Assembly (NCBI GenBank): GCA_043799385.1
Contig: JAZDNV010000004.1
Span: forward strand, 1 to 17,443
From: Candidatus Aenigmatarchaeota archaeon
GTDB taxonomy: Archaea > Aenigmatarchaeota > Aenigmatarchaeia > GW2011-AR5
Reading direction: 5' to 3'
Length of the DNA stretch: 17,443 bases
Positions within the stretch are counted from its first letter, which is position 1. Each line of letters opens with the position of its first letter. A program made the position numbers and the translations under genes. The notes below the pieces were generated by a model. That model ran no database searches, had not been told where the DNA came from, and saw nothing but the letters and a program-made list of their open reading frames with translations. This document shows positions 1 through 17,443 of the stretch, in pieces.

Positions 1-80
1 GGCACAACAAGCCTGAAAACGCCGGCTAATACAAATAATGCGCCTATCACTTCCCAAAACGTCCATTGAATTATTCCCAT
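1..80 (-). CDS. 5' part of a membrane protein running off the window edge (possibly DoxX-like)
   Basis: ATG at 80 preceded by AGGTGA SD (85-90). Translates MGIIQWTFWEVIGALFVLAGVFRLVV..., which is hydrophobic and open to the window edge. Confidence 0.6.
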   Translation of the reverse strand, partial: MGIIQWTFWEVIGALFVLAGVFRLVV

Positions 81-112
81 ACAATCACCTATATTTTCTT
101 AATTATATTGAC

Positions 113-2686
113 TTATTTTCCATAGCAATCTGGACAATCGCTGCATTCGCCGCTATCGCATATTCCATTGTTCAAGCAGCCGGCGCACGGACCTTTACCG
201 CCTGCTGAACCGCCGCCACTGCTGGAGGATGTTGGCGTTGTCTGTATAGGCTGTTGCTGTTCTGTCGGCGTCATTGGTTTCTGGGATGGCAATTGCTCGC
301 CTGTACCGCCTGGACCAATATCCATCAATTTCACAAGGTTTCCTTCACACTTTTCTTTCAGTTTGTCTTTGTCCAGCATCATTGCTCCAACCGCATAATC
401 AGAAAACTTGCATTTCATCTCATACGGCGGGTTAACGCCTGGAACGAATCCTGCAGGAGGACCCTGTTCTGTCGGCATCGTAATCTTTACAATGCAATTA
501 TCGCCTTCCAGTCCAACTATTACTATATCAGGCTCGCCTTCTGACGGTTCTCCGTTCGGCCCTTTAGTCGGCGTGAATTTTACCGGCTTGCACACGCGGA
601 AGGCCTTGTCAAAACAATGATCATCGCTGCCGCAGTCACCCTCGGATTTTGAGACTATTTCTTTAATCTCATCGCTGCTGCTCAGCATAACGTAAACGAT
701 ATCCTTTAACGTCACGTCTTTTATGTATCTTATATCATGCTTTACCTGCATTATGTCATCTAACGTCAGGGTCTTCAGTTTTTCGCTTAATTTCTTCTTT
801 ATTTCGTCTACTTTCTGCTTCGCTGCATCGAACATGCTGGAGACGCGCTTGAATCGCTCGTTCTCGTTCGAGCCTGTGGATTCATAATACTTTGCAATGT
901 CGTCTGTCTGTTTTGCGAGCTTGTCCAGCTCGATTTTCAATCCCTCAAGCTTGAATGCAATGCCAAGCAATTCAGTGGCATCAGGCATCTCCTCTATCGA
1001 CTCAACATAAACGTCACGCTCGTCGCCGCGCATGATGCAATCGGATAATGAAACGCAGCCGTTGTAATCCCTTTTTACAACAAGCTCTCCGCCGTTATTC
1101 TTACATTTTTCGAAAGCCTCTTTCGGGACTTCTCTCTGGCAGTCGTTTGTTTCGCCGCACCTGATCATCTGGCAGCCGTTCTGGTCGAATTCCTTTATAA
1201 CATTAAGACCCGTGTCCGCACATTCGTTTTCTATCCTCTCGCGTTCAGGACCAGGAACAAGACCGCACCCTTGCTCGCGCCTTTCTTCGCACTTAACGAT
1301 TTTGCAGCCTTTGTCGAATGTGTACAAAGGCTCGACACCCGTTGACCTGCATTTTTCAGCAGTATCCTCTACCTGCTGAGGCGAAGGGCAATAAATAGGG
1401 TTTATTGATGCAGACGTTGTTGATATTGCTGTCGAACCAAAGTTGCACTCAATGTATTTGCATCCGCGTTCATCTATTTTTTCAAATATGTTGCCGTCGT
1501 TGTTCATGCACTTTTCTTTGGCATATCTCATATCCTCGTTTATTTTCTCCTGGTCGACTGGGCAGATTTTGTTGCAAACCATACGAACAAAACCAGAATA
1601 ACTGTCAACTTCCTGTCTGCAGTTCTGCGGCACGCTGGTCGTTGATATGGGGCACGGGTCGCATTTGCAGAAATTATCCCTCGTGTAGCATGAAACGAAC
1701 GTTCCGTCAGGACAATTCTGGCCAGACGGGCATTGCATAACCGGGCCGCAATCCTTGTCCTGATTAGAACAACCAGGAGGGCAGCAACCGTCACCGGATA
1801 AACATACGACAACGCTATTACAATTAAACACACTGCCGATACAATCCTTATCGCAATTCTGCTGGTTTTCTTTGCCGTTGCAGATTCCGTCGCCGCAGCA
1901 CGTGGAAGGCATCGAGCAGCCGCGGTTATCTTTACCACTCATCACAGTGTAACCGTTCTTGCATTCAGGTTCGTTGTAAACAGGGCACGTGTTTGTCGTG
2001 GTTGAACAAGGCCCGCAATCATCATGACAGTTATCACATGATTCGCCTACCTCACAAATGCCGTTTCTGCATTGAGCTCCTATGACAGGGCAGGAATCAA
2101 CCCTCTTGAAACCAGGCGGCAGACATGAGTTTGCAAATGTTTTGCAATGACCAGCATCATCGACACCGTACGTTATTACCTGGGCACAAACCTCCTGTGT
2201 TATCTGATGCCCGGTGCAGTCAGGACTACACGTTCCACATAAGCCAGTAGCAGGGTCACAAGTTGGCGTACATGAGGGTGGAATAAACCCATCAGGGCAC
2301 GTTGATGTTATAGCATTGCACGGTGCGGTGCATTTGTTTGTTGACTGATGTGCAGAGCAATCTGGTGAGCATACAATGCATGTTCCTGTGGCAAGCTCGC
2401 AACCAGGATTGCATGATGCAGCAAAACCGTCAGGACATGTCAATGTTACCGCATTGCAAGTAACACCAGCACATAAGTTTTGATGTCCGCTGCAATCCGG
2501 ATTGCACGTACCGCAACCGCTAACTGGGTCGCATGACGGCGTGCAGGACGCAACATAACTATCAGGACACGTCAGCGTTGCAGGCGAACACGGATTTGCG
2601 CACAGATTTGTCTGGTTCTCCTGCGCGAATGCTAATGAGGATAAGAAAATAAGCAAAACCGCATACAAAATGTATCTCTTTTTCAT
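113..2686 (-). CDS. Large secreted cysteine-rich repeat protein with a helical/coiled-coil central domain (857 aa)
   Basis: Signal peptide (MKKR, hydrophobic core, AFA cleavage site), very high Cys content, several repeat types, CGDGIC...NC..DC motifs, and a Q/T/S/G linker before a C-terminal Cys motif. Confidence 0.9.
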   Translation of the reverse strand: MKKRYILYAVLLIFLSSLAFAQENQTNLCANPCSPATLTCPDSYVASCTPSCDPVSGCGTCNPDCSGHQNLCAGVTCNAVTLTCPDGFAASCNPGCELATGTCIVCSPDCSAHQSTNKCTAPCNAITSTCPDGFIPPSCTPTCDPATGLCGTCSPDCTGHQITQEVCAQVITYGVDDAGHCKTFANSCLPPGFKRVDSCPVIGAQCRNGICEVGESCDNCHDDCGPCSTTTNTCPVYNEPECKNGYTVMSGKDNRGCSMPSTCCGDGICNGKENQQNCDKDCIGSVFNCNSVVVCLSGDGCCPPGCSNQDKDCGPVMQCPSGQNCPDGTFVSCYTRDNFCKCDPCPISTTSVPQNCRQEVDSYSGFVRMVCNKICPVDQEKINEDMRYAKEKCMNNDGNIFEKIDERGCKYIECNFGSTAISTTSASINPIYCPSPQQVEDTAEKCRSTGVEPLYTFDKGCKIVKCEERREQGCGLVPGPERERIENECADTGLNVIKEFDQNGCQMIRCGETNDCQREVPKEAFEKCKNNGGELVVKRDYNGCVSLSDCIMRGDERDVYVESIEEMPDATELLGIAFKLEGLKIELDKLAKQTDDIAKYYESTGSNENERFKRVSSMFDAAKQKVDEIKKKLSEKLKTLTLDDIMQVKHDIRYIKDVTLKDIVYVMLSSSDEIKEIVSKSEGDCGSDDHCFDKAFRVCKPVKFTPTKGPNGEPSEGEPDIVIVGLEGDNCIVKITMPTEQGPPAGFVPGVNPPYEMKCKFSDYAVGAMMLDKDKLKEKCEGNLVKLMDIGPGGTGEQLPSQKPMTPTEQQQPIQTTPTSSSSGGGSAGGKGPCAGCLNNGICDSGECSDCPDCYGK
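1037..1564 (-). repeat. Four degenerate Cys modules (EKCxxxG...DxxGCxxxxC)
   Basis: EKCMNNDG..DERGCKYIEC, EKCRSTG..DKGCKIVKC, NECADTG..DQNGCQMIRC, EKCKNNGG..DYNGCVSLSDC. Confidence 0.75.
2204..2608 (-). repeat. Three tandem ~43-45 aa Cys-rich repeats (NxC...TCPDG...SCxPxC...CxPDCSGHQ)
   Basis: Visible in the translation at aa 27-69, 70-114 and 117-161, with 8 Cys each. Confidence 0.85.
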
Positions 2687-2793
2687 CCGATAGCCCTGAC
2701 CACTGATAGTAAACTAATGGTTTTGGTCGGTATATAAAAGTAACGGTAATTTTGGCGTAATGCAATGAATAGAAAAAATAAGCAAGAAGTAGA

Positions 2794-3315
2794 CTATTCT
2801 TCTTCCACTTTATGCTGTTCAATCTTCTGGGCTTCCTCGGGCTTCTTTTCGCCCTTCGTGGCTTTTTCCTCCTCTTCCTTCTTCGCGGCTTTTGGCCCCA
2901 GTCGCTCCATCAGTTTCTCTTTCATACCCTTCCTTTCCTTTGCTGGTTGCGCTTTGAATTCAGCATAAGAATGGCCGAACAGCTCGGCTTTTGCAGTCGT
3001 GCCATCTTTTATGACTGTGACGCGAACTCGACGTGGCGGGTGGGTTATTCCGCGCTTCCATATCTCATCATTTAGATTTTTTCCTAATTTTACTTCCTCA
3101 ACCTTCGCATGCCTTTTCAAGTAATCTTGAATTAAACGAATAGAATAAGGAACGCGTTTTTTCTCCGCTTTCCTGAATGCCTTTCTCAGCGGAATAGTGA
3201 ATATTTTTTCTTCACTTTTCTTCACAATTTCATGTTTATGTTCTTCTTTCCTTTCTTCAATCTTATGCTCGTGCATCTTCTCCGTTTTCACGTCTTCCTT
3301 CTTTTCATCTGCCAT
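2794..3315 (-). CDS. rpl31e: 50S ribosomal protein L31e with charged N- and C-terminal extensions
   Basis: IFTIPLR...LGKNLNDEIWKRGITHPPRRVRV matches L31e. Start moved to ATG 3315, just after the rpl39e stop. Conserved synteny. Confidence 0.95.
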   Translation of the reverse strand: MADEKKEDVKTEKMHEHKIEERKEEHKHEIVKKSEEKIFTIPLRKAFRKAEKKRVPYSIRLIQDYLKRHAKVEEVKLGKNLNDEIWKRGITHPPRRVRVTVIKDGTTAKAELFGHSYAEFKAQPAKERKGMKEKLMERLGPKAAKKEEEEKATKGEKKPEEAQKIEQHKVEEE

Positions 3316-3320
3316 AAAAA

Positions 3321-3485
3321 TCATACCTTTATTCTTCCGCGTCTCCAATGCTTTTTGCTAACCCTGATTCTTCGCGTTCTGGCGCGCTTCAACGAGTATT
3401 TTTTTATGTCCGCCCATCGCGGCGCATTCTGCTTCTTTGCTGCAATGAGTTTTATCTTTTTGCCGAACGTCTTATTCTTTGACAT
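3321..3485 (-). CDS. rpl39e: 50S ribosomal protein L39e (not in the ORF track)
   Basis: Manual translation MSKNKTFGKKIKLIAAKKQNAPRWADIKKYSLKRARTRRIRVSKKHWRRGRIKV*. Has KQN..P.W and HWRR motifs and the canonical position before rpl31e. Confidence 0.93.
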   Translation of the reverse strand: MSKNKTFGKKIKLIAAKKQNAPRWADIKKYSLKRARTRRIRVSKKHWRRGRIKV

Positions 3486-3489
3486 ATCA

Positions 3490-3792
3490 TCACTTTCTTC
3501 TTATTCTAATTTCCCTTTTCTCGCTCATCTTCTTCAATATCGCAACCAGCTGCTCGTCTGTTATCTTCGTCCGCAATTGCCCTGCCTGGTACATCTGAGC
3601 CAGATAGACCTCGAGCTGGAAGGCGAGATCAGGCTTAACGACCTTCAGATTAGAGAGCCGCTCCCTTGCTTTTGTATCAAGTATCTGCATCCTTACGACT
3701 TTCAATACCTCTTCCATCTGTTTTTGCTGCTGATGGAGCATCATTTGTTCCTGCATCCTCCTTTTCAGCAATTCATCATCATCCATAAGCAT
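3490..3792 (-). CDS. PDCD5/TFAR19-like DNA-binding protein
   Basis: QILDTKARERLSNLKVVKPD...KITDEQLVAIL...IRIRRK signature. Canonical position after rps19e. Alternative start at 3786. Confidence 0.93.
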   Translation of the reverse strand: MLMDDDELLKRRMQEQMMLHQQQKQMEEVLKVVRMQILDTKARERLSNLKVVKPDLAFQLEVYLAQMYQAGQLRTKITDEQLVAILKKMSEKREIRIRRK

Positions 3793-4193
3793 TACTTTTT
3801 TGCGGCTTGGTTCAGAAACTTGATGCCCTCCTTTGTTATTTTCCTCCCTTTCTTCGGTTTGTCGACCTTCTCCACAAAATTCAGTTTTTCCAGGTCTTTT
3901 AAAATGGTGCGTATTATCTTTCCGCCCGCCTTTGCGAAATGCGCCTGCTTGTGGCCGCGGCGATGCAACCCGCCATAGTAGCTCTTCAGTCTTTCAACGC
4001 CGACTGGACCATCTAGATATATCCGACGAAGTATACTGGCTGCGCGAATGAACCACCAGTCGCTCTGCTCGGGTGGCCGTTCCCTGTTTACGCCAGTTTT
4101 GACGTATACCGCCCATGCGGGCATCTGCATCTTTTCCTTAAGGCTTTCAGCAGCCTTTTTTATCAATTTATCTGCCTCTATATCGTGAATCAT
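3792..4193 (-). CDS. rps19e: 30S ribosomal protein S19e
   Basis: PAWAVYVKTG..RERPP..DWWFIRAASILRRIY..GPVGVERL...YGG motif. Confidence 0.98.
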   Translation of the reverse strand: MIHDIEADKLIKKAAESLKEKMQMPAWAVYVKTGVNRERPPEQSDWWFIRAASILRRIYLDGPVGVERLKSYYGGLHRRGHKQAHFAKAGGKIIRTILKDLEKLNFVEKVDKPKKGRKITKEGIKFLNQAAKK

Positions 4194-4202
4194 ATCAGCA
4201 AC

Positions 4203-4511
4203 CTATTTTTTCTTAATGTTTTTATATGGATAGTGAATTGTTTTATCGCAGGAAAAGCATTTAATACTTACCTTGCCCTTGTTTAGTCTCTGACGACAAC
4301 TGACACCTGGCAAAAAGTAATTGTAGCAGTATTTGCAGAAGCGCCGTTTCAGTCGCCCGAGCCTTATATTATAGCGCATGCCAATCTTTTTCGCCAGACG
4401 CGTGTAGCGTTTTGCCAGTTCCGGGTCTTCTTTAACCGTCTTCTGTGCCTCGTTGAACAATATCGCTATGCGCTCTTTCGCAATCTTCAATTGCTCGACT
4501 GGTTTCTCCAT
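4203..4511 (-). CDS. rnp4: Ribonuclease P protein component 4 (Rpp21/Rpr2)
   Basis: IAKERIAILF...LAKRY..LAKKI...KRRFCKYC...C..C...YPY. Canonical position upstream of rps19e. Confidence 0.95.
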   Translation of the reverse strand: MEKPVEQLKIAKERIAILFNEAQKTVKEDPELAKRYTRLAKKIGMRYNIRLGRLKRRFCKYCYNYFLPGVSCRQRLNKGKVSIKCFSCDKTIHYPYKNIKKK

Positions 4512-4550
4512 AGGATTAGATGCAGAGCGAGATTTATAAATATTAAGGCA

Positions 4551-4811
4551 TTACCATCTGTAAGAAGTTGTCAGTTTGGCTTCTGATTGCTCCGCTATTT
4601 TTATGGCACGCTGAAGTGTCTCGTATGCTTTGCTCTCTCTTCCAGAAGGAGGGAAAGATTTTTCCTGGCCTCTCAGAGTATTGATATGGTCCGGTTTTAT
4701 CATATGATGTCCTTGGCATATCTTCTGAGCCAGGCTAGTGCCTCTTCTCCTGTCAGAATCATGCGAATAATACGGACGATGCGAATCATACGAACGATAC
4801 GAACCATACAT
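4551..4811 (-). CDS. Hypothetical protein (86 aa) with an S/Y/R/H/D low-complexity N-terminus
   Basis: Fills the gap between neuC and rpp21. A TATA-like TTTAAAT lies upstream. No recognised family. Confidence 0.55.
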   Translation of the reverse strand: MYGSYRSYDSHRPYYSHDSDRRRGTSLAQKICQGHHMIKPDHINTLRGQEKSFPPSGRESKAYETLQRAIKIAEQSEAKLTTSYRW

Positions 4812-4860
4812 AATGCTATCACTCGGTTCAACTATTTCAAAAAAATATTTAAATGCAAAA

Positions 4861-6000
4861 TCAGTACGTTATCTTCTTCTGGATTAGTTCAGGAGTAATC
4901 TTGACGCTCTTCAAGACCTTTATCACGCGTTGCGCAGAGCGGCCGTCGCCATAAGGGCTCTTGCATCTCCTGACCTTGGCCAAGAACTTCTCGTTATACA
5001 ATGCCTTCTTTATTGCAGATTTTATCTTTTCTTTATTGTGGTCGACGTCGATAACATTTTCAGGTCGGAGACGTCCCTGCTGTCGCGACCCGATGTTAAC
5101 AGTCGGAACGTGCAGGAAGCATGTTTCATGAATACCAGAAGATGAATTACCGACCAATGCAGACGAATATTTCAAGAGATTTGCATAATCCTCAAGGTCG
5201 AGGAACGGCACGTATTTTATGGTTGAGTTTTCTATCTCCTTTAGTATTTTTTTATTTCCGGCATCGGTATTGGGATAGATGAACAACGACTGAACGCCCA
5301 ACGATTTCACCGCCTTTATCGTCTCCAGTATTTGCCGGGTTGCTTTTTCAACTTCAGTCGTGATAGGATGCTGTATAATAATTACATATGGCCTCGACGG
5401 GTCAAGACCGTATCTTTTCGTTATCGTTTCTTTGCTGATTTTCTTAGCATTTCGTATCACGTCAAGCGATGTGCAGCCGACGTTGAAAACGTATTTCGGG
5501 TTCTCGCCCATCCTTATCAAACGCTTCACCGCATCGTCATTAGAAGCAAGGTGAACGTGAGCGAATTTTGTCGTTGCATGGCGCAACGATTCATCGATGC
5601 TTCCGGTGACTTCGCCGCCCTGTAAGTGAAATACAGGTATGTTCATGTGGCTGCCAGTTATTGCAATAGCAAGGTTTGGACCTAAATCAAAACCAGCCAG
5701 AACTATATCCGGTTTTTCTTTTTCAAGTATCGTTGGCAAATCGACAAGAATACGGCCGATGCCGCGCACCATCTCGGCGCCAGTATCGTCGAAATCCTCA
5801 TCAAAGATTGGTATTTCCGCTGCGACCTTGAAGCCGTCTTTTTTTATCACATCTATCGTATGGCCGTATTTCTTCATCAGGTGTGCGCCAGTCACGACCA
5901 ACGTGTAATCCAGTTCAGTATCTTTTTTTATCAGGTCGAGTATCGGCTTGAATCTGCTATAATCCGCTCTTCGCTCGGTTATGAATGCAATCTTTCTCAT
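4861..6000 (-). CDS. neuC: UDP-N-acetylglucosamine 2-epimerase (hydrolysing, NeuC type)
   Basis: RADY, VTGAHL, HLQGGEVTGSIDESLRHA, YPNTDAG, GNSSSGIHE, NIGSRQQGR, PYGDG motifs. Adjacent to neuB. Confidence 0.95.
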   Translation of the reverse strand: MRKIAFITERRADYSRFKPILDLIKKDTELDYTLVVTGAHLMKKYGHTIDVIKKDGFKVAAEIPIFDEDFDDTGAEMVRGIGRILVDLPTILEKEKPDIVLAGFDLGPNLAIAITGSHMNIPVFHLQGGEVTGSIDESLRHATTKFAHVHLASNDDAVKRLIRMGENPKYVFNVGCTSLDVIRNAKKISKETITKRYGLDPSRPYVIIIQHPITTEVEKATRQILETIKAVKSLGVQSLFIYPNTDAGNKKILKEIENSTIKYVPFLDLEDYANLLKYSSALVGNSSSGIHETCFLHVPTVNIGSRQQGRLRPENVIDVDHNKEKIKSAIKKALYNEKFLAKVRRCKSPYGDGRSAQRVIKVLKSVKITPELIQKKITY

Positions 6001-6016
6001 AATACCACAATTATAA

Positions 6017-7045
6017 TCACTCGATATGGCTCCACTTCAGCTGAGAATCATATTTTATATCATGCTTTGCCTTTTTTCCCAAAACGCGATGCAGGTCTTT
6101 TGCATGAATCTCGCCAGTGCCAGGACGCTTAACCCAGACGTTCTCCTCTGTCAGTATTTCGCCTGCTTTTATATCTCGAATCGCAACGACGCAGTGGCGG
6201 GCGAATTCAACGACAGGCAACTCGTCTTCGATTATCTTCTTTTCCGAGCCCAGAGCCTGATGGATTGCTTTAGAGCCAACGACCAATTCCTTTAACTCAT
6301 CTGGCTCTATCGATAACTTTTGGTCAGGACCAGGCCAATTCCTGTCAAGAGTAAAATGTTTTTCCACCAAGCAAGCGCCTAGCGCGACTGCGCCTAGCGC
6401 GGTATAAATCCCGAAAGAATGGTCGGACAAGCCGACAGGAACGTTAAATTCGTCTCTTAGCACTTTCATTGCACCCAGTTTCACATCGCTATGTTTAGAC
6501 GGATAGGTAGATGTGCACTGGAGTAGAATAAACGGCACGTTAAATTTTTTTATCGCATCGACGCTTCGCATGACTTCCTCTAATTCGCTCATTCCAGTCG
6601 ATATTATCATCGGTTTCCCTTTTTCTGCAATGTGCTCCAGAAACGGAATATTCGTCAGTTCACCTGAGCCTATCTTGAATGCAGGAACGTTTATGCTATC
6701 AAGGAAATCCGATGCTTCAATTGAAAACGGCGTTGACAAAAACATTATGCCGCGCTTTTCGCACCGCTTCTGCAATTCCTTGTGCTCGTCTTCGCTGAGC
6801 TCGCAGCGCTTGATTATGTCGAATAAGCGCTCGTCCGATATCTTGCCAGGCTTCATGTCAGTGTGAATCATCTCCTTCTCGGTGAAGTGCGTCTGGAATT
6901 TGATTGCCTCAGCGCCCGCATTAGCTGCTGCATCGACAAGCAATAGCGCTTTCTCTATATCGCCCTCGTGGTTTATCCCGACATCAGGCAGGATTAGCGG
7001 CAGCTCGTCATCACCAATAAAACGATGCGCGATTTTTATCTTCAT
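6017..7045 (-). CDS. neuB: N-acetylneuraminate/nonulosonate synthase with C-terminal SAF domain
   Basis: GINHEGD, IKFQT, FLSTPF, FKIGSGE, IISTGM, CTSTYP, GLSDH, VEKHFTLD, GPDQ, KRPGTG motifs. Confidence 0.96.
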   Translation of the reverse strand: MKIKIAHRFIGDDELPLILPDVGINHEGDIEKALLLVDAAANAGAEAIKFQTHFTEKEMIHTDMKPGKISDERLFDIIKRCELSEDEHKELQKRCEKRGIMFLSTPFSIEASDFLDSINVPAFKIGSGELTNIPFLEHIAEKGKPMIISTGMSELEEVMRSVDAIKKFNVPFILLQCTSTYPSKHSDVKLGAMKVLRDEFNVPVGLSDHSFGIYTALGAVALGACLVEKHFTLDRNWPGPDQKLSIEPDELKELVVGSKAIHQALGSEKKIIEDELPVVEFARHCVVAIRDIKAGEILTEENVWVKRPGTGEIHAKDLHRVLGKKAKHDIKYDSQLKWSHIE

Positions 7046-7088
7046 AATCCAAAGTATTTATGAAAAGATTTAAATCTGGAACAAGGAT

Positions 7089-7192
7089 GATTCGGCTTTG
7101 TTTAAAAAATGATGGACATCTGTCTGATATCCATCGATTCAGGCTATCATCTGCTTCTAGCGATGATAGCCTAGTTTTTAAACAAAGCAATC
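7089..7192. ncRNA. Candidate ~100-nt three-way-junction structured element (small RNA, leader or MITE-like DNA)
   Basis: Perfect 14-bp inverted repeat GCTTTGTTTAAAAA (7095-7108)/TTTTTAAACAAAGC (7175-7188) enclosing hairpins 7111-7135 and 7141-7172 (11-bp perfect stem). Confidence 0.6.
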
Positions 7193-7233
7193 TGATTCAA
7201 AACATTTATATATTTTCAAGGAATAGCAGAAGC

Positions 7234-7695
7234 ATGTTCGTCGCAAGAATGAGTTTTCCGAACAGAGAACCGCCTGTAAGAGCTTATGTGCACAAGGCAG
7301 GCTTAGCCGCGTATGGCGATTATCCAATTGAAGGAGCAAAGAGATATCTGCTTGAGGTTCTGGACAATTACCAAAAAGAGTGTGCTCACTACAATCTTAT
7401 TCTGGCAGCGCTGTGGGGAGACAACGGCTCAAGAATGATAGACTTCTTCGGTTTCAGCAACATAGGAAAAAGATGGGACAAAAATCCTGATATCTCCGCG
7501 TGGGTAATCAAAGACGGATTGCACATTCCTAAAAAAGAGATAACGTGCGGCGATACGCTAATCGCGCTGGGCAGAGAAGAGGAGTGCAGGCGATTTTCAA
7601 GTAATGCTTTGGATTACATGAGGTATCATCATGATTTGGGCGAATTGGAACCGAAAATAAGCGAACTGTCGTGGGAAGGAAACAGCAAAAAATAG
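7234..7695 (+). CDS. Hypothetical protein (~153 aa)
   Basis: The ORF track starts at 7060, but that 5' part crosses the structured element. TATA ATTTATATA at 7204-7212 fits a leaderless start at ATG 7234. Confidence 0.7.
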   Translation: MFVARMSFPNREPPVRAYVHKAGLAAYGDYPIEGAKRYLLEVLDNYQKECAHYNLILAALWGDNGSRMIDFFGFSNIGKRWDKNPDISAWVIKDGLHIPKKEITCGDTLIALGREEECRRFSSNALDYMRYHHDLGELEPKISELSWEGNSKK

Positions 7696-7731
7696 GTTTA
7701 AATGAATTTCTGGGCATGTTGAATTGATAGA

Positions 7732-8277
7732 ATGAACAAGTTCTGGCCGCCCGTACTTGCAACAGCATTAATAATGATAGTCGTCTTTGTGAGCGGCTGC
7801 ACGCAGTCGACGCAATCGCCTCAGACGAAAACATGCCCAAACGGTGCGGTTATCAATTCAAATGAAAACTGCCCAACTTACTGGTGCGGAGACAAATCAT
7901 GCCTGCCAGGCTCCTATAACGGCTATACTGAAAACTGCACGACCTGCCCAAGCGACTGCGGGGAGTGCCCTTCAGCAACGACAAGCAGGTTCAATGTCGC
8001 AAAGGTAAGCTGTGACGATGTGCTATCGCAACTTAAACTTACAATAAAAAATATCTACAACGAAAGCGTAAATGTGCAGGAGGTTTCTGTCAATCTGGTG
8101 AAAGATGAAGTATCAACAACGAAGAAGCAGAACCCAAACAAGATTTTTGCGCCAGGAGAAGAATTATCGTTCATCTTCCCGACGCTGTGCAACATAGATT
8201 ACTTCCAGATTGAAGTTACTTACGTGGATTCAAAAGGGACTCACAAAGACTATGGGAACAGGTACGAGATACCATAA
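7732..8277 (+). CDS. Putative lipoprotein with a Cys-rich module and C-terminal Ig-like/beta domain
   Basis: Hydrophobic signal ending in lipobox VSGC. CGDKSC...ENCTTCPSDCGEC motif. LTIKN...APGE pattern is typical of CARDB/pilin-like folds. Confidence 0.85.
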   Translation: MNKFWPPVLATALIMIVVFVSGCTQSTQSPQTKTCPNGAVINSNENCPTYWCGDKSCLPGSYNGYTENCTTCPSDCGECPSATTSRFNVAKVSCDDVLSQLKLTIKNIYNESVNVQEVSVNLVKDEVSTTKKQNPNKIFAPGEELSFIFPTLCNIDYFQIEVTYVDSKGTHKDYGNRYEIP

Positions 8278-8346
8278 ATTAACATTCAGGCCCTGTATTC
8301 CACTACCGAGCCATTTTCGAATATTATTCTCTTAGGCATGATATAA

Positions 8347-9567
8347 ATGGGAATTCTCAACCGTATAAGAAATGTCTTTAGGGAAGAACAAAAGATTACT
8401 GAGTTGGAGATATCACTGGAAGACCTTATTCTCAGGCTGGATAAAAGAACCGATGAGCAGAATAAAGAAATAACTGAAAAGTCCTATGAAAGAATAAAAC
8501 CAATTGAAAATGAACTTGATTCCCTAAAAAGGTCGATAGACGAATTTGAAAAGCTTGAGCATGCAGGCGTGTTGGAAGGCTCAAAGGCGGTCAAAGAAAG
8601 ATTCTGCCAGTATTCAAAGAATCAGTTAGATGCGATAATAAAGCCGTCAAAAAACCTGCACGAAATAAGATATTTTTTGAACAACACATACAGTATAATC
8701 AATAATCTTGGCGGTCTGACGCCCAGGCAATTGATGCATATAGAAATCTTTTTCAAGGCAGATTTCATGCCAATGGCCAAGAAGGTGCGGGAAATAAGCA
8801 ACATGGTCAACGAAACCATGGGAATCATGAAAAGCGATTCAGAATTCTATGGTCATATAAAAGACATTCATGAAAAAATGAAAGAACTCGACAATGTCAT
8901 AATCCGGAAGAATAGCTATATGGAATCGTTGAGCAAAGAAATAGAGAAGTTGAGCAAAGAAAATGAACAGATATCTGGTGAGATAAGCAAAATAGACATT
9001 TCGGACAGCGGCGCGATAGATGAACTTGAGAAGAATATAGACCTCATTAAACAGGAAATATTATCTTTTCTGTCAATAGAGAAATTGCTTAAAATTTTGG
9101 TCCATGAGAAAGGGATAAAGGACTGGCTGCTTGATCTATACATAGAATCGCCGGTTACAGCTTTGCTCAGCGACAGGGATATGAAGATAAATCATTTCAT
9201 AAAAGAGGCGCTGAAACTCACCGAGAAAGGCGACATGGAAGTAGAGAAAAAGAAGATAGACAAGGCCAAAAAAATAATAGATAGTACCGATTACCTGAAA
9301 AGCAAGAAAAAGGAACTTTCAGAAGCGATGAACGAGCTAAAGAAAAAGAAGGAATACCTGAATAATGTGATTGCCCCTGAGATAGAGAAGAAGAAAAGGC
9401 GTGTGAACGAAAAGATCAGGATTGAATCTAACATAAAAAATCTAGAAAAATCCATGGAAGAAATACCAAAGGCTATTGAAGAAGCAGAAACAGGGAAGAA
9501 AGAATCGAAGAACGAGATTGCAACAATAGCCTCAAAAATAATGGGAGTGAAAGTGAAGATAAGGTAA
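8347..9567 (+). CDS. Hypothetical long coiled-coil protein (406 aa)
   Basis: Long E/K/I/L-rich heptad-like ORF. No Walker A motif seen. Confidence 0.88.
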   Translation: MGILNRIRNVFREEQKITELEISLEDLILRLDKRTDEQNKEITEKSYERIKPIENELDSLKRSIDEFEKLEHAGVLEGSKAVKERFCQYSKNQLDAIIKPSKNLHEIRYFLNNTYSIINNLGGLTPRQLMHIEIFFKADFMPMAKKVREISNMVNETMGIMKSDSEFYGHIKDIHEKMKELDNVIIRKNSYMESLSKEIEKLSKENEQISGEISKIDISDSGAIDELEKNIDLIKQEILSFLSIEKLLKILVHEKGIKDWLLDLYIESPVTALLSDRDMKINHFIKEALKLTEKGDMEVEKKKIDKAKKIIDSTDYLKSKKKELSEAMNELKKKKEYLNNVIAPEIEKKKRRVNEKIRIESNIKNLEKSMEEIPKAIEEAETGKKESKNEIATIASKIMGVKVKIR

Positions 9568-9597
9568 TCTACTCTGCAAAAAAATATCCGAATCAAT

Positions 9598-9894
9598 TCA
9601 TCTATTTGGTGTAGAATCCGACCGATCATACAATCTTAACCGGTCTTCTACGTATACAAATATTGCCCTGTAAAGATAGCCTTCAGGGGTGTCGTCGATA
9701 AACAGGCTGGGATTGCGCGCTGCCATGTTCAATAATGAATTTACGCATCCTTTATAATATTCGATACCTTTCAACTCTCCCTTATCCACAAGGCTTCGTG
9801 CTTCACCGGCAAGTTTAGGTTCAGTTGACTGCATATCTTCCCATGCCAGTCCAAAATAACTGCCCAACGGGTCCTTGTTGTTTGATTCAGACAT
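9598..9894 (-). CDS. Hypothetical protein (98 aa)
   Basis: ATG start with upstream GGGGTG SD-like sequence and TTTAAAT TATA. Fills the gap. Confidence 0.7.
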   Translation of the reverse strand: MSESNNKDPLGSYFGLAWEDMQSTEPKLAGEARSLVDKGELKGIEYYKGCVNSLLNMAARNPSLFIDDTPEGYLYRAIFVYVEDRLRLYDRSDSTPNR

Positions 9895-10015
9895 ATCTAA
9901 CGCACCCCTTAAGATTATAGCTATTTCCCGGTATTTAAAGATATCTATATTTCACTACTTAGAGGTAAATATAAGCCTCCGTAGTTAAATGAACAAAAGC
10001 GAGCGTTTTGAGGTC

Positions 10016-10186
10016 TTATCTCTTCTTGCTTTTTTTCATGGGCCTGTAGGCTGAAGCGCCTATCATGATTATCCCTAGCAAGCCAAAGAACGCAGGGAAA
10101 ACTCCAAGGCCCTCTTTTACGAAAAGCAGCGCCAGTGCTGTTATCGCTATCAACGCTATCCCGACCCAGAACATTGGTTTATTCAT
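10016..10186 (-). CDS. Small two-TM membrane protein (56 aa)
   Basis: MNKPMFWVGIALIAITALALLF...FFGLLGIIMIGA plus a basic tail. Start moved to ATG 10186. Confidence 0.75.
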   Translation of the reverse strand: MNKPMFWVGIALIAITALALLFVKEGLGVFPAFFGLLGIIMIGASAYRPMKKSKKR

Positions 10187-10278
10187 GACATAATGTATCA
10201 GGACGATAATAAAAAGTTTTGAAAAGCCTACACGCATAAGAATTATAAATAACCAATCTAATAGTTATAGTAGATTAC

Positions 10279-10812
10279 ATGATAATTGAATTAATCCAGC
10301 TTTTTGTATTGAGCGTGATAATCAGAAGCATAAAGACAATCGAAGATATAACACAAATCGGAGGGCATAAGACAATCACCGCTTTTCTGATAGTAATTGA
10401 AACGGTGTTCTTTCTTTATGTTTTCAGGGCGATCGTATTGAGCGACCTGAACCTGTTTTTGCTCGTTGCAGTCGCTGGCGGATATGTGGCAGGATATTAC
10501 CTTGGGTCAATCATAGAAGATAAGATGGCGCTTGGAAAGCTGATTGTTACAATCAAGATTTCGAAAAGTCATTCAAAACATCTTTCTAAAATACTGAGAG
10601 ACAACGGCTTTGTTTTCATACAGTCAAAAAGGTTCTACACCCACAAGGGAAAGCTGAGAAAAATACACCAGGGAATAATATACAGGAAAGAGCTGCCAAA
10701 GCTAAAACATATAACAAAGGACCTGCCAATAATCGCTACGGTCGAAGACGTGAAATCCACGTTCGGCAAGAAAATAATCAGCTCCAAGGACTACCTTGAG
10801 GCGAACAAATAA
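10279..10812 (+). CDS. UPF0316-like (DUF5698/DUF2179) membrane protein
   Basis: Three TM segments followed by AGGYVAGYYLGSIIEDKMALG, then a soluble domain with LRDNGF. Confidence 0.8.
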   Translation: MIIELIQLFVLSVIIRSIKTIEDITQIGGHKTITAFLIVIETVFFLYVFRAIVLSDLNLFLLVAVAGGYVAGYYLGSIIEDKMALGKLIVTIKISKSHSKHLSKILRDNGFVFIQSKRFYTHKGKLRKIHQGIIYRKELPKLKHITKDLPIIATVEDVKSTFGKKIISSKDYLEANK

Positions 10813-10845
10813 CCGCTGGAGACTTAATTGTGTCACTATAGCGGT
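10812..10845 (+). terminator. Stem-loop directly after the stop codon
   Basis: ACCGCT...GAC TTAATTGT GTC...AGCGGT inverted repeat. Function not established. Confidence 0.3.
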
Positions 10846-10927
10846 ATTCACTAAATCGTAATTAAAATTACACAGCTTTAAGTAGTATACAGTATATAAT
10901 ATATTTAGGAATATATAGGTGAGAAAT

Positions 10928-11032
10928 ATGAAATATACAATTCGAAAGTTAACAATAAGTTCTTTATTGACACGAGCAGTATGGCAACTTAAGGATAACT
11001 TCTCACAATTTTATCCTAGACCAAACGTTTGA
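10928..11032 (+). CDS. Putative 34-aa micro-ORF or leader peptide
   Basis: GGTGA SD 5 nt before ATG. MKYTIRKLTISSLLTRAVWQLKDNFSQFYPRPNV*. TATA-like CTTTAAGTA at ~10876-10884. Confidence 0.45.
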   Translation: MKYTIRKLTISSLLTRAVWQLKDNFSQFYPRPNV

Positions 11033-11059
11033 CATCCAATTTAGGAACTTATCATATTT

Positions 11060-11339
11060 GATAGGCTGATAACGTGGCACCAAGGTTCCTCAATGTGAGG
11101 AGCTCACTACTGACATAATTCAGCGATTTTGCTGGAAGAGACTGCATCATTCGGCTTTTGAACCGAAAAAGATAACCCAACAATGACAAGAGAAAGACAT
11201 TAATAATGTGCGTTAATAATGGGCGTGAAAACTTATCATTCTGGGTTTGCAAATTTGACGTGTTCAGTCTTCTTGGAAATCAGTAATCTAAAGGTCAGGG
11301 TTTCTGAGACTCAGTCGCCAAAACCACGTTATCCCTATT
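11060..11339 (+). ncRNA. Candidate ~280-nt multibranched structured RNA, family unrecognised
   Basis: Closing stem GATAACGTGG (11068-77)/CCACGTTATC (11324-33) plus ATAGG/CCTAT. At least seven nested compatible helices, several with G-U pairs on +. Followed by a T-rich tract (11344-11360). Confidence 0.7.
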
Positions 11340-11380
11340 AGAATTTTATTTATTTTTATTGATCGTAAACGGTGAGAAAT

Positions 11381-11491
11381 ATGAAAACATGTATTAAATG
11401 CGATAAGAGTTTTAAGGAAAAACAAGATTATTATAATCTATGTTATGATTGCTGGAAAGCTGACATGAAGAATAATAAGGGTTATTTCTGA
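11381..11491 (+). CDS. 36-aa CxxC-x13-CxxC zinc-finger micro-protein (not in the ORF track)
   Basis: GGTGA SD. MKTCIKCDKSFKEKQDYYNLCYDCWKADMKNNKGYF*. Confidence 0.75.
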   Translation: MKTCIKCDKSFKEKQDYYNLCYDCWKADMKNNKGYF

Positions 11492-11522
11492 TTGATGGAC
11501 TTTCTTTGAATAGAAAAGAGAC

Positions 11523-11762
11523 TTATGGACGGCACGAATCTTTTTCTGGCATGTCTTTTATTTCAATTTTTGTCTTTTCCTTGTATCTTTCGCGGAGGTC
11601 GTATATCCAACCATAGCCTTCGGCTATCAAGTCCTTGTCAACCCCTTGGTTAGTTTCTCCGTTCAGCCATGCGATTACCTCCTTTAAATCGGCTCTTCCG
11701 AAATCTTCTCTTTTACTGTTTCCATTCAACCAGGACATCAGCTGCCTCTTTGTTGCGTACAT
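11523..11762 (-). CDS. Hypothetical protein (79 aa)
   Basis: ATG start. Internal duplicated SWLNG/AWLNG motif. TATA-like CTTAAG upstream. Confidence 0.65.
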   Translation of the reverse strand: MYATKRQLMSWLNGNSKREDFGRADLKEVIAWLNGETNQGVDKDLIAEGYGWIYDLRERYKEKTKIEIKDMPEKDSCRP

Positions 11763-11805
11763 ATCTATAATTATGTATCCAAAGTTCCTTAAGATAGTCT
11801 TTTCG

Positions 11806-12270
11806 CTAAGAATAATTCTTCAATTCAAGTAAGTGCTGATGTTGCCATTCTCGTTCTTTAGCTACGGCATCGTCAGAACCGGTGGCTCTATGGATGGCCT
11901 GTTGGGCATAAATTGCAGGACCATAAGAATGTCGTGGAACATGAGCTGTTGCTACTGCCTGGCCGGCGGCACGGGCAGCAGAGCGAGCCGCATTGTTCTC
12001 TCCTACTTCGCGGGCAGCAGCATGAGCGTCAAGCGAAGCCTTGCGAATAACTGCCATCTTAAACACCCCTGTATCTATCCAAGTACGTAAGGTCGTGATA
12101 GCGTTTCGAGGGCGATTGTCTTCCGGATATTTTTCATCAAAGTACGGCAGGACACGCTTAGCGCAGTCAGCAGCCCAGACTGCTAATGTTTTATGGTCAG
12201 TTTTGCTCGCAAGCTTTACAATTCTCTCGTCTTTGTAGCGTGTAAGTGAAAATTTGGATTTTTCTTTCAT
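11806..12270 (-). CDS. Imm5-like 'putative immunity protein' (154 aa)
   Basis: HKTLAVWAADCAKRVLPYF...PEDNRPRNAI...AHAAARE...AARAAGQAVATAHVPRH...YA...EREWQ signature. Start moved to ATG 12270 because the longer ORF overlaps the tRNA. Confidence 0.85.
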   Translation of the reverse strand: MKEKSKFSLTRYKDERIVKLASKTDHKTLAVWAADCAKRVLPYFDEKYPEDNRPRNAITTLRTWIDTGVFKMAVIRKASLDAHAAAREVGENNAARSAARAAGQAVATAHVPRHSYGPAIYAQQAIHRATGSDDAVAKEREWQHQHLLELKNYS

Positions 12271-12288
12271 ATTCTCACAAAAGTTTAG

Positions 12289-12437
12289 AGCCTCCGGAGG
12301 GAATTGAACCCCCAACCTTCTGTTTACAAAACAGATGCTCTTTCCTGAGACCTTTCTAAGATAATGCCACTTGTTTCTTTGAATCCAAGGGCCTTTCTTT
12401 ACAAAGAAAGGGGCTTGCCAGGTTGAGCTACAGAGGC
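12289..12437 (-). tRNA. tRNA-Thr(UGU) with a 75-nt D-loop intron (exons 12437-12417 and 12341-12289)
   Basis: Acceptor GCCTCTG/CGGAGGC, D-stem GCTC/GAGC, anticodon arm TCTGT-TTTGTAA-ACAGA, T-arm GGGGG-TTCAATT-CCCTC. CCA is not encoded. Confidence 0.95.
12342..12416 (-). other. Non-canonical tRNA intron (position ~20/21) with a BHB-like splice motif
   Basis: Central helix CCTG/CAGG followed by 3-nt GCA and AAA. Cutting after the second nt of each restores the D-loop AACCTGGCA. Confidence 0.88.
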
Positions 12438-12491
12438 TTAATACATTAAGAGAACGGGAAGGTTTTTATCCTTTTTCTACATATTGGCAGT

Positions 12492-12728
12492 ATGACAGGA
12501 ACCAAAAGTCTGGACGAGGCGATTGGCTATGCTAAATTCGATATGCTTAGGTTTGAATATTTTAATTCTGTAAAGGGGAGCGTAATCTACCGGATAACAA
12601 ACAGCAAATCAAACCTGTCATGGATGCTTGAAATCCCGACCCAGTTGTATGAAGAATTGGGAAAGCCCATGCGGACTGACGGCGAAAAATTGCGCAAAAA
12701 GTTCGAAACCTTGGCTAAAAATCCATAG
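12492..12728 (+). CDS. Hypothetical protein (78 aa)
   Basis: ATG start ~25 nt after TTTTTAT, divergent from the tRNA. Fills the gap. Confidence 0.65.
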   Translation: MTGTKSLDEAIGYAKFDMLRFEYFNSVKGSVIYRITNSKSNLSWMLEIPTQLYEELGKPMRTDGEKLRKKFETLAKNP

Positions 12729-12734
12729 AAAGTC

Positions 12735-13253
12735 TTATCCTGCGACAAAATTCAACGTGTTCGGCGCAACGAACATGAACACGACTGCGTTAAATGCAAC
12801 GTTCGTTATGGCGAAAGGCAGGAATTTTCCGACGTTCTCGCGCATGATTAAAAGGGTGACGAGAAAGTTGAACGCATTCAAGGCGAACGTTGCAAAGATG
12901 CCGAATCGCGCTATGCTCATCGCTGTCGTGCCGGCGAAAAAGCCGACTGCGCTGTACGCAGGTATGACCCAGAGCAGATAGACGCCTAGATGCTGGGATA
13001 CGACCATGTGGAACGTTATCAGTATGAAGCCCAAGATTACAGCAGGCCACGGACCATACGCGAAACCCGTGAGCACTGTGATGAGCAGAACGAGCTCAAC
13101 TCCGATACCGCGAATGTGCCATGCGCCAAGGCAGTAGCTGAGGATAACACTGAGAATTATCAATGAAACAAAAAAGAGCGGCTTGAACAATATGGAAAAG
13201 ACGAGCATGAGAATTGCGAAGATTATTATTATTTTATTGAAATTCAGCTCCAT
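12735..13253 (-). CDS. Multi-pass membrane protein, ECF S-component-like
   Basis: About six TM helices in 172 aa. GVEL..LITVLTGFAYGPW pattern resembles ECF S-components. Family call is tentative. Confidence 0.75.
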   Translation of the reverse strand: MELNFNKIIIIFAILMLVFSILFKPLFFVSLIILSVILSYCLGAWHIRGIGVELVLLITVLTGFAYGPWPAVILGFILITFHMVVSQHLGVYLLWVIPAYSAVGFFAGTTAMSIARFGIFATFALNAFNFLVTLLIMRENVGKFLPFAITNVAFNAVVFMFVAPNTLNFVAG

Positions 13254-13293
13254 GAGAAATAGTATGGCAGATGAAATATAAAAACCGAACCTT

Positions 13294-13590
13294 CTACGAC
13301 TTCTTCATCTCTCTCTTCGCTTCGTCTTTCATCTTAGGAACGCTTATCTTCGCGCCGCATTTTTCGCACTTGGTGGAGAACGGGCGCTTCCATTCCTGTT
13401 CAATATAACCGCAGTGCTTGCACTCAGGGCACACGTATTCAACGCGCGCCAGATTATCACTCTTGAGGACTAGAACGCGAGTCTGGCCGGTTATCTCACC
13501 TTTCTTGTTTTTAGAAGAGCGGTTAGTGTGATACAAACATTGCGACGGTAATATTTTTTTCTCTGCGACGAATTTTTGAATTTTGTCCAT
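13294..13590 (-). CDS. Zn-ribbon protein (98 aa)
   Basis: YVCPECKH...CEKCG. Basic protein. Confidence 0.85.
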   Translation of the reverse strand: MDKIQKFVAEKKILPSQCLYHTNRSSKNKKGEITGQTRVLVLKSDNLARVEYVCPECKHCGYIEQEWKRPFSTKCEKCGAKISVPKMKDEAKREMKKS

Positions 13591-13735
13591 GTGATTTCCC
13601 TACTATTAAATGCAGCGATTGTATATAAGCTTTTTGCAGTTTTCTTGAAAAATCTTTAAATCATCCCTGTTGATTTAAATATTAAAATGCTTCTGGCATT
13701 TTAAAATATTTAAATAGGGGTGCCAAATTATCATC

Positions 13736-14365
13736 GTGAAACGAAAAAAGAACAAGCAAATCAAGAAATCCAATCCAGAGATATGGCTGATACTTCTGGC
13801 GCTAGTCCTGCTCGTTGTATTTTTCATAACGAATTTCATCCAAACCAAGGCCAGATTTCTTACAGAAGAGGATATACAGGATGAGCTCAAAAAACTGTGG
13901 TTAATAAATTCCTACCCGAACAACACGATGATAGACGCGAATGAATACCCGAAGACAATAGGCGTGTACAACGGCCTTGCGCTTATAGAGAAATACTACT
14001 GTTCTGATGTCTGCCCGGCTTACGGCGGCGTATACCTGGTTTTCGAGAACGTCGGAAGAAATAAATGCATAGAAGTCGGTGGCGAAGAGGCCATCGATTA
14101 TGGGTGGGGCGGATACATCGGCTGCAAGCCGCGCGTGGATTTCTACTCATGCACACGAAACGATGACTGCGTTTCTGTGCAGGGCAATTGCTGCAGCTGC
14201 AATATGGGCGGAGCAACTACTGCCGTCAATAAAAACTATGAAAAAGAGTGGAATCGAAGGCGGATAGTCGATTGCCAGGGAACTCTCTGCGCAGCGGTTA
14301 TTTCGCAGGACCCTAGTTGCAGCAAAGAGCCAAAATGCATCAGCGGAAAGTGCGACTTGGCCTAA
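13736..14365 (+). CDS. Membrane-anchored extracellular Cys-rich protein
   Basis: Basic N-terminus and one TM helix. CSDVCP...GCKP domain and a C-terminal CxxDDCV...CCSC..GG..AVN...C...CxxGKC module. Confidence 0.85.
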   Translation: MKRKKNKQIKKSNPEIWLILLALVLLVVFFITNFIQTKARFLTEEDIQDELKKLWLINSYPNNTMIDANEYPKTIGVYNGLALIEKYYCSDVCPAYGGVYLVFENVGRNKCIEVGGEEAIDYGWGGYIGCKPRVDFYSCTRNDDCVSVQGNCCSCNMGGATTAVNKNYEKEWNRRRIVDCQGTLCAAVISQDPSCSKEPKCISGKCDLA

Positions 14366-14369
14366 AATT

Positions 14370-15179
14370 CTATTTCGCTGCTGCTCCTACAAAAAATGCA
14401 ATAAGTGCGACTAGCATCGCGATTTTACAAAGCTTTGCCGAAAAGCGCACTGGAACGACGATGGAAAGGATGAAAAGCATGTCGGCTATTGCTGCGAAAA
14501 ACAGGTAAACGAAACCAAGCGTTCCCAGAACGAACGGGACAACGCTCAACGCAACAGCAGCGATGACGAATATTGATGCAAGCAATTTCGCTTTCATAAC
14601 GCCGAATTTCACTGCTATTGTCGCTACGTTCGCCTTCTTGTCGCCCATGATGTCATCGATGCTCTTGTATATCTCGCGGCCGAGGTTCGATAGAAACGCG
14701 AGCAATGCCAGAGGTAGCAATGACGCGATATTCATTTTTATGAAGCCGCCGAAAAGGAACGTTAATGCGACGAGAATTGAGGTTATGATATTTCCTACGA
14801 GCATGACTTTTTTTAGCTTCCAGGCGTAAAGGAGCAGCAGCAACGATGCGATTATCGCAACAATCAGTGTAGTTCTGTTTATCATAAAGGAAAAGAATAT
14901 TCCCAACGCAAAGAGAAAGAACGCATAAAGCAAGGCTGTGTTTTTTCCTATTTTGCCTGATGCCAGCGGCCTTTTTGGTCGATTTATCTTGTCAGCATCT
15001 ATGTCAAAATAATCATTGACCGCCATTCCTGCCCCGCAAACGAAAAATACGGCAAGCATAGCATACGCTGTTTCGACGCCTGGATACAAGCCAAGGCCTG
15101 AAACGACTGTTGCGATATAGACAGCAATTGCAGACATAATGCAATTTAATGGCCTTATCAACCGCAGATAATCAAGCAT
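14370..15179 (-). CDS. UbiA-family prenyltransferase, likely digeranylgeranylglyceryl-phosphate synthase
   Basis: LRLIRPLNC, NDYFDIDADKINRPKRPLASG, YAWKLK...GN, REIYKSIDDIMGD motifs. Confidence 0.9.
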   Translation of the reverse strand: MLDYLRLIRPLNCIMSAIAVYIATVVSGLGLYPGVETAYAMLAVFFVCGAGMAVNDYFDIDADKINRPKRPLASGKIGKNTALLYAFFLFALGIFFSFMINRTTLIVAIIASLLLLLYAWKLKKVMLVGNIITSILVALTFLFGGFIKMNIASLLPLALLAFLSNLGREIYKSIDDIMGDKKANVATIAVKFGVMKAKLLASIFVIAAVALSVVPFVLGTLGFVYLFFAAIADMLFILSIVVPVRFSAKLCKIAMLVALIAFFVGAAAK

Positions 15180-15242
15180 AATTATTTTTTCGGTTTCCTG
15201 ATATTTAAAGGCGATTAATCAAGGTGAATTATTGGCCAGAAA

Positions 15243-15515
15243 TCAGAGAAAGATGTTATCTCTCTCGTAATTACCTCTCAATGCGATTCTGAGACCGAAC
15301 CTTTTCGATAGGGCATAAACATCGTCTCTGACATCCAAACCATTATTGCTCCCAACTAATATACTGACCGGGATTCCAGAAATAACATGGCAGAAGGACA
15401 GAACATCATATCCTTTCTTCTTTAGTTCCTCAACCATTTGCTTTCCTATTCTTTCAGACGCACTTGAACGTGGACCTTCAATGAATATATCAAACATGTT
15501 ATAGCTATCGATCAT
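15243..15515 (-). CDS. Hypothetical protein (90 aa), possibly ferredoxin/ACT-like fold
   Basis: Alternating beta/alpha pattern. TTTAAATA TATA ~30 nt upstream. Confidence 0.65.
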   Translation of the reverse strand: MIDSYNMFDIFIEGPRSSASERIGKQMVEELKKKGYDVLSFCHVISGIPVSILVGSNNGLDVRDDVYALSKRFGLRIALRGNYERDNIFL

Positions 15516-15637
15516 ATTATCATTTTTTGCTATTGCAGGAAATTATTTAAATCAGAGCAAGTCGTTCCAGGTGATGCGTTTGGCTTTTCGGAAGTACGTT
15601 CAAAGTTAATGCTGATAGTTTTCGTGCAAGGCCAGAT

Positions 15638-15684
15638 AAGTATATTCTGCAACATATACTTTCCCATAAAATAAACCTTAAAAG
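15638..15684 (+). promoter_or_regulatory. Palindromic operator-like site plus BRE/TATA for the downstream RNA
   Basis: AAGTATAT-N8-ATATACTT (15638-15661) followed by AAATAAAC-CTTAAAAG (TATA ~15677-15684). Confidence 0.45.
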
Positions 15685-15715
15685 CTGTCATCTCGCTGTA
15701 TCTCTTATCGGACAA

Positions 15716-16048
15716 ATCGGTTAGCTTGGAAAAAGTTAGACCACAAACCTATACCGGCAATCGGTTCCATGTATATGGTGACTGGACTATACCTCACCAT
15801 TTTGAATTGCCAGCAAGTTTAATTGTGGCTTAGGAGGGGCAAAACGCCGTGAATTCAGTTGGAAAGGACCGAATCAACACATAAGGTGTTCCCTCACCGA
15901 GTCCAGAGTGATTGTAGATGGTATGCCCGAAGTTGAGTAGAGGAAAATGTAAGACTCTGAAAAAAACATGCAGAGCCAGTTATAGCGTGAAGATGATAAA
16001 GCACAAGTCTTGCAGGCACAACAAGTCTGTTTCTAAAGCAAAGCCGGT
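15716..16048 (+). ncRNA. Candidate ~330-nt structured RNA with a possible pseudoknot, family unrecognised
   Basis: 5' and 3' ends pair (ATCGGTT/AGCCGGT, GCTT/AAGC, GGAAA/TTTCT, AGAC/GTCT). Three internal domains. Loop CTGGACT (15782-88) is complementary to AGTCCAG (15900-06). Upstream TATA, no ORF. Confidence 0.7.
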
Positions 16049-16070
16049 AAAAAAGAAAAAGAGAAGATGA

Positions 16071-16253
16071 TTACTTCTTCATCAGAACTGCAATTGCGAA
16101 TAGAAGGAATCCTGCTCCCAGACCGCAAAACATACCTGCAGGCACATTGTTGAAAAAGAAGCCAAGTCCAAATCCTATGAAAAGCCCTGCTGGAATGAAC
16201 AAACCTACGGCACCGTTGTCTTTTTTCTTTGATTGTCTCCTGTTTTTTGCCAT
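16071..16253 (-). CDS. Small Gly-rich two-TM membrane protein (60 aa)
   Basis: AGGTGA SD before ATG 16253. GLFIPAGLFIGFGLG...GLGAGF. Confidence 0.8.
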   Translation of the reverse strand: MAKNRRQSKKKDNGAVGLFIPAGLFIGFGLGFFFNNVPAGMFCGLGAGFLLFAIAVLMKK

Positions 16254-16305
16254 TTTTTTCACCTGCATATATTTGCAGTCGCTGTAATTAAAGATTTAGA
16301 AAAAA

Positions 16306-16494
16306 CTACGCCTTTACTCCGCGTCGCTCTTTGGCCTTGAGTCGCAATTCTCTGGAGCCGCACTTTCGGCACTTAACTTTGCCTTTCTTGACAGCATCAT
16401 ACTTCGCCTTGTTTCTTGCATTGCATTTCATGCATATGAAGACGTTTATGAACATCCTCTTTGCAACCGACTCGGGTAATTTTCTTGCTGCCAT
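16306..16494 (-). CDS. rpl40e: 50S ribosomal protein L40e
   Basis: KRMFINVFICMKCNARN...KCRKCGSRELRLKAKE. Confidence 0.95.
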   Translation of the reverse strand: MAARKLPESVAKRMFINVFICMKCNARNKAKYDAVKKGKVKCRKCGSRELRLKAKERRGVKA

Positions 16495-16517
16495 ATCATC
16501 GCCTAGACGCTATATCT

Positions 16518-17318
16518 TTATCTCATTTGCCTCAATCTATTTATCCTTTCCTCTATAGGCGGGTGGGTGGAAAAAAGGCTCATTACCGATCCCGCGGTGA
16601 ACGGGTTGACTATGAACATATGAGCGGTCGCATTATTTCCTCTCATCGGCCTTTGCTTCGCGTCCGTGGATATCTTCTCAAGAGCGTCAGCCAAGCTATT
16701 TGGTGATGATATTTCTGCAGCACCGCGGTCAGCAAGGTATTCGCGACCACGTGATATCGACAATTGCACGAGCATCGCGGCAAACGGAGCGAGAATAAAA
16801 AGGAATATGTAACTGACTATATTCCTGTTATCATTATCAGAAAACCAGAACATGTAGCCGAGCCATGTTATCGCTCCCGCGACTGTTGCAGCTAAAGTGC
16901 TTATCAGCGTATCGCGGTGCTTTATGTGGTTTAGCTCATGGGCAAGAACGCCCTCGATTTCGTCATCGTCCAATCTTTCTATCAGGCCCTTCGTTACCGC
17001 AACAGACGAGTGATTCGGATCGCGGCCAGTCGCAAAAGCGTTCGGTGCAGCGGAATTCATTACGTATAATTCCGGTTTGGGTATAGATGCCTTTTTTGCC
17101 AGCTTATCGACCATCGATGATATCTTCTTGTCCGAGAACTTCTTTGCTCCGTACATACGAAGCACGAGCTTATCCGAGAACCAGTATGCAAAAAAATTGG
17201 TGACGAACGCAAATGTCAATCCGAATGTCAATCCGGCCGTTCCGGCAAAGAACAGGCCGACTGCTAAAAAAATCGCGGTCAATAATCCGAACAATAACAA
17301 CACGCGCAACGCTGCCAT
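16518..17318 (-). CDS. htpX: Zinc metalloprotease HtpX (M48)
   Basis: YWFSDKLVL, PNAFATGR, GVLAHELNHIKHRD (HExxH), ISRGREYLAD, LFSTHPPIEERI. Confidence 0.97.
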   Translation of the reverse strand: MAALRVLLLFGLLTAIFLAVGLFFAGTAGLTFGLTFAFVTNFFAYWFSDKLVLRMYGAKKFSDKKISSMVDKLAKKASIPKPELYVMNSAAPNAFATGRDPNHSSVAVTKGLIERLDDDEIEGVLAHELNHIKHRDTLISTLAATVAGAITWLGYMFWFSDNDNRNIVSYIFLFILAPFAAMLVQLSISRGREYLADRGAAEISSPNSLADALEKISTDAKQRPMRGNNATAHMFIVNPFTAGSVMSLFSTHPPIEERINRLRQMR

Positions 17319-17443
17319 GAAACCACAACAAATTATTTAATCAGTTCTTTTTTGTATTTTTCAGACCAGTCTATGCTTCCGGCCAAATACAATTTATACG
17401 AAGAGCATTTATTTAAGATTTTCTCAATAATCAAAACGGTTTT

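Follow-up and report, generated by a model that had tools for sequence, protein, structure and literature searches.

The window, the whole stretch of 17,443 nucleotides from an Aenigmatarchaeota archaeon analyzed here, contains a unit of approximately 660 bp in which a new family of structured RNA is combined with the selected gene of a zinc-finger microprotein, and this unit recurs within one family of the Aenigmatarchaeota, tiny symbiotic archaea of the DPANN group. All parts of the unit lie on the + strand and are preceded by an AT-rich region (Table 1). The initial annotation, made from the letters of this stretch, had described a 34-residue ORF and a 36-residue CxxC/CxxC ORF starting with an identical 16-mer and separated by a large structured RNA and a T-rich tract, and each of these elements was found in place. 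It had left a choice between an undescribed unit of RNA and microprotein (attenuator, RNP or toxin-antitoxin-like) and a 453-bp segment, inserted or duplicated, with which the start site was copied. The former is supported by the co-occurrence of the parts in related genomes and metagenomes, by helices supported by covariation, by the lack of an Rfam match and by selection on the zinc-finger ORF.

Table 1. Features of the unit, in positions of the window.
Feature	Position	Strand	Description
Whole unit	10830-11491	+	~660 bp: upstream block, promoter, ORF1, RNA, T-rich tract, zinc-finger gene
Conserved upstream block	10830..10875	+	holds GTGTCACTAT, TATTCACTAAA and palindrome GTAAT-N4-ATTAC
TATA-box-like CTTTAAGT	10876..10883	+	kept in 6/6 promoter-bearing loci
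16-mer copy 1, GGTGAGAAATATGAAA	10918..10933	+	SD GGTGA, 5-nt spacer, ATG, AAA
ORF1	10928..11032	+	34 aa; ATG 10928, stop 11030-11032; C-terminal (F/N)Y(P/Q)xPxV conserved
Structured RNA, long form	11057..11343	+	287 nt, closed by 18-bp interrupted stem
P1, 5' strand	11058..11077	+	P1a 11058-11065, P1b 11068-11077; pairs with 11324-11341
P2, variable hairpin	11084..11104	+	in the MFE fold of 6/6 full homologues, with differing sequences
Invariant junction ACUGAC	11109..11114	+	can pair with UCAGU 11311-11315 (P6, pseudoknot with P4)
P3 hairpin, UUCAGC-GAUUUU-GCUGGA	11119..11136	+	loop nearly invariant; 95.2% paired
Conserved GGAAGAGAC	11134..11142	+	alternative pairing with GUCUUCUU at 11267-11274
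Optional central domain	11143..11247	+	~100 nt, two hairpins
3' domain	11254..11322	+	P4 = 11254-11260 with 11316-11322, around loop UGUUCAG and hairpin P5
P5 hairpin	11271-11280 with 11300-11309	+	inside P4
T-rich tract	11344..11360	+	putative archaeal oligo-T terminator or attenuator
16-mer copy 2, GGTGAGAAATATGAAA	11371..11386	+	SD GGTGA, 5-nt spacer, ATG, AAA
Zinc-finger micro-gene (ORF2)	11381..11491	+	36 aa, CxxC-x13-CxxC-W, net basic; ATG 11381, stop 11489-11491

The RNA and the zinc-finger gene were found together, with order and strand unchanged, at six distinct loci (the window, G022, G026, G011, L042 and L047), five of which also have ORF1. Homology begins exactly at GTGTCACTAT in every locus and extends to the stop codon of the zinc-finger gene, and the flanking genes differ between loci. 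A covariance model of the RNA 3' domain (R1) identified this domain in 4 of the 70 genomes of the order, with scores of 74-108 bits in the four carriers, and it was present in 2 of 151 genomes sampled from the phylum. Since most relatives are without it, the unit is dispensable. The distribution is patchy even inside genus g17, where the RNA occurs in one and the zinc-finger gene in two of 11 genomes. Decayed copies were also encountered, with L049 containing a truncated RNA and no zinc-finger gene and G024 a zinc-finger-like gene (36 bits) and a mere remnant of the RNA 3' end. At L048 the RNA is followed by an unrelated ORF of 98 residues in place of the zinc-finger gene; this ORF has relatives in 0 of the 70 genomes and belongs to no Pfam or NCBIfam family. 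As shown by L048, G024 and L049, the partnership between the RNA and the zinc-finger protein is not obligatory. A viral origin was rejected, as neither the RNA motif nor the zinc-finger protein profile had any match in viral contigs. Integration as an element at tRNA-Thr was also rejected, as no att-like repeat of the tRNA of at least 11 nt was found, the sole candidate being one 11-mer on the opposite strand at 10683.

Homologues of the RNA were identified in G022, G026, G011, L042, L047, L048 and L049. Folding energy is weak evidence alone (z = -2.49 for the + strand and -4.37 for the - strand), and the case for a genuine RNA therefore rests on comparison with these relatives. Five helices comprising 46 pairs were evaluated in seven sequences, among which P6 and most junctions are invariant, and 91.7% of the 301 cells were paired compared with 36.5-51.5% when the partners were slid. 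Compensatory changes on both sides were observed for nine of the 46 pairs, a count reached by 9 of 500 shuffles, and the covariation score of 0.251 was reached by 1 of 500 shuffles. The cells included 43 G-U but only 9 A.C combinations, indicating that the + strand is the RNA strand. The opposite strand, which folds as well in thermodynamic terms, was rejected on these counts and on the orientation of the promoter, SD sequences and ORFs. Blocks of 17-24 nt in the RNA are identical across genera even though saturation has been reached at synonymous sites in the zinc-finger gene.

The closing stem P1 has 18 pairs, of which 4 are changed on both sides, and is 88.6% paired. Pair 79:90 of P3 is A-U in four sequences and G-C in three. 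The putative P6 is complementary in six of the seven sequences and never varies, so that it is neither supported nor refuted by covariation. The 3' domain contributes 17 pairs that are 93.3% paired, against 22-66% with the partners slid, and 4 of them are compensatory. The central domain, with a consensus of 19 pairs including 3 compensatory ones, was found in the window, L042, G022, G026 and L049 and is missing from G011, L047 and L048; two metagenome contig ends likewise pass from 11142 directly into the next conserved block. A further helix can be formed between GGAAGAGAC and GUCUUCUU, with 91.8% paired versus 41-55% slid and one compensatory change. This helix overlaps P3 and the base of P5 and is hence mutually exclusive with them, and the MFE folds of the homologues are divided between the two topologies.

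A search of the window against Rfam 15 returned a tRNA match only and no family for the RNA, a local scan of 10780-11560 up to E = 10 returned five matches, the best at E = 0.47, and a scan of the six homologous loci at E <= 0.1 returned only tRNAs. No target complementarity was found, the genome containing no reverse match to the conserved motif, and neither full-text searches of the literature nor term look-ups in a 2026 preprint revealed a description of this RNA. The cassette RNA constitutes a new family, and its distribution is narrow.

The conserved upstream block was alignable in five relatives and weakly in G011, and each of its motifs occurs once or twice in the whole genome. The block is likely a regulator-binding region. 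The TATA-like box has the form CTTTAAGT, CTTTATAT or CTTTAATA across the six promoter-bearing loci. From the usual promoter geometry of Archaea, transcription would be expected to start approximately 25 nt downstream of the box, near 10903-10910. In G011 the box lies approximately 25 nt before the first base of P1.

ORF1 is open and preceded by an SD sequence in five of the six loci having the region, L049 showing a premature stop, and its indels of 3, 6 and 21 nt are in frame. The dN/dS values of 0.28-0.92 and the 97/107/128 differences at the three codon positions identify ORF1 as a weakly constrained leader micro-ORF in almost neutral evolution, though kept open. It is missing in G011, and the distance from its stop to P1 is approximately 12 nt in L047, 22 nt in L042, 24 nt in the window, 58 nt in G022 and 116 nt in G026, where a repeat element is inserted between ORF1 and P1. 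The absence from G011 and the variable distance argue against coupling through ribosome position, and both are at variance with a leader-peptide attenuator of the trp type. A resemblance of the ORF1 stop region to the 5' strand of P4 was considered as mimicry and dropped, as the complementarity was, by eye, not kept across relatives.

Six zinc-finger orthologues of 35-36 residues were aligned in which all four cysteines are invariant. A dN/dS of 0.13-0.18 was obtained with dS saturated (pS 0.55-0.90), and it was thus shown that the ORF is a coding gene under strong purifying selection. The AF2 model (pLDDT 77.8) consists of two knuckles and a C-terminal helix, for which a treble-clef-like fold is predicted. 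No Pfam or NCBIfam family scored above cut-off, and Foldseek against the PDB returned no neighbor at E <= 0.001, the best being E = 0.44. When 1.84 billion representatives were searched with a profile, 12 matches were obtained at E <= 0.001. Among the five matches examined, two proteins of 59 residues (P0001 and P0004) resemble family members, proteins of 86 and 101 residues share the N-terminal finger only, and one resembles an unrelated zinc-finger repeat protein. The ESM Atlas returned only unnamed clusters, at 0.91.

An SD-led ORF follows the RNA on the same strand within approximately 10-65 nt at seven of seven intact loci, the non-homologous ORF of L048 included. Runs of at least four T lie behind the RNA at five of these loci and are lacking in G011 and L048, and the tract is possibly an archaeal oligo-T terminator or attenuator. 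In G011 the promoter adjoins P1 and the SD sequence of the zinc-finger gene is 12 nt after the RNA, a layout which is most simply explained if the RNA and the zinc-finger gene are on one transcript there.

The leading reading, to which we give a probability of about 0.4, is that of an RNA-microprotein module with one regulated promoter for its transcription, the region being a single self-contained regulated transcription unit. The conserved promoter and operator-like upstream block would drive a transcript that begins with the SD-led, weakly constrained ORF1, continues with a structured RNA of 170-290 nt (closing P1, P2, P3, optional central domain, P4 around P5 and conserved junction nucleotides) and carries, behind the T-rich tract, the SD-led gene of the basic zinc-finger protein. 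The functional core would be formed by the RNA, with the microprotein as a dedicated partner that binds either the RNA, as a minimal RNP, or the control region of the unit. The stem and oligo-T behind the RNA may stop a fraction of the transcripts and, by this partial stop, maintain a high ratio of RNA to protein mRNA. Transcript boundaries, partial termination and contact between RNA and protein are what we infer in this scheme, and the alternative helix is no less compatible with a switch than with a static RNP. A bolder proposal, which we regard as unlikely, is that the RNA belongs to a new class of complex archaeal RNA with the junction nucleotides forming an active or ligand-binding core, a ribozyme or a sensor toggling between the two folds, and working with the 36-residue protein; if true, the pair would be among the smallest dedicated RNA-protein machines known and specific to DPANN archaea. 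Should the toggle respond to ORF1 translation, the unit would be a translation-coupled transcription attenuator, which is not known to have been demonstrated experimentally in Archaea.

As this genome gave no hit to the archaeal RNase P model, it was considered whether the cassette RNA is a divergent RNase P RNA or SRP RNA; the best RF00373 score in the genome is 6.8 bits and falls at another locus, the gene of the Rpp21 subunit is in the window at 4203-4511, and the size and closing stem would be compatible. However, the carriers G022 (80.1 bits) and G011 (75.3 bits) have a separate RF00373 match on other contigs, the SRP RNA (RF01857) is found on contig C28 at 3513-3782 with 125.5 bits and gave no match at the cassette locus, and the RNA is missing from 66 of the 70 genomes of the order. 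Moreover, none of the five matches up to E = 10 in 10780-11560 is to RF00373, the helix order is unlike that of RNase P, and the CR-I and CR-V motifs were not recognized by eye. The cassette RNA is not RNase P RNA, given the separate one in two carriers, and it was shown to be neither this nor SRP RNA, leaving the idea a negligible probability. The insertion or duplication put forward in the initial annotation would make the two 16-mers, 453 nt apart from start to start, the scar of an event by which an older promoter and the zinc-finger gene became separated by ORF1 and the RNA. The copies are exactly identical and without a further exact match among the 786,014 bases of the genome (2 differences are present at four other sites and 3 at 24), the two start regions of G022 are 80% identical over 25 nt, and ORF1 is a separable segment bounded by ATATT microhomology. 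Against this, the two start contexts differ in relatives, mostly in the spacer, at 2 (G022), 4 (L042), 5 (G026) and 4 (L047) of the 16 positions, indicating that the perfect identity is particular to this genome, and what the copies have in common is the SD sequence, ATG at a constant distance of 5 nt and a Lys codon, also used by other genes of the genome. That the repeat is a common SD context, by which the initial annotation would have been refuted, proved half true: it is a variant of a real, recurrent one, yet GGTGA within 16 nt upstream of a candidate ATG serves only approximately 6% of the long ORFs (60 of 1037 with at least 100 codons), 12 of the 60 with the 5-nt spacing; the layout GGTGA-N5-ATG-A(A/G)A is a conserved trait of the unit. 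Neither an empty site with one repeat copy nor a promoter placed directly on the zinc-finger gene was found in 70 genomes or 14 metagenome loci, the borders of the unit, as read from the sequence, are without terminal inverted repeats, and the single natural variant lacking a part (G011) is without ORF1 and not without the RNA. A clean empty site was not obtained in genus g17 either, where the flanks of G026 matched mainly dispersed repeats and the sole syntenic downstream gene (G035) has another upstream neighbor. Each 16-mer is instead the ribosome-binding site of its micro-ORF (GGUGA, 5-nt spacer, AUG and Lys codon), not a duplication junction, a scar being very improbable.

The RNA could be a leader that acts in cis as riboswitches and attenuators do, forming the 5' UTR of the following ORF, with the toggle between P3+P4+P5 and the GGAAGAGAC:GUCUUCUU helix deciding between a stop at the T tract and read-through in response to a ligand, to the zinc-finger protein by autoregulation or to translation of ORF1. 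This possibility, to which we give a lower probability than to the leading reading, is favored by the SD-led ORF behind the RNA at every intact locus, even the non-homologous one of L048, by the T runs at five of the seven, by the lack of room for a separate promoter in G011, and by the pairing, compensatory change and divided MFE folds of the mutually exclusive helix. It is opposed by the lack of a match to any known aptamer class, by the loss of ORF1 in G011 and its variable distance to P1, by the two loci without a T tract, and by a size which, with an optional peripheral domain, is large for the leader of a microprotein; further, the genes regulated would be those of a 36-residue protein and an orphan 98-residue ORF, neither of which indicates a ligand. 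Still less probable is an addiction or defence module similar to type III toxin-antitoxin systems, in which RNA and microprotein neutralize each other and ensure selfish persistence. Such loci (ToxIN, CptIN and TenpIN) consist of a promoter, an RNA gene, a leaky terminator and the gene of a partner protein and are patchy and accessory; their antitoxin RNA consists of tandem repeats of 34-36 nt that are cleaved by the toxin, an endoribonuclease of approximately 170 residues. The order of promoter, RNA, terminator-like T tract (five of seven loci) and protein gene visible in the sequence is the same, as is the patchy accessory distribution, extending to g17 and to the decayed L049 and G024, and the variable neighbors are rich in genes of the toxin-antitoxin type (presumably PIN/AbrB-like pairs in G022 and a HicAB-like pair in G026, as judged from their sequences), with an Imm5-like gene in the window. 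The cassette RNA is nevertheless a single complex fold without repeats (a search of 9500-12600 for repeats gave only the 16-mer pair and an unrelated 17-mer), and the protein is a zinc finger of 36 residues, not an endoribonuclease of the ToxN/AbiQ type, that matches no Pfam or NCBIfam family above cut-off and that is not hydrophobic, unlike type I toxins. The viral contigs gave no match to either the RNA motif or the protein, and what is left in G024 and L049 is as compatible with vertical inheritance and subsequent loss as it is with mobility.

Comparison of the proposed RNA-microprotein module with other known systems revealed partial likenesses. Dual-function small RNAs (SgrS/SgrT, RNAIII/hld and SR1/SR1P) are bacterial and base-pair with target mRNAs; the cassette similarly joins an SD-bearing micro-ORF to a structured RNA, probably on one transcript, but it differs in that no target complementarity was found and that G011 does without ORF1. 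Among large orphan structured RNAs with dedicated protein partners, OLE (with OapA and others), raiA, ROOL and GOLLD are bacterial and have Rfam families, and like the cassette RNA they are multi-helix, lineage-restricted, found by comparative analysis and marked by conserved unpaired nucleotides, whereas the cassette RNA is smaller, tied to micro-ORFs and without an Rfam match. Protein-binding autoregulatory leaders include those of ribosomal proteins and the archaeal L7Ae K-turn leader. Candidates of this kind are the subject of 'Discovery of 20 novel ribosomal leader candidates in bacteria and archaea' (PMC7247131). In the unit, too, a small basic protein that could bind the structured RNA is encoded directly downstream of it, although no family of known ribosomal or RNA-binding proteins includes this one, the RNA, which possesses an optional domain of its own, exceeds such leaders by far in size, and no K-turn or C/D motif was recognized in it by eye.

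Genomes of DPANN archaea are below 1 Mb, with little space for dispensable sequence, and to our knowledge very few structured RNAs besides the universal ones are known from them. The unit of approximately 660 bp keeps a multi-helix RNA with an optional domain, a regulated promoter and a strongly selected zinc-finger protein together across genera and is a compact candidate either for an RNA-microprotein partnership of a new kind or for a new RNA switch of Archaea; its general importance is limited by the narrow distribution in one family and by frequent loss. Zinc-finger micro-proteins are, as far as we know, common in Archaea and mostly without known partners, and the unit offers a handle for discovering their function. 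Micro-proteins with one zinc-finger domain have been described from Haloferax volcanii (PMC6562870, PMC11241148), and as far as we know none of them is reported to be coupled to a structured RNA. The cassette protein is likewise archaeal, below 70 residues and composed of a single four-cysteine zinc-finger domain, but it has CIKCD and CYDCW, without the Pro and Gly of the C(P)XCG type. The family motifs are C-I-x-C-(D/N) and C-x-x-C-W, and no sequence relationship to the H. volcanii proteins was seen.

Several lesser matches were encountered during the searches. Motif pattern matches in G039, G001 and G012 and covariance model matches in G058 and G001 lie inside coding sequence and were rejected as false. 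Matches of 24-30 nt were obtained in G060, G058 and G039, and none of these sites recurred in protein or covariance model searches. A covariance model match in G040 scored 22.9 bits. No RNA run was found to contain the stretch, and the DNA contigs from four runs contained only short pieces of relatives, none of them spanning the whole unit. One contig joins 10888 to 11105 with a 26-nt side and letters unknown between, and this joint is read as the divergent 5' part of a relative, not as a deletion.

The layout described in the initial annotation, with two micro-ORFs, an RNA and a T-rich tract on the + strand behind an AT-rich region, was confirmed by the sequence. The window is contig C9 of a genome (G000) in 31 contigs that is 91% complete, and its other genes include those for S19e, the RNase P subunit Rpp21, NeuB, UDP-GlcNAc 2-epimerase, UbiA prenyltransferase and an M48 peptidase. 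Immediately 3' of the unit are a 79-aa ORF, the Imm5-like gene and tRNA-Thr.

Features of the unit and selected neighboring genes in the window
Feature	Position	Strand	Remarks
TATA-like CTTTAAGT	10876-10883	+	within AT-rich region preceding the whole unit
16-mer GGTGAGAAATATGAAA	10918-10933 and 11371-11386	+	453 nt apart; read from sequence
ORF1	10928-11032	+	34 aa
Structured RNA	11057-11343	+	287 nt; long interrupted closing stem; between ORF1 and ORF2
T-rich tract	11344-11360	+	directly 3' of RNA
ORF2 (zinc-finger ORF)	11381-11491	+	36 aa; CxxC-x13-CxxC
Rpp21 gene	4203-4511	-	Pfam Rpr2, E = 2.9e-14
Imm5-like immunity-protein gene with adjoining tRNA-Thr(TGT)	11806-12362	-	E = 8.7e-44 for the Imm5-like gene
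tRNA-Thr(TGT)	12288-12362	-	75 nt per ARAGORN; Rfam alignment 63 nt, D-arm region shortened

A DNA search covering 61 genomes (60 relatives and G000 itself) revealed collinear matches to the promoter/ORF1 part and the RNA/ORF2 part in the related genomes G022 and G026, and G011 matched the RNA core. Contigs were also scanned with a 24-nt degenerate motif built from the most conserved RNA block. Of 12 loci on genome contigs, the three that were archaeal and contained a second conserved block were stretches of these same relatives; the other nine were bacterial and lacked that block. Viral contigs yielded no loci. Metagenome contigs yielded 14, of which six were unrelated coding sequence and eight were true: duplicates of G026 (L039, L043) and G022 (L050), and the new loci L042, L047, L040, L048 and L049. 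ORF1, a long RNA containing an optional central domain and the zinc-finger gene are found in the window, L042, G022 and G026; L047 has ORF1, a short RNA without that domain and the zinc-finger gene, and G011 has the short RNA and zinc-finger gene without ORF1, the promoter abutting stem P1 of the RNA. The co-occurrence of the parts elsewhere was borne out for RNA and zinc-finger gene in five loci. The contig of L048 begins within a short RNA that is followed by an unrelated 98-aa ORF. In every locus homology extends from GTGTCACTAT to the stop codon of the zinc-finger gene. The flanking genes differ between genera, and a downstream gene of 79/88 aa is common to the window and L042.

The distribution is narrow. 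The covariance model R1, built on the 3' domain of the RNA, scored 74-108 bits in G000, G022, G026 and G011, four of the 70 genomes examined from the order; there were three more matches of 23-28 bits, and the two inspected fall in coding sequence. Across 151 genomes sampled evenly from the phylum, a set that did not include G022 and G011, matches were restricted to G000 and G026. A zinc-finger profile search identified the gene in six of the 70 genomes, adding G032, the contig of which begins 30 nt before the gene with sequence identical to L047, and G024 (36 bits), where the RNA 3' end survives upstream only as a remnant. In genus g17 the RNA was found in one and the zinc-finger gene in two of 11 genomes. 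Locus L049 is decayed, with a stop after five codons of ORF1, an RNA without the 3' domain and no zinc-finger gene; in G024 and L049 the surviving pieces show that the unit has decayed in situ. Many of the surveyed genomes are 65-90% complete and absence from any single genome is not proven; the unit is clearly accessory and often lost.

The six zinc-finger orthologues are 35-36 aa long with invariant M1, C4, C7, F11, Y17, C21, C24 and K30. The dN/dS ratio was 0.13-0.18 in the seven comparisons without G011 for which dS was computable. For the divergent G011 copy, three comparisons were computable and gave 0.27-0.57; the remaining five of the 15 pairs were saturated. The sequence comparisons show that the ORF is a real gene. 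An AF2 model (pLDDT 77.8) contains two short knuckles and a C-terminal helix beginning at the second CxxC, a predicted fold that we read as treble-clef-like; Foldseek returned nothing at E ≤ 0.001 (best E = 0.44), and no Pfam or NCBIfam match was above cut-off. A profile search of 1.84 billion representative proteins gave 12 matches at E ≤ 0.001. Five were fetched, of which P0001 (E = 1e-12) and P0004 appear to belong to the family. P0006 and P0012 (86 and 101 aa) have in common an N-terminal C-x2-C-GKSF...C-x2-CW finger and end in LLQLAHPDRH, which we take to be J-domain-like (HPD). A similar C-x2-C-x13-C-x2-C finger is encoded by a 78-aa ORF 1.1 kb downstream of the G026 cassette (L011 2851-3087).

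A fold of the RNA was proposed from an alignment of seven sequences. The closing stem P1, in two segments, encloses a variable hairpin (P2), the invariant ACUGAC, P3 (UCRGC-GAUUUU-GCYGGA), the conserved AGAGAC, the optional central domain (two hairpins, about 80-105 nt), ACAAA, and P4 (UUUGRYR paired with YRYCAAA), inside which the hairpin P5 lies alongside a conserved internal loop. Over 46 pairs, pairing was standard in 91.7% of 301 cells, compared with 36.5-51.5% when the 3' partners were slid by 1-3 columns. Changes on both sides occurred in nine pairs (equalled by 9 of 500 shuffles) and the covariation score was 0.251 (equalled by 1 of 500), counts that overstate significance for related sequences; with seven sequences, support for the proposed fold is good but not conclusive. 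Covariation is clearest at P3 pair 79:90, A-U in four sequences and G-C in three. The helix P6 (ACUGA:UCAGU), a putative pseudoknot with P4, is invariant. An alternative helix, GGAAGAGAC:GUCUUCUU, which cannot form together with the P3 closing pair and the P5 base, is 91.8% paired vs 41-55% slid with one compensatory change, and the minimum free energy folds of the homologues divide between the two topologies. Thermodynamically, the - strand folds equally well (z = -4.37, compared with -2.49 for the + strand), but the proposed pairs include 43 G-U and 9 A.C cells, and the promoter, Shine-Dalgarno sequences, ORFs and T tract are all on the + strand, which shows that the structured RNA is on that strand. 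Blocks of 17-24 nt are identical between genomes in which synonymous sites of the zinc-finger gene are saturated (pS 0.55-0.90). DNA contigs from two metagenome studies contain additional relatives, and at two metagenome contig ends position 11142 is joined directly to the ACAAAUUUG block, which is the short form.

ORF1 is open and led by a Shine-Dalgarno sequence at the same 5-nt spacing in five of six loci having the region, with in-frame indels of 3, 6 and 21 nt. The dN/dS is 0.28-0.92 and differences are nearly even across codon positions (97/107/128). From this mixed evidence we conclude that ORF1 is probably translated and that its peptide is of little importance beyond the C-terminal (F/N)Y(P/Q)xPxV. 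Since it is absent in G011, ORF1 is dispensable.

The exact 16-mer occurs at these two sites only in the 786,014-base genome. Its GGTGA is complementary to the 16S rRNA 3' end. The initial annotation had allowed for a common Shine-Dalgarno context, which holds in that close variants head other ORF starts and fails as to frequency: of 1037 ORFs with 100 or more codons, just 60 have GGTGA in the 16 nt that precede a candidate start, usually at a distance of 4 or 5 nt to the ATG. In relatives both start regions retain GGTGA-N5-ATG-A(A/G)A, yet differ at 2-5 of 16 positions. Since GGTGA is used at other starts and the layout is kept in relatives, the repeat is a pair of strong ribosome-binding sites, and the exact identity is a local coincidence or gene conversion. 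That the 16-mers are instead the scar of a 453-bp insertion or duplication that copied the start site is very improbable given these differences; the empty site searched for was not found and terminal inverted repeats are absent. ORF1 is the sole part naturally missing, and the G011 junction has an ATATT microhomology present also on both sides of the ORF1 segment of the window.

The other reading of the initial annotation, an undescribed RNA and micro-protein unit, gained ground. The unit is conserved and accessory, with a structured RNA, a zinc-finger gene under selection and strong Shine-Dalgarno sequences. No family of Rfam 15 matches the window RNA or six homologous loci, and no description was found there, in searches of full-text literature or by querying a 2026 preprint on prokaryotic non-coding space for key terms; we rate the RNA a new family of narrow distribution within a known general category. 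A divergent housekeeping RNA can practically be dismissed. The idea of RNase P RNA draws on G000, where Rpp21 is encoded yet RF00373 finds nothing (best 6.8 bits over 31 contigs), and where neither nhmmer with the RNase P RNA of a relative nor a CR-I/CR-V regular expression located one; it is refuted by separate RF00373 matches in carriers G022 and G011 (80.1 and 75.3 bits). The RNase P RNA of G000 either lies in the 9% of the genome that is not covered or has diverged greatly, and G026 has no RF00373 match either. SRP RNA was located on contig C28. The unit is like type III toxin-antitoxin loci and dual-function sRNAs in layout, its protein resembles archaeal one-domain zinc-finger micro-proteins and its RNA is reminiscent of large orphan structured RNAs; tests for the features that define each of these families were negative. 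Tentatively, with a probability of roughly 0.4, the unit is an RNA-microprotein module in which one promoter would drive the whole, the T tract would cause partial termination, and the RNA and zinc-finger protein would act as partners. T runs of at least four follow the RNA in five of seven loci. In G011, where a TATA box lies about 25 nt before P1, and in L048, RNA and downstream ORF would most simply be co-transcribed because the next Shine-Dalgarno sequence follows the RNA with no intervening T tract. A cis-acting switch or leader is a lesser possibility, an addiction-type module is unlikely, and the remaining weight falls to explanations not considered. A stretch of about 45 nt preceding the TATA-like box is conserved, with two TCACTA repeats and the palindrome GTAAT-N4-ATTAC, which suggests binding of a regulator.

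Several local features were also observed. Locus L040 is identical to L047 from inside P1 through the zinc-finger gene and beyond and entirely different upstream, which reflects rearrangement between strains at the cassette or else a chimeric assembly; contig C31 of G032, which belongs to the same species, is broken 30 nt ahead of the zinc-finger gene. The G011 cassette is flanked by two identical 48-bp copies of a direct repeat (TAGCCCCGGGAGGG...; L012 1366-1413 and 1869-1916, 503 bp apart), with a third, partial copy 1 kb further on (2896-2924); the repeat may be a dispersed element, mark a boundary of the cassette or serve as a site of recombination. G026 contains two repeat elements of ~95-97 nt (L011 1260-1355 and 1999-2095), one inserted between ORF1 and the RNA and the other found dozens of times among five congeneric genomes. 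In G022 an 18-nt tandem triplication (CCAGATGTTTAACCCAAT, L010 1263-1330) repeats the last codons and stop of ORF1, the extra copies lying 3' of the stop. Within the window, G+C is 0.35-0.40 over 8001-11500 vs 0.40-0.50 elsewhere; the low stretch takes in the cassette, the gene of a coiled-coil protein of 406 aa and several small membrane ORFs, with no integrase or repeat borders seen, and no att-like repeat was found in the window. No toxin gene was recognised beside the Imm5-like gene, the true start of which is probably an ATG near 12270 because the longest ORF (TTG at 12315) overlaps tRNA-Thr. In the window, G026 (L011 3113-3261) and L047 (390-456), the cassette is followed 0.3-1.4 kb downstream by a tRNA gene on the opposite strand; that of G026 probably contains an intron since it spans 149 nt.

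What the first reader, a model, noticed from the sequence alone, without database searches (positions are those of the whole stretch)
11060..11339. Unassigned ~280-nt RNA carrying an RNase P-like double T-loop module
Seen nested helices: 11068-77/11324-33, 11085-92/11096-103, 11108-13/11280-85, 11119-24/11131-36, 11139-44/11265-70, 11150-54/11163-67, 11174-79/11242-47, 11182-90/11232-40 and apical 11198-11221. The apical helix is flanked by AGAAA (11191-95) and GTGAAA (11225-30). Known: this matches the CR-II/CR-III interdigitated T-loops around P12 of RNase P RNA, a motif that RNase P, T-boxes and the L1 stalk use to grip the tRNA elbow. The catalytic GAGGAAAGUCC/P4 consensus is absent. Inference: a new tRNA-binding RNA or a highly derived RNase P relative, about 1 kb from a tRNA gene.
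Basis: partly seen in the sequence, partly recalled or inferred. Interest (0 to 1): 0.85.

Follow-up and report, generated by a model that had tools for sequence, protein, structure and literature searches.

The report
Orphan structured RNA in a DPANN archaeon
A roughly 285-base stretch between two genes of an uncultured tiny archaeon folds far better than chance and matches no known RNA family, but nothing found here shows that it is related to RNase P or that it binds tRNA.

Summary
The helices are real. All 8 coordinate-paired helices check base by base (55 of 56 positions pair). The 280-nt stretch folds at -78.9 kcal/mol, z = -3.57, with 0 of 200 shuffles as stable. In a fold scan of 246 window-strands it is one of only two loci with z below -4.

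The window is a chromosomal contig of a Woesearchaeota-like DPANN archaeon. The element spans 11057-11342. It lies in a 560-nt gap between a UPF0316 gene and a tiny zinc-ribbon ORF, and a T-tract follows it on the + strand.

Rfam 15 gives no match, even at E up to 10. No protein signal was found in any frame. No relative turned up in phages, plasmids or 20 fetched loci, so covariation could not be tested.

The AG..A and UG..A pentamers are present. However, the apical hairpin they flank has pair probability 0.22, and such modules arise by chance about once per 23 kb of single strand. The RNase P core is absent.

Verdict: a credible orphan structured RNA. RNase P kinship is not supported, and tRNA docking remains an untested idea.

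The parts
11057..11342 (+). Structured RNA domain. A 19-bp closing helix (11057-65/11334-42 plus 11068-77/11324-33, with a 2-nt bulge) encloses a hairpin (11084-92/11096-104), a central helix (11110-14/11294-98, or the alternative 11108-13/11280-85), a hairpin at 11119-24/11131-36, a long arm (11139-44/11265-70, a hairpin at 11150-54/11163-67, then 11174-79/11242-47 and 11182-90/11232-40, ending in an ambiguous apical hairpin at 11198-11226) and a 3' hairpin at 11299-11319.
Evidence: Folds. Base-by-base check. Z-score scan.
11191..11195 (+). AGAAA pentamer, the candidate T-loop 1 (AG..A), directly 3' of helix 11182-90.
   Evidence: Read from the sequence. Core residues are as defined in PMC3664808 (passages read). 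The structural role is untested.
11226..11230 (+). UGAAA pentamer, the candidate T-loop 2 (UG..A), one base 5' of helix strand 11232-40.
   Evidence: Read from the sequence. In the most probable alternative apical hairpin, 11225-26 are paired. The structural role is untested.
11344..11362 (+). T-rich tract (TTTT A TTT A TTTTT A TT). It looks like an archaeal terminator for a + strand transcript. The same A/T-rich DNA could also act as a TATA box for the next ORF or for the - strand.
   Evidence: Read from the sequence. No comparable T-run lies beyond the other end on the - strand. That oligo-T tracts terminate archaeal transcription is established knowledge, not tested here.
11040..11047 (+). 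TTTAGGAA, a weak TATA-like box. It ends 21 nt before G11069, the start of the inner closing helix. This is an inferred promoter.
   Evidence: Many of the 29 start sites listed show a TATA-like box roughly 20-40 nt before the ATG; for three read closely (7234, 6017, 14370) it ends 21-22 nt before the ATG (by eye). The octamer occurs 3 times in the window, and 14 of 200 shuffles reach that count. Weak evidence.
10918..10933 (+). First copy of the exact 16-nt repeat GGTGAGAAATATGAAA (Shine-Dalgarno-like GGTGA, spacer, ATG AAA), opening a 34-aa ORF (10928-11032).
   Evidence: only these two sites match, even at up to 3 mismatches. ORFs listed.
11371..11386 (+). Second copy of the 16-nt repeat, opening the 36-aa zinc-ribbon ORF (11381-11491).
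   Evidence: Pfam gives only weak zinc-ribbon hits (best E = 0.036).

Best explanation
The element at 11057-11342 is a stand-alone, + strand, structured non-coding RNA of about 280 nt from a Woesearchaeota-like DPANN archaeon. It lies in a variable stretch of chromosome between a UPF0316 membrane-protein gene and the 3' end of a tRNA gene.

Proposed working (all inferred):
- Transcription starts near 11069 from a weak TATA-like box.
- It ends in the T-tract at 11344-62.
- The long helix joining the 5' and 3' ends closes the molecule and shields both ends from exonucleases.
- The four-branched core presents loops and junctions as a scaffold for a protein or RNA partner that is still unknown.

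Shown here: the fold is far better than chance, it is independent of context, it is non-coding, and it matches no curated family. Inferred only: strand, ends, expression and any partner. Docking of a tRNA elbow on an AG..A/UG..A double T-loop at the tip of the long arm is one possible partner interaction. It is not the favoured one.
For: Fold: z = -3.57 on the + strand and -4.37 on the - strand, with 0 of 200 shuffles as stable in each case.

Rank in the window: one of two loci below z = -4 among 246 window-strands.

Robustness: the same domain is recovered inside a 506-nt context. Seven of the nine helices mostly have pair probability above 0.8, with a few end pairs at 0.56-0.75.

Composition: GC is 41%, against 30% and 22% in the adjoining spacers.

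Non-coding:
- No + strand frame exceeds 44 aa.
- The 66/75-aa frame on the - strand has no homologue among 5.8 billion clusters. Among 1.84 billion representatives it has only one hit, E = 4e-5, spread over 11 stretches of a 1235-aa protein, which I read as noise.
- None of the 14 stop-to-stop frames matches Pfam at E below 0.1.

Strand: the T-tract lies directly after the closing helix on the + strand only. In the 11 high-probability helices there are 65 Watson-Crick pairs, 6 G.U pairs valid only on the + strand and 1 valid only on the - strand. Those helices were chosen on the + fold, so this count leans towards the + strand.

Setting: a 560-nt gap with only two tiny ORFs, flanked by closely spaced ORFs.
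Against: There is no comparative evidence at all.
- No relative was found in phage or plasmid records.
- None was found in 20 loci fetched through the neighbouring gene, using blastn and nhmmer, a full-length covariance model with default filters (next best 11.7 bits, E = 0.29), or the same model with filters off on four downstream gaps (best 5.4 bits).
- Covariation is therefore untested, and the fold rests on one sequence.

Expression is unknown. The promoter call is weak.

The - strand folds slightly better (-82.7 against -78.9; 9 against 12 G.U pairs), so thermodynamics does not settle the strand.

Stems are almost free of mismatches and the termini form an inverted repeat. A DNA-level or mobile element would look the same.

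The element lies in DNA that varies between relatives, which argues against a housekeeping role.
Confidence: 0.42

Rival explanations
1. Cis-acting leader. The structured domain is the 5' untranslated region of the zinc-ribbon ORF (11381-11491), or a long 3' UTR of the UPF0316 gene. It would control read-through at the T-tract or access to the Shine-Dalgarno/ATG, in the manner of a riboswitch or attenuator.
For: The downstream ORF carries GGTGA 5 nt before its ATG. By my reading of the 29 listed start sites, only about 4 show a GGTG-type motif within about 15 nt of the start, so a leadered transcript is plausible for this ORF. The closing helix ends 1 nt before the T-tract (11342 against 11344). 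In the 506-nt fold the T-tract pairs with the stretch holding the Shine-Dalgarno spacer and the start codon.
Against: No Rfam cis-regulatory family matches. The T-tract should terminate transcription before the ORF. The same A/T-rich tract sits where a TATA box for a leaderless start at 11381 would lie. Riboswitch-type control is rare in archaea (recalled, not tested). No ligand or partner is suggested by the tiny ORF, whose best Pfam hit has E = 0.036.
Confidence: 0.2
2. Miniature non-autonomous mobile element (MITE-like) or another DNA-level palindromic insertion, lodged in the variable DNA next to a tRNA gene. The fold would then be a by-product of nested inverted repeats.
For: The terminal inverted repeat is 10/10 plus 7/9 with a 2-nt offset. 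Both strands fold equally well. Stems are nearly perfect: 65 of 72 pairs are Watson-Crick. The site lies between a UPF0316 gene and a tRNA 3' end; in relatives that interval holds anything from 13 nt to 5.2 kb of unrelated DNA. An exact 16-nt direct repeat brackets a 453-nt block that contains the element. A second near-perfect nested palindrome sits at 7092-7192.
Against: There is no second copy in the 17.4-kb window or in 20 fetched loci. No clean target-site duplication abuts the inverted repeat: the flanks TTTGA and TTAGA match at 4 of 5 positions, by eye. The interior is a set of distinct local hairpins, not two mirrored halves. No transposase or integrase signal was found in neighbouring ORFs. 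The two structured elements share no significant similarity; their best shared word is 10 nt, E = 0.077.
Confidence: 0.15
3. One reading: a tRNA-binding RNA, or a highly derived RNase P RNA relative, that grips the tRNA elbow with an interdigitated double T-loop at the tip of the long arm.
For: All six core residues of the module (AG..A and UG..A) are present, flanking a hairpin and closed by a 9-position helix (definition from passages of PMC3664808). It is the only such module in the window under the loose descriptor. The general layout loosely recalls RNase P: a closing helix, a 5' hairpin, and a long arm ending in the module. The organism encodes an Rpr2/Rpp21 RNase P protein about 6.5 kb away.
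Against: No match to any RNase P, T-box or other Rfam model, even at E up to 10 on 301 nt. The CR-I consensus is absent: 0 of 37 near-matches lie in the element. No P4 partner strands are apparent. The loose descriptor finds 37 modules in 530 kb of single strand, against 22.65 in shuffles, which is roughly a 1% chance for any 280-nt stretch. The strict descriptor found 24, against 8-28 in shuffles, and missed this instance. The apical hairpin has P = 0.22, and its main competitor pairs the U that opens the second pentamer. The element sits in variable, non-syntenic DNA.
Confidence: 0.05
4. No function. The fold is a chance or decaying feature of spacer DNA, for example the remnant of a lost gene.
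For: It is a single sequence with no relatives, no expression data, and a position in variable DNA.
Against: 0 of 200 shuffles on either strand fold as well. Only one other locus in the window has comparable z. GC is raised over the flanks. No protein remnant is detectable: 0 of 14 frames in Pfam. A test against the rubrerythrin of L011, prompted by a 54-nt blastn hit to 10916-10969, gave a best E of 0.15.
Confidence: 0.18

Closest known systems
Archaeal RNase P RNA (Rfam RF00373; type T RF02357), specificity-domain J11/12-P12-J12/11 module
   Same: A hairpin flanked by AG..A and UG..A pentamers and closed by a helix, at the end of a long arm. The molecule is closed by pairing of its 5' and 3' ends, with a hairpin directly after the closing helix.
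   Different: There is no covariance-model match at any threshold tried. The CR-I consensus is absent. No P4 pseudoknot is apparent. The arm has a three-way junction where RNase P has the P7-P10 four-way junction; that comparison is recalled, not tested. The element sits in variable DNA.
[quoted passage not shown] 2013, PMC3664808)
   Same: All six conserved core residues are present in the right order and strand topology.
   Different: Only the sequence signature could be checked. The signature is short and occurs at near-chance frequency. The intervening hairpin is not the favoured fold. There is no 3D or binding evidence.
Orphan large structured RNAs found by fold and intergenic-gap screens (for example the candidates of PMC8632094 and PMC2864571; search listing only)
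   Same: A GC-enriched, well-folding, non-coding island in a long intergenic gap, with no assigned function.
   Different: Those candidates were defined from multiple sequences with covariation. This is one sequence with none, and it comes from a DPANN archaeon.
Miniature inverted-repeat transposable elements (MITEs)
   Same: The size of about 285 bp, a terminal inverted repeat of about 17-19 bp, a stable fold on both strands, and a position in variable DNA.
   Different: No second copy, no clear target-site duplication and no cognate transposase were seen. The interior is made of distinct hairpins rather than mirrored halves.

Membership tests
RNase P RNA (archaeal RF00373, type T RF02357, bacterial RF00010/RF00011) | A match to the family covariance model | tested here: not met
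   Rfam 15 at gathering score over the whole window gives only a tRNA. At E up to 10 over 1001 nt there are three unrelated weak hits. At E up to 10 over 301 nt there are 0 hits.
RNase P RNA | CR-I consensus (GAGGAAAGUCC) supplying the 5' strand of P4 | tested here: not met
   With up to 3 mismatches there are 37 matches in the window, at chance level (shuffle mean 38.5), and none lies within 11057-11342. The motif was taken from the finding's own text.
RNase P RNA | The long-range P4 helix between the region after P3 and the region before the 3' strand of P1 | tested here: inconclusive
   Only a 5-bp ACUGA/UCAGU option exists. It competes with two other partners of the same 5' strand. Pseudoknots are not modelled by the folding tool.
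RNase P RNA | The J11/12-P12-J12/11 double T-loop | tested here: inconclusive
   The six core residues are present. The apical helix has P = 0.22. The signature is not specific.
[quoted passage not shown] | The six conserved residues AG..A and UG..A in two pentamers joined through a hairpin | tested here: met
   AGAAA at 11191-95 and UGAAA at 11226-30 flank 11198-11221 and are closed by 11182-90/11232-40. The definition comes from passages of PMC3664808.
[quoted passage not shown] | Occurrence beyond chance, or conservation across homologues | tested here: not met
   The loose descriptor finds 37 hits in 264,758 bases on two strands, against a mean of 22.65 (range 12-32) in 20 shuffles. The strict descriptor finds 24, against 8-28 in 10 shuffles. 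There are no homologues in which to test conservation.
[quoted passage not shown] | The three-dimensional interdigitated fold and stacking on the tRNA G19:C56 platform | not testable with these tools
   No RNA 3D prediction or binding assay was available.
T-box leader (RF00230) | A covariance-model match, that is, Stem I with a specifier loop plus the T-box antiterminator sequence | tested here: not met
   No Rfam hit at E up to 10. The specifier and antiterminator were not searched for separately.
Archaeal SRP RNA (RF01857) | A covariance-model match | tested here: not met
MITE | Terminal inverted repeats | tested here: met
   11068-77/11324-33 match at 10/10. 11057-65/11334-42 are identical at 7/9 at the DNA level, and the other two positions form G.U pairs on the + strand.
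MITE | A target-site duplication abutting the repeats | tested here: not met
   The flanks match at only 4 of 5 positions under one choice of ends (by eye). The exact 16-nt direct repeat lies 123 nt and 28 nt outside the inverted repeat.
MITE | Multiple copies in the genome | tested here: inconclusive
   There is no second copy in the 17.4 kb of the window or in the 20 loci. The rest of the genome is not available.

The most novel reading that the evidence does not exclude
The element would be the founding member of a new class of DPANN archaeal RNAs. Such an RNA would carry an RNase-P-type double T-loop at the tip of a ruler-like arm and use it to dock the tRNA elbow, without any catalytic core. 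It could sense, sequester or chaperone tRNA, as an archaeal counterpart of the T-box Stem I principle.
Probability: 0.05. Interest if true: 0.8.

Novelty: new member of a known kind. Interest (0 to 1): 0.3.

Why it matters
DPANN archaea have tiny, densely packed genomes, and very few of their non-coding RNAs are described. Two full-text searches found no paper dealing with this: 'RNase P RNA' plus 'DPANN' returned 2 papers, and none of the 15 papers listed contains the word DPANN. A 285-nt, strongly folding, family-less RNA in a gap that such a genome could easily have lost is therefore a reasonable candidate for a new RNA family.

If the double T-loop were real, it would be a fourth, independent use of the tRNA-elbow dock, and the first in an archaeal non-ribosomal, non-RNase-P RNA.

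As it stands, this is a single-sequence candidate. Its value is as a seed: model R1 and the coordinates above can be run against Woesearchaeal genomes and metatranscriptomes.

Tried and rejected
**Known RNA family.** Rejected. Rfam 15 was run three ways.

**Phage or plasmid origin.** No blastn or megablast match. No PHROGs or PADLOC signal of note in 16 neighbouring ORFs.

**Protein-coding on the - strand (66/75 aa).** No homologue. One search gave one hit, spread over 11 stretches of a 1235-aa protein, which I read as noise.

**Protein-coding on the + strand.** The longest open frame is 44 aa, and it has no homologue.

**Decayed pseudogene.**
- 0 of 14 frames match Pfam at E below 0.1.
- A 54-nt blastn hit of the spacer (10916-10969) to L011 turned out to be the start of a rubrerythrin gene.
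- tblastn of that protein on 10800-11520 gave a best E of 0.15.

**Syntenic homologues.**
- One genome scan through the UPF0316 neighbour gave 20 loci: 12 archaeal at 46-67% identity and 8 bacterial.
- Of 28 window ORFs, only the query gene is shared, plus the M48 peptidase in L011.
- blastn and nhmmer found nothing.
- Covariance model R1 found only itself.

**Kinship with the second structured element at 7092-7192.** No significant similarity. Model R2 finds only itself, on both strands.

**SRP RNA, H/ACA, C/D and hammerhead.** Considered by eye and left, with no Rfam support.

**The bacterial promoter/terminator scan.** Not relevant to an archaeon and not used.

**Could not be done.**
These include contigs of about 1 kb whose UPF0316 proteins are 77-80% identical.
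- The zinc-ribbon ORF, at 39 aa, is too short for the homologue search. The Atlas gave only unnamed clusters.

Full report
**Where the window comes from.** The 17.4-kb window is 43% GC. It encodes ribosomal proteins L31e and S19e, the RNase P protein Rpr2/Rpp21, NeuB, a UDP-GlcNAc 2-epimerase, a UbiA prenyltransferase and an M48 peptidase. The 177-aa gene just upstream of the finding is a UPF0316-type membrane protein. Those of its 46 relatives that carry organism names come from Woesearchaeota, Nanoarchaeota and Aenigmarchaeota assemblies. The best genomic matches, at 62-67% identity, include three Woesearchaeota assemblies, alongside two records at 64% labelled Nanohaloarchaea and Methanosarcinales. 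I therefore treat the window as chromosomal DNA of a Woesearchaeota-like DPANN archaeon. Many of the 29 start sites listed show a TATA-like box roughly 20-40 nt before the ATG and no Shine-Dalgarno motif. For three that I read closely (7234, 6017, 14370) the box ends 21-22 nt before the ATG, so these genes look leaderless (my reading).

**The observation.**
55 of 56 positions pair, including two G.U pairs, and the two pentamers sit at the stated coordinates.
- The 280-nt stretch folds at -78.9 kcal/mol on the + strand (z = -3.57) and -82.7 on the - strand (z = -4.37). None of 200 dinucleotide shuffles does as well on either strand.
- As a control against cherry-picking, I scanned the whole window: 280-nt windows, step 140, both strands, 20 shuffles each, 246 window-strands (one search gave no answer and was repeated). 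Only two loci fall below z = -4: this one, and 6861-7280.
- Inside a 506-nt context the same domain refolds unchanged. Its closing helix grows to 9 + 10 bp, at 11057-65/11334-42 and 11068-77/11324-33.
- The element is 41% GC. The spacers on either side are 30% and 22%.
- Two helices are not favoured in the ensemble. Helix 11108-13/11280-85 has P = 0.03; the competitor 11110-14/11294-98 has P = 0.85. The apical hairpin 11198-11221 has P = 0.22; its competitor 11206-14/11218-26 has P about 0.4.

**Not coding, and not a known RNA.**
- No + strand frame exceeds 44 aa.
- The 66-aa ORF on the - strand has no relative among 5.8 billion clusters, not even a record of itself.
- Its 75-aa stop-to-stop frame found a single hit among 1.84 billion representatives: E = 4e-5, 26% identity, spread over 11 stretches of a 1235-aa protein. 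I read this as noise.
- The 44-aa + frame found nothing. None of the 14 stop-to-stop frames matches Pfam at E below 0.1.
- Rfam 15 finds only a tRNA in the window at gathering score. It finds nothing relevant at E up to 10 in 1001 nt, and nothing at all in 301 nt.

**Search for relatives.**
- blastn and megablast against phage and plasmid records found nothing.
It returned 20 loci, 12 of them archaeal.
- Synteny is not kept. Of 28 window ORFs, only the query gene is shared, plus the M48 peptidase in one locus.
- blastn and nhmmer found no similarity to the element.
- A full-length covariance model built from the single sequence (R1) scored 369 bits on itself. It scored at most 11.7 bits (E = 0.29) elsewhere in 264,758 bases. 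With filters off it reached at most 5.4 bits in four gaps downstream of UPF0316.
- Covariation, the decisive test, could therefore not be run. As a result, the contigs of about 1 kb whose UPF0316 proteins are 77-80% identical stayed out of reach.

**Genomic setting.** In four of the related loci a tRNA-Gly(TCC) gene on the opposite strand follows the UPF0316 gene. It lies 13-20 nt away in L008 and L004, and 2.1 kb and 5.2 kb away in L002 and L001, with unrelated ORFs between. The window has the same pattern with a tRNA-Thr about 1.5 kb downstream. The interval holds the element, a 36-aa zinc-ribbon ORF, a 79-aa ORF and an Imm5-like gene. The element therefore lies in DNA that varies between relatives and abuts a tRNA 3' end. 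That speaks against a housekeeping RNA and keeps a mobile origin open. No integrase, transposase, phage or defence signal was found nearby.

**Strand and ends.** Thermodynamics does not decide the strand. The + strand is favoured for two reasons. First, a T-tract (11344-62) begins 1 nt after the extended closing helix (11342), and nothing similar lies beyond the other end on the - strand. Second, the high-probability helices hold 6 G.U pairs that work only on the + strand, against 1 that works only on the - strand. That count is biased, because the helices were chosen on the + fold. A weak TATA-like octamer at 11040-47 would place a start near 11069, at the inner closing helix, but the octamer is not significantly enriched.

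**The RNase P and T-loop idea.**
- The module defined by Lehmann et al. (PMC3664808; abstract and passages read) has six nearly invariant residues, AG..A and UG..A. All six are present here, in the right topology.
- The signature is short. A strict descriptor found 24 cases in 265 kb, against 8-28 in shuffles, and missed this instance. A looser descriptor that recovers it found 37 cases, against a mean of 22.65 (range 12-32) in 20 shuffles. It gave a single hit in the window, which is this one.
- The hairpin between the pentamers is not the preferred fold.
- The CR-I consensus is absent, no P4 partners are apparent, and no RNase P, T-box or SRP model matches.
- The Rpr2 gene about 6.5 kb away shows that the organism has an RNA-based RNase P (see also the passages of PMC6380272 read). 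It does not tie this element to it.
- I rate RNase P kinship as not supported, and tRNA docking as possible but unlikely, at about 5%.

**Conclusion.**
- The best-supported reading is an orphan, + strand, closed-end structured RNA of about 285 nt with an unknown partner (confidence about 0.42).
- Shown: the fold statistics, the absence of coding and family signals, and the variable setting.
- Inferred: the strand, the ends, expression and any mechanism.

Noticed in passing
window 7092-7192 (both strands): A second, even stronger structured element. It is Y-shaped, with a 14-bp closing stem and two near-perfect hairpins (-44 kcal/mol, z = -7.9, 0 of 200 shuffles as stable). It lies between the divergent NeuB start (7045) and a TATA box at 7205-12 that serves an ATG at 7234. 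A palindromic TTTAAA box at about 7069-76 could also drive it on the + strand. Rfam gives only weak noise (9 hits, at most 15.9 bits). Covariance model R2 finds no copy in 12 archaeal loci. It shares no significant similarity with the finding.
   Followed up: partly
window 12289-12437 (- strand): The tRNA-Thr(UGU) gene appears to carry a non-canonical intron of about 76 nt in its D-loop. The 5' acceptor strand at 12437-31 pairs with 12296-90 (7 pairs, 1 of them G.U). The ARAGORN and Infernal calls start at 12362 and 12351, with a poor acceptor stem and a short D arm (32 bits). The 155-nt precursor folds as a cloverleaf with the insert in the D-loop. Removing the insert in silico gives an ARAGORN tRNA-Thr starting at 12437 in 160 of 256 cut pairs tried. 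The insert holds a hairpin that mimics an anticodon arm with UGU.
   Followed up: partly
window 10918-10933 and 11371-11386 (+ strand): An exact 16-nt direct repeat, GGTGAGAAATATGAAA (GGTGA, spacer, ATG AAA), opens two tiny ORFs of 34 and 36 aa. It brackets a 453-nt block that contains the finding. No other site in the window matches, even at 3 mismatches. It could be a duplicated start module, a shared operator, or the scar of an insertion. Unexplained.
   Followed up: partly
window, start sites of the listed ORFs: Many of the 29 start sites listed show a TATA-like box (TTTAAATA or TTTATATA type) roughly 20-40 nt before the ATG and no Shine-Dalgarno motif. For three read closely the box ends 21-22 nt before the ATG, so these genes look leaderless. 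By my reading only about 4 sites show a GGTG-type motif near the start.
   Followed up: no
L004 3161-3232, L008 10544-10615, L002 12648-12719, L001 15740-15813: In four related archaeal loci a tRNA-Gly(TCC) on the opposite strand follows the UPF0316 gene, at distances from 13 nt to 5.2 kb, with unrelated ORFs between. This suggests a recurrent insertion hot spot at a tRNA 3' end.
   Followed up: partly
window 11806-12315 (- strand): The Imm5-like ORF (PF21805, E = 8.7e-44) was listed with a TTG start inside the tRNA gene. An in-frame ATG at 12270, 18 nt after the tRNA 3' end, is the more likely start.
   Followed up: no
window 4203-4511 (- strand): An Rpr2/Rpp21 RNase P protein subunit gene lies next to the S19e and L31e genes. 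No RNase P RNA is recognisable anywhere in the window by Rfam.
   Followed up: no
window 10813-10844 (+ strand): A 32-nt hairpin (CCGCT...AGCGG) lies directly after the UPF0316 stop codon. The 280-nt window starting at 10781 has z = -3.3 on the + strand.
   Followed up: no
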